Assembly: GCA_938083505.1 (NCBI GenBank)
Contig: CALKCF010000001.1
Coordinates: forward strand, 32,001-96,000
Source of the DNA: an uncultured archaeon
GTDB lineage: Archaea > Thermoproteota > Nitrososphaeria_A > Caldarchaeales > Wolframiiraptoraceae
Direction of reading: 5' to 3'
Length of the DNA: 64,000 nt
Shown here piece by piece: positions 1 to 64,000 of the stretch (positions are counted from its first letter, which is position 1; every line of letters begins with the position of its first letter). The notes below the pieces were generated by a model, which was not told the origin of the DNA, searched no databases, and saw only the letters and a program-made list of their open reading frames with translations. The position numbers were made by a program, and so were the translations under genes.

Positions 1-669
1 ATCGTTTATGTGAACGACCTTAAGGTGCTTCATGCCTATCACACTATCAAATTCCTCAATGGTCTTTTCCACAACCTCTTCGTTTCTCAAATCGTAACCA
101 GCTGCAAAAGCATGGCACGTGTCGAAGCATATTGCGATACGCTTATTATCACCTATCAGGTCTAAAATCCTTCTTAGCTCCTCAAATCTCGAGCCGACAC
201 TATTCTTCTGCCCTGCCATGTTTTCCAGCAGTATTATGACGTCATTCCGGACTTTTTCCAGTGCGGTCTTACATGCTTCCACCACTTTTTGTATGCCGAC
301 ATCGATACCCTTGCCCATATGGCTTCCAAGATGGACTGCAAGGAACTTTATACCCAGCTCGCCGCACCTCTCAAGCTCAGTCATCAAGACTTTGAGAGAC
401 TTAGTGAAGAGTTGCTTCGATGGTGAGGCTATGTTTGGTAAGTACGGCATGTGGCCGACTGGTACGGAGAATCCTTTAGCCGCAACCTTTTCTCTGAACA
501 ATCTGATCTCTTCCGGGTTTAGTTTTTTGAACTTCCATCCCCTCGGGTTCCTTATGAATATCTGAAAAGTACCTGCGCAGCCTATTTCTACAGCCCTATC
601 AACGGCCTTGTCAATCGAGCCCGCTATAGATACATGTGCCCCTAGGATAGGGCCCATTGTCATGTTCAT
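1..669 (-). CDS. nfo: Endonuclease IV (AP endonuclease family 2), 3' end truncated by window edge
   Basis: Manual minus-strand translation: GAHVSIAG, FQIFIRNPRGW, HMPYLPNIASP, VHLGSH, LLENMAG, ICFDTCHAFAAGYD, VVHIND. In-frame ATGs at 669, 663 and 657. Absent from the ORF track because no stop lies in the window. Confidence 0.93.
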   Translation of the reverse strand, partial: MNMTMGPILGAHVSIAGSIDKAVDRAVEIGCAGTFQIFIRNPRGWKFKKLNPEEIRLFREKVAAKGFSVPVGHMPYLPNIASPSKQLFTKSLKVLMTELERCGELGIKFLAVHLGSHMGKGIDVGIQKVVEACKTALEKVRNDVIILLENMAGQKNSVGSRFEELRRILDLIGDNKRIAICFDTCHAFAAGYDLRNEEVVEKTIEEFDSVIGMKHLKVVHIND

Positions 670-735
670 AGTGATCTAGCAACTCATAAAAAAGCATTTA
701 CAAAATAACTTCGACGAAAGGTTCGAAGGGAGTTA

Positions 736-954
736 CTAGAGCCTGCATGCCCTCTTCATCTTTAAGGAGATTAACATAGTCCTAACGTCCTTTGGGTCCT
801 TGGATGTATACAGCACATATTTAGGATTCACATAATTTTTCTTACCACAACCGTGGCATACGAAATAACGCTCAGCAAAAGTAACTTGTAAGTGGCCGCA
901 GCTCGTGCATGATACAACCTTATACTCTTTACGCGATGCTCTAATATTCATCAA
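736..954 (-). CDS. Small Zn-ribbon protein (DUF1922-like)
   Basis: CTSC...CHGC motif pair in a 72-aa basic protein. Confidence 0.65.
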   Translation of the reverse strand: MMNIRASRKEYKVVSCTSCGHLQVTFAERYFVCHGCGKKNYVNPKYVLYTSKDPKDVRTMLISLKMKRACRL

Positions 955-1018
955 TCTTCAAAACAAACTAACTTTATATTAAAGTTAGCTTAGTGGTTTT
1001 GCTGCACTGTAACAGAAG

Positions 1019-3046
1019 GTGTCTGTTTTGCTACAACCATTTAGGGAAAGTTTTACATTAATGCCGCACTACACAGAAATCGTTTTTTATTTAGTCTTAA
1101 TACCATTCACGATAATACTTGTCGTAGGTCTGTATAAGCATTACAAGCTTTACGGAAGGTGTGTAATAGAAGAGCTCGCTAGGCATTGTGGACAGAGGTT
1201 GAAGGTTTTCCTTAGATATGGTCTACTTCAAGCTAGGATACTTTCTGACCGCTTTATGGGTAGTCTACATGTAACACTCTTTATTGGAGTTGCCGCCCTC
1301 TTCATAGGTACGTGTATAGTTTTTCTTGATCATATGATTGAAAAGTTTGGAGGGAAATTGTTAGTGGGAGATATCTACCTAGTTATTGAAACACTCCTAG
1401 ATTTCTTTGGTTTACTCTTCATGTTAAGCGTAGCCGTACTCCTCGTCTCCAGAGTTTTCAGATATCCTTCTAGAATCGGCGTGCGTGTCCAATACATGCT
1501 AGTGTTGATAGGGTTATTTTACGTGGGCGTATCTGGGTTTTTGGTGGAAGGGTTTAGAATATTTCTTAAACAGGTGCCATGGTCTAGCTACTCTTTTATG
1601 GGTGCAACAATCGCAGATGTACTTTCATACTTTAACATTCATCTGGAGTTTGTGTATGGTTTGTACGTTACAGTTTGGTGGAGTCATGCGCTCACAGCGC
1701 TTATGTTAATAGCTTTTCTACCTTATTCAAACCTTATACATATCCTAACGTCATCTATGAACATCTATCTTTCAAGACCTGCTGAGCCTGCTGGAAAATT
1801 GACAACACCATTAAACATTATGACTTTAGGTGAAGTTGGAGAGTCCGAGTTACGTATAGGATTCAAGAGAACAAGAGAGATGAACTGGCGAGATGCGCTC
1901 GGTGTTTATGCTTGTACAGACTGTGGCAGATGTGAGGAGTCATGTCCAGCTTACGAGGCGGGTTCAGCGTTATCACCGAGGAAGCTTATCCAATCGCTAA
2001 AATTCTTACTCGATAAGAGTCTTGAAGACCGTGACGTGCTAGCTGATGATGCGATAAAGGAGGAGGCAGTATGGGCGTGTACTACCTGTCATGCGTGTTC
2101 CTGGAAATGCCCCGTTCTCATAAGCCCTACAAAGTACGTAATCGAAATTAGGAGGGCGACAGTCTTCGAAGGGAAGATGGATGAAAGGGTTTATCCATTA
2201 GTCTCTAACATAGCTAGGATGTCCAATCCATTCGGCATACCCGAGTACGAGAAGAAGAAGTTGATCGAAGAGCTCAAAGGTATAGGTGTAAAAGTTCTAC
2301 CGAACAACGGTGATGTTGAATACCTATACTGGCTCGGTTGTGCTGCTTTTTATGACCCAAGGGTTGGAAAAGTAGCTAAGGCGACCATTAGGCTGTTAAA
2401 GGAGGCAGGATTGAGTGTTGGGGTACTCATCGATGAAAAATGCACTGGTGACCCAGCCAGAAGAGTTGGTGAGGAGGGCAGATTCCAAGAGCAAGCGTAT
2501 GCTAACGTAGAGAAGATCATGGGACTTAAAGTGAAGAAGATAGTGACACACTGTCCACATTGTTACAACACATTAAAGAATGAGTACAAGGAGTTTGGAC
2601 TAGAGGCCGAAGTCATCCACCATACTCAACTGTTGAGCAAGCTGCTAGAAGATGGAAGGCTTCGTATAAAGAAAAGACTTGAGGCATATGCCGTACTGCA
2701 TGATTCGTGTTACATAGGTCGTGTGAATGGAATATACAACGAGCCAAGACATGTGTTATCTACTGTACTATCGGGTAGGCTTTTAGAGTTTCCGCGTTCA
2801 AGAGAAAATAGTTTCTGCTGTGGTGCAGGCGGTTGCAACTATTGGTACCACATACCGAGGGTCAAGAGGGAATCTCTGATAAGAGTTGAGGAGGCAATCT
2901 CGATAGGCGCAAAGATTCTTGTTACTGAGTGTCCATATTGCCTAGCGATGTTTGAGGATGCTGTGAGGGTCATGAACCTTGAGGGCTTTATTGTAAAGGA
3001 CGTGGCGGAAATCTTAACAACATCAGTCTTTGACAAAGAAATTTAA
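1019..3046 (+). CDS. Membrane Fe-S oxidoreductase (NarI/DUF224-like TM domain, 2x[4Fe-4S], two CCG domains; FadF/EMO-like)
   Basis: N-terminal TM helices with His residues; CTDCGRCEESCP and CTTCHACSWKCP; CTGD, HCPHC, HDSC, CCGAGG, CPYC; directly upstream of etfBA. Confidence 0.88.
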   Translation: MSVLLQPFRESFTLMPHYTEIVFYLVLIPFTIILVVGLYKHYKLYGRCVIEELARHCGQRLKVFLRYGLLQARILSDRFMGSLHVTLFIGVAALFIGTCIVFLDHMIEKFGGKLLVGDIYLVIETLLDFFGLLFMLSVAVLLVSRVFRYPSRIGVRVQYMLVLIGLFYVGVSGFLVEGFRIFLKQVPWSSYSFMGATIADVLSYFNIHLEFVYGLYVTVWWSHALTALMLIAFLPYSNLIHILTSSMNIYLSRPAEPAGKLTTPLNIMTLGEVGESELRIGFKRTREMNWRDALGVYACTDCGRCEESCPAYEAGSALSPRKLIQSLKFLLDKSLEDRDVLADDAIKEEAVWACTTCHACSWKCPVLISPTKYVIEIRRATVFEGKMDERVYPLVSNIARMSNPFGIPEYEKKKLIEELKGIGVKVLPNNGDVEYLYWLGCAAFYDPRVGKVAKATIRLLKEAGLSVGVLIDEKCTGDPARRVGEEGRFQEQAYANVEKIMGLKVKKIVTHCPHCYNTLKNEYKEFGLEAEVIHHTQLLSKLLEDGRLRIKKRLEAYAVLHDSCYIGRVNGIYNEPRHVLSTVLSGRLLEFPRSRENSFCCGAGGCNYWYHIPRVKRESLIRVEEAISIGAKILVTECPYCLAMFEDAVRVMNLEGFIVKDVAEILTTSVFDKEI

Positions 3047-3098
3047 GAAATAAAAAATTTATTATATATTATTAAAATTCGGTACTCTGTGATATTGC

Positions 3099-3872
3099 AT
3101 GTTGAATGTCCTCGTATGTGTGAAACAAGTTGTAGACATAAATCAGCTTAGAATATCTGATGGATCCATCGAAGAAGCCATACGACGCGCACCAAGAAAG
3201 ATCAGCGAATTCGACCTGAACGCGTTAGAAGAGGCCATAAGGTTAAAAGAAAAACACGACGGCAAAGTCATGATTCTCAGCGTCGGTTCTGATGTTAAAA
3301 CCATGCTGATAAGGGAGGCACTCGCAATGGGTGCCGACGAGGCTTACGTCGTCTCGGACCCCCTCATGGAAGGCTCTGATGGGTTTGTTACCGCCACGGT
3401 ATTAGCAGAGGCAGCTAGAAGGATAAAAGGGTGGGATATCATACTCTGCGGGGAGGCGTCCTCTGATGAGGCTGGATATCAAACAGGTCCTAGGTTAGCC
3501 AAGGAGCTCGGCATACCTTTCCTGGCCTATGTGACGAAGCTAGAACTGAGATCAGGTAAAGCGTTGGTTGAAAGAACTTTAGAGGATGTCGTGGAAACTT
3601 ACGAGGTACCGCTGCCCGCTCTATTCACAGTGGGCTTAGAGATAAACACACCAAGGATTCCAAGCCTACTTATGATAAAGGTAGCATCCAAGAAACCTAT
3701 AACGTCTTGGAGTTTGAAAGATTTGGGGATAACTGTCAAGCCAGCTTTAAGAACGATAGAGATGAAGGTCTTGAAAAGTGAAAGGAAGAACGTGGTGATA
3801 GAGTGCAGCCCCGAGGAGGCGGCAGAAAAGCTGGTCATGAGTCTATTGAGGGAGGGTGCTATAAAGGTATGA
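3099..3872 (+). CDS. etfB: Electron transfer flavoprotein beta subunit
   Basis: VCVKQVVD, DLNALEEAIRLKE, ALAMGAD, INTPRIPS motifs. Confidence 0.95.
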   Translation: MLNVLVCVKQVVDINQLRISDGSIEEAIRRAPRKISEFDLNALEEAIRLKEKHDGKVMILSVGSDVKTMLIREALAMGADEAYVVSDPLMEGSDGFVTATVLAEAARRIKGWDIILCGEASSDEAGYQTGPRLAKELGIPFLAYVTKLELRSGKALVERTLEDVVETYEVPLPALFTVGLEINTPRIPSLLMIKVASKKPITSWSLKDLGITVKPALRTIEMKVLKSERKNVVIECSPEEAAEKLVMSLLREGAIKV

Positions 3873-4831
3873 GCGGAAAGGCGGTTCTTGTCTTCTCCGA
3901 AGAAGATAACCTTGCGTTTGAGCTTCTTGCTTTGGCTAAACAGTTATCGAACCAACTAGGTTCTTGGACAGGGGCCATAATCTTAGGTGACGGGGAAGAT
4001 AGGGTTGTCAAATTTACGGAGCACTGTGCTGATAAGATCTTCGTGGTCTCAGAAGTTGATCCACAAAGAAATGGACCAGATGTAATTGCTGAGGCTGTAG
4101 CGCAGGTTGTTTCAAACATGTTGCCACACATAGTGCTAATTGCGGCGACGAAAATAGGAAAGGAAGTTGCCGCCTATTTGGCGCAAAGCCTACGCACAGG
4201 ATGCGCATCGGGGTGCTTAGACGTATCGCTTAGAGATTCGCAGGTTGAGGTCACTAGGTTTGTAATGGGTGGTAGATTTTTAGCAAGACAGATTTTTGAA
4301 AGTTATCCCGCCGTAATCACAATACCGCCCCACAGATTTCAAGCAATACAATTAAAAGGTAACGGAAGCGTAGAAAATGTAAAGGTTACAGTACAGAAAA
4401 GGATCTCTAAACTTGAGTTCCGAGCGGTTGAGAAAAGTGGTGCTGAGCTTGAGGATGCAGAGGTTGTGGTTGCTATAGGGAGGGGCCTAAAAAGAAAAGA
4501 TGACTTAAAGCTGGTGGAGGAGCTTGTTAAGGTGTTAGGAGCTGAGCTTGGTTGCACGAGGCCAATATCTGGAGACTTAAAGTGGCTTCCCGAGGACAGG
4601 CATATAGGGCTTTCTGGAAAGCATGTGAGGCCTAAACTATACATTGCAGTCGGTGTGTCAGGCCAGATACAACATGTTGTAGGCATGAGGGATTCAAAAA
4701 CTGTCGTATGTGTAAACACAGACCCAAACGCTCCGATGCATAAAGAAGCTGACTACAGCATAGTAGGCGATCTTTACAAAGTTTTACCAGCCCTTACTAA
4801 TATTATTAAAAGAATAAAGGAGAAGGCCTAA
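3869..4831 (+). CDS. etfA: Electron transfer flavoprotein alpha subunit
   Basis: VVVAIGRG, GCTRP, IGLSG, YIAVGVSGQIQHVVGM, NTDPNAP. ATG 3869 overlaps the etfB stop (ATGA); the ORF-track start at 3803 is likely too long. Confidence 0.95.
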   Translation: MSGKAVLVFSEEDNLAFELLALAKQLSNQLGSWTGAIILGDGEDRVVKFTEHCADKIFVVSEVDPQRNGPDVIAEAVAQVVSNMLPHIVLIAATKIGKEVAAYLAQSLRTGCASGCLDVSLRDSQVEVTRFVMGGRFLARQIFESYPAVITIPPHRFQAIQLKGNGSVENVKVTVQKRISKLEFRAVEKSGAELEDAEVVVAIGRGLKRKDDLKLVEELVKVLGAELGCTRPISGDLKWLPEDRHIGLSGKHVRPKLYIAVGVSGQIQHVVGMRDSKTVVCVNTDPNAPMHKEADYSIVGDLYKVLPALTNIIKRIKEKA

Positions 4832-4839
4832 AAACCTTT

Positions 4840-7038
<2,199 letters not shown>

Positions 7039-7067
7039 CTAAAATAAAAACTAATAAATTTAAATCC

Positions 7068-8525
7068 CTAGCCTTTAATTACGCCTATAGGAACAAACCT
7101 AGCAACTTTTGTAGCTATTCCTACAGCGTGGCTTACATCAACAACCTCATCGACGTTCTTATATGCTTCGTCGGCCTCTTCTATTAAGGTCTCCGTGCTG
7201 TCGCTCCTGACGATTATGCCTTTGCTTTCCATCTCTTTTATAATAGTTAGGCCTGTGTAACGCCTCTTCGCACCTGCCCTGCTCATTTCTCTTCCAGCCC
7301 CATGAGCCGTGCTACCGAAGCTCAGCTCCATAGCTTTTGGATTTCCTAGCAAAAGCCAGCTTGCCGTTCCCATTGAGCCAGGAATTATCACAGGCTGCCC
7401 TATGCTCCTGTAATCACTGGGTATGAGTGGATGTCCAGCGGGGAAACTCCTCGTCGCTCCTTTTCTGTGAACATAAACGTCCTTCGTCTCACCGTTTACT
7501 TTATGCTTCTCTAGTTTCACGATGTTGTGGGCCACGTCATACACAAGCTTCATTCCAAGAGATTCTGCTGGCTGTTTGAATACCTCCTCGAAACTCTGTC
7601 TAACCCAGTGGCTAATCGCTTGCCTATTCGCGAACGCAAAGTTAACGGCGCACGCGAATGCCTTAAGGTACTGCTCAGCCTCGGGAGTGTTGGCAGGTGC
7701 GCATGCAAGCTCCCTATCTGGTAGCTTGATTCCATACTTGTGAGATGCCCTTTCCATGACCTTCAAGTAATCACTACATATTTGGTGACCGTAACCTCTG
7801 CTACCTGTATGGACTAAAACCGTTATCTGATTCTCATGATGTATCCCAATAATCTTTGCTGCTTCGCGGTCAAATATTTTGTCAACCCTTTGTATTTCGA
7901 GAAAGTGATTGCCGCTACCGAGCGTACCTATCTGAGACTCGCCTCTACTCTTAGCAGTCGGTGAGACTTTTGAGGGATCCGCTCCTTTTAAAGCCCCCTC
8001 TTCCTCTATGTACTTTATATCCTCACCCCATCCAAGCCCATACTTTTCTATTATATAGCGCGCCCCCTCTATCGCTATCCTATCAAGGTCTGAAGCACTC
8101 ACTCTGAAGTCCTTCCGCCTACTTCCAAGACCTGCGGGAATATTCCTAAAAATCGTGTCTATTAGTTCCTTTAACTTGGGCATGACTTCCTTTACGGTAA
8201 GGTTTGTTACCATAAGCCTGACGCCGCAGTTGATGTCGTATCCTACACCTCCTGGCGATATAACACCCTCCGTCGCATCCATAGCAGCCACACCTCCTAT
8301 GGGGAAACCGTACCCTTCGTGCGCATCAGGAAGCACTACGCTAGCTTTGTATATGCCTGGAAGCATAGCAACGTTTGCACCCTGCTCAAGTGTTCTGTCC
8401 TGTGTCATCTTTTGGAGTAACTTCTGAGATGCGAATATCACGACCGGTACCCTCATGCCCTGTTTGAAATCCTTCTCTATGGTCCATACGTTTTCATCTA
8501 ACTTCTTTAACGGTATATTGTTCAT
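7068..8525 (-). CDS. rtcB: RNA-splicing ligase RtcB
   Basis: LPDAHEGYGFPIGG, GYDINCG, GSGNHF, HTGSRG, HRKGAT, PGSMG, STAHGAGR. Confidence 0.97.
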   Translation of the reverse strand: MNNIPLKKLDENVWTIEKDFKQGMRVPVVIFASQKLLQKMTQDRTLEQGANVAMLPGIYKASVVLPDAHEGYGFPIGGVAAMDATEGVISPGGVGYDINCGVRLMVTNLTVKEVMPKLKELIDTIFRNIPAGLGSRRKDFRVSASDLDRIAIEGARYIIEKYGLGWGEDIKYIEEEGALKGADPSKVSPTAKSRGESQIGTLGSGNHFLEIQRVDKIFDREAAKIIGIHHENQITVLVHTGSRGYGHQICSDYLKVMERASHKYGIKLPDRELACAPANTPEAEQYLKAFACAVNFAFANRQAISHWVRQSFEEVFKQPAESLGMKLVYDVAHNIVKLEKHKVNGETKDVYVHRKGATRSFPAGHPLIPSDYRSIGQPVIIPGSMGTASWLLLGNPKAMELSFGSTAHGAGREMSRAGAKRRYTGLTIIKEMESKGIIVRSDSTETLIEEADEAYKNVDEVVDVSHAVGIATKVARFVPIGVIKG

Positions 8526-8564
8526 GCCAAATTATAATTTAACTCTCGTATATTTAAACCATTG

Positions 8565-9602
8565 TTAATTTGTCCCACATTTTTGGAGAAGGTGTTCTGA
8601 CAATATTCGCCATAACTCATCCGTAACTGTCGACTTTATGCTCTCAACGGTACCTTCAGACCTTATCACTTTTCTTCCATACTTTTTAGGTACCACTTCG
8701 CCTATAATTGCAGCTTTTATACCTGCCCTTTTAAGGGCGGAAATTATTTTTTTATAATTACCTCTAAAAGAGGCTATCAGAGTGCCTGAACTTATCAGTT
8801 TCAAAGGGTCGCACCTTAGTGTTTCACAAATTATCTTAGTCTCTCTAGCAATCGGTATGGCATTTTCATAAACAATAAACCCTGTCCCAGAAGCCTCGGA
8901 CATTTCGTAAAGCCCGCCCAACAGGCCACCTTCGGTCGGATCATGCATCGCCGTGGCAAGACCCGTTGACGCTATCTTTATGGCCTCATTCACGACGCTT
9001 ATCTTCCTGTAAAACATAGAGGCCCTTTTGAGTAAACGTTTGTCTATTTTCGAGCTAAGTGCCTCTGACAAATCCGTAGCAAGTATCGCCGTTCCCTCTA
9101 TGGCCGCAGTCTTCGTCATGAGTATCTTATCACCAGGTTTCGCGCCCCTCGTCATGTAGTATTTATTCCCTTCAACTATTCCTATCATCGTTCCGATTAT
9201 GATTGGTTCAGATATATGGAGTGCAACCTCGGAATGGCCCGTGATAACTGAGACGTGAAGTTCCGATGCTGCCCTATGAATCTGCTTGACTATGGACGCG
9301 AATAAGTGTTCATCGTTTTTGGGCAGTAGTATACAAGATGAAAACCAAGCAGGTTTTGCGCCACAAACTGCTACATCATTAGCATTTATGTGAACTGACA
9401 ACCACCCGAGTAATTTCCTCGAGCCGGTTATAGGATCGCACGCTATAACTAGGCGTCTCTTGGGTACATCGACGACTGCCGCATCCTCGCCATATGCTGG
9501 CCATAGAAGAACATCCTTCCTCTTCGCTCCTAACCATTTGAAGACCGTTTTTTCCAGAACTTCTTTCGGCAATTTACCGTAGGTTGTCCTCATATCGTAC
9601 AT
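8565..9602 (-). CDS. AIR-synthase/HypE-related (PurM superfamily) protein
   Basis: GEDAAV, DPITG, HINANDVAVCGA, GHSEV, MHDPTEGG, DPLKLISSG. Confidence 0.85.
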   Translation of the reverse strand: MYDMRTTYGKLPKEVLEKTVFKWLGAKRKDVLLWPAYGEDAAVVDVPKRRLVIACDPITGSRKLLGWLSVHINANDVAVCGAKPAWFSSCILLPKNDEHLFASIVKQIHRAASELHVSVITGHSEVALHISEPIIIGTMIGIVEGNKYYMTRGAKPGDKILMTKTAAIEGTAILATDLSEALSSKIDKRLLKRASMFYRKISVVNEAIKIASTGLATAMHDPTEGGLLGGLYEMSEASGTGFIVYENAIPIARETKIICETLRCDPLKLISSGTLIASFRGNYKKIISALKRAGIKAAIIGEVVPKKYGRKVIRSEGTVESIKSTVTDELWRILSEHLLQKCGTN

Positions 9603-9637
9603 TCTAACATGTGCTCTGACTTTAATACATTAAAACT

Positions 9638-10306
9638 CTATAACGACCTATTGCGAAGTATGTTCTCCACTTTTGGCACATCTGCTGCAGAAGAAACTCT
9701 ATATAGGATAGCAAGTTTGCTATCAAACAACCTGAGGGCATTGGTTGACACATAAAGCACATTTCTAAGCTTCTTGATAAGCTCAGGTAAATGCATCTCA
9801 GGATACTTTTTAAAAGCTTCAATGAAGGGGTCGGTTTGGTAGGATGCCAAGCTGAAGTCGACATTATTATTTAGCATTCTGGGTAACACAGCCGTGAATT
9901 TTTTGGAGGCTTCTAGCAAAAAGTAAGTAAATTCTAGTGTTATGCACGGCATATCGCAAGGAAGGACGAGTACACTAGAACTCGGAATGTGCTCCAGAAC
10001 CTCTCTTACCTTTTCATATTCATTCGAATACTGAGTTTTCTCCATCCTCATGAGTGAGGCAAAGTATTTTTCACATATAGGCTCGTAAGCCTCAGCCTGC
10101 GTTTCATTCTCAACCGATAAGAACAACTCTGTAACCTCGTCGGGCACACTGTCAAGGACGTACTCAATCATAGGCTTCCCAGCTATCTTTACCAACCCTT
10201 TCTTATCACCCATGTAACCTTTTCCGTTTACAATGATGACACAAGAATAACTTCTTGTCCTACCTTTAGACATGGATGCCAACCGTTCCTCTTTTTTCAT
10301 TATCAT
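9638..10306 (-). CDS. MobA-like NTP transferase (divergent)
   Basis: KGLVKIAGKPMIEYV and VLVLPCDMP motifs; N-terminal glycine-rich loop is degenerate. Confidence 0.7.
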   Translation of the reverse strand: MIMKKEERLASMSKGRTRSYSCVIIVNGKGYMGDKKGLVKIAGKPMIEYVLDSVPDEVTELFLSVENETQAEAYEPICEKYFASLMRMEKTQYSNEYEKVREVLEHIPSSSVLVLPCDMPCITLEFTYFLLEASKKFTAVLPRMLNNNVDFSLASYQTDPFIEAFKKYPEMHLPELIKKLRNVLYVSTNALRLFDSKLAILYRVSSAADVPKVENILRNRSL

Positions 10307-10418
10307 AACAATATTAGTTATAATTAGTTATAGTTGTCCCTGAATATAAATGCTTTAGAAGTTTCAGCCAGCTGTATAACGATTACAATAAAGCCTTAAC
10401 GTAGAATTGTTACGTACT

Positions 10419-10434
10419 CGAAACGCTTAAATAA
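10419..10434 (+). promoter_or_regulatory. Probable BRE/TATA promoter of the aromatic amino acid operon
   Basis: CGAAACGC-TTAAATA, predicting a TSS near 10455. Confidence 0.55.
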
Positions 10435-10457
10435 AAACGCATAATGCAATTTACTAA

Positions 10458-10590
10458 AGAGAGGCGGTGAACGTGAGGGATTGCCTTTTCTTCATGGCTG
10501 GCTATAGCTGGTATTGCTATAGCCAGCCAGACGCCTCTCTCTAAAGCTATCTTCTCCTTTTTGGGTTTTTGTGGCTTTGGAGGGAGGTCA
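10458..10590 (+). promoter_or_regulatory. Structured 5' leader / candidate attenuator
   Basis: Perfect 14-bp hairpin 10495-10508/10516-10529; 9-bp helix 10458-10466/10532-10540; competing 17-bp helix with 4 G-U pairs 10534-10550/10571-10587 covering the lysC SD; U-rich tract 10551-10570. Confidence 0.7.
10473..10544 (+). CDS. Putative aromatic-rich leader peptide MRDCLFFMAGYSWYCYSQPDASL
   Basis: GTG 10473 preceded by SD-like AGGCGGTGA (10462-10470); alternative in-frame GTG at 10467; 6 aromatic codons (F,F,Y,W,Y,Y) within 11 codons; TAA 10542-10544. Confidence 0.6.
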   Translation: MRDCLFFMAGYSWYCYSQPDASL

Positions 10591-10595
10591 TGTCT

Positions 10596-11813
10596 ATGAA
10601 AGATATAATAGTCGTAAAGCTTGGCGGCTCTGTCCTCCAAGACTCTAAGGCTCTTGAAAAGGCAGCGTCTTGGGTAAAGGATCTGCTAAAGGAACATGGA
10701 CTGGTGGTGGTGGTCTCAGCACTAAAGGGTATGACCGATGAGCTTTTGAAGATGGCTAAGGAGGTTAACCCAGAGGTTCGACCCGAAGTACTCGACGAAA
10801 TTTTGGCGATGGGTGAAAGGACGAGTGCTAGACTTTTCACTGCTGCGTTGAATAGGTTCGGCGTTGATGCTGTTTTGGTAGACCCATCCAACGATTACTG
10901 GCCTGTAATAACGGACGACGTACATTTTGACGCAAACCCCATCTATCACGAAACAGAGAAAAGATGTAAGGAGAAATTATTGCCATTGATTGAGGCTGGC
11001 AAAGTCCCTGTTGTGTGCGGATACATTGGTGTTAGTACCTCGGGTAAGATAACTACGTTAGGTAGGGGTGGTAGTGATACGACGGCCATACTGCTCGGTA
11101 GTTGTCTAAAAGCTGCGGAAGTTGTCTTAATTAAAGATGTTGAGGGTATATATTCAGGAGATCCAGATAAGGTCAGTAATGCTGAGATACTTGAGGTACT
11201 TAACGTAGATGAGGCCAGGTTGTTGACAGAAGGAGGCGCAAAGGTCATTCATTCAAAGGCATTAAGATACCTATCAGAAGGTCTCAGGTTAAGAGTGTCC
11301 AGTATGGAAAGCTTAGGAAGATCAGGAACCGTCATAATTGGCACCCTTCCAAAACTTGATGTTGTCAAACACCCGGCTAAAGCAACCATGATAACGATAC
11401 TTTCGAGAAACTCTAATGGTGTTTCGCTCGTTAAACTTGTCGTGGAGTTTGTCCAAAAACACAACGGAGAAATCCTCAACATAACGACTGATGAGAAATC
11501 CATCATAGTTTATACGAATTTAGATACCAATTTTATGGATAAGTTACATAAGGAGGTTGTAGAATCCGGTATGGGCAAGGCCATAAGCTTTTTCGAAAGG
11601 TTGTCTGCTATAACAATAAGCGGCAGGATGCTTGAAATAAGTCCGGGTGTAATACATAAAGTTGTAGAGCCGCTCGCACGACACGGCATAAATATCTATG
11701 GTTTGGTGACCATAAGCTCATCTATCAGAATATTCGTGTCCGCAAAAGATGCAGATAAGGCGACATATCTTATAAAAGCAAACTTGGAGGTGGAGTTGAA
11801 TGAAACAAATTAA
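10596..11813 (+). CDS. lysC: Aspartate kinase with ACT domains
   Basis: VVKLGGS, VVVVSA, GERTSA, TTLGRGGSDTTA, KDVEGIYSGDP, GAKVIH. SD GGAGGT 7 nt before ATG 10596 (alternative ATG 10590). Confidence 0.95.
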   Translation: MKDIIVVKLGGSVLQDSKALEKAASWVKDLLKEHGLVVVVSALKGMTDELLKMAKEVNPEVRPEVLDEILAMGERTSARLFTAALNRFGVDAVLVDPSNDYWPVITDDVHFDANPIYHETEKRCKEKLLPLIEAGKVPVVCGYIGVSTSGKITTLGRGGSDTTAILLGSCLKAAEVVLIKDVEGIYSGDPDKVSNAEILEVLNVDEARLLTEGGAKVIHSKALRYLSEGLRLRVSSMESLGRSGTVIIGTLPKLDVVKHPAKATMITILSRNSNGVSLVKLVVEFVQKHNGEILNITTDEKSIIVYTNLDTNFMDKLHKEVVESGMGKAISFFERLSAITISGRMLEISPGVIHKVVEPLARHGINIYGLVTISSSIRIFVSAKDADKATYLIKANLEVELNETN

Positions 11814-12855
11814 AGTTGCGGTACTTGGAGCTACCGGAATGGTTGGTCAACGATATGTGAGCATGCTTTCGAGACATCCGTGGTTCAAGCTTTCATGTCT
11901 AACAGGGAAGGAGTCTGCCGGTAAGAAGTACGGCGAAGCAGTGAGGGGCAACCCGATCGACATCCCGTCTAGCGTAGCGGATATGGAAGTTTTACCTAAT
12001 GAGCCAAAGTACGTTGACGCAGATCTAGTATTCTCTCCACTACCAACCGAAGTTGCTCGCGAATCGGAGCCACTTTTTGCGCAAGAAGGTTTTCCCGTTG
12101 TGAGCGATGCTTCTGCTCATAGGATGGAGAAGGATGTCCCACTTATCGTACCTGAGATAAACCCGGAACATATAGAGTTAATAGACGTTCAGAAAAAGAA
12201 TAGAAAGTGGGATGGGTACATCGTAACCACACCAAACTGCACGACCATAGGTTTAATCATGCCCCTCAAACCACTACACGATGCTTACGTTCTCAAGAAA
12301 GTCGTGGTCACTACGATGCAAGCGGTCTCAGGTGCGGGCTTCCCAGGAGTACCATCGCTTTCCATACTTGGGAACGTTATACCATACATATCCGGTGAGG
12401 AAGATAAAGTGGAAAAAGAAACGCAGAAGATACTGGGGAAGTTCAAGAGTAACCATATAGAGCCCGCTCCTATAATCATTGAGGCCAGCTGCACCAGAGT
12501 TCCTACAATAGACGGACACCTAGAATCCGTGTATATTGAGACAGAGAAACCCGTGAACATAAACGATGCAAAAAAGGTGTTAGCAGAATTCAAAGGTCTT
12601 CCACAGGAGCAGGCTCTCCCTACAGCTCCTGATAAACCGATAATTGTCATGGAAGAGGAAGATAGGCCGCAACCAAGGCTTGACATATATGCTGGAAGTG
12701 TTCCGGGAATGAGTGCGGTCGTTGGGAGAGTAAGGTCTGCAAAAGACGAGAGAGCTCTGAAGTTCTTTGTTCTTAGCCATAATACGATAAGAGGTGCTGC
12801 CGGCATAGCAATACTGACAGCTGAGTTGCTACACGTATCCGGGAGGATAGAGTAA
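11800..12855 (+). CDS. asd: Aspartate-semialdehyde dehydrogenase (archaeal type)
   Basis: GATGMVGQR, PNCTT, QAVSGAG, SCTRVP, SHNTIRGAAG. Confidence 0.96.
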   Translation: MKQIKVAVLGATGMVGQRYVSMLSRHPWFKLSCLTGKESAGKKYGEAVRGNPIDIPSSVADMEVLPNEPKYVDADLVFSPLPTEVARESEPLFAQEGFPVVSDASAHRMEKDVPLIVPEINPEHIELIDVQKKNRKWDGYIVTTPNCTTIGLIMPLKPLHDAYVLKKVVVTTMQAVSGAGFPGVPSLSILGNVIPYISGEEDKVEKETQKILGKFKSNHIEPAPIIIEASCTRVPTIDGHLESVYIETEKPVNINDAKKVLAEFKGLPQEQALPTAPDKPIIVMEEEDRPQPRLDIYAGSVPGMSAVVGRVRSAKDERALKFFVLSHNTIRGAAGIAILTAELLHVSGRIE

Positions 12856-12857
12856 AC

Positions 12858-13655
12858 ATGGTTTTCGGAAAGCAGGTCAGGTTGAGTAGAATAACAGAAA
12901 AAGGAAAGATGCTTTGCATACCGATGGACCACGGTGTTACTATAGGGCCGGTCAAAGGCTTAGACAAGATATTTGATATAATAGAAAAGATTAGCTTTGG
13001 AGGAGCCACGGCCGTTTTGACACAAAAAGGTATACTGAGGATGATGCCCAAGCCCTTGAACGTTGGCACTATAATGCATGTCTCTGCAAGTACGTCATTA
13101 GGACCATCACCTAACTTCAAAGTGAGAGTTTCGAGTGTGGAAGAAGCCCTAAGGCTCGGAGCAGATGCTGTTTCCGTTCACGTTAATATAGGATGTAGTG
13201 ATGAGCCGAAGATGCTGAGAAAGCTTGGAATGCTTGCTGATGAGTGCGACGAATGGCAAGTACCGTTCATAGCGATGATGTATCCGAGGGGCGAGAACAT
13301 AAAGAATCCAAACGACCCTGAGATCGTAGCACATGTTGCAAGGATAGGTGCTGAGCTTGGAGCTGACATCGTAAAGACGCCCTACACAGGCACTCTGGAG
13401 ACATTTAGGAAGGTTGTGGATGGTTGCCCAGTTCCCATAGTCATAGCCGGTGGACCGAAAGCAGAGAGCGACCTAGAAGTTTTGAAGATGGTAAGGGAAG
13501 CTATGGACGCCGGCGCTATCGGCGCAGCAATAGGCAGGAACGTTTTTCAACATGATAATCCGTTTGCGATAACCAAAGCGCTCAGGGCCATAATAATTGA
13601 GGATTACACACTCAATGAGGCGCTGGAGGTGCTTAAGGACGCATCTACCAAGTAA
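12858..13655 (+). CDS. aroA': 2-amino-3,7-dideoxy-D-threo-hept-6-ulosonate (ADH) synthase, class I aldolase family
   Basis: PMDHG, MMYPRG, AELGADIVKT, AGG, GRNVFQ; directly upstream of DHQ synthase II. Confidence 0.88.
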   Translation: MVFGKQVRLSRITEKGKMLCIPMDHGVTIGPVKGLDKIFDIIEKISFGGATAVLTQKGILRMMPKPLNVGTIMHVSASTSLGPSPNFKVRVSSVEEALRLGADAVSVHVNIGCSDEPKMLRKLGMLADECDEWQVPFIAMMYPRGENIKNPNDPEIVAHVARIGAELGADIVKTPYTGTLETFRKVVDGCPVPIVIAGGPKAESDLEVLKMVREAMDAGAIGAAIGRNVFQHDNPFAITKALRAIIIEDYTLNEALEVLKDASTK

Positions 13656-14697
13656 AAAGGAGTTTTGCATAGATTTAAGAGACTGGAACGACGAAATCTT
13701 TAGAGAAGCTTTCTCGAGAGGGATTACTACATATTATTGTGATCCTACCAACATTCCACAAGAGCTTAGACAAAAGCTGACGATATACTCGGATTTGTCG
13801 ACCGGAGATGTCATTGTTATACCTCTCGGTAAAGAGGTACCGCAGGTGAGAAGGTTTGCGGTGTATGCTGTCGTGCTAAATTATAGCGATGTAGAGAAGT
13901 TAATCTCCGCGGTAAAGCTTGGCGCCGAGGCTTTGATAGTTGATGCTAAAGATTGGAAGATAATACCGTTAGAAAACATAATCGCATACCTGCAAAAAAC
14001 ATCCACGAAGCTTATGGCGAAGGTCGATAGCTTAGAGGAGATCGAAACTATGTACGGCATCTTGGAGAGAGGGGTTGATGTTGTCTTGTTTAAACCAAAG
14101 AGCAAAGAGGATGTTAGCAGAATATTTGAGGCGATCAGCTACATCGTAAGTGTTCAGCTAACTTCGGTGGAAGTTACAGAAGTCAAGGATGTAGGGATGG
14201 GGGATAGGGCATGTATCGATACGATATCTATTTTATCGATAGGGGAGGGCATGCTCGTTGGAAGTAAAGCAAGTTTTCTATTCCTCATTCACAGTGAATC
14301 GTTAGGTTCTTCGTTCACGGAACCAAGACCCTTCAGGGTAAATGCAGGTGCGATACATAGTTATGTTTTAACACCTACTGGTGGAACTAAGTACTTATCA
14401 GAGATAAAGGCAGGTGATAGAGTCCTGATAATTAACATGCAAGGCTCGGCAAGACCCGCCACAGTCGGCAGGGTTAAGATAGAGAGGAGGCCGATGAGAC
14501 TTATCAGGGCTGAGGCTAACGGTGAAGAGGGTACTGTTGTTTTGCAAAACGCTGAGACCATAAGGCTTATAGGACCAGACGGTAAGCCCGTCCCGGTAAC
14601 TGAAGTTAAACCTGGTGATAAAGTGTTAGCGTACATAAGCAGAGAGAAGGCTAGGCATTTCGGAGTGGCGATTGACGAATTCATAGTGGAGAAATAA
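13615..14697 (+). CDS. aroB': 3-dehydroquinate synthase II
   Basis: DWKIIPLENIIA, LERGVD, GDRACIDT, RPFRVNAGAIHSY, GRVKIERRP, LQNAETI, ARHFG. Start uncertain (13597, 13615 or possibly ACG 13639). Confidence 0.93.
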   Translation: MRRWRCLRTHLPSKKEFCIDLRDWNDEIFREAFSRGITTYYCDPTNIPQELRQKLTIYSDLSTGDVIVIPLGKEVPQVRRFAVYAVVLNYSDVEKLISAVKLGAEALIVDAKDWKIIPLENIIAYLQKTSTKLMAKVDSLEEIETMYGILERGVDVVLFKPKSKEDVSRIFEAISYIVSVQLTSVEVTEVKDVGMGDRACIDTISILSIGEGMLVGSKASFLFLIHSESLGSSFTEPRPFRVNAGAIHSYVLTPTGGTKYLSEIKAGDRVLIINMQGSARPATVGRVKIERRPMRLIRAEANGEEGTVVLQNAETIRLIGPDGKPVPVTEVKPGDKVLAYISREKARHFGVAIDEFIVEK

Positions 14698-14728
14698 TTC
14701 TCGATTATTCATTGAAACTGGTGAAACG

Positions 14729-15436
14729 ATGTTTACGAGAGCAAAACTGTTCAAATTATGTGTATCGACATTTGGAAGAGACATACACTCTTTGAGAGAT
14801 TCTGTAGTTAAGGCAATAAGCGTTGGCGCAGACCTCGTAGAGGTTAGGCTTGATTATTTAGATGAATTGAACGTTAATGTTGTAAGCTCAACGCTAAAGC
14901 CTTACATGAATAGACTCGTGTTAACGCTCAGAGCGCATTATGAGAATGGACTATTTGAAGGTGATGAAAAGGAAAGAGCAGAAATCCTCAAACAATTGGG
15001 TCGGGAAGGTCCAGCGTATGTCGATATAGAGCTTCGTTCTCCTATGTTTCAGGACTTATCAAAAGAGTTGATGAAGGCAGGTACCGCTTTAATAGTTTCA
15101 TGGCATGACTTTGAGAAGACACTAGATACCGACACACTCAGAAGAATAGCCAATATGGCCATGATTGGTGGAAGTATTGCGAAAGTTGTAACTATGGCGA
15201 GATCTTTCAGCGATAACCTTAAGGTCCTCTCGCTATACCATACAGGCGATAAACACAGACTTGTAGCCTTCTGTATGGGAACAGAAGGTGTCTTATCTCG
15301 GTTTCTCTCGGTAATGTTGGGAGCACCCTTCATGTATGTCTCATTGCCTGGGGAGCCAACAGCACCCGGCCAACCCAGCATCACCGAAGCAAAGGAGATC
15401 TTCCGCATGCTTTCGTTAAGCTGTTGTGGAGAGTGA
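14729..15436 (+). CDS. aroD: 3-dehydroquinate dehydratase type I
   Basis: ADLVEVRLD, TLR, VDIE, SWHDF, IAKVV, FCMG, SR, TAPGQ. Confidence 0.93.
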   Translation: MFTRAKLFKLCVSTFGRDIHSLRDSVVKAISVGADLVEVRLDYLDELNVNVVSSTLKPYMNRLVLTLRAHYENGLFEGDEKERAEILKQLGREGPAYVDIELRSPMFQDLSKELMKAGTALIVSWHDFEKTLDTDTLRRIANMAMIGGSIAKVVTMARSFSDNLKVLSLYHTGDKHRLVAFCMGTEGVLSRFLSVMLGAPFMYVSLPGEPTAPGQPSITEAKEIFRMLSLSCCGE

Positions 15437-16315
15437 TTGGGCATATCACCACAAACACGCTTCGGTAACAAAAGACTCATAGGCCTCATTGGACAACCGG
15501 TTAAGCATTCGATATCACCGGATATTCACAATGCTGCTTTTAACTATATGAACCTCGATTACTTTTACATCGCCTTTGATGTGAAGGAAAGGGCCTTAGG
15601 ACTTGCTGTTAAGGGTCTTAAGGCCCTAGGAGCTTTAGGTTTTAATGTAACGATACCATATAAGCAGAAGGTCGTGAAGTTCCTGGATAAACTTGTAGAC
15701 GATGCTAAAGTCCTAAAGACCGTAAATACTGTGGTGATCGAAAAAGATAGAATGATTGGGTACAATACAGATGTTTTAGGTATAATGAATACCCTGGTGC
15801 CTTACAAAGACGTAATAAGTGGTTGTGAAGCATTGATTCTTGGTGCAGGTGGAGGCGCTTCTGCCGCCGCCTTAGCCTTGGCCAGATTTGGTTGTAATCA
15901 CATAACGTTTGCTAACCGAACACTTTCAAGGGCCCGTAGGCTTGCGAACTTCCTACGTCAGAAGATTAAAATTTCTGCAGAGGGCATAGGTCTTTCGGCC
16001 AGCAACTTATCTGCAATTGCCAAAACTTGTGGTATTGTAATCAACGCGACACCCATCGGTATGTGGCCGAATAACAATAATTCATTGCTTAAAAAGGAAC
16101 AGATACGAAGTGGCTCTATAATAATGGATATGGTATACAATCCTTCTGAAACAGCACTCCTTAGAGAAGCAAAGCTTGCAGGTGCTATATGCGTCTCCGG
16201 ACTTGACATGTTGGTATTTCAGGCTGCAGAGTCCTTTAAATTATGGACATCCTTAGAGCCGCCGATAGAGGTTATGAAGGAGGTTGCCTTAGAGGCAATA
16301 GGTCGTTTTGTATGA
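15437..16315 (+). CDS. aroE: Shikimate dehydrogenase
   Basis: HSISPDIHN, NVTIPYK, VNT, GYNTD, GAGG, INATPIGM, DMVYNP, GLDMLVFQA. Confidence 0.95.
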   Translation: MGISPQTRFGNKRLIGLIGQPVKHSISPDIHNAAFNYMNLDYFYIAFDVKERALGLAVKGLKALGALGFNVTIPYKQKVVKFLDKLVDDAKVLKTVNTVVIEKDRMIGYNTDVLGIMNTLVPYKDVISGCEALILGAGGGASAAALALARFGCNHITFANRTLSRARRLANFLRQKIKISAEGIGLSASNLSAIAKTCGIVINATPIGMWPNNNNSLLKKEQIRSGSIIMDMVYNPSETALLREAKLAGAICVSGLDMLVFQAAESFKLWTSLEPPIEVMKEVALEAIGRFV

Positions 16316-17190
16316 AGGCGAGCGCTAGGGCGCACGGCGCTATAACGATCGTTAACGCCATATCGATTGGTAAAGGGGCGGCCATGGGTATCGATCTTTA
16401 TACAGAGGTCACTGTGGAGATAGGTGGTAAAGACATAGATGTGATGATAAAGGAAAACCCGGATGAGGATACAACACTAGCGAAGGTGGCGGTAAGCAAA
16501 GTCTTGAAGTTGGCACATATGAACTGCGGAGCTTATGTCGAAATCAGCTCAAACATACCAATCGGCAAGGGATTGAAGAGTTCCAGCGCAGCCGCCAATG
16601 CTATAGTTCTGGCTACGGCAAGGGCTGCGGATTTGAACTTGAATGATATTGAGATGTTAAATATAGCCGTTGACGCGGCAATAGAAGCTGGCGTTACCAT
16701 AACCGGTGCATATGACGATGCGTGTGCTAGCTATTATGGCGGCATAGTCATCACAGATAATTTGAAGAGGCAGATTGTGAGAAAGGATAAAGCTCCAGAA
16801 GACCTTTTTGTTATTTTGCTCGTCCCAGAATCAAAGAGTTATACTAAATTTTTTGATAAGAACGTACTTAAATCTATTGCATCATTTATTGAGGATGTAT
16901 ATAGCATGACTCTGAACGGGGAATATTGGAAAGCCCTGACACTTAACGGCATACTTCATTCGGTGGTGTTAAATTACGACGCGAAAAAAGCTATAAACGC
17001 TATGAAAGCAGGAGCTTTAGCTGCCGGTCTATCTGGAACCGGGCCCGCCATTGCCGCTGTATGTAGAAAAGATGCTTTGGACAACGTTGTCAATACATTA
17101 AGCGAAAAGAGATGTAAGCTCATAATAGCTAAACCGAATAACAAAAAAGCTTACTCATGGAGAGGTGGTCGTGTTGCAGGTTTCGATTAA
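16312..17190 (+). CDS. aroK: Archaeal shikimate kinase (GHMP family)
   Basis: GAITIVNAI, IPIGKGLKSSSAA, TITGAYDDA, GLSGTGP; ATG 16312 overlaps the aroE stop. Confidence 0.93.
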   Translation: MKASARAHGAITIVNAISIGKGAAMGIDLYTEVTVEIGGKDIDVMIKENPDEDTTLAKVAVSKVLKLAHMNCGAYVEISSNIPIGKGLKSSSAAANAIVLATARAADLNLNDIEMLNIAVDAAIEAGVTITGAYDDACASYYGGIVITDNLKRQIVRKDKAPEDLFVILLVPESKSYTKFFDKNVLKSIASFIEDVYSMTLNGEYWKALTLNGILHSVVLNYDAKKAINAMKAGALAAGLSGTGPAIAAVCRKDALDNVVNTLSEKRCKLIIAKPNNKKAYSWRGGRVAGFD

Positions 17191-18463
17191 ACCCTCAGTG
17201 ATATATGGTAGGGTACAAGCACCTCCCAGCAAAAGCTACAGCCATAGGGCTATAATAGCTGCCTCTATGTCAGATGGCGAATGTGTTGTAGAAAACGTTT
17301 CAAAATCCGATGATGTTCTTGCCACAATTAGTGCGTGTAAAAAATTTGGCACCTCAATAGTCGAAGAAGGTGATAAGCTCATCATCGACGGCCTCTCAAC
17401 ACCTAAGACACCAGAGGATGTTGTGAACGTTCAGAACTCGGGAACGACATTGAGGATAATGACTGGTATAAGTTGCTTAGTTCAAGACGGGTACGTAATA
17501 CTCACGGGCGATGAGAGTATAAGAAGAAGGCCAATGCAGCCACTCCTTGACGCCCTTAACATGCTTGGAGGGGAGTGCTGGTCTACAAGGCTTAATGGTT
17601 GCGCTCCCATTGTCGTTAAAGGTGGTGGATTAAAGGGTGGGAATGCCTGGATGAATGGTAAAGTATCTTCCCAGTTCGTATCATCCATACTGTTCTCATC
17701 ACCGAAGGCTACAAGCGATACGACGCTCACGATACAAGGAGATCTCGTATCAAAACCTTACGTTGACGCCACCATACATGTACTAGAACAGTTCAACATT
17801 CATATAGAAAGGGAAGGATACAAAGTATTTCGCATTGCTTCACAGCAGAATTTTAAGCCCACGCATTTTGTAGTGCCCGGAGATTTTGGGCTTGCCTCCT
17901 TCATGATGGCTGCAGCGCTTATTACAGATGGTTCAGTAAATGTTGAAGGGCTTAATCAAGAGTTACCGCAAGCCGATGCTGCCATAGTTGATATACTTAT
18001 CAAGATGGGGGCCAGCGTTAAGTTGGATTACAGTTCTAGGCGTGTAACAGTTAGTGGAGGTGGAAGGCTTAAGGGCGGTAGCTTTAACTTATCCGATTCT
18101 CCAGACCTTTTGCCAGTCTTAGCAGTCCTAGCTACCAAATGTGAAGGGACTGTTGAAATAACAGGTGTGGAACATGCAAGGTTTAAGGAAAGCGATAGGG
18201 TTAGTGCCCTTGCACATGCTCTTTCTATGATAGGAATGAATGTAAAAGAGATGCCGGAGGGATTAAGCATAACGCAAGGTAAATTGGTTAAGCATGCAGT
18301 ACTCGACTCAAAAGGTGACCATAGACTCTTCATGGCCTATTGTCTTTTAGGGCTCATCCTAGAAGAGGGGTGCACTATAGCGGGAGCAGAGTGCATGAAC
18401 GTATCTTATCCGAATTTTCTTAGAGACCTTGCTAGTTTAGGTGCAAAAATTGAGCTCATATAA
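17165..18463 (+). CDS. aroA: EPSP synthase (3-phosphoshikimate 1-carboxyvinyltransferase)
   Basis: PPSKSYSHR, NSGTTLR, RRPM, SSQFVS, SKPYV, KESDR, DHR, SYPNF. Confidence 0.96.
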   Translation: MVVLQVSIKPSVIYGRVQAPPSKSYSHRAIIAASMSDGECVVENVSKSDDVLATISACKKFGTSIVEEGDKLIIDGLSTPKTPEDVVNVQNSGTTLRIMTGISCLVQDGYVILTGDESIRRRPMQPLLDALNMLGGECWSTRLNGCAPIVVKGGGLKGGNAWMNGKVSSQFVSSILFSSPKATSDTTLTIQGDLVSKPYVDATIHVLEQFNIHIEREGYKVFRIASQQNFKPTHFVVPGDFGLASFMMAAALITDGSVNVEGLNQELPQADAAIVDILIKMGASVKLDYSSRRVTVSGGGRLKGGSFNLSDSPDLLPVLAVLATKCEGTVEITGVEHARFKESDRVSALAHALSMIGMNVKEMPEGLSITQGKLVKHAVLDSKGDHRLFMAYCLLGLILEEGCTIAGAECMNVSYPNFLRDLASLGAKIELI

Positions 18464-18486
18464 CTATACTAAGTTTAAATTTAAAT

Positions 18487-18505
18487 AATAGTTAGGCTAA
18501 CCTAA
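18487..18505 (+). promoter_or_regulatory. DtxR/IdeR-type metal-repressor box upstream of feoAB
   Basis: AATAGTTAGGCTAACCTAA matches 15 of 19 positions of TTAGGTTAGGCTAACCTAA, directly downstream of TATA-like TTTAAATA. Confidence 0.75.
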
Positions 18506-18529
18506 TTCTGACAAACTCTATGGAAGGTA

Positions 18530-18838
18530 ATGATGCCCGAACGTTGTGGATGTCATAGGCAGAGGCATATGTATAGACACGGTCAACGACTCGGAGATTT
18601 AGTCTCTTTGCTAGAGCTTAAAAACGGTCAGGAAGGCGTAGTGGTTATTCTAGAAGGAGATGAAAAAGTCATTCATAGACTTTCAGAGTTAGGCATAGTA
18701 CCCAACACTATCATAAAGGTTATAAACTCGATACCTTTTGGTGGACCTGTTGAAATCCTTGTAAGAGGGAGCAAACTCATTATCGGAAGGGATATTGCCA
18801 AAGGAGTATTGGTACGTGTAGAAGAGTGCGAAAAATGA
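18530..18838 (+). CDS. feoA: Ferrous iron transport protein A
   Basis: RLSELGIVPN, PFGGPV, RGSKLIIGR; His/Cys-rich N-terminus. Confidence 0.92.
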   Translation: MMPERCGCHRQRHMYRHGQRLGDLVSLLELKNGQEGVVVILEGDEKVIHRLSELGIVPNTIIKVINSIPFGGPVEILVRGSKLIIGRDIAKGVLVRVEECEK

Positions 18839-20784
18839 GTGCCTGCTGTACGCCCTCAAGTACAAAAAAGAATAAAAGAGCAGATTTTGTTGTCGCACTG
18901 GCGGGTAATGCAAACGTCGGTAAGAGCACACTCTTCAATCAGCTAACGGGATTGCATCAACACGTGGGTAATTGGCCAGGTAAGACTGTCGAAAGACGTG
19001 AGGGGAGCCTAGTAGTCGACGGTTACACAATAGATGTTGTAGATCTACCTGGCATATACTCTTTATCAACCTTCTCGATAGAGGAGCTCATATCACGTGA
19101 GTACATAGTATTCGAAAGACCTGATGTTGTAATAAATGTCGTGGATGCCTCTGTGTTAGAGAGAAATCTGTATTTTACACTCCAACTTCTAGAGTTGCAG
19201 GTACCTATTGTTATTGCTCTAAACATGGTTGACTTAGCCGGAGATAAAGGTCTGAGCATAGACGATAAAAAGCTGAGCGAAGAACTTGGCGTACCTGTCG
19301 TTCCTACAGTTGCGAACAAAGGCATAGGTGTATACGAGTTAATTCGACAGGTTATCAATTTAGCACAACGTAAGATAAAGTTAAGACCCATACGAATTAC
19401 GTACAGTAAGGACGTCGAAGAAAGGTTAGAAAAGTTGACAGAACTTCTTAAGAATGAAGACGTAAGTTACCCACTCCGTTTTGTTGCTATAAAACTCCTC
19501 GAAGGGGATGAAGACATTAAAAGAAGGGTTAGTAAAAATATTGTTGAAGTTGCTGAGAAGTTTGCAAAGGAGATCAAGGAAATAAGAGACATACCAGCCC
19601 CAATCGTAATAACTTCTGAAAGATATGCAATTGTAAGCAAAATCATCAAGAAATCCCAGAAAGTTTTAGCATCTCCTAAAATCAGCTTGATGGAGAAAAT
19701 TGACCAATTACTTACACATAAAGTCCTAGGATATTTGATAATGGTGATAGTTATCTTCTCGTCTTTTTACATTATATTCACTTTAGGTGACTATCTTTCT
19801 ACAATACTTTTGGAAACATTTGATTTGATTAAACCATCAATAGTCGCAATAATAGGTGAGATGATGTGGGAAGGGTTCTTTGGTGGGTTCATAGCCGGCG
19901 TTACACTTTTAATTCCATTTGTTTTTCCATTCTATTTGCTTCTCTCTGTATTAGAAGATACAGGATACCTTCCAAGGATTGCGTTCCTTCTTGATAATGT
20001 CATGCATAAGGTAGGCCTTCATGGAAAAGCCATCATACCACTCATCATGGGTTATGGTTGCAATGTTCCCGCATGTTTTGCGTGCAGAATAATGGAAACT
20101 CAAAGGGAGCGACTCATATCTGCATTTGCAGTTACGTTCATTCCTTGCACTGCGCGACTCGTTGTGATATATGCGTTAGTAGGTGTGTTCGTCGGCATAG
20201 AGTGGGCATATCTGTTACTGTTAATAAACTTTGTAGTCGTTATGGGTATGGCGAGACTGGCTTTCAAGGTGTGTCCAGGAGAGTCTATGGGTCTCATAAT
20301 GGAGGTGCCGCCGTTAAGATTGCCTGCATTAAAAACCGTATTGCTGCAGACATGGGGTAACATTAAGTCAATAATCTACATCGTTTTTCCTGTCTACATT
20401 CTGGGAGGTGGAATATTAGCGACATTGTATTCATTCAACTTTTTACAACCAGTAGAAAGTTTGCTAACACCATTAACTGTAGAATGGTTGGGTTTGCCAT
20501 CATACGCAAGTATTCCATTGCTCTTCGGTGTGGTAAGAAAAGAAATGGTCATAATCATGCCGGCCATAATTTTTGGAACCATGAATTTTACACATCTATT
20601 TACACACATCCAAATGATAACGCTAGCGTTTGTGAGCATGTATTACGTGCCTTGCATCTCTACATTCATGATGTTGAAGAGGGAGTTTGGGTGGAAGACA
20701 GCTTACTACATCACGATTTCCCAGATCGCATTTGCAACGTTCCTCGGAGGTTTATTCTACAGAGCTCTCGAAGTGTTACTTTAA
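18835..20784 (+). CDS. feoB: Ferrous iron transport protein B
   Basis: GNANVGKS, NWPGKTVE, DLPG, NMVD, GYGCNVP, FIPC, YVPC; ATG 18835 overlaps the feoA stop. Confidence 0.96.
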   Translation: MSACCTPSSTKKNKRADFVVALAGNANVGKSTLFNQLTGLHQHVGNWPGKTVERREGSLVVDGYTIDVVDLPGIYSLSTFSIEELISREYIVFERPDVVINVVDASVLERNLYFTLQLLELQVPIVIALNMVDLAGDKGLSIDDKKLSEELGVPVVPTVANKGIGVYELIRQVINLAQRKIKLRPIRITYSKDVEERLEKLTELLKNEDVSYPLRFVAIKLLEGDEDIKRRVSKNIVEVAEKFAKEIKEIRDIPAPIVITSERYAIVSKIIKKSQKVLASPKISLMEKIDQLLTHKVLGYLIMVIVIFSSFYIIFTLGDYLSTILLETFDLIKPSIVAIIGEMMWEGFFGGFIAGVTLLIPFVFPFYLLLSVLEDTGYLPRIAFLLDNVMHKVGLHGKAIIPLIMGYGCNVPACFACRIMETQRERLISAFAVTFIPCTARLVVIYALVGVFVGIEWAYLLLLINFVVVMGMARLAFKVCPGESMGLIMEVPPLRLPALKTVLLQTWGNIKSIIYIVFPVYILGGGILATLYSFNFLQPVESLLTPLTVEWLGLPSYASIPLLFGVVRKEMVIIMPAIIFGTMNFTHLFTHIQMITLAFVSMYYVPCISTFMMLKREFGWKTAYYITISQIAFATFLGGLFYRALEVLL

Positions 20785-21917
20785 CCTATAACTAACTTTT
20801 CAGGTATCAGTTTCCCTTCCTTGAACCTAGTAGGTAGGAACGGTCTCATGAGCTCGTCTATTTCTCCGTACAATATGTTCTTAGCCAACAGCTTACCGAT
20901 TAGAGGCCCCATCATGAAGCCATGACCACTATCACCGTAGCTCACGTAAAGCCCTTCCGGCCACTCAGGGTCCCTTCCCATTATATGGCTTGAATCTGCA
21001 GACATGGAGTAATACCCGCTCCAGCATCTCATGATTCTGGCTCCTCTTAACGCAGGGAACCTCTTGTATACGGCTTTTGCCCACTTTACCAAGAACTCAA
21101 GTGTGTTCTCCAACGGCAGGAGTCCACTCTTTGCTGGAATCTCTATACTTCCGAGTATCTCACCTTTAAGTGCTTGACCAATATACGCTGAAGTTCCGAA
21201 GTCTATGATCAGAGGTTTAATAAAGTATTTGTAAGACTCCGTTAGGGCAATCTCCTTCCTTTCGGGTTCCGTTGGTAACTCAATTCCCAAACCTATCAGG
21301 AGCTCATCAGTCCAAGCACCTGCAGTCAACAAAACGACATCAGCTTCTATATTGCCTTGAGGTAGTTCAACGCCTATAACTTTGTTGTTTTCTACGAGTA
21401 CCCTTTTAACGGGAGACTTCTCGAAGAGCCTGGCACCAAGCTTAGTTGCTGCTTTGTAGTAACCGAACGCTACGTAACTGTGAAAACAGCTTCCGTTCTG
21501 CGGACCAAAGAAGCCTTCAACAACGTCATCCGTGTATATATACGGATACCTTTCTTTAATTTCTGATGATGAGAGAAACTTTCCAGCTATCCCAAGCCGC
21601 TCCCACATTTTGTTCTTTTCACGGAATGCTTTAACTTGCTCCTCACTAAACAGCAACCAAAGATAGCCACCTGTTGTCACTATAATATTCCAGCCAGTAA
21701 TCGATGATAGTTTGAGCATAATTTTCTTTGCTTCTAAAGCAAACCTAGAATTTTCCTCGGTCCAGAAATGAACCCTGAACCTGCTGGCAGACCTTACCGT
21801 TGAACCATATGATAGATACTCCTTTTCTAAGATGATTATATTCTTTGCTCCAAGCTTTGCTAAGTTATATGCTGAAGAGAGTCCCATAACTCCTGAACCA
21901 ACTATCACGATTCTCAT
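20781..21917 (-). CDS. FAD-dependent oxidoreductase, proline dehydrogenase/sarcosine oxidase beta-like (DAO family)
   Basis: GSGVMG, GSTVRSA, AGAW, WSGYY, SGHGFMMGP. Confidence 0.88.
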   Translation of the reverse strand: MRIVIVGSGVMGLSSAYNLAKLGAKNIIILEKEYLSYGSTVRSASRFRVHFWTEENSRFALEAKKIMLKLSSITGWNIIVTTGGYLWLLFSEEQVKAFREKNKMWERLGIAGKFLSSSEIKERYPYIYTDDVVEGFFGPQNGSCFHSYVAFGYYKAATKLGARLFEKSPVKRVLVENNKVIGVELPQGNIEADVVLLTAGAWTDELLIGLGIELPTEPERKEIALTESYKYFIKPLIIDFGTSAYIGQALKGEILGSIEIPAKSGLLPLENTLEFLVKWAKAVYKRFPALRGARIMRCWSGYYSMSADSSHIMGRDPEWPEGLYVSYGDSGHGFMMGPLIGKLLAKNILYGEIDELMRPFLPTRFKEGKLIPEKLVIG

Positions 21918-23710
21918 GTTTTATTCATCTCCATAGCAGCCAGCAAGTTAATGGGCATAGATATGGTAAGCGGTCTTTGTCTAGCTATACCTACTGCGTT
22001 AGGACTTAAGCCTGCGACATATGCTATGTATAACGCAGAATTAACAAGGCATAGCCTGCCCTGACAGCTAGCCGTGCCGATTCCAGTACTACGCTTCACC
22101 TTCTCAAGACATGTGAAGCCGTAGACGGATATAGAGCGGTGCAGGTCCCACAGCCTGATGTCTTCACAGAAACAAACGAATGCATCTCTTCTCGGTCCTG
22201 AGCAGAATAACGTGGGCAGCTCGGTTATCTTCTCATCTGGAATAAGGGCCGTTTCAAAAGACCTGAATACCTTCTCTTTGGGGTCGCTTATGCCAAACTT
22301 TTGGAGCAATGATCTGTATTCTTTCACGAGCGCCTCACGTTCAGCTTCGGCACTAGTTTTATTTAACATAACAGCGGCGGAGAGTCCTGCGATTCTTCCT
22401 TCGATTATGTGAAGTATTCCATAGGGTGAGCCGGAAGCACCACCCGCCACGAAAAGACCATCCTTTGAAGTTCTCATGAAAAAATCATGAAGTGGTAGAA
22501 AGCCAAGCTCTTTGACGTATGCTATTTTTGCACCAGCTTGGGCAGAAATCCTTATGTCAGGGTTCGTAGAAGCTGCGCAAATTACGCAATCAACGTTTAA
22601 CCTAAACTCCTCACCCTCACATTTTACCTTAAGAAGTTTAACCATCTCTTTTCCTATTGCAACAATCTCTTTCACTCCATGTATGACGTCACCTTTACCG
22701 GTATTGCCACACGATTTGTCAAGTACGACCGTATTGACGTCATTTTTTTTCAGATTTTCTGCTAACCTTAATCCACGTTCTGTGGCTCCCAATATGGCAA
22801 CATTCTTTCCTGGAATAACGCCGTGCATATTTAACATCATGAGAGCGGATGAAGCGTCTATTATTCCTGGCAAGTCGTTATTGGCGAATATGCATGGCAA
22901 ATCTACGGTGCCCGTAGCAACAATATACGCTTTAGCTGAGATTATATAAGGTGTTCCAACATTGAGCGGATAAGGTGAAAATGCAAGCGCTGCATCTTCA
23001 AAGAAGCCAACAAATGTAGTTTTCGATAAGACCCTCACACCAAGTTCAAGTGCTTTTCTCCTCAGGTTTTTTACGAATACGTGACCAGGTTCTGATATTC
23101 CAGGCGGTTCAAACTTGTCGTATAACATCTCCCCGCCGAGCTCAACACCATCATCTATTTGGAGAACCTTAAGATCGTACTTTCTGGCCTCGATGGCTGC
23201 TGAAAGTCCAGCTGAGCCACCACCGATTATCACTAAATCAGCATTTTCTACAATCGTGGAAACACTATGCGAAATTTCATATTTAGCTGGTTCTGGATTA
23301 TTGATGCTATTTGCAATGAACTTAAGAGCTATAGGCCAAATTAACCTATTCTTCACGAGAGGTTTATGTAGCAGACTCGTGTCTACCATGGATTCGAAAA
23401 CACGCATTAATAACGGTCTTTTTTGTTGGGTACGAACCTTAAGCCCATCCGTTAGATAAATTTCGGACGGGTTCATGGCGGGTATGCCGTTTATGCTGAC
23501 CATTACCGTTCTAGCTTGTGGATGTAAACTGAAGAATCCACGAGGTCTGTAGAGCTTTTTGCTCCTACCAAGAAATTTTATACCGTTAGCGTATAACGCT
23601 ACGCTTATGGATTCCGACGTAAAGCCACTTATAGTCGCGCCATTAACGTCGATAGAAACAACGTTACCTTGGCTATCTGCCGTCAAATCCTTAGCACGTA
23701 AAGCACCCAT
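21914..23710 (-). CDS. Proline dehydrogenase/sarcosine oxidase alpha-like subunit
   Basis: RPRG N-domain lacking Fe-S cysteines, GGGSAGLSAA, ATG, NNDLPGI, C-terminal CFCED...CQGRLC. Confidence 0.85.
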   Translation of the reverse strand: MGALRAKDLTADSQGNVVSIDVNGATISGFTSESISVALYANGIKFLGRSKKLYRPRGFFSLHPQARTVMVSINGIPAMNPSEIYLTDGLKVRTQQKRPLLMRVFESMVDTSLLHKPLVKNRLIWPIALKFIANSINNPEPAKYEISHSVSTIVENADLVIIGGGSAGLSAAIEARKYDLKVLQIDDGVELGGEMLYDKFEPPGISEPGHVFVKNLRRKALELGVRVLSKTTFVGFFEDAALAFSPYPLNVGTPYIISAKAYIVATGTVDLPCIFANNDLPGIIDASSALMMLNMHGVIPGKNVAILGATERGLRLAENLKKNDVNTVVLDKSCGNTGKGDVIHGVKEIVAIGKEMVKLLKVKCEGEEFRLNVDCVICAASTNPDIRISAQAGAKIAYVKELGFLPLHDFFMRTSKDGLFVAGGASGSPYGILHIIEGRIAGLSAAVMLNKTSAEAEREALVKEYRSLLQKFGISDPKEKVFRSFETALIPDEKITELPTLFCSGPRRDAFVCFCEDIRLWDLHRSISVYGFTCLEKVKRSTGIGTASCQGRLCLVNSALYIAYVAGLSPNAVGIARQRPLTISMPINLLAAMEMNKT

Positions 23711-23760
23711 GTCTCTAAATTTATAGGGATCAATTTAAAAACTTTTTAAAACATTATAAA

Positions 23761-24684
23761 TTGAAGAACTGTGCTAAGACTTGGTGGTATTCGTTGGGAG
23801 GGCCATGGTCCGCTCTAGTCAATTATTGGCAAGTTACAAAACCACGTACATGGTTCCTTCTAACATTCACCGGATTTTGTAGCGCCATAGTTGGTTTCGG
23901 AGTTTCTGGAAAAAACATAGATTGGTATGTCGTCATGCTGACAACTTTAGCCATTATCTTAGGTTCAGCAGGAGCTAATGCGATCACATGTTATATAGAT
24001 AGAGATATTGATGCTGTAATGGATAGGACTAGAATGAGACCCTTACCCTCTGGTAAGATAAAGCCAGCTGAAAAAGCACTTTACTTTGGTCTCATACTCT
24101 CAACGATAGCCATCGCGATATCCATTATGCTTAATCTCATATGCTTTGGTCTGATGCTCTTCGGATTAATAGACAACATCTTAGTTTATAACAAATGGTT
24201 AAAGCGCCGAAACCCCATTAATATAATAGCTGGCAGCTTTTCTGGTGGTGCGCCAGCTATGATAGGTTACTCAGCGGCTACAACCGAAAATCTCACTTTC
24301 GGCTTAATACTTGCAGCAATTGTCGTTCTTTGGGTACCTACACATATCTGGAGTCTTGCACTCAAATATAAGGAGGATTATATGAAAGTAAAAGTTCCTA
24401 TGTTACCAGTAGTCGTGCCTGAAAAAGTTGCTATAAGGTGTATAGCATCTACCAGCGTCTTGATGGTGGCGTTCAGCTTTTTGCCGGTCCTTATGAGCGT
24501 TTTTCAAATGATATACGCGATGATAGCATCCATTTTCGGTGCAGTAATTTTAATTCTTAACTCCTTGCTTGTCATCAGGCCGGATGCTAGGAAAGCGTGG
24601 TTTGTATTTAAGATGTCAAGTCCTTACTTAGCTGCCTTATTCACGGCTATGGTCCTTGATGTTTTCTTCCTAACTCACCTATAG
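23761..24684 (+). CDS. cyoE: Heme O synthase (protoheme IX farnesyltransferase)
   Basis: TKPR, DRDIDAVMDRTRMRPLPSG, LKRR, WVPTHIWSLA, DY..VKVPMLPV; true start may be a little downstream. Confidence 0.93.
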   Translation: MKNCAKTWWYSLGGPWSALVNYWQVTKPRTWFLLTFTGFCSAIVGFGVSGKNIDWYVVMLTTLAIILGSAGANAITCYIDRDIDAVMDRTRMRPLPSGKIKPAEKALYFGLILSTIAIAISIMLNLICFGLMLFGLIDNILVYNKWLKRRNPINIIAGSFSGGAPAMIGYSAATTENLTFGLILAAIVVLWVPTHIWSLALKYKEDYMKVKVPMLPVVVPEKVAIRCIASTSVLMVAFSFLPVLMSVFQMIYAMIASIFGAVILILNSLLVIRPDARKAWFVFKMSSPYLAALFTAMVLDVFFLTHL

Positions 24685-25343
24685 TTTATTGTCCTATCTG
24701 GTTTAATCGCTGAGAGAACATATTCAACAAACTGCATCTCCGGTAAGGCTCCCTCAAAAGAAACAACATCGTTTATTATGGTCTTAGGAACTGCTATAAC
24801 GTCGTATTTATTCGCAAGTTGAGGAAATTCTATAGCCTCTATCATATCAGCCCTAATGAGCTCGTTCTCGATCGCCAACTGATGCGCAACCCTTACAGCT
24901 CTAGGACAATATGGACAGGTTGGTGTTACGAATACCTGAATATGTACAGGCTCCTTTACGTTTTTAATTTTTTCTTTTACTATAGGTTGGAGTTTTGTCG
25001 TTCCCCTTGACGCATCTATTATAGTGTCGATGAAAGCTGGAAATTCATAACCCGTCGGTAAACCAAAGAACCTTATGCCGTACTCACGGATGCCAAATAC
25101 TGCTGTTGCCGGTATTTTATCTATGCCCCACCTTTGCGCTTTCTCGTAATCCTTTTCGAAATCGAATACTTCGAGCTTTATCTTATCTGAAAGCGACGCT
25201 AGGTCTTCCATCAATTCTCTATTTGTTGCACAATACTCACACTCAAAATCCTGCGTAAATACAATGAGCCTAACATCGTTTTCCATATTTCTATTAAGCT
25301 TTTCTGCAATAAGCTTTTTCTCCCTTTCTTTCAAGATGGGCAT
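24675..25343 (-). CDS. Protein disulfide oxidoreductase (two thioredoxin folds)
   Basis: CEYC and CPYC active sites; GLPTGYEF, VPKT, FEGA. Confidence 0.93.
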   Translation of the reverse strand: MPILKEREKKLIAEKLNRNMENDVRLIVFTQDFECEYCATNRELMEDLASLSDKIKLEVFDFEKDYEKAQRWGIDKIPATAVFGIREYGIRFFGLPTGYEFPAFIDTIIDASRGTTKLQPIVKEKIKNVKEPVHIQVFVTPTCPYCPRAVRVAHQLAIENELIRADMIEAIEFPQLANKYDVIAVPKTIINDVVSFEGALPEMQFVEYVLSAIKPDRTINYR

Positions 25344-25375
25344 TAATCAAATATTTACGAGTCAAATTTATAAAT

Positions 25376-25798
25376 CTAACGGTTATCATCTATAGCCTCA
25401 TTAGCAAGCTCGTCGGCCAGCTTGTTCAACTCTCTGGAGATGTGAAAGTACTCGACATTAAGTAATCTTTCCAGCTCTTTAACCTCGGAGTAAAGCTTGC
25501 CAAGCCTTGCCTCTTTAACAGAGAATTCACCCCTAAGCTGCTTCACTATCAGCTCACTATCGGAGAAAACCTTTACTTTTTTTACATTAAACTCTATAGC
25601 TAACTTTAGTCCTTCTAGGAGTGCTAAATATTCGACCTCATTGTTTGTTTTGTTGCCAACAAACTTCTTGAAACAAATCGTCTTAGAATTGAACTTGAGA
25701 ACAATGCCGATACCAGCGGGTCCAGGATTACCTCTAGATGCACCGTCAACGTATATCTCGACCTCGGCAAGCCCTTGAGTGCTGCGATTTGATTGCAA
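25376..25798 (-). CDS. rnhA: Ribonuclease HI
   Basis: DGASRGNPG, TNNEVEY, DSELIV, RELNKLADELAN. Confidence 0.93.
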   Translation of the reverse strand: MQSNRSTQGLAEVEIYVDGASRGNPGPAGIGIVLKFNSKTICFKKFVGNKTNNEVEYLALLEGLKLAIEFNVKKVKVFSDSELIVKQLRGEFSVKEARLGKLYSEVKELERLLNVEYFHISRELNKLADELANEAIDDNR

Positions 25799-25817
25799 GT
25801 AATTTTTACCCTAAAGT

Positions 25818-28193
25818 TCAGTTTTTAGATTTTGTAAGTTCGTTGAGTTTTTCTAAAATTATTTTCTGTTCTATGCTGGCGACGAGCTGCTTCGTTTTGA
25901 TCACAACGTCTGGGTTGACGCTTATTGAATCGATACCACATCTAACTAGGAATTCTGTGAATTCTGGATAAACGCTGGGTGCCTGTCCGCAAATCGAAAC
26001 GGTAACACCATTTTCGTGCGCAACTTTTATCAGATTTTCTATTGCCCTCAGTACAGCCGGGTCTCTTTCGTCAAAATATCTGGCGTCTATGCTGGGCAAT
26101 ATGGCAGAATCTCTGTCGGTCGCCAAGATGAACTGAGTGAGGTCGTTAGAACCTATGCTGAAACCATCGCATAACTTGCTAAACTCATCCGCCATGAGTA
26201 TCGTGCTTGGAACTTCTGCCATCAGCCATACTTTAAAGTCCCTGCCTCTCTCAAGCCCTTCCTCTTTCATTATTTCTAAGACTCTTTCTATTTCCCATAT
26301 GGTCCTCGCCATCGGTATCATGACCCAAACATTCTTCAGACCCCACTCATCTCTAACCTTTTTGATAGCCTTACATTCAAGTCTAAATGCCTTTTCGTAC
26401 CCTTTGCTTATATACCTCGCTGCCCCTCTCCATCCCATCATCGGGTTCGCTTCTTCAACCTCATACTTCTCTCCGCCCTTTAATTCTCTATACTCATTCG
26501 TCTTGAAGTCTGAAAACCTGACCACGACTGGTCTGGGTTGTATCGCCCTAGCAACTTTTGCAACCCCCTCAGCTAGCTTATCCACGAACTTTTCAGGCTG
26601 ACCTATCTCAATGAGATAATTTGGGTGCTCGCCTATGTATGAGGCCAGTATGAACTCTATGCGCATTAAACCTATACCATCAAAGGGCAGATCTGCATAC
26701 TCATCTATCTTTTCTGGAACACCAAGGTTCATCATGATCTTCGTAGCTGTAACTGGCACATTAATTAAAGAGACTGGGGCACCAGAAGGTACGCCTGCGG
26801 GAGTCGGTGGTTTTGCCATTAACTCCTCTACAGCACCTTCGTATACTACGCCCGATTTAGCATCTACTGTGTAAATCTGTCCATCTTTCATAGTCTCGAT
26901 GGCATCACCAGTGCCTACTATACAAGGTATGCCCAACTCTCTTGAAACTATAGCTGCATGACATGTCATTCCGCCTTCTGAGGTCACTATTGCTGATGCT
27001 ATCCGCATTGCAGGTACCCAATCGGGCGACGTCATTCGTGTGACTAATATGTCGCCCTTTCTCATCTGCCCTATGTTCTTTATGTCTAAGATCACCCTGG
27101 CAGTCCCAATAGCAATGCCAGGGCTTGCTGGCAATCCTTTCGTGACAACTTTTCTAGCAACCGTTACGGTTCCAGATTTTACAGGAATTTCTGCAGCTGC
27201 TTTCTGGGACCATACAGTCTCAGGTCTAGACTGAACTATGAAAACATTGTATGGGAAAGGTACATCCATATCTATGCTCCATTCTATGTCCTGTGGTGTG
27301 CCATAATGTTCTTCGATGCGGATAGCGAGTTCTGCGAGCCTATATATCTCTTCATCAGTTAAGCATGGCACATTCTGCTTCGAAAGTGGGACCCCATGCT
27401 TCTCCGTACCACCTTTTGGGCTGTAAATAATCTCGATAGTTTTCCTCGCAACCTTCTTTTCAATTATCTTTAATGTTTTTTTGTCAACAATATATACATC
27501 TGGTGTTGCTTCACCGCTTACTACAGACTCGCCAAGTCCCCAGTTGGCTTCTATTAGTATCTTTGATGTATCACCTGTAATTGGGTGTAGTGTGAACATT
27601 ACGCCAGAGGCTTTTGCATTAACCATCTTCTGAACTACTACACATAAGTACACACTCATATGATCGAATCCTTTCTCATGTCTGTAAAATGTTGCCCTTG
27701 ACGTGAACAAGCTTGCCCAACATTTCTTAACACTTTCCAACAGTTGCTTTTCACCCCTAACGTTTAGGTAAGTTTCTTGCTGTCCAGCGAAGCTGGCCGA
27801 TGTCAAATCTTCAGCAGTTGCACTCGATCTGACGGCTACAGGAGGGTCTATCATACCTACTTTCTCAGCCAACTTCCTGTACGCCGCTATTATCTCTACC
27901 TCTAACTCTTTGGGAATTTCTTGCTTTAATATGAGTCCCCTTATTTCTCTGGTTTTCTCTTCTATCGACTCAGGATTTGAGTAATTTATTTCACTCAATA
28001 TATTATGTATTTGTTCAACAATACCAGCCTTCTCTATAAAATACTTGTATGCATATGCTGTTATTGTAAAACCGGGAGGTACAGGTATGCCAAGTCTTAA
28101 CATTTCGCCTAAGTTCGCACCCTTACCCCCAACTAGGGGTACATCCTCCTTTGTTATTGACTCCAGTTCAAGTATGAACGTGTTCTCTTTCAT
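25818..28193 (-). CDS. ppsA: Phosphoenolpyruvate synthase
   Basis: [53 protein letters not shown]. Confidence 0.97.
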
Positions 28194-28254
28194 TTCTCTT
28201 ACCTCATTAATCTTATTAAGGAATTATATTCCTTGTTAATTTTTAAGCGTTTAG

Positions 28255-28767
28255 CTAGGAGGATGTCTTTAGCTCTACTAATTTGCTAATAGTTACCTTA
28301 TAACTCTTAGGAAGCTTTTTTGACGCCAGCTCAAGGGCTTCCTTAGCCACATTAACGCCGTTTTCATACACAAGAACCCTGAAGACAGGCTTTCCAGGTT
28401 CCAGCCTTGCAGCCCTTCCTATGGGCTTTCCGAATGCCCTTCTCATACCTTCCTGTAGCCTATCGGCATGCGCCCCAAAGATCATCTTGTTTTCCCTTAA
28501 AATGATGTGTGGGTGGGTCTTGAGTTCTAGGAAATAATTTTCACCTAATTTGCTACTAAGCATCTTTCCTATGGACACTCTGGCCGACTCTAGCGCTACA
28601 TCCCTAACCTGAAGCTCTTCCAACGCTATAAGCTCAAGTTCGTGTGTATAGTCTTCTCTGTAAGTTCCCATCGTGTACTTACTTATTCTTGGCTCAGGTG
28701 CACCATGGATATATTCCCCTCTTGTATAGGGCATACCTTCTGTCCTGCGGTAGTTCCTAGCCTTCAT
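28255..28767 (-). CDS. rpl10e: 50S ribosomal protein uL16 (L10e)
   Basis: YTRGEY, ALESAR, RENKM, ADRLQEGMRRAFGKP. Confidence 0.96.
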   Translation of the reverse strand: MKARNYRRTEGMPYTRGEYIHGAPEPRISKYTMGTYREDYTHELELIALEELQVRDVALESARVSIGKMLSSKLGENYFLELKTHPHIILRENKMIFGAHADRLQEGMRRAFGKPIGRAARLEPGKPVFRVLVYENGVNVAKEALELASKKLPKSYKVTISKLVELKTSS

Positions 28768-28857
28768 CTATCTACCCTCTTTGCTTATATTACAAGAATC
28801 AGCCGCTAATTAATCTTTATCAAGGTTTGTTTTTAATAAATTTGACCTTCTATAACA

Positions 28858-29475
28858 TCATTCCCTTCTGAGGAATCTTTCTGATGCAATACTAGACGGT
28901 TCTCGAACCAGCAAGAAATAACCGCCGCCTCGGCCGGTCAACTCATCCATTATCCTTTTAGTAATCGCCTTTGCAGGATCTGAGAGCCCGCCCCTTTCAT
29001 GCAAATCTTTAAAGGATTCGAAAGGTTTCTTTTCCCTTTCTTCCAGAATTTTTTGCATAGATTTTTTACCAATGCCAGGAATCAGTTCAAGCGCATGGAG
29101 TCTTGGTGACACGGGTGTGCATGTATTAAAGAACTCTACAAACCTTTGCTCATTTGCCTGAACTATCTTTTGGATAACATCCTCCAATTCAAGTTTAGCA
29201 TTCTCAGTAAGCTCATCATAATTTATACGTCTGAGTATTCTTAAGATGTTTCTCGGAACATCTTTACCTATATAGAGCCTTATGCCTACGCGCGGTCTAT
29301 AATTCTCGTTTATCGCAGCCTCCAGGAGAGTAAAGTATTCTTCACCTAACAATTGGATAAGCAATTCATCCTTATGTATATTTACATGAGAAGTTGAGCT
29401 CCTGAGCAGTGTCGCATCGACTACATCCAATACATAAGCATAATCCTCATATTTCTTCTGCTTTTGCAGATGCAA
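28858..29475 (-). CDS. DUF655 putative RNA-binding protein
   Basis: YAYVLD, GEEYFTLLE, RLHALELIPGIGKK; conserved rpo4 neighbour. Confidence 0.9.
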   Translation of the reverse strand: MHLQKQKKYEDYAYVLDVVDATLLRSSTSHVNIHKDELLIQLLGEEYFTLLEAAINENYRPRVGIRLYIGKDVPRNILRILRRINYDELTENAKLELEDVIQKIVQANEQRFVEFFNTCTPVSPRLHALELIPGIGKKSMQKILEEREKKPFESFKDLHERGGLSDPAKAITKRIMDELTGRGGGYFLLVREPSSIASERFLRRE

Positions 29476-29514
29476 TCCCCCTTTTGACGTCCTGCCTTAC
29501 ACGTTCAAAATTCG

Positions 29515-29877
29515 TTATTTGCTTGCCTCTAAAGCTTGCTCAACAAGGTTCAATATACCGCGCATCTTTTCTTCAGAGAATAATAAAAACGATACTAGGC
29601 GACGGTAACCACTCAGGATTGTTCTAAGTTCATCGAGAGTCTCAGGACATATGTCAGCAACTTGGACCGCCTCCTCCCTTTCTAGTCCGTATTCGTTCAT
29701 AAGCTTAGTGATAAGCAACTCAGCCTGCTCAGGAGTTAATTTTGAGTACTTTTTTGTATAATTCAACGTTTTTAGCTGAAATGGGTTTAAGTATTGTTCC
29801 CTTTCTTCCAAGAGCTTCTTGACCTCAGCTATGGGTATAGGTTTAGAACTCAATATCTTCCTTGGCAACTCAGCCAC
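29515..29877 (-). CDS. rpo4: RNA polymerase subunit Rpo4 (F)
   Basis: TLNYTKKYSK, ADICPETLDELR; lies between rpl21e and DUF655. Confidence 0.9.
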   Translation of the reverse strand: MAELPRKILSSKPIPIAEVKKLLEEREQYLNPFQLKTLNYTKKYSKLTPEQAELLITKLMNEYGLEREEAVQVADICPETLDELRTILSGYRRLVSFLLFSEEKMRGILNLVEQALEASK

Positions 29878-30166
29878 CTTCCCAAGGTCTGAGATGGTCT
29901 GGCAATATCGTTAGCTTCTTCAACTTATCTCCTAACATTAGAGAGACTTCGTATGCATTACCCTTCTTAGATAGTATTGTGCCTATTTTACCATAAAATC
30001 TTTTATGCGGCATCCCCTTCTGAACTGCCGGGTCAACTACTATTAACACTTTATCACCCGGATTATACTCTCTGATGTATATATCCGGTCTTGGACCACT
30101 TCGCAAGCCATACTTCTTCCTAAGTAGTTGCCTAGTTCTCACCCTGTAACCATGCGAGTTGGGCAT
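29870..30166 (-). CDS. rpl21e: 50S ribosomal protein L21e
   Basis: SHGYRVRTR, KGMPHKRFYGKIG, PDHLR. Confidence 0.95.
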   Translation of the reverse strand: MPNSHGYRVRTRQLLRKKYGLRSGPRPDIYIREYNPGDKVLIVVDPAVQKGMPHKRFYGKIGTILSKKGNAYEVSLMLGDKLKKLTILPDHLRPWEGG

Positions 30167-30174
30167 ACCAGCCT

Positions 30175-31503
30175 TTACTCCTCCACTTCTAGTACTGAAA
30201 GGGTAATATTTATTGGTGTGGTTCCTAGAGTATCAGCTATATTAGGCACAGTCCTCCCACCATCCCCGTTTATCACCTCTTTTATGTAAAGACCTCCTTG
30301 TGCCTTTATCTTGAACTCTACGAGCTTATCTCCTTTCTTTTCAGCCTCTATGAAATAGAGGTATTTTTTCCTAACTTTTTCGCCTCTACGGAAAATTCTG
30401 CTCGGCGTCCTCTGATGTATCAATAAGTTTCTGAATTTCTCGCAGAGTTCTTTTAGCCTTTCCTCATCTACACTCGACTCGAACTCAACAAGCGCAATGT
30501 AAGTTTTTGATGTAATTGCTGATTTTGCTTTCATATCCCTCACATCTTTTTTTGTTGCATAAGATAAAGATAAGACTTCGACCTTACCCTTTGCACACTC
30601 ATTTATAGCATCTTGTAGTTGGTTGAGTTGAACAAATCTCTTCCTTGGTGATTTTAACTCGAGGATAAATGGTCTTCCATTTCCAAGAACTGTTACATCC
30701 ACATCTTCTCTTCCTGCTGCATGAAATTTATAGTCTAGGGCTTCAAAGAAGCCCAGCGCCGGATTTCCTATAAGTTCGCTGATGGAATCCGAATATTCCC
30801 TTCCAGTATGGCCGCAAGCATCACACCCCTTACCTCGACACTTCCTGCATATCCATGGTGCCTGAGGTATGTTAGGTTGTAACTTTTTATAATAACCCTT
30901 GATAAACACAGGATTTGACTTAATAGTAAATGTACCTGAAAAAATGTCCACAATTATAGTTACATCTGGTGTGGCAAATTCAACGGGCTTTTTCATAATT
31001 CCTTCAATAATTTTCCCTATTTCTCTCGTTATGTCGCTCTTGATTTCTTCACCAAAGGTTAAGGCGAACTCGGCCTTTATTTGGTCATCTTTTTCTTTTA
31101 TATGAGCTGGGATGGTTGCGCCTATTAAAAAGTTCGAAAATTCATATTCTTTCAGCTCTTCCACTATCTTTTCAGCCATACGACGAAAATTCTCATCAGT
31201 CAATTTGCCTTCGCAAATATAGCATGTTTTAATTTCGTTAATCTGATAATTGAGCAATTTGGCAAACTTTATCACGTATCTGTTCATGCCATTTTCAGCA
31301 ACCGTTTTCAAAATATTTGCTGCATCCATATTGTTCATTAATAACTTTAGGTTTGCCTCCATCGCTAACACGACTTTAAGATTCTCACCCCTTGCCTTAT
31401 TGCCCACGCCGGATAGTAGCCTCGCAAATTGTCTTCCGAGGCAGTAATCACAAAGTGCATACTTCTGCAACATCCTATAAGCTAAGTCAAGTATCCCCTC
31501 CAT
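30175..31503 (-). CDS. pus10: tRNA pseudouridine(54/55) synthase Pus10
   Basis: CDYCLGRQF, CYIC, FHAAGREDVD, GRPF, QRTP, GGLYIKE. Confidence 0.95.
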   Translation of the reverse strand: MEGILDLAYRMLQKYALCDYCLGRQFARLLSGVGNKARGENLKVVLAMEANLKLLMNNMDAANILKTVAENGMNRYVIKFAKLLNYQINEIKTCYICEGKLTDENFRRMAEKIVEELKEYEFSNFLIGATIPAHIKEKDDQIKAEFALTFGEEIKSDITREIGKIIEGIMKKPVEFATPDVTIIVDIFSGTFTIKSNPVFIKGYYKKLQPNIPQAPWICRKCRGKGCDACGHTGREYSDSISELIGNPALGFFEALDYKFHAAGREDVDVTVLGNGRPFILELKSPRKRFVQLNQLQDAINECAKGKVEVLSLSYATKKDVRDMKAKSAITSKTYIALVEFESSVDEERLKELCEKFRNLLIHQRTPSRIFRRGEKVRKKYLYFIEAEKKGDKLVEFKIKAQGGLYIKEVINGDGGRTVPNIADTLGTTPINITLSVLEVEE

Positions 31504-31527
31504 TTGTGTTCACCAACTTTGCTCATT

Positions 31528-32874
31528 TCATTCTCCTAATTCTGCACTAAACATACGCTTTGGTAACTTCAAAGGAGACCTTTTTATAGATTTTATCATC
31601 CTTTTTAATAAATTATATTGTTGGAGGAGGTGTTTAACATCCTTCTCGGTCACACCCGATCCTCTAGCTATACGTCTTATCCTCGAGGAGTCTATAATGT
31701 GAGGGTTCTTCCTTTCCTCAGGCGTCATAGAAAGTAAAATCGCCGACCATTTTTCGATCTGCGTCTCAACCTTTTCGAATTCCTCGTCAGGTATATTGGG
31801 AAGTCCAGGTAAAGGTAACTTCGATATTATTTTCTTCAAAGGTCCTAATTTTTTCATTTCTTTAAACTGTTTTATAAAATCTTCTAAGGTAAACTTCCCG
31901 CTTGTAAAACTCTTGAGCCTCTCCTTGTTAAACTCCAACTCGGCAATCTTTACTCTTTCTAGTAAACCCTTTATGTCGCCTATACCTAAGAGCCTACCGA
32001 TGAAGCCTTGTGGGTTAAACACTTCTATATCTTCGAGTTTCTCACCAGTTCCGATAAATTTTATCTGTGCTCCAGTGGCCGCCACGGCCGATAGTGCACC
32101 ACCACCTTTCGCAGAGGTATCCATCTTAGTGATTATTATAGAACCTATTGGTGTTGCTTTGTGAAATGCCTCAGCATGTGCACCAGCCTGTTGACCTATC
32201 GTTCCATCCAACACCAACATTATTTCGTTAGGTTTAATGTTTTCCTCTAACATCTTCATCTCTTGCATTAGCGATTGTTGATCTTTGTGTCTACCAGCCG
32301 TATCTATAATTATAACGTTGCATTTTTGTTTGGATAGACATTCAACACCCTTTGTGGCTATAGTAATAGCATCACGCTCTTCAGGTAGGCCGTAGACAGG
32401 TATGTCTTTCCCATCAAGGAGTTGTCTTAACTGTTCATATGCTCCAGTTCTGAATGTGTCAGCGCAGACTACACCTACCGAGTAACCCAATTTCTTGAGA
32501 TAATTTGCCAGCTTTGCAACTGTAGTTGTTTTTCCGTGTCCTTGTATGCCAACAACCATGATTACGTATTGTTTAGATTTATCTATGGTAATCTTATAGG
32601 GCTTCTCACCTATCAGCGATATAAGTTCCTCGTACACTATTTTTATAATTTGATCTTTCTTGGAAATACCTGGTGGAACTTTCTCTGTCAATGTCCTATT
32701 CCTTATCTTCTCCGAGAGTTTCATCACGAGCTCAACATTTACGTCCGAGACCAGGAGAGCTCTTTGTATGCCTCTTATGAGTTCCTCGACGACATTTTTA
32801 TCTACACCTGTTGCAGACATGAATTTGCTTATGGCCTGTTTTATGAGTTCACCGAGCGAAGTTATCGGGTTCAA
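31528..32874 (-). CDS. srp54: Signal recognition particle protein SRP54
   Basis: GKTTT, DTAGRH, TKMD.SAKGGG, FIGTGE, SMT..ER, SRIRRIARGSG. Confidence 0.97.
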   Translation of the reverse strand: MNPITSLGELIKQAISKFMSATGVDKNVVEELIRGIQRALLVSDVNVELVMKLSEKIRNRTLTEKVPPGISKKDQIIKIVYEELISLIGEKPYKITIDKSKQYVIMVVGIQGHGKTTTVAKLANYLKKLGYSVGVVCADTFRTGAYEQLRQLLDGKDIPVYGLPEERDAITIATKGVECLSKQKCNVIIIDTAGRHKDQQSLMQEMKMLEENIKPNEIMLVLDGTIGQQAGAHAEAFHKATPIGSIIITKMDTSAKGGGALSAVAATGAQIKFIGTGEKLEDIEVFNPQGFIGRLLGIGDIKGLLERVKIAELEFNKERLKSFTSGKFTLEDFIKQFKEMKKLGPLKKIISKLPLPGLPNIPDEEFEKVETQIEKWSAILLSMTPEERKNPHIIDSSRIRRIARGSGVTEKDVKHLLQQYNLLKRMIKSIKRSPLKLPKRMFSAELGE

Positions 32875-32961
32875 GGCTTAAGTAATACTCTGAAATCTAA
32901 TAATAAAGGTTGCTCAAGAAGTATTTATCCTCAACGAGTGCATAAGGGGGTGGTGCCGCAT

Positions 32962-33939
32962 TTGAACAGCAAAAGAACAGCCCTAATAGAGGGTAGTTAT
33001 GTCGAGGTAGGAGTCGGTGTGATATTTGCAGTAAAGGGTGTATCACATCCACCTAAAGGAGTTATAGCGGTTCCAAAGTATATAAAAACAGAAGGTTCGG
33101 TCGTCAAATTGAACAGTTTCAATTCCTCGGTGTATTTTCTCAGGAGACATTTTCGTGAGTTTTTAATACATGACGAGTACTTAGGCCAAGAGATACCGTT
33201 TGTACCTTTAGAGGAAGTTAAGCGAGTTTACGACCCGATCGATGGAAAGAATTATTTGAGAAAAGATGCGATATCGAGCATTGCCCTTAAAATGGTGGAG
33301 CTAATTGTTGAGAACTCCGGAATAGAGAGCGACTTCGTTGGCATATCAGGTTCTATCCTTTTAGGTCTTTATAACGAATTCTCTGACATTGACATTGTAG
33401 TTTATGGTATAAAAAATTGTTTGAAAGTTTATGACGCCCTAAAACTTATGCGTGAAAATAATATAACTGAACATCTTTCTGAAGGTTTCTTAAAAAAAAT
33501 CTTGGAATCTAGATCTGACACGCTCATGGAACCTATCGTGTGGATGATGCATGAAAAAAGAAAACTTACAAACGGAGTATTCATGGGAAGACCATATACA
33601 CTAAAACTCACTCCTCTTCCAGAAGAATTTTGGGACAAATACGGAGAGCGCCGTTTTAAGGAAATCGGTAGGGCCATCATACGCTTCCAAGTAAGTGATG
33701 CTTCAAAGAGCATCTTCACACCTTGTCGTTATGAGATCAAGGTGATTAGTATAATCAATGGACCGGAGATTTCGTCGAAGGTATCTTCGATCGTTTCATT
33801 CAGAAGTAGATTTGCCGAACAGCTTCGCGAAGGTGAAGTTGGTATAGCTTCAGGAAGGCTTGAATTATCAAACGATGAGAGGTTAAGATTATTTATCGGA
33901 AATGATCCACATGACCTTTTAATGGTCGATTCGTCTTGA
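32962..33939 (+). CDS. Predicted nucleotidyltransferase (COG1665-like), paralog 1
   Basis: GISGSILLG...SDIDIVVYG pol-beta motif and OB-like C-terminus. Start taken as TTG 32962 after GGGGTGGT; the longer ORF overlaps srp54 antisense. Confidence 0.8.
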   Translation: MNSKRTALIEGSYVEVGVGVIFAVKGVSHPPKGVIAVPKYIKTEGSVVKLNSFNSSVYFLRRHFREFLIHDEYLGQEIPFVPLEEVKRVYDPIDGKNYLRKDAISSIALKMVELIVENSGIESDFVGISGSILLGLYNEFSDIDIVVYGIKNCLKVYDALKLMRENNITEHLSEGFLKKILESRSDTLMEPIVWMMHEKRKLTNGVFMGRPYTLKLTPLPEEFWDKYGERRFKEIGRAIIRFQVSDASKSIFTPCRYEIKVISIINGPEISSKVSSIVSFRSRFAEQLREGEVGIASGRLELSNDERLRLFIGNDPHDLLMVDSS

Positions 33940-34979
33940 GAAGGTTTAGAGACAAAGATTATGTTGAGACATATGAAGAGCGGTTCTTCTGTGTAGTAGG
34001 TGAAAACCATCCTCATGATAGACTTATTGCATATTTGAAGTACTTGCCGGGCGATGGTGCATGGTCACGGCGAGGAAAAAGTTTCACGAGAGTCATACGT
34101 AGTTATTCGATGCAAGAGTTAGTTGATACGATAAATTTTCTTAAGAAAAATAAACCTGAGTATGTTTTTTACGACGAAACGATAGCTACTGAGATGTCTT
34201 GTGTTCCACTTAACAAAGTGTTAAAATACTATAGATGCGACAAGAGATTACGTGAGATATTAAAGGATGATAGGTTAGATGAACTTGAGAGCAAAGCTAA
34301 GGAATTGGTGGAATCAATAGTAAAAGTTTCTGGTATAGACGTTAAAAACATGGGAATCACCGGCTCAATACTTTTAAAAATACATCATCTGAATTCGGAC
34401 ATAGATCTTGTTGTATATGGAAAAAACAACTTTTGGAAAGTGTTACACAACTTATACTTGATTAATGATATTAAACCCCTCGACGAGTTAAGATTAAACG
34501 AGTGGATTAAGAGGATAAGTGCAAAATATCCTATTTCTATAGATATAATATCGAAGCTGGTAAAGTTGGTAAGGAACAAATACATTTACAAAGGCACACC
34601 TTTCTCGATTCATGGTGTCAGATTAGATGAAGAAGTGACAAGAAGTTATGGTGAAGTTATTTACCGTAAATTAGGTCTTGCTAAAATAAGGGCAGTAATT
34701 TCTGACGCATCAGAATCTTGTTTCACACCGGCTATTTATAGACTATCTAACGTGGAGACAGAACAAGAATACGCTAAAGATGTAGAAATACTGGCATGTT
34801 TTGATGGAACATTCACAGCGATGTTTGATGAGGGTACATATATAGAGGCTTTCGGAAAGGTCGAGCGCGTTATGGAGCTAAAAAGTGGGCGCGTATTTAA
34901 ATGGTTGCTAATCGGTACGTTTGAAGGTATGGACAAAGAGTATATTATTCCGATTAAAGAAGCACCTTTACCTCATTAA
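33936..34979 (+). CDS. Predicted nucleotidyltransferase (COG1665-like), paralog 2
   Basis: RDKDYV, HP, YLKY, GITGSILL...SDIDLVVYG, FTPAIY, GKVE. Confidence 0.82.
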   Translation: MRRFRDKDYVETYEERFFCVVGENHPHDRLIAYLKYLPGDGAWSRRGKSFTRVIRSYSMQELVDTINFLKKNKPEYVFYDETIATEMSCVPLNKVLKYYRCDKRLREILKDDRLDELESKAKELVESIVKVSGIDVKNMGITGSILLKIHHLNSDIDLVVYGKNNFWKVLHNLYLINDIKPLDELRLNEWIKRISAKYPISIDIISKLVKLVRNKYIYKGTPFSIHGVRLDEEVTRSYGEVIYRKLGLAKIRAVISDASESCFTPAIYRLSNVETEQEYAKDVEILACFDGTFTAMFDEGTYIEAFGKVERVMELKSGRVFKWLLIGTFEGMDKEYIIPIKEAPLPH

Positions 34980-36603
34980 GTACCCTATTCTGTATCCACA
35001 GTGGTGTCCAAGGCATTAGTAGCAAGGCATACTTACCCTCAGCGGCACTCTTCAGAACATCTTTGCTTCCAACAGATAGGTATCCAGATAAAAGATAGCG
35101 CGCATACTCTACCGATTTATTTACATCAAGATAGTGCCCTATGTAAAGCAAAACCTCTGTCAAGTCCCATACCTTATCACCATTAAATGAGGCCTGTTCT
35201 AAGTCTACTATGTAAACTTTGTCTCCTGATATTATGAAGTTTTCAGGTTTACAATCACCCAACGTGATGTCATGTTGATGAATTTTTGCTAATTCTCTCC
35301 CAACCATAAACGCAGCTCTATTTAACACGTTTTGTTCACTTCCCGACATCCACATTTGCATAAGATCCTGCCCTTCAATGAATTTCTGGAACAACATCTT
35401 CTTCTTCCAATTTATATGATATATATCGGCTGTATTGAAACCAAGTTCCGCAAGCTTATTAACAAAGTAAATCTCATTAGAAAGCCTGACATCAGCTATG
35501 ACCGAGAAGTTCTTCATACCAATAGTCCAGACCCTAGCCGCTACCCACTTCAGGTCCGTCCAGTTAATATATTTCTTAACAAAAACCCTCTCTTCTGAAT
35601 CTTTTGTTCGGATTATGATGACATAAGTCGAGTTAAGCATCCGACCTATCTTCTTTATAAGTATCTGACTTCTGTTCACATTATAAACTCGTTCAACGAA
35701 GTCCATGATGTCGAATCGTTCTTTTAACGGTTGTTTCCCTATGGCAGTTTTTATGAACACGTATTCCTCCGGATCAGGAAGGTCGTTTTCAGTTTTGTAA
35801 AATAGTGACCTCCTGATTTTTGAGTATAATTCCTCTGCTATGATGCGTGGATTAAAGCGTCCTGCATAACCATGCACGAGATACATTTTAAACATCTTTT
35901 CGAAATCATAAACTTTTTTAGCAAACTTATTCGCTTGGTTTAAAGTTGAAAGTATGAACTTGTTAGAAAGGCGATAATACTCACCATCCTTGAGTAGAAA
36001 ACCCTCAGATTCTAAATCAGCTAAGGCTAAGTAAAATCCTTTCATACAAATTTCTGTATTAACCTTCTTATAAGGTGCAGAAAATATCTTCGAATAACTA
36101 TAACGCGCCGGCGGATACATCAGAGCCCTTCTCCTTAACTTCTCGAAGAGAAAGTATTCAGGCTGCATCAAAAGCTCGTTTGCAGCCATTCTGTGCTCCA
36201 GTATTAGATTCTCACATAATTCCAACACAACATTTTTCTTGTAAGTCTTGTCAAATTCTTTCAAAAGTGTGACACCTATAATAGGATAAAACGGTGTTAG
36301 AAGTCTTCCTGCCACAAATTCTCCAAAAGAGCCGTTTCTCACATCATCCCTCATGATATTTTCATCAACCGCTAAAATGGCAACTGTAGGTTCAAAATTT
36401 CTTAGATAGTAGTATTTTATACCCTCCTTGAATTTTTTCACGATACATAACACATCCAAATCGCTACTCTTCAAAGAGTAGCCAGAAAGTTGAGAGCCGT
36501 AAATGCAAAGGCACGATATGTCATCTTCCTTAAAGATACTTTTCGAGGCTTCAAGTGCTATTTGAGCTAACATATTAAGCCTATCCTCTGGAATTGCATA
36601 CAT
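34954..36603 (-). CDS. Nucleotidyltransferase / kinase-like fusion protein
   Basis: N-terminal YGS...SDLDV and AGRLLTP; C-terminal FVKKY, LGDCKPENF, VDLEQA (protein-kinase-like fold, Bud32/Kdo type). Confidence 0.8.
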   Translation of the reverse strand: MYAIPEDRLNMLAQIALEASKSIFKEDDISCLCIYGSQLSGYSLKSSDLDVLCIVKKFKEGIKYYYLRNFEPTVAILAVDENIMRDDVRNGSFGEFVAGRLLTPFYPIIGVTLLKEFDKTYKKNVVLELCENLILEHRMAANELLMQPEYFLFEKLRRRALMYPPARYSYSKIFSAPYKKVNTEICMKGFYLALADLESEGFLLKDGEYYRLSNKFILSTLNQANKFAKKVYDFEKMFKMYLVHGYAGRFNPRIIAEELYSKIRRSLFYKTENDLPDPEEYVFIKTAIGKQPLKERFDIMDFVERVYNVNRSQILIKKIGRMLNSTYVIIIRTKDSEERVFVKKYINWTDLKWVAARVWTIGMKNFSVIADVRLSNEIYFVNKLAELGFNTADIYHINWKKKMLFQKFIEGQDLMQMWMSGSEQNVLNRAAFMVGRELAKIHQHDITLGDCKPENFIISGDKVYIVDLEQASFNGDKVWDLTEVLLYIGHYLDVNKSVEYARYLLSGYLSVGSKDVLKSAAEGKYALLLMPWTPLWIQNRVLNEVKVLL

Positions 36604-36668
36604 TTCTCTTATAGAGTAATCAGGCTCAAGGTTTAAACTTTTATTCTCGCTTAGTATAACAAGGGCTT

Positions 36669-38012
36669 ATGCTAACAATCTCGGAGGCTAAAGAACTTCC
36701 TAGAAAGCTGGTCAAGAAAATTTTAAAGCTAGGTGCATCTGATGCAACAGTAAGGTTAAGCGTATCAAATTCAACGATGATAAGGTTTTCAAACAATAAT
36801 GTCACAATTTCGAACTCTTTTAAGATTGCCGTATTGGAAATATACATAGCATTTAAAGAGAGGAGAGTTACAGGTACAATAACTGACCTCTCACAAGCTT
36901 CAATTGAACAAACGATTGAACGATTGATGTCTACTGCTAAGACCGTTCAACCTTCTGACGTTTATGCACCGCTTCCAAAAGGTCCATTTAAGTATGATAG
37001 ATATCTCCTGAAAGTTGGCAACATTAGTATGGAGCCGGACATACTTGTCGATTACGTGAATGCGGCCGTAAATTCTGCAATCTCCATGGGTGCTAAAAGA
37101 GTCGCTGGTTTTCTTAGGTTTATGAAGAGTGAAACTGTGCTTTGCACTAGCGGCAACGTAGAAGCATCATCCAAAAAGAATGCTGCTGCACTTTATGTGA
37201 GAGCATTCGCGGCGGACGATGCTACAGGGCAATTCGCCACAGCTACAGCTGACAGTTCGGAATTTAGGCCAGAAAAAGTTGGCTCCATTGCCGGTGAGAT
37301 AGCAAAGATTGCCTTAAATCCAGTTGAAGGTGAGCCAGGTAGATATGACGCGATTCTGGGACCAATGGCGTTTGCCCATATCATTGATGAATTCGGCTCA
37401 GCTACATCTGCTTTTAACGTTGACATCGGTGCGTCCTTCTTAGTCGATATGTTAGGGAAACAGGTTGCTTCACAAAAATTCACGTTAATTGATGATCCTA
37501 CATTGTATAACACTTACGGTGCGGAGCCTTTTGATGACGAAGGACTACCGACTAGGAGGAACATAATTGTGGAGAACGGTATCTTGAAAACTTATCTTCA
37601 TAATAGTACAACGGCGAAAAGGCACGGTACAACGAGTACCGCAAATGCTGGGATAATAGTTCCTACACCGTTTAACCTAATAATTGAGGCTGGCGATAGA
37701 AGTTTCGAGAAGTTGCTTTCTGAGGTTGATAGAGGCATATATGTAACAAACGATTGGTACCTAAGATATTCAAACTACAGAGAGGGTGATTTCTCTACTG
37801 TACCGAGGGATGGGCTCTTCATGATAAAGAACGGTAGTATAGAAAAACCCCTCAAGGGTCTCAGACTCGTCGGCAACATGATAAAGCTCTTAAGCTCTAT
37901 AATAGCGTTAAGTATGGAGAGGCACTGGATAGAGTGGTGGGAAGTAGAAACACCCGTCTACGCTCCTTGGGCGTTAATCGCCGACGTTGAATTTACAAAA
38001 AGTATGCTTTGA
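36669..38012 (+). CDS. TldD/PmbA family protein (PmbA-like)
   Basis: RFSNN, EPGRY, PFDDEGLPT, GILKTYLHN, GDFS. Confidence 0.9.
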   Translation: MLTISEAKELPRKLVKKILKLGASDATVRLSVSNSTMIRFSNNNVTISNSFKIAVLEIYIAFKERRVTGTITDLSQASIEQTIERLMSTAKTVQPSDVYAPLPKGPFKYDRYLLKVGNISMEPDILVDYVNAAVNSAISMGAKRVAGFLRFMKSETVLCTSGNVEASSKKNAAALYVRAFAADDATGQFATATADSSEFRPEKVGSIAGEIAKIALNPVEGEPGRYDAILGPMAFAHIIDEFGSATSAFNVDIGASFLVDMLGKQVASQKFTLIDDPTLYNTYGAEPFDDEGLPTRRNIIVENGILKTYLHNSTTAKRHGTTSTANAGIIVPTPFNLIIEAGDRSFEKLLSEVDRGIYVTNDWYLRYSNYREGDFSTVPRDGLFMIKNGSIEKPLKGLRLVGNMIKLLSSIIALSMERHWIEWWEVETPVYAPWALIADVEFTKSML

Positions 38013-38020
38013 ATATTCTG

Positions 38021-38503
38021 CTATAATTTATACCCTATCTTCCTTAGAAATTCCTTCCTCTTCTTTATGTCCTCTTCTCCTTCTATTCCCTTTGATTTGT
38101 AACCGTCGATTACGCCCATTATACCTCTGCCCTGTTCTGACTCAACCACAATGATCTGGAGCGGATTTGCTGTAGCTGCTAGGATTGTGCAAACTTCAGG
38201 TACTTCTTTTAATCTGTTCAACACATTTATGGGATACATATCCTTTATGAACAACAAAAACGTATGACCACATCCAATCTTGAGCAATGTTTCGGCGGCG
38301 AGCTTCCTTAGTTCTTCATCCGTGCCTTCATGTCTAATGAGGCACGGACCGCTGGCTTCAGCGAACGCTAAGCCAAACTTCGCTCCTGGTACAGAGTTCA
38401 TTATAGCTTCATAAATGTCCTCTACACTCTTTATGAAGTGTGTTATGCCGAATATAACGTTACAACCTTCAGGCACTTTTATGTCTATTATTTCCAACTT
38501 CAA
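38021..38503 (-). CDS. Adenosine-specific kinase family (DUF355)
   Basis: HFIKSVEDIYE, FAEASG, GCGHTF, YPINVLN, ATANP, GVIDG; TTG start at 38503 after AGGTG. Confidence 0.88.
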   Translation of the reverse strand: MKLEIIDIKVPEGCNVIFGITHFIKSVEDIYEAIMNSVPGAKFGLAFAEASGPCLIRHEGTDEELRKLAAETLLKIGCGHTFLLFIKDMYPINVLNRLKEVPEVCTILAATANPLQIIVVESEQGRGIMGVIDGYKSKGIEGEEDIKKRKEFLRKIGYKL

Positions 38504-38625
38504 CCTATATACACCTAAGACACTCAAAATTTTATGGTGTGATAAAAACATTACATTTTCAACCACGACACATACGTTCGAACAACATCACATTTATTAT
38601 CGTCCAAGTTTTTAATTTATTATGA

Positions 38626-39774
38626 ATGGTACCTGTCAAGACAGGCGTTGCCGAACTACCGTTGCACTCCGGTCATGTGCCAAGCTGGCTTATAGAGAAG
38701 ATGAAAAAGCTTGCAGACGCCATAGTTAAAGTTATCGTTGAAAGCTACAATACGGAAGAGTTTCTCAAAAGAGTATCGGATCCTTTCTGGTTCCAGTCAT
38801 TCGGCTGTGTTCTTGGTTTCGATTGGCACTCAAGTGGTTTGACGACGGTAGTGACTGGGGTTCTTAGGGAGAGTCTGAGTCTCGATAAACATGGTGTTAT
38901 GGTTGCTGGCGGAAAGGGTCTGAAAAGTAAAAAGGTACCTGACGATTTAAAATCAGCACTTCTCATGTATAGGTTTGATGAGGGCATGATAGAGCGTTTG
39001 TTACGTGCAAGCAGACTGTCCGCAAAAGTTGACAACACACTCGTCCAAGATGGTTATGAGCTATATCATCACGCTATATTCGTGAATGAAAAAGGAAAGT
39101 GGGCTGTAGTCCAGCAAGGCATGAATATTTCAGATGAGTATGCAAGAAGGTATCATTGGCTTGGTGAGTCGGTGAAGAGCTTCGTTATTGAACCACATTA
39201 CTCCATAATCAGCGATAACGTGTCCTCTGTGGTTCTCAATATGACTTCACGAAAATGTGAGAATGTCAGGAAAGTTTCTATAGACCTTGTATGCGAATCA
39301 CCATCGAAGTTGATACGTATTTTTAACACCCTCAACAAACAGGAAAGTTTGACTAAATGGTTAGATGAAGAAACCGGTAAACCGATGATAGAAAAGATTC
39401 CAGCGTATCTTCGTATGCCTAAGAAGGTGAACTGGGATTTGTTGCGAAAAGTATACGAGCTCAAACCAAGAAATTATGAAGAGTTGGTCGAGATAAGAGG
39501 TGTTGGACCATCAACTGTTAGGGCACTTGCCCTTATCGCTACGCTAATATTCGGCGCAGAAATCGACTGGAAGGACCCCGTAAAGTATAGCTTTGCCGTG
39601 GGTGGGAAAGACGGCGTGCCGTATCCTGTATCAAGAAGGACCATAGGCAAGGCGACGAGATTCTTAAGAGAAATGATAGACGCGGCTGATTTGGAAAGAG
39701 AGGCAAAAAAAGAAGCTCTTAGAAGGTTAGCACATGCCGAGCGAATGAAGGTGTTAGAATTCACGAGTGATTAG
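38626..39774 (+). CDS. DUF763 domain protein
   Basis: LPLHSG, DPFWFQ, DWHSSG, AKVD, QQGM, ARRYHW, GVGP, GGKDG. Confidence 0.92.
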   Translation: MVPVKTGVAELPLHSGHVPSWLIEKMKKLADAIVKVIVESYNTEEFLKRVSDPFWFQSFGCVLGFDWHSSGLTTVVTGVLRESLSLDKHGVMVAGGKGLKSKKVPDDLKSALLMYRFDEGMIERLLRASRLSAKVDNTLVQDGYELYHHAIFVNEKGKWAVVQQGMNISDEYARRYHWLGESVKSFVIEPHYSIISDNVSSVVLNMTSRKCENVRKVSIDLVCESPSKLIRIFNTLNKQESLTKWLDEETGKPMIEKIPAYLRMPKKVNWDLLRKVYELKPRNYEELVEIRGVGPSTVRALALIATLIFGAEIDWKDPVKYSFAVGGKDGVPYPVSRRTIGKATRFLREMIDAADLEREAKKEALRRLAHAERMKVLEFTSD

Positions 39775-40827
39775 AAAGTCTGCTAGGGCTTTGAGTTTTT
39801 TCTTTGCAGGCGTATCCGGTAAGAGTTTGTCTAGAGCCTTCCAAGATTCGCTAACCAGCTCTCTAGCGACTTTGCTTGCATACTCTACCGCACCGCTCTT
39901 CTTTATTAGAGTGATTGCCTCTTCTATTAGGCTAGGTTCGTTCGTGTGTAACGAAAGGATTTTCTTGAGCCTGTTTGCCTCCTCTTTTGACAGATGCTTT
40001 AGTGCATAAATCACCATCAAAGTCCTCTTACCTTCCTTTATGTCACCTCCTATCTCCTTACCGTACTTCGTCATATCGCCTACAATGTTTAATATGTCAT
40101 CCTGTATCTGGAAAGCTATGCTAAGAGACTCTGCAAACTCTTTTAAGCTCTCTAAAAGTTTGTGATCTGCGCCTGCCATTATACCAGCTATCCCGACCGC
40201 CATACGTGACAACGAGCCTGTTTTAAAAGAACACATTTGCATATAGTGTTCTTCGGTAATTTCTTCAACAAGTCCTTTATGCCAAGCTATATCCATAGCC
40301 TGGCCTAGACTTAGCCTGAGCATTTCTTCCACATAACATCGCATGATCGCGAGCATCTTATCAGAATCTATTTTTTTATTGTTCAACAAAGCTAAGAGCG
40401 GGAGATAATACATCGTGTTGCCAACGTTGACCGCTACATCAACACCGTAGATTTTATGAATGCACTCTTTGCCACGTCTAAAATCTCCGTTATCTTCCAC
40501 ATCGTCAACTATTAGCGTACCGTTATGTATGATTTCAGGTATTATGGTTATGTCCAATATATCCTCGGCCCTACCACCCAACGCTTCGTACGTTATTAAA
40601 AGCAAGGCTGGTCTCCACCTCTTTCCACCTCTATCTATTAAGTCCCAAAACGGTTCAGATATTGCCTTAGTTAACGACTTAGGTTCGTATGAAAACCTCG
40701 ACTTACCAAATAATCTGATAGCCTCTTCTTGTGTAAACTTTCTTGGCACATAATGTTCCATAACCTTTTCGACAAGCTGGGAATATTCCTTCAGTATATT
40801 CAACACTTGCCGTTCTATTTCCATCAT
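39754..40827 (-). CDS. Polyprenyl (geranylgeranyl) diphosphate synthase
   Basis: GGKRWRP, DDVED, RRG, GQ..D, KT, FQIQDD, DIKEGK. Confidence 0.93.
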   Translation of the reverse strand: MMEIERQVLNILKEYSQLVEKVMEHYVPRKFTQEEAIRLFGKSRFSYEPKSLTKAISEPFWDLIDRGGKRWRPALLLITYEALGGRAEDILDITIIPEIIHNGTLIVDDVEDNGDFRRGKECIHKIYGVDVAVNVGNTMYYLPLLALLNNKKIDSDKMLAIMRCYVEEMLRLSLGQAMDIAWHKGLVEEITEEHYMQMCSFKTGSLSRMAVGIAGIMAGADHKLLESLKEFAESLSIAFQIQDDILNIVGDMTKYGKEIGGDIKEGKRTLMVIYALKHLSKEEANRLKKILSLHTNEPSLIEEAITLIKKSGAVEYASKVARELVSESWKALDKLLPDTPAKKKLKALADFLITREF

Positions 40828-40893
40828 GTTTTCAAGTACGCTTTTCTACATTAATGATATAAAAAGCTTAGGATTTTTTACAAATCAGTATAG

Positions 40894-41661
40894 CTATATT
40901 TTGAAGCCTGCCTTCTTAAGAAATTTCGATAATTTTTCGTACTTCTTTTCTACCTCTTTCGTCTTTTCTATCTTTGCTATAAAATAATCTTTGTATTTCA
41001 TAGAAATGCCTGCATACTTCATCAAGTAACCCTCCTGATCATACGTTTCTGAAGATTCTTCGACGTAGTTGGCAATCTCATACGAATTCGGCTCCCGATA
41101 CTTGTTTTTATGAAACACTATATGTAACGGCCATCTAGGCCTTTTAGGTGGCAACTCATCCTTTTCACCTATGCAAAGAAGACCAATAGGAATTACACCT
41201 TTCGGGAGTTCTAACAAGGCCGCCACCTGTTCCGCCTCAACAAGCACGCAATCAAGTAAAGCGGTGCCGAAGCCTAAAACCTCGGCAGCAATTATCATGT
41301 TCTGGGTTGCGAGCCCTGTCTCGAATATGCTATATATTACCTCGACAGGATGTTCATTAGAAGTCAAAACATGGTTGGGGTTAAGGTAATTAAACATTTT
41401 ATTAACCCTATTAAGGTCACTACATATGACTATTATCGCAGAGGCGTTTGATATGTACTTTATACCACAAACCTCCTCAAGTGCTCTCCTTTTTTCCTTA
41501 TCGCTGACAAGTATGAACGAATAAGCCTGATTATATGATGGTGCTCTTTGACCTGCCTCCACTATCATGTGAAGTATATCTTCTGGTATGTCGGCGGGCT
41601 TAAACTTTCTAATCGTCCTTCTGTTATATATGAGGTTTAGCAAACTCCTAGTTATGCTCAT
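40894..41661 (-). CDS. Nitroreductase family flavoprotein (NfsA/FRP-like)
   Basis: RRTIRKF, APS, QAYS, QNMIIAAE.LG, RPR. Confidence 0.88.
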   Translation of the reverse strand: MSITRSLLNLIYNRRTIRKFKPADIPEDILHMIVEAGQRAPSYNQAYSFILVSDKEKRRALEEVCGIKYISNASAIIVICSDLNRVNKMFNYLNPNHVLTSNEHPVEVIYSIFETGLATQNMIIAAEVLGFGTALLDCVLVEAEQVAALLELPKGVIPIGLLCIGEKDELPPKRPRWPLHIVFHKNKYREPNSYEIANYVEESSETYDQEGYLMKYAGISMKYKDYFIAKIEKTKEVEKKYEKLSKFLKKAGFKI

Positions 41662-41717
41662 GGTTTATTCTTAACTAAAGCCTTAAGTTCTTTAAATAAA
41701 AATTTTGTTATTGTGCC

Positions 41718-43766
41718 TTATCTTAGCTTTAACCTTTTTAACGTTAAGGAGTTTGTGACAACACTGACGGAACTCAACGCCATGGCTATACCGGCCAGTA
41801 TAGGATTAAGATACCCCATGGCAGCAATCGGTATGAGTGATGCGTTGTAAGCGAAGGCCCAAAAAAGATTTTGCTTTATCTTACGCATTATGTTCTTGCT
41901 AAGCTTTATCGCTGCCACGACGTTCCTTAAATCATCTTTTATCAGGACTATTCCAGAAGTTTCTATGGCGACGTCCGTTCCACTACTTATAGCAATACCT
42001 ACGTCAGCCTGAGCCAGTGCTGGAGCATCGTTCACACCATCGCCGACCATAGCCACTCTCCTTCCTTCTAGCTGAAGTTTCTTTATGACGTTAAGCTTTT
42101 CGGAGGGCAGAACCTCCGCTATCACGTGCTCTATATCAAGCTTCTTTGCTATCACCTTCGCCGTCCTTTCATTGTCACCCGTGAGCATTATGACTTCGAG
42201 ACCCATGGACTTCAACTGCTTCACGGTTTCAGCTGCATGCTCCTTCAGGATATCCTCTAAACCTATCAAAGCGACTGGTCTTTCATCAACCGAAATTATT
42301 AAAACTGTCTTACCTTCCTGCTCAAGCTTCCTCAGAGTTTCTTCAAACTCAAATAATCTGAGATTCATTGAGATAAGTAACTTTCTGTTACCTATAACTA
42401 CGTGTTTTCCATTTACGGTTGCAATGACACCTTTGCCGGGAACTGCCTCAAATTTTTCCGGTTTGATAAGCTCTATTCCGAGCTCTTTCGCCTTCTTAAT
42501 TATAGCCTCTCCCAATGGGTGTTCCGAGCCGAACTCGGCGGATGCAGCTAGCAATATAACCTCTTCTTCATTCATATCATCTAATAGTGTGATGCTCGTT
42601 ACTGTTGGCTCACCTTTTGTGAGTGTACCAGTTTTATCAAATACTACGCTCGTTATATTATATGCTCTTTCAAGGTTTTCTCCACCTTTTATCAGTATAC
42701 CGTTTTCGGCACCTTTTCCTACACCAACGACCACAGCCGCTGGTGTTGCTAGACCTAGAGCGCAGGGGCAGGCTACTATTAAAACTGCTATGAATGATTT
42801 AAGACCGAGAAGAGGGTTGCCAAAAAGGAGATACCATGTTAAGAATGCGATGATGCTGATGCTCACAACTGCAGGAACGAAGTATGAGGCCACCCTATCC
42901 ACCAATCGCTCTATTGGAGCTTGAGCGGTCTGAGCTTCTTCAACAAGCCTTACTATCTGGGATAGTGTGGTGTCAGCTCCAACCTTAGTTGCTCTAATCA
43001 AGAGAAGGCCACTCCTGTTAATCGTACCGCCTATAACTTTGTCACCAACTTCTTTTTCTACGGGAATGCTTTCACCAGTCACGATTTTTTCATCGACTGC
43101 AGAATGACCGTCGATGACTATACCATCTACCGGTATCTTCTCACCCGGTTTAACTAATAACAAGTCACCAACCCTAACCTTTTCGACAGGAACTACCGTC
43201 TCGACATTATCCCATATGACTCTTGCCGTGGTTGGCTGTAGTTCCATAAGCTTCCTTACAACATCCGATGCCCTCCTTCTTACGCTATGCTCGAGCAGTC
43301 TTCCGAGAAGTACGAATGCTATTATCAACGCTGATACTTCATAGTACAATTCTCCGGAAAACACGGATGGCAAGAATGTCGCAAGCGTGCTATAAAACCA
43401 AGCTGCAGAGGTTCCTATGGCTATGAGCGTATCCATGTTTGCTGACTTGGCTCTAATCGCGTGCCACATGCCTTTGTAGAAAGACCAACCCGCAATAAAC
43501 TGTACCGAAGTTGCCATAAAGAACAACAGTAGGCTATTATTTACGGGTAAAGATGGAGTCGAAAACCATGTTAGTATAAAGATAGATATTCCTAGTGCGA
43601 AGCTAAAGATTGTCATCATTTTCAATTTTCTAACTTCAATCTCGGGCATTAAGAAAGTCTTGAGGCAAGTTTCACTGCAAAAGTAGTACGTTCTCCCCCT
43701 CACGGTTGCCTTTAGGGCATCCTCCGTCTCTTCCACGAACATTCCACATACAGGGTCTTTTGCCAC
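41718..43766 (-). CDS. copA: Cu(I)-translocating P1B-type ATPase with N-terminal YHS/TRASH domain
   Basis: DPVCGM..YYFCS..C, TGES, CPCALG, DKTGT, SEHP, GDGVND, YN and MALSS. Confidence 0.95.
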
Positions 43767-43913
43767 ATATTGGTTATGTACAACGTTAATTTATAAATAT
43801 TGCAGAATATGCCTCACAATCATATGGTCAGAACTTAAAATCAGTTATTTGTTATTCACGACGGTTCTGGGTTTGTCAAAAGTTTATCTTTATCTGAAAG
43901 CTTAAGGCTTCTG

Positions 43914-44579
43914 ATGAATAAGTTTGAAGAAGACCTATCGAAAATCATTGCACGTATAGGCGACAAGTACGGCAAAGAAGTTATAAATAAACTCCATAAC
44001 ATGTACAAGAAGTTGTGTAAACTGTACGAAGCTAACATTGTTAAGATAAATCATTCAGTGATGGAGGTTGTCTGTGCTACTGAGTTAATCGTTAAAGGTT
44101 ATGATGTAGATGTTGAGTATAGACTCAACGACATACTCGTGTGCGACGTATATGGAGTAAAAGGTGATGGTAACATTATAATCGAGATAGAGACTGGCTT
44201 CGTACCCCCCGAACATGCACTTGACCCAAATACTTACCTATTAGCTAGGGTTGCCAGCAAGATAGCAAGGTACAGTACCTTCGCAAAAAAGTTTGGTATC
44301 GGAACACCGCCGCATAACATCGTTCAGATACCGTACGTATTCCTAAAGCCGCCAAGAGACAGGACTGAGAAAGAGGTGCTTTATCTCAAGAAGATCTGCG
44401 ACCTCTACTACACAAAACCACCTGTTAGTTTTGAAGAAATACTCAACGCAAGACTTTGCGTAGTCTATGTGATAAACGTTGACGAAGCGACGGTCAGCGA
44501 ATTATCACCACAAGAATACTATGAAATGCTCAAACAAGCGATGAAGGACACAAATACATCTCTATTTGTTCATAAATAA
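43914..44579 (+). CDS. Conserved archaeal hypothetical protein, PD-(D/E)XK-like
   Basis: VEY...CDVY...IIEIETG pattern resembles a restriction-endonuclease-like core. Confidence 0.6.
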   Translation: MNKFEEDLSKIIARIGDKYGKEVINKLHNMYKKLCKLYEANIVKINHSVMEVVCATELIVKGYDVDVEYRLNDILVCDVYGVKGDGNIIIEIETGFVPPEHALDPNTYLLARVASKIARYSTFAKKFGIGTPPHNIVQIPYVFLKPPRDRTEKEVLYLKKICDLYYTKPPVSFEEILNARLCVVYVINVDEATVSELSPQEYYEMLKQAMKDTNTSLFVHK

Positions 44580-44591
44580 TGTTTTAAAGTC

Positions 44592-44804
44592 GCGTCGTCT
44601 TTCGGAGATGGCAGGCCTCCCTGCTAGGGCACCCCTCCGTGGGTTTTAATCCCCCAGGTACCCTATGGGCACCTCCCACCCATACCCAGCTTAGGGACGC
44701 TGCCAAGGCGGCCTCTGAAGCACTGGGCATGGGTCGGCGCATACAACATCTGAGGCTTCCCCCAGATGCTGTTTAGCACCGGCCTCTCCTTTTCCGGACG
44801 ACGC
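44592..44804 (-). ncRNA. Unidentified structured ncRNA closed by a bulge-helix-bulge motif (candidate circRNA precursor)
   Basis: GC-rich island in AT-rich intergenic DNA; terminal stem GCGUCGUC/GACGACGC; internal hairpins whose mismatches are G-U only on the minus strand; upstream TATA box. Confidence 0.8.
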
Positions 44805-44827
44805 AAATTGTTGTATAGCTTAATGTT

Positions 44828-44843
44828 AATTTATACATTTCAC
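44828..44843 (-). promoter_or_regulatory. BRE/TATA promoter of the ncRNA
   Basis: Minus strand GTGAAATG-TATAAATT about 30 nt upstream of the 5' stem at 44804. Confidence 0.6.
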
Positions 44844-45063
44844 TCTAAAATAGTAAAAGCATTACTTCATAATTGTAACGAGGAAAAATGTTTTTGAAAA
44901 TTTTATTAAAAATAACCATTAATAAAATCTTAAAAGCTCAATCCAAATTCTAAATTAGCCAAATTCGCAAGATTGTCATATTTTATTTGTAACGTCTTCC
45001 TAATTCTTGAAAAATATGACAACAACCTTCTCGAATTACCAAATAAATTCTGATCTTGTCGAT

Positions 45064-46134
45064 TTATGCGACTACTTTTACTTTTTCTTTATAAAGACGT
45101 CTTCTAAACCAAAGCGCCACGTTTACCAACGAAATCATCACGGGAACTTCTATCAAGGGGCCGATAACCGTTGCAAAAGCTTCCTTGGAAGCTAAGCCGA
45201 AAACGGATACGGATACGGCTATCGCAAGGTCAAAGTTGTTGCTCGCGGCCGTAAAAGCCAGGGAAGTGACCCTACTGTAATCAAGGCCTGATTTATAACC
45301 AATTAGGAAGGATAGGAGGAACATTATAACAAAGTAGGAAAGTAGTGGTATTGCCACCCTCACAACGTCCATTGGAAGGGTGATTATGTACTCACCTTTT
45401 AAGGAGAACATTACGATGATTGTAAACAACAGGGCAAAAAGAGATGTTGGTCCAAGTCTTGGCATAAGAATTTTATCATACCATTCTCTTCCTTTCTTTT
45501 TAAGGAAATAGAAACGTGTAATAATTCCACCAAAGAATGGAATGCCGAGGTATACGAGAACCGACGTAGCAACTTCTATAAAGGATATTTCAACTAACGT
45601 GCCAGTGCCAGCAATCCAAGAACTTGCGAGGGTGATATAGAAGTAAGCGTAGACGGAATAGAAAGCTGTCTGGAATACCGAGTTTAAGGCGACGAGTATA
45701 GCAGCCCACTCCCTATCACCGTCAGCAAGATCGTTCCAGACGATGACCATAGCTATGCACCTTGCTAAACCCACTAGAATTACGCCATTTCTGAATTCAG
45801 GGTAATCTGCGAGGAATACCCATGCAAGAACGAACATAAGAAACGGGCCCACCAAGTAGTTGAGTATAAGCGACTCTGTAACCATGGTTTTCGAGCCTCC
45901 AGCCGTGACGATCTTCCTAAGCTCTTCATACCTTACCTTGGCAAGGGACGGATACATCATCCAAATTAGACCTATCGCTATAGGGATAGAAGTAGTGCCT
46001 ATGCTTAACTGGCCCAGTATATCAGCGATACTTGAAAAGACGTAACCCAAGCTTATGCCGATTATCATTGCTAAAAAAATCCAAAGCGTTAGAAACTTGC
46101 TCAAGATTGGGAGGCCAGTTTTTTGTTCGGTCAT
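45064..46134 (-). CDS. acr3: ACR3 family arsenite efflux transporter
   Basis: LTLWIF, MMYP, GLARCIAMV, NS, ASNNF, GPLIEVP. Confidence 0.95.
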   Translation of the reverse strand: MTEQKTGLPILSKFLTLWIFLAMIIGISLGYVFSSIADILGQLSIGTTSIPIAIGLIWMMYPSLAKVRYEELRKIVTAGGSKTMVTESLILNYLVGPFLMFVLAWVFLADYPEFRNGVILVGLARCIAMVIVWNDLADGDREWAAILVALNSVFQTAFYSVYAYFYITLASSWIAGTGTLVEISFIEVATSVLVYLGIPFFGGIITRFYFLKKKGREWYDKILMPRLGPTSLFALLFTIIVMFSLKGEYIITLPMDVVRVAIPLLSYFVIMFLLSFLIGYKSGLDYSRVTSLAFTAASNNFDLAIAVSVSVFGLASKEAFATVIGPLIEVPVMISLVNVALWFRRRLYKEKVKVVA

Positions 46135-46186
46135 ATTATGAGCACCAAGACGTTTTAGGAGTTTTTATCAAGAAACAACACTAATA

Positions 46187-46215
46187 ACTATATTATAATA
46201 CTATATTATAATACT
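46187..46215. repeat. 13-bp tandem repeat ACTATATTATAAT x2 upstream of acr3
   Basis: Direct repeat; each unit contains the palindrome ATTATAAT. Confidence 0.6.
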
Positions 46216-46332
46216 TTAAATAAAAATAAAAAATATATAAACTCATCATTGAGTTGTTTTTAGATTACGGACTTTAGGAGGAATACTAGGCAGACTTTTG
46301 CTTTATGGATATCTTCGTAACTCGGGAAGCTA

Positions 46333-46416
46333 TGCCGGGGCTGGGATTCGAACCCAGGATGGCCTACGCCAGTGGGTCTTAAGCCCACCCCCTTGACCAG
46401 GCTCGGGTACCCCGGC
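46333..46416 (-). tRNA. tRNA-Leu(UAA), no intron, CCA not encoded
   Basis: GCCGGGG acceptor, anticodon loop CTTAAGA, long variable arm, GGTTCGAATCC, discriminator A. Confidence 0.95.
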
Positions 46417-46467
46417 CATCATATTACAATAAAACAACAGAGGTGTTATAAGATTTAACTTATGATC

Positions 46468-47232
46468 TTATGCTTGCCGTGTGTAAAGCTCGGTAACCTT
46501 TACCCTCTCTATGCCTTGTATATTCTCTTGAATTTCTTTGGCTATTAGTCTCTTGGCTATCTGTAAGTTTGGCAGAAGATATGCCTCTTCCGGCATAGTG
46601 ATAACCACTTCCGGTGGTGCAAATTCAATAGTGAATTTTTGAAGATCCACGTCTGGTAACCTATTATGTATTATCTGCTGGATCTTTTCCTTGTCATTCG
46701 TTATGAGTTTCCTTATAGTGACGTTGCAGACGAGTGTCTTGCCAGCAAGGTATGGGTTAAAGTCCACCTGAACTCTTCCAGAACCTATAGAACGTATTAT
46801 GCCCTCCTTTCCATCGATGTTGACCTTAGCACCTATGACTAGTGGTGTTTCGACGTCCTTAAACCTTCTGATTGGGTAAACCTTAACTTTTGTTGGGTCT
46901 CTCTGACCAAAGGCCTTTTCCGGCGATATTTCAAACGTCTTGGACTCACCAACAGACATTGTGATTAATTCGTCTTCAATTGCCTTGAGCAACATGCCCT
47001 TACCGATTATTACTAATCTAGGTTCGTAAAGCCTTGAGGCATCATAGATGCCTGCCTCCCTCGCTTCCTCCTCTGAAGTTGTATCAACTAGTTCACCAGT
47101 TTCTTTTACCCTTATAGTATAGTCTACCAAAAGGAAGCTGCCTGGAGATAAGCTAGACTTTGTGACCTCTTGTGCCTGCCTCTCGTCAGCACTTTCTTTT
47201 TCTTCAGGAGTTTCTAAACCTTCTGGGGACAT
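46468..47232 (-). CDS. FKBP-type peptidyl-prolyl isomerase (long archaeal type)
   Basis: VDTT, PEKAFG.RD, GRVQVDFNPYLAGK. Confidence 0.92.
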   Translation of the reverse strand: MSPEGLETPEEKESADERQAQEVTKSSLSPGSFLLVDYTIRVKETGELVDTTSEEEAREAGIYDASRLYEPRLVIIGKGMLLKAIEDELITMSVGESKTFEISPEKAFGQRDPTKVKVYPIRRFKDVETPLVIGAKVNIDGKEGIIRSIGSGRVQVDFNPYLAGKTLVCNVTIRKLITNDKEKIQQIIHNRLPDVDLQKFTIEFAPPEVVITMPEEAYLLPNLQIAKRLIAKEIQENIQGIERVKVTELYTRQA

Positions 47233-47309
47233 CTCTCAACTTTTTGCTTAATGGCTTTTATTAAAGTGTTAACATGCAAACATTTTTATTTTGGTAGAAT
47301 TATAAACCT

Positions 47310-47333
47310 TATGGCTTTATGCATAAAGCCATA
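47310..47333. promoter_or_regulatory. Perfect 24-bp palindrome downstream of the TATA box of the psmB-fttA operon
   Basis: TATGGCTTTATGCATAAAGCCATA, 3 nt after TTATAAA (47300-47306). Confidence 0.65.
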
Positions 47334-47354
47334 GAGAAGTTATTGGACTAATAG

Positions 47355-48035
47355 TTGGTGTCCAAGACGATGTTTGAGTACGAAATGAGTAGAAACAAAC
47401 TCTTGAAGACTGGGACCACGACAGTAGGTATAGTTGTAAAAGATGCCGTAGTTTTCGCTACAGACACTAGGGTTACAGCAGGTTATTTTATAGCCCATAA
47501 AAAAGGAAAGAAGGTATTCCCATTAGCGGACCATGTAGCGATAACGATTGCGGGTAGGGTCGCTGATGCACAAAACATTATAGACGTACTCCGCACTAAC
47601 ATCAACTATTATCAGATCCAATGGACAAGACGTATGGAGATAGCGTCTGTAGCTAGGCTCGCCTCAAACATTCTATTCAATAATAGGTACTTCCCATTAA
47701 TAGCACAGTTGATAATAGGTGGTGTGGATGACCAAGGACCACATCTATATAACCTAGACCCAACGGGCTCTATGACCGAGGAGCTTATGATCGCAACAGG
47801 CTCAGGCTCCCCTATCGCATATGGCATAATCGAGTCGAGCTACAGACCAGACTTAAAGCTTGAGGATGGTATTAAGTTAGCCTTTAAGAGTGTTGCGTCA
47901 GCTATCAAGAGGGATATTGGCACAGGGGACAGTATTGACGTTGTGTATATTACTACTACCAAACCATATACCGAGTTAACACTCGAAGAGAAGTTACCAC
48001 TTTATGAGGAGTTTCTGAAAGTCAGTGTTAAATAA
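47355..48035 (+). CDS. psmB: Proteasome subunit beta
   Basis: Propeptide then KTG|TTTVG; DTR, AGRVAD, ATGSGS, RD.GTG. Confidence 0.96.
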   Translation: MVSKTMFEYEMSRNKLLKTGTTTVGIVVKDAVVFATDTRVTAGYFIAHKKGKKVFPLADHVAITIAGRVADAQNIIDVLRTNINYYQIQWTRRMEIASVARLASNILFNNRYFPLIAQLIIGGVDDQGPHLYNLDPTGSMTEELMIATGSGSPIAYGIIESSYRPDLKLEDGIKLAFKSVASAIKRDIGTGDSIDVVYITTTKPYTELTLEEKLPLYEEFLKVSVK

Positions 48036-48055
48036 AATAGTCCAGGTGCAATAGG

Positions 48056-49957
48056 TTGAGTGCAGCAGATAGGCTCAGAGCAGAGATATTAAGATATTTC
48101 TCTGTAGTTAGCCCTAGGGAGGCGGCTATTACAAAAGTTGAGTACGAAGGGACGAGGCTCGCTATATACACTAAGAATCCTGAGTTGTTCGCGGAAAGGG
48201 ACCAGATCGCAAAAGACCTCGTGAACATGCTTAAGAAACGCGTGATCATAAGGTCCGACCCAGCAATAAGATTGCCTCAGGAGGAAGTGGAAAAGATGCT
48301 CAAATCAACCTTTGGCGAAGATGCCACTGTCTTCTTCGATGATATTTTAGGGGAAGCTATAGTTGAAGTTAAGGAGCTTAACACCAACAAAAATGGGGAG
48401 AAAATCAAGAATGTTTGTAAGGTAACGGGTTGGCATGTAAAAGTATTAAGGAAAACGTTAATACCTTCAAAGACAATCGAGAAGATTAACCAATACCTTT
48501 ATAAAGATTCGGATAAGAGGCTCGGCATATTAAGAACAATAGGTGAAAGAGTATTTGCAACACAAACTTTTAGAACCAGCGACGTAACGCTCACAACACT
48601 CGGCTCCGGAAGGCAAGTTGGAAGGTCCGCCATATTGCTTCAGACCAATGAGAGCAAGATATTGTTGGACTGTGGTGTTGCCCTTGGTGCTGTAAGCAAG
48701 CTCGATATGTTACCTAGATTTGATGCCTACCCTTCAATCTTTAATGAACTTGATGCCGTAATAGCAACACATGCACACCTCGACCACACTGGCGCCATAC
48801 CTTACCTGTTCAAGTATGGTTACAGAGGGCCTGTTTATTGTACTGAACCAACATTGCCTCTTATGACTATGGAGCAGTTAGACTTTATTAATGTCGCAGA
48901 AAAGGAGGGGTTATTTCCGCTATACAATGAGAATGACGTAAAAACGGCAGTCCAGCATACTATAACCCTAAAATACGGTAGCGTTACAAGCGTAACACCA
49001 GATATAAGGGTAACAATGTACAATGCTGGACACATACTGGGCTCTTCAGTTGTTCATATACATATAGGTGAGGGGCTATACAACATCGTTTACACTAGCG
49101 ACTTTAAATTTGAAAAGAGTAGGACACTAGATGCATGTGTTCATAAATTCTTAAGGGCAGAGACCTTGATAATGGAGAGCACGTATGGTGCGACGCCCCT
49201 ACCATTTACTAGAGAAGAAAGCGAGGCATTGTTGGCCGGCTATATAAAGCAGACGGTAGAGGCTGGTGGGAAAGTGCTGATACCCGTACCGGCCGTCGGT
49301 AGAGCTCAAGAGATAATGCTCGTCCTTAATGATCTTTTAAACTCAAAGAGTATACCAGAAGTACCCATTTACTTAGATGGTCTCGTCATAGAGGCAACTG
49401 CGATATACACAGCATTTCCTGAATATGTTTCTCAGGAGCTGCAGGCTGTTATGGAATCTCAGGGTAATGTGTTTATGTCAGAGTACTTCACGCCGATAAA
49501 GAGCCATTCGCAAAGAAATGAAGCACTAAACGCTGAAGGGCCCGCCATTGTGATTTCCACGTCAGGAATGCTAGAAGGTGGGCCGGTACTGAACTATTTA
49601 AAAGAGTTTGCAGGTGATGAAAAAAACATGTTAATATTTGTCAGCTACCAGGTTGAGGGAACTTTGGGTAGAAAGTTGCTCAAGGGCATAAGGGAAGTGT
49701 CGTTTATAGATGAGAGGGGTAAGACTGAGGTTTTTAACGTTAAGCTACGCATAGAAAAGGTAGACGGATTCTCTGGACATTCTAGTAGACAACAATTACT
49801 GAACTATCTGAAGAAGTTCACGCCGAAGCCAAAGAACGTAATATTATTACATGGTGAGGTCAAAGCTATCGAGAGTCTAGCAGAATCCGCCTCAAAGATC
49901 GTTACAGCAAACATCTGCATGCCAAAGAATCTTGAAACCATATCACTTTTTGGTTAA
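48056..49957 (+). CDS. fttA: aCPSF1/FttA beta-CASP ribonuclease with KH domains
   Basis: KH N-terminus, VGRS, THAHLDHTG, AGHILGS, MESTYG, SGMLEGG, FSGHS, HGE. Confidence 0.95.
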   Translation: MSAADRLRAEILRYFSVVSPREAAITKVEYEGTRLAIYTKNPELFAERDQIAKDLVNMLKKRVIIRSDPAIRLPQEEVEKMLKSTFGEDATVFFDDILGEAIVEVKELNTNKNGEKIKNVCKVTGWHVKVLRKTLIPSKTIEKINQYLYKDSDKRLGILRTIGERVFATQTFRTSDVTLTTLGSGRQVGRSAILLQTNESKILLDCGVALGAVSKLDMLPRFDAYPSIFNELDAVIATHAHLDHTGAIPYLFKYGYRGPVYCTEPTLPLMTMEQLDFINVAEKEGLFPLYNENDVKTAVQHTITLKYGSVTSVTPDIRVTMYNAGHILGSSVVHIHIGEGLYNIVYTSDFKFEKSRTLDACVHKFLRAETLIMESTYGATPLPFTREESEALLAGYIKQTVEAGGKVLIPVPAVGRAQEIMLVLNDLLNSKSIPEVPIYLDGLVIEATAIYTAFPEYVSQELQAVMESQGNVFMSEYFTPIKSHSQRNEALNAEGPAIVISTSGMLEGGPVLNYLKEFAGDEKNMLIFVSYQVEGTLGRKLLKGIREVSFIDERGKTEVFNVKLRIEKVDGFSGHSSRQQLLNYLKKFTPKPKNVILLHGEVKAIESLAESASKIVTANICMPKNLETISLFG

Positions 49958-50036
49958 ATAATTGGCGCTCGAACGATAAATTTAAATTATTAAAAGAAAC
50001 ATCAGAAAAATCAGAAGACAAGAGGTTGTGTGAGGT

Positions 50037-50270
50037 ATGTCTGGCGACATATCACTAAAAGTTCTTTCCAAAAGTCTAGGCGAAAAAGTTCTAGTAAAGC
50101 TTAGGAATGGTAAGCTGATCAGAGGCCTACTTCAGGGTTATGACCAACATCTAAACTTAGTCCTCGAAAATGCTGAGGAAGTCATAGATCAGAACAACAG
50201 TAATCAGATAGGAACCATAGTCGTAAGGGGAGATAACATAATAATGATAAGCACAAGCCCTAAGGAATAG
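50037..50270 (+). CDS. Sm-like (Lsm) protein SmAP
   Basis: GLLQGYDQHLNLVL and VRGDNI Sm motifs; upstream of rpl37e. Confidence 0.95.
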   Translation: MSGDISLKVLSKSLGEKVLVKLRNGKLIRGLLQGYDQHLNLVLENAEEVIDQNNSNQIGTIVVRGDNIIMISTSPKE

Positions 50271-50315
50271 CGTGATAAACTTATTAGCAAGGATTTTAAT
50301 GTTGTTGAGTATAGT

Positions 50316-50492
50316 ATGGTAAAGGGTACACCCTCCTTCGGAAAGCGAAATAAGCCGGTGCATATACGCTGTAGGAGGTGTGGACGTAGATCGTTTCATG
50401 TTTCTAAGAAACGGTGCGCTGCCTGCGGCTTTGGTGCTTCAAAAAAGCTAAGGTCCTACACGTGGTTAAAACCGTTAAAAATGAAGACTTGA
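50316..50492 (+). CDS. rpl37e: 50S ribosomal protein L37e
   Basis: Manual translation [40 protein letters not shown] (58 aa, below the ORF-track cutoff). Confidence 0.96.
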
Positions 50493-50533
50493 AGAAAAAC
50501 TTTAAACACTACGAACGATTTCGCCTATAATTG

Positions 50534-50624
50534 GGGCCGGTAGATCAGCGGAAGATCGCGCGCCTGGCGACTCTGTTTTTGGCTGGATTGCGCGAGGTCC
50601 GGGGTTCGAATCCCCGCCGGTCCA
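50534..50624 (+). tRNA. tRNA-Ala(GGC) with 19-nt intron (50570-50588) at position 37/38
   Basis: GGGCCGG/CCGGTCC acceptor with G3:U70; CGCGC/GCGCG anticodon stem; GGC at 50566-50568; BHB with CUGG/CUGG central helix and CGA/AUU bulges. Confidence 0.92.
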
Positions 50625-50642
50625 TTATAAATTATTAACCTC

Positions 50643-51611
50643 CTATGCTTTCGTAAAATCGTAAAGATGACACTTAACAAGATGTCCAGAGCTTATTTCC
50701 AACATAAATGGCTCCACTTTATCGCAAATTTCTAACCTTTCGGGGCATCTTGGATGGAAACTGCAACCTGGAGGTACGTTCAGAGCTCCTGGAATTTCAC
50801 CAGTCGAGATTATCTTCTTTGGCTTCATTGCCTCTTCCTCGTCCGTTATTACGGGTATGGATGACAGGAGCATCTTCGTGTATGGGTGTAGTGGGTTATA
50901 GAAGAATTCTTCAGTTGATGCAAGTTCCACAATTTTACCTAAGTACATTATGGCTACACGTGAAGCAACATTTCTCATTAAGCTCAAGTTGTGCGTTATG
51001 AATAGGTAAGACAAGTTAAACTCTTTCTGGAACCTCATAAGCATGTTTATGATTTTTGCTTGAATCGATACATCAAGGGCCGACGTTGGTTCGTCTAATA
51101 TTATGAATGATGGGTTTACAGCTAAAGCCCTAGCTATTGCAACCATTTGTTTCTCACCACCGCCCAGCTCTGTGGGATACCTATCCATATATTCGACTGG
51201 AAGCTCAACCATTTGCAATAACTCAGCCACTTTTTGGGAAGTATCACCATGACATATATCGTGAACTTTTAAGGGTAGCTCTATTATCTGCTTTATAGTT
51301 CTCTTTGGATTAAGTGAAGTTGCAGGATCTTGGAAGACCATTTGAATTTTCTTTTTTAAGGAAAGTGGCCTCCTTTCGACTCCCGCGGAAATATCTGCTC
51401 CTTCAAATAGAATCCTACCTGATGTCGGTGCATAGAGTCCGACTATGACATGTCCCGTCGTACTCTTTCCTGAGCCTGACTCGCCTACGAGACCGAATGT
51501 TTCACCATACTTGACGGTAAAGCTGATGTCATCAACCGCTTTAATTGTACCTTTGCTGACTTTGAAATATTTTTTAAGGTTTATAACTTCTAATATGTTA
51601 TCGTTCGACAT
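50643..51611 (-). CDS. Peptide ABC transporter ATP-binding protein (DppF/OppF-like)
   Basis: GESGSGKS, LDEPTSALD, HPYT, C-terminal GC.FHPRC. Confidence 0.93.
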   Translation of the reverse strand: MSNDNILEVINLKKYFKVSKGTIKAVDDISFTVKYGETFGLVGESGSGKSTTGHVIVGLYAPTSGRILFEGADISAGVERRPLSLKKKIQMVFQDPATSLNPKRTIKQIIELPLKVHDICHGDTSQKVAELLQMVELPVEYMDRYPTELGGGEKQMVAIARALAVNPSFIILDEPTSALDVSIQAKIINMLMRFQKEFNLSYLFITHNLSLMRNVASRVAIMYLGKIVELASTEEFFYNPLHPYTKMLLSSIPVITDEEEAMKPKKIISTGEIPGALNVPPGCSFHPRCPERLEICDKVEPFMLEISSGHLVKCHLYDFTKA

Positions 51612-51613
51612 GT

Positions 51614-52594
51614 TTACTCACCATAAAGGAAACATGCTACTTCGTGATTGTTTCCTGCGTTTACCATTCTTGGCTGCTTTCTTTCACATATTGGCATCGC
51701 ATGTACACAACGTGTAATAAACCTGCAACCTAAGGGCGGGTTCATGTAATCTGGAACTCTGCCCTTAATTCCTTCAGGGATGCCTCCACCCGTCAACTTG
51801 GGTACAGCAGCAAGAAGACCCTTTGTGTATGGATGGAGTGGTTCATGGAATAAGTCAAACGTTCTTGCAGATTCGACAATGCACCCAGCATACATGACAT
51901 AAACCCTATCCACGAAACCTTTAACGGCACCAAGCGCATGACTGATGAGTATAATTGAAGTACGCCTCTCTTCTACTATCTGCTTCAATAGTCTTAAGAT
52001 TTGATCTTCTATCGTAACGTCGAGTGATGTGCCAGGTTCATCTGCTATTAACAATTCACGTGCGGATGCAAGTGCCATGGCTATGCATACTCTTTGCCTC
52101 ATACCTCCACTGAGCTGAAATGGATAACTATCAAGTATTCTTTCGGGTTCTGGGAGTGCAGCTTCCCTCAAGAGCCTAATCGCCTCTTCTTCTATTTCTT
52201 TTTTTGAGAGATTTTTTCCCATCTCGAGATTTGCGTACTTAACGACGTCGAAAATCTGGTCTCTTATTTTGAATACTGGGTTCAATGCTGCAGTTGGGTC
52301 TTGGAATATCATGGATATGCTGCTCCTCCTGAGCTTTTTTAATTCGCTGTCATTCATTTTCATGACGTCCTTTCCCTTAAAGTATATCTTAGCTTTCGGT
52401 ACTATGGCATTCCAAGGAAGAATCCTTATTATCGCTTTCATCGTCGTGGTCTTACCACAACCCGATTCTCCTATCAGCCCCACCTTCTCTTTTTCATTCA
52501 CCGTTAGGGTAACATCATTTAAAACTTTCAGTATACCACCATAAACCTTGAAATGAACTTGGAGTTCCTTAACGTTTAGTAGAGTGTTGTTCAT
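51614..52594 (-). CDS. Peptide ABC transporter ATP-binding protein (DppD/OppD-like)
   Basis: GESGCGKT, LSGGMRQR, ADEP, HPYT. Confidence 0.93.
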   Translation of the reverse strand: MNNTLLNVKELQVHFKVYGGILKVLNDVTLTVNEKEKVGLIGESGCGKTTTMKAIIRILPWNAIVPKAKIYFKGKDVMKMNDSELKKLRRSSISMIFQDPTAALNPVFKIRDQIFDVVKYANLEMGKNLSKKEIEEEAIRLLREAALPEPERILDSYPFQLSGGMRQRVCIAMALASARELLIADEPGTSLDVTIEDQILRLLKQIVEERRTSIILISHALGAVKGFVDRVYVMYAGCIVESARTFDLFHEPLHPYTKGLLAAVPKLTGGGIPEGIKGRVPDYMNPPLGCRFITRCVHAMPICERKQPRMVNAGNNHEVACFLYGE

Positions 52595-52616
52595 ATTTTA
52601 ACACTCTCACATTTAC

Positions 52617-53525
52617 TCAATGAGCCTCAGCCGCGAATACATCTCTAATACCATCACCTAATAGATTAAAGCCAAGTACTATTACCGCTATCGCGATCGC
52701 GGGGAACACTGTTATCCACCATATGCCCGGCATATACTTTGCTCCATCCGATAACATCGTTCCAAGGTCAGGTGTCGGAGGTTGTGCTCCAAGTCCCACG
52801 AAGCTAAGGGCTGAACCAAGAATGATTACCCAAGCAGCATCAAGTGTGACCTTAGTTAATATAGCTCCAAGACAGTTCGGTAAAATCTCTTTAAACATTA
52901 TGTGGAATTTGCTTGCACCGACTATCTCAGCTGCCTGAACAAATGGTTCCATGCGTAACGATGATGCCATACCGTACACAAGTCTGGTATACCATGGCCA
53001 CCACATAAGCGACACCGCCATCATGGCATTAAATATGTTCGGCTCTAACACCGAGCATATGGCAAGAGCTAAGACGAGTGGGGGGACTGCGACGAATATG
53101 TCTGCAACTCTCATTATAACTATGTCTGGCCATCTATCTCTATAATATCCAGCTATCAAACCAAGTATCACACCAGGTGGTGTGACTATGGCTAAGACTG
53201 TTGCTGCCATCATGAGTGAGTACCTGAAACCAAAAATTATCCTCGTAAGCACATCCCTCCCAAACTGATCTGTACCAAATGGGTGAGCTAAGCTTGGGGG
53301 CTGGTTTGCGTTATCGTAGTCTACGAAAAAGCCAGCATGATGGGGATACGGTGTTACATATGGTGCCAAGATGGCAAGGGCAACCACTAAAATGACAATC
53401 GCTAGGCCCGCAATAGAAAGCGGATTTCTAGAAAATTTATACCACGCTTTTTTGTAATCCTCAGCTTTCCTTGGTGATAGGACGCCTAATTCCTTCAATT
53501 TTTCTAACAAAAACATGATACACAT
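52617..53525 (-). CDS. Peptide ABC transporter permease (DppC-like)
   Basis: HPFGTDQFGRD, EAA-like loop, LSFVGLG, NLLGDG. Confidence 0.93.
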   Translation of the reverse strand: MCIMFLLEKLKELGVLSPRKAEDYKKAWYKFSRNPLSIAGLAIVILVVALAILAPYVTPYPHHAGFFVDYDNANQPPSLAHPFGTDQFGRDVLTRIIFGFRYSLMMAATVLAIVTPPGVILGLIAGYYRDRWPDIVIMRVADIFVAVPPLVLALAICSVLEPNIFNAMMAVSLMWWPWYTRLVYGMASSLRMEPFVQAAEIVGASKFHIMFKEILPNCLGAILTKVTLDAAWVIILGSALSFVGLGAQPPTPDLGTMLSDGAKYMPGIWWITVFPAIAIAVIVLGFNLLGDGIRDVFAAEAH

Positions 53526-53528
53526 TGA

Positions 53529-54566
53529 CTACTTCGCCCTCTCCACCATCCTTATCCTTGGATCCAACAAAGATACTATTATGTCCACCAATATGTTTGC
53601 TATAGCAAAGACTAATCCCGTAACCATGACCACACCTACTATGGCGTTCAGGTCCTTCCTGAGCATCGCTATTATACCATACCTTGACATTCCGGGCCAA
53701 TTAAAAATCGACTCTACAAGGAATGCCCATCCTATAAGCGATGCGATGTCTAATCCCATAATAGATACGGTCGGTATCAGAGATGGCTTCATCAAGTATT
53801 TTAAAACTATTAGTCTTTCGGGTAAGCCATGTGAAACGCTTGCGAGGATGTAGTCTTTGTTCAGATTCTCGACAACACTAGCACGTGTTATTCTGGCCTC
53901 TTGTGCGATTGGCCCGAGTGCTAAAGCGAGCGATGGTAGAATAAGATGGGATAGGGCATCTACAAATGTTGAAAAGTTCCCTGTAATGAGTGAATCTATC
54001 GTGAACAAACCTGTTATTCTTGGCGGCGGCACTACGCCTGGACTAAGTCTTCCAACAACAGGTGCAATATGTAATATATATCCGAAGACTAGTAGAAATA
54101 TTATTGCGAAGACGAATGCGGGAATTGTTACCCCTATATACGCAAAACCCCTTACAAGGTTGTCAACCCAAGTGTTAGCCTTCCTACCCGCAAGCATGCC
54201 TACAGGTATGGCAATAGCTACATCGAATATGAGGGCAAAAAGTAATAACTCAAGCGTTGCAGGTAAGAACTCTGTTATGTCCGTTAAAACGTCACGTCTT
54301 GTTACTAGCGACTCACCCAAGCTACCACTGAACACGTCTCTTAACCAATAAAGATACTGAACAGGTAACGGTTCGTTAAGTCTAAGCTGTTCCCTGAGTT
54401 TTTCTATAGCCCATTCTGGAGCTCTAGGACTAAGGGCCATCCTAGCAGGATCTCCCGGCAAGACCCTAGCTAGCGTAAATATCAGTATCGAGAGTCCTAG
54501 CAATACAAATATTGTATAACCTATTCTTTTCGCAAGGTATGTTGCAAGTCGCAACTCCGACCACAC
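53529..54566 (-). CDS. Peptide ABC transporter permease (DppB-like)
   Basis: PGDPA, QY..W, LPATLEL, HLILP, VESIFNWPG, DPRIR. Confidence 0.93.
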   Translation of the reverse strand: MWSELRLATYLAKRIGYTIFVLLGLSILIFTLARVLPGDPARMALSPRAPEWAIEKLREQLRLNEPLPVQYLYWLRDVFSGSLGESLVTRRDVLTDITEFLPATLELLLFALIFDVAIAIPVGMLAGRKANTWVDNLVRGFAYIGVTIPAFVFAIIFLLVFGYILHIAPVVGRLSPGVVPPPRITGLFTIDSLITGNFSTFVDALSHLILPSLALALGPIAQEARITRASVVENLNKDYILASVSHGLPERLIVLKYLMKPSLIPTVSIMGLDIASLIGWAFLVESIFNWPGMSRYGIIAMLRKDLNAIVGVVMVTGLVFAIANILVDIIVSLLDPRIRMVERAK

Positions 54567-54598
54567 TTAAAAAAATTAGGAGAGTATTTATTTTTTAA

Positions 54599-56278
54599 TC
54601 ACTTAAAGAGTTCTGCTTTCTTTTCTGGGAAGACCTCAATGAGCCTTAGGTCAAAGAAGTAGCCTAAAACTGGCACCCCTTCCCCTTTGGCAGCATACCA
54701 GTCAACGTAGTAGGAATAGTATGCCCTTCTTTCGACCATGTCGAATAGGAACAATGATGGGCAAAGCTCAACTATACGGTGCTGCAGCTCGGCATACTTA
54801 GCAAACCTTTCTTTCATATCTAGGGTTGCTATTGCGTCCTCTATAGCAGCATCTAATTCAGGGTCGAGCAACCATTCGTTCTGCTCCCATGTGGGTGCAG
54901 ACTTTGAGTGGTACCTAGATTCTAATATTGAGCCGGCCTCTAGGTAATGCGGTGCGACGAATATCGACACTATGTGCGGGCTCGTCTCCGGTCTTGCCAT
55001 ACCATCTATCACCGTTAACCATGGCACCTTCACGACCTTGACCTTGATTCCAATCTCCTCCATATTCTTGGCAAAGAGTAGGGCAACCTTCTCCTCGTCT
55101 GGAACTTCTGCTATCCACCAATATTCAACTTCATATTTCTCAAGCTCAGGATAGTATTTTGACTTCATGAGTTCTTCTCTAGCCTTATCTAGGTCTCTTG
55201 TGTATTGAAAAACGGTCGGGTCATGTCCTGGAACTACCGCTGATACCGGACCCTTAGCGAGTTTTGTGCCCACGAATATTTTTTCTACCACAGTATTATA
55301 GTCGAAAGCGTATGCCATTGCTTTTCTAAAGTGAATATCATCAGTAGGTGCCTTCTTTGTGTGTATCATTAAGTAAAACATACCGCCGCTTGGTATGTAA
55401 ACAATCTCTGCACCTTTAAGTTTAGCCATCTCAAGGAGGTTTTCATAAGGTTGCCACTGGTCCGTTATGTCAAGCTCACCCCTTGCAAACAATGTTCTTA
55501 TCGTAACAGGTTCGCTTGTGCCGATAAATTTTACCTCATCTGGTGCATTCGGCTTGAAGTATCCCCAGTAATCCTCAAAACGTTCAAAGATCACGTACTC
55601 TTCGAGCTTCACTTCCTTTAACTTATACGGTCCAGACCCTGCATCGTTGGTCAGTAGCCAAGCCTTCCCGTAGTCTCCAAACTCTCCATAAGGACCTGGA
55701 ATCTTGATATTCTTCATAACTAAGTCTTTGTTCAGTATGTATAACCTTACAAGCGCCATCAGGAACGGTCCGAATGTAGTTTTTAGTTTAAACTCGACGG
55801 TATAATCGTCTATTGCCCTAACGTCCTCTAAGTAGGGCGAAAGTAGGTAGGAATACCCCTCACCAATTGTTACGAATCTTTTAGTTGAGAAGACAACGTC
55901 CTCAGCCGTAAGCTCCTTACCGTCATGGAACTTTACGCCCTTTCTTAAGTAGAACGTCCAAGTGAGTCCATCCGGTGAGACATCCCATCTTTCAGCCAAA
56001 TGGGGTACTACTTCACCGGTCTTTGTTGGGTAAACAAGCGTGTCATAGAGGTTCACAAAGGCGCTTGAGCTAGCCTCATCCGAACCTACTGCCGGGTCTA
56101 GTGTCGGAACATTCGCAAACGATATCGTCAGGGTTCGTTTTAGTACAGGCGTTGGGGTTGGAGTAGGTGTTGGAGTTGGTGGAATCTGCGTGGTAAGCCA
56201 CACCGCGCCAATGATGATTGCGATAATCACGATCGCAACTACGGCCGCAACAACTGAACGCTTTACCATATTTTTCAC
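54599..56278 (-). CDS. Peptide ABC transporter substrate-binding protein (family 5) with N-terminal anchor and Pro/Thr linker
   Basis: TM anchor, PTPTPTPTPTP, LYDTLV, LAERW, FHDG..LTAEDV, GSGPY. Confidence 0.93.
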   Translation of the reverse strand: MKNMVKRSVVAAVVAIVIIAIIIGAVWLTTQIPPTPTPTPTPTPVLKRTLTISFANVPTLDPAVGSDEASSSAFVNLYDTLVYPTKTGEVVPHLAERWDVSPDGLTWTFYLRKGVKFHDGKELTAEDVVFSTKRFVTIGEGYSYLLSPYLEDVRAIDDYTVEFKLKTTFGPFLMALVRLYILNKDLVMKNIKIPGPYGEFGDYGKAWLLTNDAGSGPYKLKEVKLEEYVIFERFEDYWGYFKPNAPDEVKFIGTSEPVTIRTLFARGELDITDQWQPYENLLEMAKLKGAEIVYIPSGGMFYLMIHTKKAPTDDIHFRKAMAYAFDYNTVVEKIFVGTKLAKGPVSAVVPGHDPTVFQYTRDLDKAREELMKSKYYPELEKYEVEYWWIAEVPDEEKVALLFAKNMEEIGIKVKVVKVPWLTVIDGMARPETSPHIVSIFVAPHYLEAGSILESRYHSKSAPTWEQNEWLLDPELDAAIEDAIATLDMKERFAKYAELQHRIVELCPSLFLFDMVERRAYYSYYVDWYAAKGEGVPVLGYFFDLRLIEVFPEKKAELFK

Positions 56279-56446
56279 CTAGATTTCCGGAATTTTAATA
56301 GAATTTGTCTCGTTTTACGTTTATAAATTTTTCGTAAGATCTGAGATCGACCAAAAATTTCCATCTCTTATCTCTTTTTTTGTGTAATAGAAAAGAAAGC
56401 AAAAAATTTTAAATAGGCTATAAGAACAAAAATTAATTGATGGTGT

Positions 56447-57493
56447 ATGGTTGGAAGGTATGAATATGAATTAGGAAAAGCTGCAGATATTCTCGTTCGA
56501 GAACTTTTCAAACTTAAGCCCGATGAAACCTTTATAATAACGGCAGACACGGAGTCCGACCCCAGAGTTGTGGACGCAACAGCCAGGGCAGCTTTCTCCG
56601 TTGGAGCTAAACCGATGGTTATATGGTTAGCCTCGCCGCTGGGTGTTGGAAAAGCGGCTGATCCAATGCTGCCGCTCAAACCCCTGACTGCTGCATTGAA
56701 AGAGGCTGATGCGTGGGTTGAGTTCAACAACCAATGGTTGCTTTACTCTACGCCATGGGACATTGCTATGGAGGAAAACAAGAAACTAAGGTATCTTTGT
56801 CTCGTCGGTATGGACACGGATATGATGATAAGATGCATTGGTAGAGTTGACTTTCCCACTTTAAAAGAGTTTCAGACAAAAGTCGTGGAGCTGACTAGAA
56901 AAGCCAAAAGGATGAGAATAACTACACCAGCTGGAACTGATGTATCCTTTGAGAACGACCCGAATAGGCCGATACTCTTGGAGGTCGGCTACGCTGATAC
57001 ACCCGGAGCTCACTTCATGTCCGGTCAAATAGGGTGGTCTCCGATATTTGAAACAATCAACGGAACGATAGTCTTTGACGGGTCGCTTTCACCACCAATA
57101 GGCTTATTAAAAGAGCCGGTTAAGCTTCACATAAAAGAGAGCAAGATTGTAAAGATTGAAGGAGGCAAAGAGGCGATAGAATTCGAGGCATGGTTAAAGA
57201 GTTTTAACGACCCGAACATGTTTTACATGGCGCACGTATGTTATGGCTTCCATCCAAATGCAAAGCTAACGGGCGCGATCCTCGAAGACGAGAGGGTTTG
57301 GGGATGTACTGAATGGGGAATCGGCAACGTAGGGCCTATGTTAGCACCACCAAAAGGAAGATCGGCAAAGTCCCATACAGATGGGATATGTCTTAACTCT
57401 TCAGTGTGGCTCGATGATGTACAATTGCTTGACAAGGGCAAAGTGGTTCATCCAGAGCTCATAGAACTGGCTAAGAAATTGGGCAAGGCATAA
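56447..57493 (+). CDS. M29/aminopeptidase-T-fold protein (divergent)
   Basis: TPAGTD, NGTIVFDG, AHVCYG, EDER, HTDG; metal ligands differ from canonical M29. Confidence 0.7.
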   Translation: MVGRYEYELGKAADILVRELFKLKPDETFIITADTESDPRVVDATARAAFSVGAKPMVIWLASPLGVGKAADPMLPLKPLTAALKEADAWVEFNNQWLLYSTPWDIAMEENKKLRYLCLVGMDTDMMIRCIGRVDFPTLKEFQTKVVELTRKAKRMRITTPAGTDVSFENDPNRPILLEVGYADTPGAHFMSGQIGWSPIFETINGTIVFDGSLSPPIGLLKEPVKLHIKESKIVKIEGGKEAIEFEAWLKSFNDPNMFYMAHVCYGFHPNAKLTGAILEDERVWGCTEWGIGNVGPMLAPPKGRSAKSHTDGICLNSSVWLDDVQLLDKGKVVHPELIELAKKLGKA

Positions 57494-57532
57494 ATTACAT
57501 ACTCAATTTATAATTTTATTTGTTTGTTTTAA

Positions 57533-58585
57533 GTGGTGATGTACTTGATCGAAGTTGAGAAGATCGAGCTAGGCGTTGTTAACATGTTTAAAGTCAACAT
57601 GGGAGTTAAGCCAGGTGAAAAGATACTTGTTGTTACAGATTTCCCGACGGCAGAAGAATGGAAGACAAAATCAAGCGATAGACTTCTGGATGCACTCAGA
57701 AGATCAATTCTGGCTAAGATGGTGAGTGAGATTGCAGTGAAGAATTTCCCCGAATGCACCGTTGAGTTTTTTGCATACCCGTCAGTCGGTAAACATGGAA
57801 CTTATCCAGGAAGAGAAGTCGAGGAGAAAATGAAAGTTGCAGATGTCGTTGTCGCAATAACGACATACTCCTTAACGCATACGGATGCTCGGGTGAATGC
57901 ATGTAAGGCTGGTGCAAGGGTTGCGAGTATGCCGATGTTCCTGCCTGAAATGTTCTATCCTAGCGGACCAATGGCAGCAGATTACCAGAAGATAGCTGAT
58001 GAAACAAAGAAGATTGCTAAGCTACTTAGTGAGACGAATAAAGCAAGAATCAAAACAGAAACTGGTACGGATATAACGTTTAGCTTAGAAGGTAGAGAAG
58101 GAAAGGTAGACGCAGGTATATTTAGAGAGAAAGGTTCATGGGGCAACTTACCCTCAGGAGAGGCATACATAGCCCCACTAGAGGGGACGGCTAACGGTAA
58201 GGTCGTCGTCGAAGTAGGATGGTACCCAGACCTAAAAGAGAACATGGTTTTAACTTTTAAGGATGGTTATGTAATCGATATTTCTGGTGGCGGCGAAGTA
58301 GGCGATAGGTTCAGGAGTCTTCTGGCATTAGATAAGACCGAACAACCCTACATCTCAAGAAGAAATTTAGCAGAGCTCGGTGTAGGAACAAATCCGTATG
58401 CAAGACGTCCGGACAACGTGTTAGAGGCAGAAAAGATAAGGGGTACTGTTCACATCGCGATCGGCGATAACTCACACATGGGTGGAAAGGTTGAATCTGA
58501 CATACATGAAGACTTTATAATACCGCGTCCGACGTTAATGCTAGACGACAAAGTCGTGATGAAAAACGGAGAGTTGTTGGTTTAA
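57533..58585 (+). CDS. Aminopeptidase (M29/thermophilic metalloprotease family)
   Basis: NLPSGEAY, AELGVGTN, EAEKIRGTVHIAIG, HEDF. Confidence 0.88.
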   Translation: MVMYLIEVEKIELGVVNMFKVNMGVKPGEKILVVTDFPTAEEWKTKSSDRLLDALRRSILAKMVSEIAVKNFPECTVEFFAYPSVGKHGTYPGREVEEKMKVADVVVAITTYSLTHTDARVNACKAGARVASMPMFLPEMFYPSGPMAADYQKIADETKKIAKLLSETNKARIKTETGTDITFSLEGREGKVDAGIFREKGSWGNLPSGEAYIAPLEGTANGKVVVEVGWYPDLKENMVLTFKDGYVIDISGGGEVGDRFRSLLALDKTEQPYISRRNLAELGVGTNPYARRPDNVLEAEKIRGTVHIAIGDNSHMGGKVESDIHEDFIIPRPTLMLDDKVVMKNGELLV

Positions 58586-58588
58586 TTT

Positions 58589-58861
58589 TTAAACCTCTAG
58601 AATTTCACCACTTTTTTTATGCGTGTGAAGAACTATAGATGACGTAATTGCTTTTATGCCCTCTATTTTTAGCAGATTCGTCTTTAAAATTTCTCTAAAT
58701 TTTTGGATAGATTCTGTCGTTATTATTGCTATTATGTCATAATCCCCACTAACTTCAAATACATCGGTAACCTCATGTATGTTGTTTAACAATTTACAAA
58801 CATTGTCAAGCTTATTAGATTCTACGTAGATATGGAGAATCACGGTAATCGTCATTTCCAC
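58589..58861 (-). CDS. Stand-alone Lrp/AsnC ligand-binding (RAM) domain
   Basis: VSGDYDIIA, IEGI...TSSIVL; no HTH. Confidence 0.85.
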   Translation of the reverse strand: MEMTITVILHIYVESNKLDNVCKLLNNIHEVTDVFEVSGDYDIIAIITTESIQKFREILKTNLLKIEGIKAITSSIVLHTHKKSGEILEV

Positions 58862-58883
58862 TCAAAAATAGCGTTTTAGAATT

Positions 58884-60851
58884 GTGCTTATTAATATTAA
58901 TTTAAGATATCCTTATATCTGCCCACTTATTTGTTGGCTCTTTAGCTATCTGGATTTGTTGCAAGAAAGGAAAAAAGCTGTTACGTTAAAAAGGGACATT
59001 GGCTGGCTCGAGTCATTTGCTATTGGTTATGGGGACGTAGGCGCAGACATCTTCTTAGCCTTGGGTGTTGTATTTCTCTATGCGGCAGGGGCTGCACCGT
59101 TTGCCTTCATGATTGCCGCCGTTGTTTATCTGCTTATCGGATTAACGTATGCAGAGTTAAGTTCAGTCTATCCCTATGCAGGGGGGTGTCACATCTTCGC
59201 TCTCAAAGGGTTCAACAGCTTGCTTGGGTTTATAGCAGGTTGGGCACTAATGCTGGATTATGTAATATGCATATCGCTATTCTCTCTTGCGGCCGCTGGA
59301 TATCTCAAATTTCTCTTACCCGAACTCTTTACATTAAGTCTAAGCAGTCCATTTAATCTGAATATATCCTCACTAGGTTTGGTTGCGGTATTGCTTGTGT
59401 TGTCCCTTTTATTTATCAATTATATCGGCATAAAATATTCTGCAAAATTTACGACAACGTTGGTCATATTTGGCCTAGCAGTTGAGGCGCTTATACTTTT
59501 GTTGGGTTTTTCACTGTCTTTTGATCTGAAAACTCTTTCGCATCAATTAAACATTTTTGGAAATAATAAAGTCTTACCGGACGTGGAATATTTCTTTTCT
59601 GACTCATTACAATTCAATAATTTTATCTACGGCATAACAGTGGCAATGGCTAGCTTTATTGGAATAGAATCCATATCACAAGCGGCAGAAGAAACGAGAA
59701 AACCATACAAATGGATACCAAGAGCTGCCAAGCTCACAATATTGGCAGTTATGTTGTCTGTCCTTCTCTTCGCATTTTTGGCCGCCGGTAGCGTAAGCTG
59801 GGAAACTATGGCAACATCTTACGAAAACTCCGTCGCGGTTTTAACTTCAAAACTTCCGGTTATAGGTCCACTTTTCTCACCAATAGTCGCCATAACTGCC
59901 TTCATACTCTGCTATGCCTCTGCCAATACGGGTGTTGTGGGTGTCTCAAGGCTCATGGCTAGCATGGGCAAATTTAGGCTCATGCCCAGATGGTTCTATA
60001 ACATACATCCAGTATTTAGAACACCTACAAGGACCTTGCTAGTTTTCGGAGGCATAGGGGCACTGATAGCGTTGATAGGGAACATTCCTTTTGTGGTCAG
60101 TCTATACAACTTCGGGGGACTCCTGAGTTATATGATTTTGATGACCAGCTTCATCAAGCTTCGGATGGTTGATCATGACGTCTACCGTCCATGGAAGGTA
60201 CCATTGAACATCGCTCTTAAATTTAAGGACAGGGTCATTGAATTACCCTTAGTAGGGCTGATAGGGTTGCCTCTCACACTTCTTTTATGGACACTCGTAA
60301 TAATATTGCACCCACATGGAAGACTTTTTGGTTTCATTTGGGTTGCGATAGGTCTAATGTTTTATGCATTATACCGTAAATCTCACAAACTTCCGTTGAT
60401 AAGCAGGGATGAAGGATCATGGGTGGTGTCATCATCTTATGTGATGGAGATAACGGTTTTATTAGACCCAATGGATGACTATAATGCGATTAAAAAGACG
60501 ATACAGTATACATACGACAAAAGATACAAACTAAGGCTTTTAAGCGTTATAAACCACCTAGCAGAAAAGGGGCAGGACCTCAAAGAATTGCAAATATCTG
60601 TGTTAGGTGATCTCGAGAAGTTAGCAATCGAACTCAGGAGGGAAGGGGGATATGAGGTAAACTATGACGTCTTCTTTGGTGACCTCGAGGAGGCGGTCAG
60701 GCAGGAGATTTCTGTTTTTAACGTAGACTTTATACTATACATAAGGCACTCAGTAAAAGAAACGTTATCAGGCAAACACCGTGAGGAGATCATAAATAGG
60801 TTATCGCAGGAATATCCTGGAAGGCTTATGATAATAAGAAGGATTGAGTGA
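58884..60851 (+). CDS. APC-family amino acid permease with C-terminal soluble (USP-like) domain
   Basis: YAEL...P.AGG, FIGIESISQAAEE, SR, HP.FRTP, RPWKVP; true start probably about 70 nt downstream. Confidence 0.88.
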   Translation: MLININLRYPYICPLICWLFSYLDLLQERKKAVTLKRDIGWLESFAIGYGDVGADIFLALGVVFLYAAGAAPFAFMIAAVVYLLIGLTYAELSSVYPYAGGCHIFALKGFNSLLGFIAGWALMLDYVICISLFSLAAAGYLKFLLPELFTLSLSSPFNLNISSLGLVAVLLVLSLLFINYIGIKYSAKFTTTLVIFGLAVEALILLLGFSLSFDLKTLSHQLNIFGNNKVLPDVEYFFSDSLQFNNFIYGITVAMASFIGIESISQAAEETRKPYKWIPRAAKLTILAVMLSVLLFAFLAAGSVSWETMATSYENSVAVLTSKLPVIGPLFSPIVAITAFILCYASANTGVVGVSRLMASMGKFRLMPRWFYNIHPVFRTPTRTLLVFGGIGALIALIGNIPFVVSLYNFGGLLSYMILMTSFIKLRMVDHDVYRPWKVPLNIALKFKDRVIELPLVGLIGLPLTLLLWTLVIILHPHGRLFGFIWVAIGLMFYALYRKSHKLPLISRDEGSWVVSSSYVMEITVLLDPMDDYNAIKKTIQYTYDKRYKLRLLSVINHLAEKGQDLKELQISVLGDLEKLAIELRREGGYEVNYDVFFGDLEEAVRQEISVFNVDFILYIRHSVKETLSGKHREEIINRLSQEYPGRLMIIRRIE

Positions 60852-60859
60852 TCATACGA

Positions 60860-61322
60860 TTAACTCCAACGCGTAGGGATTTCTCTGATGACTTGAAGTA
60901 AAGCGGCAAAAGTGTTAAAGACTTAGCTGTGAATGTGAGGTTAGAGTATATCTTTGCTAAAGGTTTTACCTTAACTGACCTATTTATGAACGCTGTTCCA
61001 GGACTCAGCTCTCCAGAAAAGATCTTCTTTGCAACGTCATACGTACTTTCTACTATGTAGTCGGGGACTGGCGTCCTCAGGCATTTCTCTAGTAACGAGA
61101 AAACGTTTAGTCAAACCTTTGTCTAGCTCTATATAAATTGTTAAAGTTTTACCAAACTTCTCCTTCATTATATCTGGCAAATCTCTTATCACATATGCTA
61201 CGCTGAGACTAAAGCCTGACGCTAAGGACATAATTTCTGTATTATTTAACTTTTAACTTTGCCTTTTCGATTGCTGCGACAGCTTTACGAATCCAGCCCT
61301 CTGATAAGAAGTACTCTGCCAC
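60860..61322 (-). pseudogene. Frameshifted SCP2 (sterol-carrier-like) domain gene
   Basis: Reconstructed MAEYFLSEGWI...PDYIVESTYDVAKKIFSGELSPGTAFINRSVKVK; disrupted by a 7-bp tandem duplication (61246-61259) and a frameshift at a C run near 61064-61067. Confidence 0.7.
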
Positions 61323-61356
61323 CAACGTCATTAAGTATGCATGATTTCATATCTCT

Positions 61357-61383
61357 TTTAAATGTAACGCCGTTACGTTTAAA
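61357..61383. promoter_or_regulatory. 27-bp near-perfect inverted repeat between divergent SCP2 and hemerythrin remnants
   Basis: TTTAAATGTAACG-C-CGTTACGTTTAAA. Confidence 0.6.
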
Positions 61384-61421
61384 TACGGGTTAAATTAAGT
61401 TCTTACCATACGAGTGGAGAG

Positions 61422-61906
61422 TTGGATCCCATTAAAGAACTAAGAGAAGATCATAAAAAGTGAAGGACTATGTGTTGGAATTAATTAAAGCACTTAATAA
61501 AAAAGACGTGCAGAAGTCTCTTGAACTTCTGATATTGCTCGACAAACTTGGAGGGCCGCACTTCAGATTCGAAGAGGAAACATTATACCCGATCCTAAAA
61601 AAGTTCTTTGGAGAAAAATATTACCAATATTTGCTGAAGGTCCATGACAGGGTTATCGCTAATGCTAAAAAAATCGTTGAAATTGTAGGTAAGGGATACA
61701 TCACAGAAGATGAGGCAAGAATGCTAATAAGTATGGTTAGATCGGAGATTTTGCCACATCCCATAGAATGTGAAGGTTTAACGTTATTAATGGGCAGGTT
61801 ATCGGAAGAAGAACTTTAGGACTATTGCGAAAACATTGAACAAAGTAGAAATGAGGGCATTCCCTTGCTTGAGTGGGCTGAGACAATTAGGGGTAAAAAG
61901 GTATAG
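61422..61906 (+). pseudogene. Hemerythrin-like domain gene, disrupted
   Basis: MDPIKELREDH then a frameshift in an A run; HFRFEEETLYP, H..., HPIEC; premature TAG 61817-61819 with the reading frame continuing to 61906. Confidence 0.75.
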
Positions 61907-61911
61907 CTAAA

Positions 61912-62195
61912 ATGGAAAAGCTTGTGATAATGATAAACACGACATCCTTCGAGAGGGTTGCTTATGCATTGTCTTTTGCAATCATAGCGGCTGCGCGTGG
62001 CACTGAAGTTTTTGACTCTTTACGTTTGGAAGTTTGTACAGGTTAATTAAAGGAAAGTGTGATTTATTAGACGTTGAGACGGATCCTTCTATAAGATAAT
62101 GAAATAGAATCCGGATAGAAGAGGTTGACAGAGTACTGGGTCTGGCTGCATTTCTTGAATTAGTAGATGATGTCTCAGCAATTATTTATATTTAA
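61912..62195 (+). pseudogene. DsrE/DrsH-like sulfur-carrier remnant
   Basis: MEKLVIMI...AYALSFAIIAAARGTEV, frameshift, LFTFGSL..., and C-terminal LGLAAFLELVDDVSAIIYI; central Cys region missing. Confidence 0.65.
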
Positions 62196-62208
62196 CTTTC
62201 TTTAATCT

Positions 62209-62547
62209 TTAATCTTTTTTATTTAGCGTACCATGTTTATCTGATTTAAGTATTTGACATATCTCACAAATAATATTAGTTATAGATTCACTTGTGGCCT
62301 CATTTTTAACAACCGTGCTAGCCGCGCGGCTTATTAATTCACGGATAACAGGGTTTATTCTCAATTGTTTTATCATTTTAGAGCCGCGCCTTGCGGAGAG
62401 GTACTGACTTATTGCTGGTCTTGTAATTCCGATAATCTTTGCCGCCTCTGTTTGGGATAGTGCATATTTATCAATAAGCTCTTTAGCTATAAGTGCGCGC
62501 ACGGAGGGCATTACCTCAAGAACAAATTTTTCACATGGTGACTTCAA
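62209..62547 (-). CDS. HTH transcriptional regulator (COG2522-like)
   Basis: PCE...PSVRALIAKEL, SQTEAAKIIGITRPAISQYLS.RRG, C-terminal CEIC. Confidence 0.88.
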   Translation of the reverse strand: MKSPCEKFVLEVMPSVRALIAKELIDKYALSQTEAAKIIGITRPAISQYLSARRGSKMIKQLRINPVIRELISRAASTVVKNEATSESITNIICEICQILKSDKHGTLNKKD

Positions 62548-62591
62548 CTTAAGACCTCAATACAAACACTAAGTTATGGGTAAATATAAAT

Positions 62592-63689
62592 TTACACCTT
62601 AGCTGGAGAGAGGGAAAAATTTTTGACCAATTCTTCGTAAAGTTCTAAAACTGTATTCTCATCGTAGATTCCGGAGTTTGATGCAGCTTTGACTACAACA
62701 ACTCCGCCCTTCAAGAACGTTATCGTTACACCTTTTTCGTACTCAAATGTTATTCCCAGCCTTGTCCTTTTCTTTAGATTTATGCTGTTTTGGATGAGCA
62801 GATATTCAATATGATTCAAATCAATCTCCGAGGTTATCGTTATCACGAATACGCCCTTACCATCCCTTCCACAGAGCCCACTCACGAGTTTCTCATTAAG
62901 CGATCTTAAGGCAACTTTGCCACTTCCACATACAGGACAAGTGGGTACTTTAGCAATTTCCACAAAGTCAAAAGACATTTTGTCAATGTTAATATAAAGT
63001 AGACGATTCTTTAGCAACGGGTTTTTGTTCAGCAGAACCCTTACTGCCTCTGATATCTGCACCCCAGATATAATGTCTATAAGTGGAGGGAATACACCGA
63101 CGGTAGCACACTTAGGGAGATCTTCATCCTGAAGACCGAAATAAAAGCATTCAAGACAGGCTGTCTCATTAGGTAAAATTGTTGAAGTTACTCCAATTGT
63201 TTCTATCGCAGCAGCAAATATATACGGAATCTTTAACTTCACAATTGCTCTATTTACTATATACCTTGTTTCAATGTTGTCGAGGCCATCGATTACTATG
63301 TCAACGTCTTCCAGTAACTTTTCGACGTTTTTTGATGAGATGCTTGTTGCAATTGCATCAACCTTTACGTTAGGATTTAAGGAATTTATTCTTTCCTCTA
63401 AAACTTCAACTTTTGGCACATCTACGAAATTTTCTTCATAGAATCTCTGTCTGTGTAAATCCGACAAGGATACTACATCCCTATCTACTATTCGAATGTA
63501 ACCTACACCCATAGCCGCCAGTGTAATGGCGGCAGGCGAGCCCAGTCCTCCAGCTCCCATTATACAAACTCTGCTGGATTTCAGTTTGATCTGACCAGTG
63601 TAACCGATGTAATTGAGTACGATTTGTCTTGAGTACCTCTCCAATTCTTTATCGTTAAGTTCTTCTACTTTCACAAATGGTAGTAACAA
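62592..63689 (-). CDS. MoeB/ThiF/UbaA E1-like adenylyltransferase
   Basis: RYSRQ, GAGGLG, DRD.V..SDLHRQ, DGLDN, CLEC, CATVG, CPVC. Confidence 0.92.
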   Translation of the reverse strand: MLLPFVKVEELNDKELERYSRQIVLNYIGYTGQIKLKSSRVCIMGAGGLGSPAAITLAAMGVGYIRIVDRDVVSLSDLHRQRFYEENFVDVPKVEVLEERINSLNPNVKVDAIATSISSKNVEKLLEDVDIVIDGLDNIETRYIVNRAIVKLKIPYIFAAAIETIGVTSTILPNETACLECFYFGLQDEDLPKCATVGVFPPLIDIISGVQISEAVRVLLNKNPLLKNRLLYINIDKMSFDFVEIAKVPTCPVCGSGKVALRSLNEKLVSGLCGRDGKGVFVITITSEIDLNHIEYLLIQNSINLKKRTRLGITFEYEKGVTITFLKGGVVVVKAASNSGIYDENTVLELYEELVKNFSLSPAKV

Positions 63690-63729
63690 CGTTAACTATA
63701 TAAAGGTGTCGTTAATTTAATGATTAACG

Positions 63730-63975
63730 ATGTTAAAACAGCACATAATTGTGGACGCCCGTTTCAAGTCTTGTCCCGGTCCCTTGATAAGTCATATTGA
63801 GACGAGCAAGTAAGCCAAACCAGGTCAAGTAATAAAACTGCTCACAACCAACCCAGCATCATCCGTAGACGTTAAAGTTTGGATTAAGACTACAAAGTAC
63901 AGGGTGTTAGAAGTGAGGAAAGAAGAGAACGCTTATGAGATCTACGTAGAAGTATTGGGTGATGACTCTGGCTAG
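63730..63975 (+). pseudogene. TusA/SirA-like sulfurtransferase with in-frame stop
   Basis: VDARFKSCPGPL...*AKPGQVIKLLTTNP...DVKVW...YEIYV; TAA at 63811-63813. Confidence 0.75.
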
Positions 63976-64000
63976 CGATGTGCATGGTAGGTATAAGAGA

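Follow-up and report, generated by a model that had tools for sequence, protein, structure and literature searches.

A candidate ribosome-mediated attenuator for aromatic amino acids ahead of an archaeal shikimate operon

Introduction

Could an archaeon use a translating ribosome to gauge its supply of aromatic amino acids? Leader-peptide attenuation is a textbook bacterial mechanism, and our literature search, with most subscription papers outside its reach, found no archaeal leader-peptide attenuator. TrpY (M. thermautotrophicus) and Tar (TK0271, T. kodakarensis) serve the same pathway and respond to aromatic amino acids, acting as DNA-binding regulators of transcription initiation without a leader ORF; many crenarchaeal genomes lack both, and a third mechanism has been predicted (PMC6737238). 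The regulatory use of archaeal transcription–translation coupling and of FttA is itself an open question (PMC11616081, PMC8116511). The locus considered here lies in a 64,000-nucleotide stretch (the window) from an uncultured archaeon, whose nearest named relatives are Ca. Terraquivivens, family Wolframiiraptoraceae (LysC identity 87–88%).

Results

A 140-nt leader heads the shikimate operon

The leader, 140 nt in size, lies between a divergent mobA-like gene (ending at 10306, minus strand) and an aromatic amino-acid operon, the presumed regulated unit (lysC-asd-ADH synthase-DHQ synthase II-aroD-aroE-aroK-aroA; 10590–18463, plus strand), whose genes overlap or abut. NCBIfam identifies the products as aspartate kinase, ASA dehydrogenase, ADH synthase, DHQ synthase II, aroD, aroE, an archaeal shikimate kinase and aroA. 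The operon encodes the ASA-dependent archaeal route to shikimate, which makes an aspartate kinase at its head reasonable; a second aspartate kinase lies elsewhere in the genome, alongside hom. An initial annotation of this DNA had envisaged control of the whole aromatic pathway, which is too wide: the operon stops at aroA, and aroC, pheA and the trp operon are on other contigs. The start of lysC is either 10590 (ATG or GTG in 7/7 genomes of the genus) or 10596, which has the better SD spacing but is ATA in one genus genome. No second copy of the leader was found in the genome.

All parts of the leader are on the plus strand (coordinates are those of the window). A BRE (10419–10424) and TATA box (10426–10433), together 10419–10433, are conserved in 10 aligned leaders; identity among these climbs from 41% to 88% at about 10456, and we infer a transcript start at about 10455–10457, which would place segment 1 (10458–10466) at the mRNA 5′ end. 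This segment, the 5′ strand of a 9-bp helix termed 1:3, is invariant in 7/7 genus genomes and overlaps the SD of the leader ORF (10461–10470), whose duplex with the genome's own 16S 3′ end is worth −9.1 kcal/mol (−7.4 or −9.1 kcal/mol in relatives). The ORF itself (10473–10544) has a GTG start and 23 codons, with aromatic codons F6, F7, Y11, W13, Y14 and Y16. The TATA box, SD-like stretch, ORF, translation and cluster of six aromatic codons in 11 reported initially are all confirmed in the sequence.

Two hairpins were overlooked in the first description of the fold. Hairpin S (10472–10496; 10472–10480:10488–10496) covers the uORF start codon, is nested within 1:3 and belongs to the consensus fold; it is conserved, and its changes in this genome are from G-C to G-U. 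Hairpin P (10495–10529) lies over the aromatic codons, with a conserved 8-bp core (10501–10508:10516–10523) on the Tyr-Ser codons; only in this genome is it a perfect 14 bp, and the 14-bp palindrome, being private to this genome, was rejected as a DNA operator. Segment 3 (10532–10547), the anti-SD strand, spans the stop codon, starts 14–15 nt past the first base of the last aromatic codon and can take either segment 1 or segment 4 as partner. A U/C-rich spacer (10548–10573) forms the loop of helix 3:4; it is variable (27% invariant columns), has a pyrimidine fraction of 0.72 in the genus, holds a weak second anti-SD and is a possible FttA/aCPSF1 site. An FttA/aCPSF1 gene (48083–49948, plus strand; TIGR03675, over cut-off) is encoded in the same window, outside the leader element. 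Segment 4 (10574–10588) carries the lysC SD and completes the conserved 14-bp helix 3:4.

The leader folds far more strongly than its shuffles (z −7.3). A weak 1:2 pairing (10459–10468:10480–10489) appears in this genome's MFE and is absent from the consensus fold. An Rfam scan of the leader returned only a chance snoRNA match (E = 6.2), the leader peptide has no Pfam match, and no intrinsic terminator (hairpin then U run) was found in 10300–10800, the U-rich tract being located inside the loop of 3:4. The lengthening of P (10495–10529) and of 3:4 (10548–10550/10571–10573) alters several leader residues in this genome alone; no independent assembly of the variant was found, and it may be an adaptation or an assembly quirk.

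The aromatic-rich upstream ORF is conserved beyond the genus

Taken alone, the window makes a weak case for the ORF, since the p value of the aromatic cluster under dinucleotide shuffling is 0.01 and this genome has five upstream regions, out of 428, with at least six aromatic codons; it is conservation that carries the case. Regions preceding lysC, or the first aro gene, were collected across the order and in a phylum sample. An aromatic-rich uORF is present in 55 leaders heading this operon; they come from Geocrenenecus, Benthortus and two other families of the order, from Bathyarchaeia and from further lineages. When shuffles repeated the whole search, p ≤ 0.05 was reached by 48/55 leaders and by 2/24 control regions; as related genomes are not independent, these leader counts give a pattern and no test statistic. 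Codon enrichments (F 8×, Y 11×, W 3×) serve as description only: they are circular, the ORFs having been chosen for their aromatic content. When this genome was scanned generically for biased uORFs, neither the aromatic leader nor any convincing other was flagged. Like the single-genome p value, this would fit an ORF and a pairing that arose by chance in an ordinary 5′ UTR. Phylum-wide conservation, together with the covariation and the segregation with the operon described below, contradicts that account, which we regard as vanishingly improbable.

Start and length of the 23-codon GTG ORF are invariant in the 7 genus genomes, with TAA or TGA as stop. Among the leaders ATG, GTG and TTG starts are interchangeable, as are TAA, TAG and TGA stops; the lengths of internal indels are divisible by 3, and F, Y and W substitute for each other, TGG/TAT swaps included. 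An alignment of orthologous lysC leaders, the check that had been suggested for the aromatic codons, recovers F6, Y11, Y/W13, Y14 and Y16 in 7/7 genomes. The notion that all three aromatics are sensed fares less well: Phe and Tyr codons are conserved, whereas Trp13 is Tyr in 5/7 genus genomes. Phe7 is replaced by Leu in 6/7. On this alignment, Trp sensing is not a conserved property of the aromatic leader. Altogether the leader ORF is conserved and aromatic-rich, and apparently translated. Its frame offset to the first gene is 0, 1 or 2 in 23, 11 and 21 leaders, respectively (0 or 2 within the genus). A programmed readthrough or frameshift fusion of uORF and lysC was rejected, the frame relation being free and lysC having its own SD and start.

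Might the RNA instead be a switch read by a protein or metabolite, with the ORF incidental or encoding a trans-acting small peptide and stalling playing no role? The codons are strongly constrained at the nucleotide level (Tyr is TAT in 25/26 cases across the genus, and third positions are invariant in codons 20–23), F/Y codons arise readily from U-rich RNA, and in the actinobacterial LEU element Leu-codon mutations had no effect on regulation (PMC1262725). Such a switch would nevertheless have to be reconciled with the lack of an Rfam match and of any conserved unpaired motif across genera, and with the persistence of frame, start, stop and aromatic content despite turnover of the helix sequences. 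Conservation does not extend to the N-terminal half of the peptide, the shuffles control for composition, and cognate codons recur ahead of trpE, leuA and ilvB in the genus. We judge this reading rather improbable.

One anti-SD strand can pair with either of two SDs

Two mutually exclusive helices had been proposed, and comparison bears them out. Helix 1:3 is a perfect 9 bp (10458–10466:10532–10540) that overlaps helix 3:4 and is invariant within the genus. Helix 3:4 does reach 17 bp with exactly four G-U pairs in this genome (10534–10550:10571–10587), as first described; only 14 bp (10534–10547:10574–10587) are kept in the 7 genus genomes, the extra 3 bp, with two of the four G-U pairs, being largely private to this genome. 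Four of the 14 pairs vary across the 7/7 genomes, all still paired, through one-sided G-U changes; within the genus, covariation of 3:4 was not above shuffles and no double-sided change occurred.

Compensation appears across genera. The segment 3 bases flanking the CCUC core are UCU, AGA or CGG, and both partners match: outside the SD core, changes in segment 3 go with compensating changes in both segment 1 and segment 4, in four genera. Because segment 3 covaries with both partners across four genera, both helices are real by this comparative measure. Dual pairing is above shuffles in 10/11 leaders of the same layout, and a 3:4-equivalent, SD-covering helix is present in 3 further genera. Other lineages have a 5′-end helix onto the aromatic codons and a hairpin over or after the stop that leaves the SD uncovered. 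Across genera no sequence motif was found outside the SD and anti-SD cores, and the leader does not classify as a T-box or metabolite riboswitch. The ORF, the helices and their geometry are all drawn from comparison.

Folding order could decide access to the lysC SD

Folding order and RBS accessibility were computed, using an archaeal ribosome footprint of 27 nt (PMC7261190); nearest-neighbour energies take no account of a ribosome inside a loop, and 70 °C is an assumption from the hot-spring origin of relatives. At equilibrium the full leader of this genome adopts 3:4 (P about 1.0) whichever aromatic codon the ribosome occupies, 1:3 being worse by 8–13 kcal/mol at 37 °C and 5–7 kcal/mol at 70 °C. 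The initial annotation held that stalling frees the lysC SD; because the leader stays in 3:4 at equilibrium, stalling by itself does not. Opening the lysC RBS costs 17.5 kcal/mol in the naked leader, 18.4 kcal/mol in the stalled state and 10.9 kcal/mol with the ribosome at the stop (37 °C, this genome). The escape barrier from 1:3 is moreover only about 3.5 kcal/mol in this genome, owing to the private 3-bp extension. With 3:4 at equilibrium in every state and so low a barrier, either the ON state is kinetic or the energy model is in error. In relatives a stall tilts the equilibrium slightly to 3:4, away from 1:3.

For nascent RNA lacking segment 4, P(1:3) is 0.93–1.0 with the ribosome at codons 6–16 and 0 from codon 18. 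Segment 3 begins just outside the 27-nt footprint of a ribosome at the last aromatic codon, and direct cover of the anti-SD strand by a stalled ribosome occurs in three leaders only (L008, L010 and L045), and there only at the last codon. Once in 1:3, the RBS opens for 1.1 kcal/mol, against 9.4 kcal/mol in 3:4 (70 °C, start 10596, this genome); opening is cheaper in 1:3 than in 3:4 in 7/7 genomes, by 1–4 kcal/mol in the sisters. A stall would lower this cost if 1:3 is kinetically kept; at equilibrium it does not. In the six sister genomes 1:3 and 3:4 mostly lie within about 3 kcal/mol of each other, with barriers of 7.5–10 kcal/mol at 70 °C, as expected of a bistable switch; on these models this genome is an outlier, biased to 3:4 (OFF) by 17 bp against the conserved 14. 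Beyond the genus, a ribosome on the aromatic codons increases the RBS opening cost in 11/11 Geocrenenecus/Benthortus-type leaders and has no effect in most asd-first leaders (both at 37 °C), and an SD switch is therefore not the family-wide output.

The stalling model survives only as a co-transcriptional decision by the first ribosome, with completed translation erasing 1:3. In this form we propose, with about as much confidence as doubt, a ribosome-mediated attenuator whose signal is charged tRNA-Tyr/Phe (in some lineages Trp) and whose first target is the initiation of lysC translation. Sensing by leader translation is very likely; an output at the lysC SD through a first-ribosome decision between 1:3 and 3:4 is reasonably probable. 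The anti-SD strand, segment 3, would pair with the leader's own SD region (segment 1) or with the lysC SD (segment 4), and 1:3 would form first, behind the pioneer ribosome, because segment 3 is transcribed before segment 4. When aromatic aminoacyl-tRNA is scarce, the ribosome would wait at codons 6–16, short of segment 3; 1:3 would persist, and the lysC SD would emerge largely free and be loaded, the operon being transcribed through. When it is plentiful, the ribosome would reach the stop inside segment 3 and melt 1:3, which is erased past codon 17, and on its release the local hairpin 3:4 would conceal the lysC SD, so that completed translation switches the operon off. Untranslated lysC mRNA would then be lost via FttA-type polarity and lost translational coupling, silencing the seven downstream genes; archaeal polarity has been attributed to FttA (PMC12548453), and this polarity and the tight gene overlaps would carry the decision along the operon. 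Translation, stalling, the direction of the switch and polarity are what we infer here. Two further points weigh against the scheme: segment 1 could be taken by a second ribosome as soon as the first is beyond codon 10, which would block 1:3, and any anti-SD pairs to some degree with two SDs.

The RBS opening cost, lowest with a ribosome near the stop, also suits a different arrangement, in which 3:4 is the default and each ribosome at the leader stop melts it, letting lysC initiate. Aromatic codons would then meter lysC through leader throughput, possibly as positive or buffering control, and 1:3 and S would merely limit re-initiation on the leader; 1:3+S+P is the preferred untranslated fold in the sister genomes and covers the uORF start. 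This coupling predicts less enzyme under aromatic scarcity, however, which is the wrong sign for a biosynthetic operon, and it would have to act over a stop-to-start distance of 45–51 nt; in H. volcanii there is little reinitiation coupling once the spacing exceeds 30 nt (PMC12548453). We think it very unlikely.

Transcription termination as an alternative output

In the main rival reading, the same sensor would act chiefly through premature transcription termination in the leader, with SD pairing secondary. The U/C-rich tract after the stop would then be an FttA/aCPSF1 or oligo-U terminator (PMC11616081, PMC13675443). A ribosome at the stop would expose it, and a stall would hide it, either in 1:3 or in the 3:4 loop. 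What is common across lineages is a hairpin at the uORF stop with a U- or C/U-rich tract, often with the SD uncovered, and two leaders (L069 and L072) resemble hairpin plus U-run terminators; a stall, as computed above, favours 3:4 at equilibrium. Like the E. coli trp antiterminator, 3:4 has a 5′ arm that begins at the leader stop. The position at which FttA binds U-rich RNA is −30 to −36 (PMC11616081). Termination would fit the lineages with the hairpin off the SD, as well as Geocrenenecus/Benthortus, where a stall makes RBS opening costlier. For the leader at hand, though, this output is unlikely: there is no hairpin-plus-U terminator, the longest U run in the genus being 3–5; segment 4 would still be in RNA polymerase when the tract first passes the FttA window, leaving 3:4 hardly able to shield it; and the covariation of 3:4 sits precisely over the SD in four genera.

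Natural deletions and replacements at the operon

Natural rearrangements bear on the proposed attenuator. Where lysC, or lysC and asd, are deleted, the aromatic leader and its promoter still head the operon. In 7 lysC-deleted genomes (L093–L097, L101 and L104) an open linker ORF of 15–44 codons leads from the old SD and extends 4–23 nt into the next gene, with frame-preserving indels in 5; it is probably a remnant of the lysC 5′ end, and its retention points to a requirement for translation just downstream of the leader. In one genus (L012–L014, L021, L025, L047 and L048) lysC is split from the aro genes and the asd-aro operon is leaderless; the leader left at the orphaned lysC has decayed in 7/12 genomes.

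Three aro operons without a leader peptide (L030, L051 and L052) have a lysC without an in-frame start. Here, about 30 nt upstream of the lysC match, an SD-led TTG frame, GGC-GGT-TGC-GTT-TAT, leads into LysC through a +1 shift at GTT-TAT; the context of this shift resembles that in prfB. These leaderless operons appear to carry another ribosome-based Tyr sensor, a candidate frameshift replacing the attenuator.

Leaders of other amino-acid genes

Upstream of trpE, a single Trp codon lies in a short out-of-frame ORF at 30/30 loci of the order (G000:C7 about 4455–4475, minus strand, in this genome, L167; L168–L196 in others). The codon stands in (C/G)TT-TGG, often after GGNGG, as in prfB; the TrpE frame is always +1 to the upstream ORF, has an in-frame stop 1–10 codons upstream in 28 of 30 loci and lacks an SD-led start in many. 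We regard this ORF as a candidate Trp-sensing +1 frameshift.

The leuA leader (G000:C7:48090–48204; L197–L203) has an SD-led 5-codon ORF, M(S/N)QL(E/D), in 7/7 genus genomes and a short hairpin covering the leuA SD. That of ilvB (G000:C7:49800–49925; L110–L115) has a 5–7-codon ORF with RQ(I/V)(I/L/P) before the stop and Ile/Val/Leu codons in 6/6; its anti-SD can pair with the SD of the uORF or, in this genome, with that of ilvB, again a layout of one anti-SD and two SDs. Sister genomes often carry two tandem ilvB copies. The leuA and ilvB ORFs, short and compared within the genus, are weak alone. In the one genome searched, hisG, hom and pheA showed no leader rich in His or in Thr/Lys/Met; the hisG leader (G000:C6:30235–30373, minus strand) is ~130 nt, structured, with complementary G-rich and C-rich strands and without a His-rich ORF.

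Discussion

A close bacterial parallel is aroR-aroF of Corynebacterium glutamicum (Neshat et al. 2014, summarised in PMC11802643), which shares a Phe/Tyr leader before the first enzyme of the common aromatic pathway and a multivalent design. That system is described there as bacterial transcription attenuation before DAHP synthase; ours is archaeal, precedes the aspartate kinase of an ASA-dependent route, lacks a terminator hairpin and U run, and has an SD-covering helix. With E. coli trpL, pheL-pheA and pheM-pheST (PMC11802643) the leader has in common a short SD-led ORF, cognate codons, exclusive helices and a stop on the switching strand; it differs in having neither an intrinsic terminator nor an Rfam leader-family match, and in its topology, 1:3 versus 3:4 with one anti-SD for two SDs, in place of 1:2/2:3/3:4.

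The mycobacterial polycysteine short ORF Ms5788A (bioRxiv 10.1101/834739) is likewise an amino-acid-sensing uORF, and its target is a structure that sequesters the SD of the operon's first gene. That ORF is leaderless and its Cys codons themselves pair with the SD, so that a stalled ribosome unmasks it directly; in the archaeal leader the anti-SD lies just past the stalled footprint, and the second helix, 1:3, is needed. Bathyarchaeia leaders look closer to the direct, Ms5788A-like model. Because neither a terminator nor direct occlusion by the stalled ribosome was found, the leader is set apart from aroR/pheL and from polycysteine ORFs.

Tentatively, and with slightly more doubt than confidence, we suggest that these archaea use a set of ribosome-as-sensor devices for amino-acid biosynthesis. 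Its aromatic member would be a switch with one anti-SD for two SDs, in which completed translation means OFF and FttA polarity seals the outcome, and it would be evolutionarily interchangeable with a prfB-like hungry-codon +1 frameshift. The window contributes the triple covariation of segment 3, a model based on folding order, and the cases of gene deletion and leader replacement; the 140-nt leader is a small cassette with its parts defined to the base. If the proposal is true, it would give Archaea their first case of leader-peptide attenuation and show directly that archaeal transcription–translation coupling serves regulation.

What the first reader, a model, noticed from the sequence alone, without database searches (positions are those of the whole stretch)
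44592..44804. Stand-alone ncRNA gene with a canonical bulge-helix-bulge motif: predicted 190-nt circular RNA
Seen (minus strand): 5'-GCGUCGUC-CGGA-AAA-GG...UC-UCCG-AAA-GACGACGC-3'. This gives an 8-bp outer stem, a 4-bp central helix CGGA/UCCG and two 3-nt AAA bulges in exact BHB geometry. A TATA box lies about 30 nt upstream, so the flanking exons total only about 23 nt. Known: archaeal splicing endonuclease cuts BHB after the second bulge nucleotide and excised pieces are circularised; a permuted SRP RNA matures this way in Thermoproteus. Predicted cuts at 44791/44790 and 44601/44600 release 190 nt. Ligating that piece creates a new hairpin, UCUCC-GAAA-GGAGA, with a GNRA tetraloop across the junction, which suggests the circle is the selected product. 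The interior folds into several hairpins: a 13-bp stem with GAAG loop, ACCCAUGCCCAGU/GCUGGGUAUGGGU, AGGUGCCC/GGGUACCU and GCAGG/CCUGC. I could not match it to tRNA, 5S, SRP, RNase P, C/D or H/ACA RNAs. RtcB is encoded in the same window.
Basis: partly seen in the sequence, partly recalled or inferred. Interest (0 to 1): 0.9.

Follow-up and report, generated by a model that had tools for sequence, protein, structure and literature searches.

The report
New archaeal RNA, probably circularised
This is a real gene for a previously undescribed, highly structured RNA found in many hot-spring and soil archaea; its ends form the same cut-and-join signal as the cell's ribosomal RNA precursors, so it is probably excised as a 190-base circle, and it travels with an uncharacterised nuclease-like protein gene.

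Summary
Window 44592-44804 (minus strand) is a 213-nt GC-rich RNA gene with a conserved promoter, a strong fold (z -6.7) and no Rfam match. The genome has canonical SRP, RNase P, 5S, 16S and 23S RNAs elsewhere.

I recovered about 85 homologs in Caldarchaeales (Aigarchaeota) and Nitrososphaerales, and the secondary structure covaries. The termini nearly always form an 8-bp outer stem, a 4-bp helix and two 3-nt bulges, the same geometry as this genome's own 16S and 23S processing stems. The 5' strand of the 4-bp helix would be discarded with the exon, yet it covaries with its 3' partner in five fully Watson-Crick variants. Cutting after the second bulge nucleotide and ligating always gives a G-A-R-A (GNRA) tetraloop on helix P2.

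EndA/RtcB excision to a 190-nt circle is therefore well supported comparatively. It is not shown: no RNA data could be reached.

The RNA gene co-occurs with, is co-lost with and is co-duplicated with a conserved PD-(D/E)XK-fold protein gene (43914-44579). The function of both is unknown.

The scan noted this stretch before (e1-743683, e1-5641226) and the family in another genome (e1-708860).

The parts
44829..44845 (-). Archaeal promoter block GAGTGAAATGTATAAAT (BRE plus TATA). The TATA box starts 31 nt upstream of the outer stem.
   Evidence: Invariant apart from one T/C (Y) position in 7 of 7 species of the genus, while the spacer varies. An analogous BRE/TATA sits at the same 31-nt spacing in other genera.
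44797..44804 (-). Outer stem P1, 5' strand GCGUCGUC. It extends to 10 bp with 44805-44806. This is the predicted 5' exon.
   Evidence: It covaries heavily: 7 of the helix's 9 pairs, as annotated, show changes on both sides. More than 10 different 8-bp sequences occur across lineages.
44793..44796 (-). BHB central helix, 5' strand CGGA (H5). It would leave with the exon.
   Evidence: It pairs with UCCG at 44603-44606. Five fully Watson-Crick variants occur in homologs: CGGA/UCCG, CAGG/CCUG, CGAA/UUCG, CGGG/CCCG and CGGC/GCCG.
44790..44792 (-). 5' bulge AAA. The predicted cut is between 44791 and 44790.
   Evidence: Always 3 nt. Nucleotide 3 is A in every homolog that parsed to this geometry. 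Nucleotide 2 can be A, G, C or U.
44601..44790 (-). Predicted 190-nt excised, circularised RNA body: P2 plus three long arms on a four-way junction.
   Evidence: Inferred from the BHB geometry and the known EndA cut position. The body's structure is supported by covariation.
44785..44789 (-). Helix P2, 5' strand GGAGA. It pairs with UCUCC at 44604-44608. In the circle P2 is capped by GAAA.
   Evidence: It covaries: GGAGC/GCUCC, GAAGC/GCUUC, GGGAG/CUCCC, AGGAG/CUCCU.
44735..44781 (-). Arm A: 6-bp lower stem, small internal loop, 13-bp upper stem, GAAG loop.
   Evidence: 14 of 18 pairs show double changes across 12 homologs. The tetraloop is G-N-N-G/A in all lineages.
44678..44734 (-). Arm B: 13-bp stem, internal loop, short apical stem with a stable tetraloop.
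44613..44674 (-). Arm C: long stem UAGGGUACC/GGUGCCCUA with a structured apex.
   Evidence: The MFE folds of distant homologs agree with one another, whereas the within-genus RNAalifold consensus is different.
44603..44606 (-). BHB central helix, 3' strand UCCG (H3). Its first three nucleotides are also the end of P2.
   Evidence: Triple covariation: this nucleotide is U, C or G while both of its alternative partners change in step.
44600..44602 (-). 3' bulge AAA. The predicted cut is between 44601 and 44600.
   Evidence: Always 3 nt. Nucleotide 1 is always A, nucleotide 2 is A or G (C in 2 homologs), and nucleotide 3 is any base.
44592..44599 (-). Outer stem P1, 3' strand GACGACGC. This is the predicted 3' exon.
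   Evidence: Same evidence as for the 5' strand.
43914..44579 (+). Convergent 221-aa gene for a PD-(D/E)XK-fold protein. Its stop codon lies 13 nt from the RNA's 3' end. It is the likely partner of the RNA.
   Evidence: No Pfam, NCBIfam or PADLOC match. The AF2 model has pLDDT 92. VIA-align gives Z 10 to 3dnx, 9.3 to XisH and 7.3 to NucS. It co-occurs with, is co-lost with and is co-duplicated with the RNA.
7071..8384 (-). RtcB RNA ligase gene, the general machinery for joining BHB cleavage products.
   Evidence: PF01139, 578 bits. Two EndA paralogs lie on other contigs.

Best explanation
The locus is a stand-alone gene for a new family of structured non-coding RNA.

Proposed biogenesis:
- Transcription starts at or within a few nucleotides of the base of an 8-10-bp terminal stem.
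- In the precursor, the four nucleotides after the stem (CGGA) pair with UCCG near the 3' end. This makes a bulge-helix-bulge motif like the one that flanks this organism's 16S and 23S rRNAs.
- The splicing endonuclease (two EndA paralogs, hence probably the broad-specificity alpha2-beta2 type) cuts after the second nucleotide of each 3-nt bulge.
- RtcB joins the ends. The product is a 190-nt circle plus a by-product hairpin of about 22 nt.
- Removing the 5' competitor strand lets UCC re-pair with GGA of helix P2, which is now capped by a GAAA tetraloop assembled from the two cut sites.
- The mature RNA is a closed four-way junction: short P2 plus three arms of about 50-60 nt.

Proposed role: the RNA most likely acts together with the adjacent conserved PD-(D/E)XK-fold protein, as scaffold, cofactor or substrate.

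Shown here: the gene, the fold, the motif, its conservation and covariation, and the gene linkage. Inferred: cleavage, ligation, circularity, and any RNA-protein complex or function.
For: 1. A real gene of a new family.
- No Rfam hit at gathering score or at E <= 10 on this copy, and none at E <= 1 on 12 other copies.
- The genome has canonical SRP, RNase P, 5S, 16S and 23S RNAs elsewhere.
- Covariance models found full-length homologs in 29 of 34 other genomes of the family, in other Caldarchaeales families, in 12 of 41 sampled Nitrososphaerales, and in 47 further Nitrososphaerales or unclassified-archaeal MAG loci (a few duplicating earlier ones) by pattern.

2. Conserved BHB geometry.
- P1 of 8 bp, a 4-bp helix H and 3-nt bulges parsed in 40 of 42 homologs of the first set and 43 of 46 of the second.

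3. Same motif as bona fide substrates in this genome.
- 16S: GCCC-CCAU-AAA-UUCC / GGAA-GUGG-AAA-GGGC.
- 23S: ACGU-CGCC-AGC-UGGG / CCCA-GGCG-AAA-ACGU.
- SRP, RNase P and 5S RNAs have plain terminal helices.

4. The H helix covaries.
- There are five fully Watson-Crick variants.
- The 3' nucleotide shared by H and P2 changes U -> C -> G while both of its alternative partners change A -> G -> C/U.
- Only 360 of 40,320 permutations of H3 among lineage types pair as well as the observed assignment.

5. Split tetraloop.
- The four nucleotides that would form the junction loop (last of H3, bulge-3' positions 1-2, bulge-5' position 3) read GAAA or GAGA in 81 of the 86 parsed homologs (GACA in 2; 3 mis-parse). 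The neighbouring exon-side positions take any base.

6. The BHB conformer is accessible.
- ddG to the MFE is 0-8.9 kcal/mol at 37 C and 0-1.8 (one case 5.2) at 75 C. It is the MFE itself in L161, L175 and, at 75 C, the window copy.

7. The machinery is present: two EndA genes and RtcB.

8. Linkage to the protein.
- Within the class, presence or absence matches genus by genus. g3 (0 of 3), G014 and G044 lack both.
- The only family-f4 genome with the protein has the RNA beside it.
- G043 has two copies of both.
- Three different gene orders keep the two genes together.
Against: - There is no transcript, end-mapping or junction evidence of any kind.
- In this copy the inner helix h' is only 2 bp, and at 37 C the P2 conformer is slightly favoured.
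- Seven homologs (genus g5) have an A.G mismatch at the first H pair. Three have one mismatch (L208, L220, L223). Two related MAGs (L216, L233) have lost H pairing altogether, so circularisation cannot be essential everywhere.
- The invariant bulge purines could also be read as tandem sheared A.G / A.A pairs stacking on P2 in a linear RNA.
- The protein is much more widespread than the detectable RNA. Bathyarchaeia, most AOA, genus g7 (f3) and others have the protein with no RNA found.
Confidence: 0.65

Rival explanations
1. The RNA is a linear stable RNA of about 210 nt. P1 simply closes the molecule, as in SRP or RNase P RNA. The 7x4 internal loop (CGGAARA / GAAN) is a protein-binding or tertiary motif, and the H pairing is an alternative conformer with no processing role.
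For: - The MFE at 37 C has P2 formed and the loop open.
- The invariant A and G loop residues could form sheared pairs on P2.
- Other stable RNAs of this genome have paired termini.
- Two MAGs lack H pairing.
Against: - It gives no reason for the 4-nt H5 segment to covary with the 3' strand through five Watson-Crick variants, nor for a triple covariation.
- It gives no reason for the exact 4-bp / 3-nt / 3-nt geometry that copies the rRNA BHBs.
- It does not explain why variability falls precisely on the exon side of the predicted cuts.
Confidence: 0.2
2. The BHB is cut and the ends are ligated, but the circle is only a maturation intermediate, as for archaeal pre-16S and pre-23S rRNA. It is reopened elsewhere to give a permuted or trimmed linear mature RNA.
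For: - This is the known fate of circular pre-rRNAs (PMC7714728; bioRxiv 10.64898/2026.03.23.713588).
- The motif equals the rRNA BHBs of this genome.
- In genera g2 and g4 the gene sits next to the 16S gene.
Against: - The conserved GNRA loop across the junction and the P2 covariation argue that the ligated junction is part of the functional structure.
- No second conserved processing motif was seen.
Confidence: 0.08
3. The element is a cis-antisense or 3'-end regulatory element of the neighbouring protein gene rather than an independent functional RNA.
For: - The arrangement is tail-to-tail with a 13-nt spacing here and a 24-47-nt overlap with the protein's 3' end in other genera.
- It is co-directional and immediately downstream of the protein in Nitrosocaldus.
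Against: - It has its own conserved promoter at fixed spacing.
- It has about 190 nt of covarying structure.
- It occurs unlinked from the protein in genus g9 and separated from it by a PRTase gene in a large clade.
- Orientation changes while the structure is kept.
Confidence: 0.04
4. It is a divergent or permuted member of a known RNA class: SRP, RNase P type T, 5S, a box C/D or H/ACA guide, or a TnpB omega-RNA.
For: - Its size resembles type T RNase P RNA.
- Local strings resemble the P10-P12 region of RNase P (from my memory only).
- The permuted SRP RNA of Thermoproteus is a precedent.
Against: - Canonical SRP (136 bits), RNase P (155 bits) and 5S (87 bits) RNAs are present in the same genome.
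- No Rfam family matches at E <= 10.
- The order of the look-alike segments cannot be reconciled with RNase P even after circular permutation.
- I found no K-turn by eye, and there is no TnpB nearby.
Confidence: 0.02

Closest known systems
Circular pre-16S and pre-23S rRNA intermediates of Archaea (BHB in the processing stem, EndA plus RtcB)
   Same: The motif geometry is identical, and the bulges are A-rich 3-nt bulges as in this genome's own 16S and 23S flanks. A long outer stem brings the two ends of a stable RNA together, and the whole RNA body is the 'intron'.
   Different: The RNA is 190 nt and of unknown function, not rRNA. The inner helix is short and overlaps a helix of the mature body. 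The junction appears to be built into the final structure as a GNRA cap rather than removed later.
Permuted SRP RNA of Thermoproteus (Plagens et al. 2015, PMC4731332)
   Same: It is a stand-alone non-coding RNA gene whose functional form is proposed to need BHB cleavage and circularisation.
   Different: There the gene is circularly permuted and the product is a known RNA (SRP). Here the gene is collinear, the RNA family is new, and a canonical SRP RNA exists elsewhere in the genome.
Circular tRNA introns that carry a functional RNA (tRNA-Trp intron box C/D sRNA; metazoan tricRNAs, PMC6614914)
   Same: A functional RNA is released as a circle from between BHB cut sites.
   Different: Those have a functional host, the tRNA exons. 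Here the exons are only a ~22-nt hairpin with no conserved sequence, so the circle is the only plausible product.
BHB intron in the 5' UTR of HVO_1309 of Haloferax volcanii (Schwarz et al. 2020, PMC7714728)
   Same: It is a non-tRNA, non-rRNA EndA substrate found through its circular product.
   Different: That one is a 46-nt intron that regulates an mRNA. This is a 190-nt conserved structured RNA in its own transcription unit.
Circular omega-RNAs of IS200/IS605 TnpB (PMC12558985)
   Same: A structured archaeal ncRNA is genetically tied to a nuclease gene and occurs in circular form.
   Different: Those circles lack a BHB and the partner is the RuvC-type TnpB. Here the partner is a small PD-(D/E)XK-fold protein, there are no transposon ends, and the biogenesis signal is a BHB.

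Membership tests
BHB (hBHBh') substrate of archaeal splicing endonuclease | Central helix of 4 base pairs | tested here: met
   CGGA/UCCG in the window. Four pairs form in 33 of the 40 parsed homologs of the first set and in 40 of 46 of the second. Five Watson-Crick variants occur.
BHB (hBHBh') substrate of archaeal splicing endonuclease | Two 3-nt bulges on opposite strands, each 3' of its central-helix strand | tested here: met
   AAA and AAA in the window. The length is invariant at 3 nt in all parsed homologs. The layout is the same as in the genome's 16S and 23S BHBs.
BHB (hBHBh') substrate of archaeal splicing endonuclease | Outer flanking helix h | tested here: met
   P1 of 8-12 bp with strong covariation.
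BHB (hBHBh') substrate of archaeal splicing endonuclease | Inner flanking helix h' | tested here: inconclusive
   Only 2 bp (G-C, G.U) before an internal loop in the window. It is 3-4 bp in the f2g6, f2g9 and Nitrososphaerales copies, where the full hBHBh' is the MFE. The alpha2-beta2 enzymes accept relaxed forms (PMC7714728, PMC5829648).
BHB (hBHBh') substrate of archaeal splicing endonuclease | Cleavage by EndA and a ligated (circular) product | not testable with these tools
   No RNA run was listed. The junction-order scan of metagenome contigs gave chance hits only.
Archaeal SRP RNA (RF01857) | Match to the covariance model; sole SRP RNA of the genome | tested here: not met
   No hit at E <= 10. 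A canonical SRP RNA lies at G000:C3:66381-66700, 136 bits.
RNase P RNA (RF00373 and RF02357, type T) | Match to the covariance model; P4 and CR-I/CR-V elements | tested here: not met
   No hit at E <= 10 against all of Rfam. A canonical RNase P RNA lies at G000:C5:1210-1500, 155 bits.
Box C/D or H/ACA guide RNAs | K-turn (C/D boxes) or pseudouridylation pocket plus ACA | tested here: inconclusive
   No Rfam match. Inspection by eye of the internal loop found no GA/AG K-turn register and no pocket-sized loops. No dedicated snoRNA scanner was available.
PD-(D/E)XK nuclease superfamily (neighbouring protein) | Restriction-endonuclease-like alpha-beta-beta-beta-alpha-beta core with acidic residues on the strands | tested here: met
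   The AF2 model has pLDDT 92. VIA-align gives Z 10.0 to 3dnx, 9.3 to 2okf (XisH), 8.5 to 1y88 and 7.3 to 2vld (NucS). D78, E91, E93 and K116 are invariant. Catalysis was not tested.

The most novel reading that the evidence does not exclude
The 190-nt circle is the RNA subunit of a previously unknown ribonucleoprotein formed with the PD-(D/E)XK-fold protein. The module is ancient and conserved across Nitrososphaeria. The protein also occurs in Bathyarchaeia, where a still undetected RNA may exist. A covalently closed, GNRA-capped four-way-junction RNA would scaffold or direct a nuclease in nucleic-acid processing. Its position beside the rRNA operon, an SRP RNA gene or a tRNA methyltransferase gene in several lineages hints at stable-RNA metabolism. 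That would be the first dedicated gene whose only product is a BHB-made functional circular RNA of a new class.
Probability: 0.3. Interest if true: 0.9.

Novelty: new variant of a known kind. Interest (0 to 1): 0.8.

Why it matters
Known products of the archaeal BHB pathway are tRNAs, rRNA intermediates, a few introns and one permuted SRP RNA. This is a whole RNA family, with about 85 species-level copies from hot springs, groundwater, peat and soil, whose gene seems built solely to deliver a circular structured RNA.

The evolutionary signature is unusually clean. A discarded strand covaries with the retained one, and a tetraloop is split between two cut sites.

If confirmed, this would do three things:
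- add a new class of stable circular RNA to archaeal biology;
- give a natural design for making circular RNAs;
- assign a first lead (an RNA partner) to a very conserved, completely uncharacterised nuclease-like protein family of TACK archaea, with more than 3,700 members.

It also shows that covariation alone can predict post-transcriptional circularisation.

Tried and rejected
- **Rfam.** Searches at gathering score and at E <= 10 or E <= 1 on this copy and 12 other copies found nothing relevant. The only weak hits were a flavivirus CRE at 19 bits and STnc550 at 10 bits, both chance.
- **SRP, RNase P or 5S replacement.** Rejected, because all three are present elsewhere in the genome.
- **RNase P S-domain likeness.** I recalled local string similarity from memory. 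The order of the segments cannot be matched even on a circle, so I dropped it.
- **K-turn, loop E or UAA/GAN reading of the internal loop.** No consistent register was found.
- **RNA-seq.** No RNA holder was listed, so read laying could not be used.
- **Junction or permuted-order pattern in metagenome contigs.** Two hits, both chance matches inside a protein-coding gene.
- **Bathyarchaeia and most AOA protein loci.** No RNA is adjacent. The apparent gap there holds a small GIY-YIG-like ORF.
- **R2 on f3g7, G014 and G008 with lax filters.** Nothing found.
- **Spurious hits.** The R2 hit G006:C22 is spurious, as are the bacterial hits of the first pattern scan.
- **PADLOC, Pfam and NCBIfam for the protein.** Nothing.
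- **Foldseek against PDB.** Only weak hits, E about 1e-3.
- **Literature.** Searches found no description of this RNA.
Full report
**1. What is in the sequence**

On the minus strand, window 44804-44592 reads GCGUCGUC-CGGA-AAA-GGAGAGGCC ... GCCAUC-UCCG-AAA-GACGACGC.
- It is a 213-nt island of 62% GC in surroundings of about 42% GC.
- It folds to -119 kcal/mol, against -85.7 +/- 5 for dinucleotide shuffles, z = -6.7.
- ARAGORN and Rfam see only a tRNA-Leu at 46333-46416 in the whole window.
- A permissive Rfam scan (E <= 10) of the locus returns only two chance hits.

**2. It is not a known RNA**

The genome is G000: 1.15 Mb, 10 contigs, 98.5% complete. Record titles of the congeners place the genus in Candidatus Terraquivivens, Aigarchaeota/Caldarchaeales. 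It has the following canonical RNAs elsewhere:
- archaeal SRP RNA, 136 bits;
- RNase P RNA, 155 bits;
- 5S rRNA, 87 bits;
- 16S rRNA and 23S rRNA.

**3. It is a conserved gene**
- BLASTN finds it in six of six other species of the genus at 79-86% identity.
- In the flanked alignment, conservation starts exactly at the outer stem and stops exactly at its end.
- A promoter block GAGTGAAAYGTATAAAT is invariant, with its TATA box starting 31 nt upstream.
- The same BRE/TATA spacing, and a downstream T-run, recur in other genera.

Covariance models extended the family step by step:

| Model or scan | Where it found homologs |
|---|---|
| R1 (7 sequences) | Other genera of the family; Nitrosocaldus |
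| R2 (12 diverse sequences) | 29 of 34 other genomes of the family (g1 6/6, g4 3/3, g5 7/8, g2 13/14, g3 0/3) |
| R2, further searches | Divergent ~180-nt copies in families f2 and f4 |
| R2, Nitrososphaerales sample | 12 of 41 genomes |
| Three-block DNA pattern | 47 further Nitrososphaerales or unclassified-archaeal MAG loci (a few duplicating earlier ones): Nitrosocaldus spp., a Nitrosotalea MAG, Nitrosomirales, peat and groundwater lineages |

None of these variants hits Rfam.

On 12 diverse sequences the structure pairs in 80% of cells against 64.5% for shuffles. The covariation score is 0.43, against 0.19 for shuffles and 0.09-0.14 when partners are slid.

The common architecture is P1, the terminal motif, P2, and a four-way junction with three long arms.

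**4. Is the bulge-helix-bulge real?**

BHB definition: a 4-bp helix flanked by two 3-nt bulges. The alpha-beta-type enzyme of TACK archaea tolerates deviations (PMC7714728).

4.1 *Geometry.* In 40 of 42 Caldarchaeales/Nitrosocaldus copies and 43 of 46 further Nitrososphaerales copies, the ends parse as P1 (8 bp), H (4), bulge (3) ... H (4), bulge (3), P1. The bulge lengths never vary.

4.2 *The organism's own standards.*
- 16S flanks form ...GCCC-CCAU-AAA-UUCCUAGGG / CCCUAGGAA-GUGG-AAA-GGGC....
- 23S flanks form GGAGACGU-CGCC-AGC-UGGGCGG / CCGCCCA-GGCG-AAA-ACGUCUCC.
- The strand layout is the same and the bulges are A-rich 3-nt bulges, as in the candidate.
- The SRP, RNase P and 5S RNAs of the same genome end in plain helices.

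4.3 *Covariation of H.* The 5' strand of H would be thrown away with the exon, yet it tracks the 3' strand. H5/H3 variants seen:
- fully Watson-Crick: CGGA/UCCG, CAGG/CCUG, CGAA/UUCG, CGGG/CCCG, CGGC/GCCG;
- wobble intermediates: CGGG/UCCG, CGGA/UUCG, CGGG/CCUG.

The first three nucleotides of H3 are also the last three of helix P2. When that shared position changes U -> C -> G, both of its alternative partners change: A -> G -> C in H5, and A -> G -> U in P2. I call this a triple covariation. Among eight lineage types, only 360 of 40,320 permutations of H3 pair as well as the real assignment. The lineages are related, so this is indicative and not a P-value.

4.4 *The split tetraloop.* I take the cut position from the known geometry of tRNA introns (nucleotides 37|38 and the A-I pair). 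That is established knowledge and was not tested here. Cutting after the second bulge nucleotide and ligating gives the loop [last nucleotide of H3][3' bulge 1-2][5' bulge 3].
- The loop reads GAAA (35), GAGA (3) or GACA (2) in the first set. It reads GAAA (20) or GAGA (23) in the second set.
- The adjacent exon-side positions vary freely: 5' bulge nucleotide 2 is A, G, C or U, and 3' bulge nucleotide 3 is A, U, G or C.

4.5 *Energetics.* Forcing the BHB costs 1.7 kcal/mol at 37 C and nothing at 75 C for the window RNA. It is the unconstrained MFE in L161 and L175.

4.6 *Machinery.* There are two EndA paralogs of about 190 aa, consistent with an alpha2-beta2 enzyme, and RtcB at window 7071-8384.

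**5. Caveats**
- Nothing here shows an RNA molecule. No RNA run could be listed. A scan of metagenome contigs for the 3' block followed closely by the 5' block gave two chance hits in a coding gene.
- The inner helix h' is short in this copy.
- Genus g5 has an A.G at the first H pair.
- L208/L220 and L223 have one mismatch. L216 and L233 have lost H pairing.
- The invariant bulge purines could also form sheared pairs on P2 in a linear RNA. That reading does not explain the H5 covariation.
- I therefore put EndA/RtcB circularisation at about two in three. A purely linear RNA gets about one in five. A transient circle that is reopened gets under one in ten.

**6. The neighbouring gene**

Immediately tail-to-tail lies a 221-aa ORF (43914-44579 +). 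Its stop codon is 13 nt from the RNA's end.
- It has no Pfam, NCBIfam or PADLOC match.
- It has 3,776 homologs at about 55% identity in Nitrososphaerota and Bathyarchaeia.
- Invariant motifs are KINHSxME, D78, E91-x-E93-TGF, ALDP, SKIxRY and CDxYY.
- The AlphaFold model (pLDDT 92) has a PD-(D/E)XK core: VIA-align Z 10.0 to 3dnx, 9.3 to XisH (2okf), 8.5 to AF1548, 7.3 to NucS. Foldseek matches are weak.

Within the 76 genomes of the class, RNA and protein go together:
- g1, g4, g5 and g2 have both.
- g3, G014 and G044 have neither.
- The single f4 genome with the protein (G051) has the RNA beside it.
- G043 has two RNA copies, each next to a protein copy. The second protein copy is broken.

The pair persists through rearrangement:

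| Arrangement | Lineage |
|---|---|
| Convergent | Caldarchaeales |
| Protein then RNA | Nitrosocaldus and relatives |
| RNA, then a phosphoribosyltransferase gene, then protein | A large Nitrososphaerales clade |
| Unlinked, both present | Genus g9 |

Other contexts:
- In g2 and g4 the RNA gene lies 300-390 bp from, and divergent to, the 16S gene.
- In L187 it sits by an SRP RNA gene and a tRNA gene.

The linkage has limits. The protein occurs without a detectable RNA in Bathyarchaeia, most AOA and f3g7. Either the RNA is too diverged for my models or the protein also works alone. A functional partnership (RNP, cofactor or substrate) is the most economical reading, but it is an inference.

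**7. Comparison with the known, and verdict**

The biogenesis signal is a member of the BHB class: four defining features are met, the inner helix is inconclusive, and cleavage is untestable here. The RNA itself belongs to no described family. The closest known cases are:
- circular pre-rRNAs;
- the permuted SRP RNA of Thermoproteus (PMC4731332);
- functional circular tRNA introns;
- the HVO_1309 UTR intron (PMC7714728).

It differs from all of them in being a collinear, dedicated gene whose exons are a throw-away hairpin and whose ligation junction is a conserved structural element.

I file it as a new variant of a known kind (BHB-made circular RNA) that carries a new RNA family, with a possibly new RNP behind it.

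Earlier notes of this scan had flagged the same stretch as a structured RNA (e1-743683, e1-5641226). They had also flagged the family plus its tail-to-tail nuclease-like gene in another genome (e1-708860). I reached the protein linkage independently before reading that note.

Noticed in passing
window 43914-44579 (+); loci L041-L120: The 221-aa neighbour belongs to a large, highly conserved family: 3,776 homologs at about 55% identity across Nitrososphaerota and Bathyarchaeia. The family is entirely unannotated, has a PD-(D/E)XK fold, and has invariant KINHSxME / D / ExE / SKIxRY / CDxYY motifs.
   Followed up: partly
G000:C2:160742-162265 (16S) and G000:C5:2797-5869 (23S); L170, L171: The 16S and 23S rRNA genes are unlinked, on different contigs. 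The 23S gene lies about 1.3 kb from the RNase P RNA gene (C5:1210-1500). Both rRNAs have textbook BHB processing stems with AAA or AGC bulges.
   Followed up: partly
L036:194-1201 and L040:1-1111 (16S) next to the RNA at 1501-1715: In two other genera of the family, the RNA gene is divergently placed 300-390 bp from the 5' end of the 16S rRNA gene. A putative RNA methylase gene of the UPF0020/Trm14 type, judged by eye from its DPMCGGGTIPIEA...NPPYG motifs (no domain search was run), follows the nuclease-like gene.
   Followed up: no
L043-L113 (Bathyarchaeia), about 20-330 nt downstream of the protein gene: In Bathyarchaeia the nuclease-like gene is followed, co-directionally, by a small conserved ORF of about 85-100 aa. 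Its N-terminus (MPFYVYILLC..DGSFYTGYT) looks like a GIY-YIG (URI) domain. There is no RNA gene there.
   Followed up: no
G043:C26:63615-63816 and 64043-64366: A second copy of the RNA lies next to a decayed second copy of the protein gene (1 TGA and 1 TAG inside). This suggests the pair duplicated as a unit. MAG DRTY6_bin.138 likewise carries two RNA copies (L208, L220).
   Followed up: no
L189:1763-2410 and the equivalent position in 19 loci of L190-L238: In a large Nitrososphaerales clade, a 215-aa phosphoribosyltransferase-like gene (VVIVDDGIATGSS motif) sits between the RNA gene and the nuclease-like gene, always in the same order and on the same strand.
   Followed up: no
L187:2540-2850 (-) and 865-949 (-): In one AT-rich Nitrososphaerales genome, the RNA gene lies in a cluster with the SRP RNA gene and a tRNA gene.
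   Followed up: no
window 41718-43766 (-), 45064-46134 (-), 46333-46416 (-): The RNA-protein pair is embedded here between a YHS-domain P-type ATPase and an SBF/ACR3-type transporter, just downstream of tRNA-Leu(TAA). This context is not shared by other genera.
   Followed up: no
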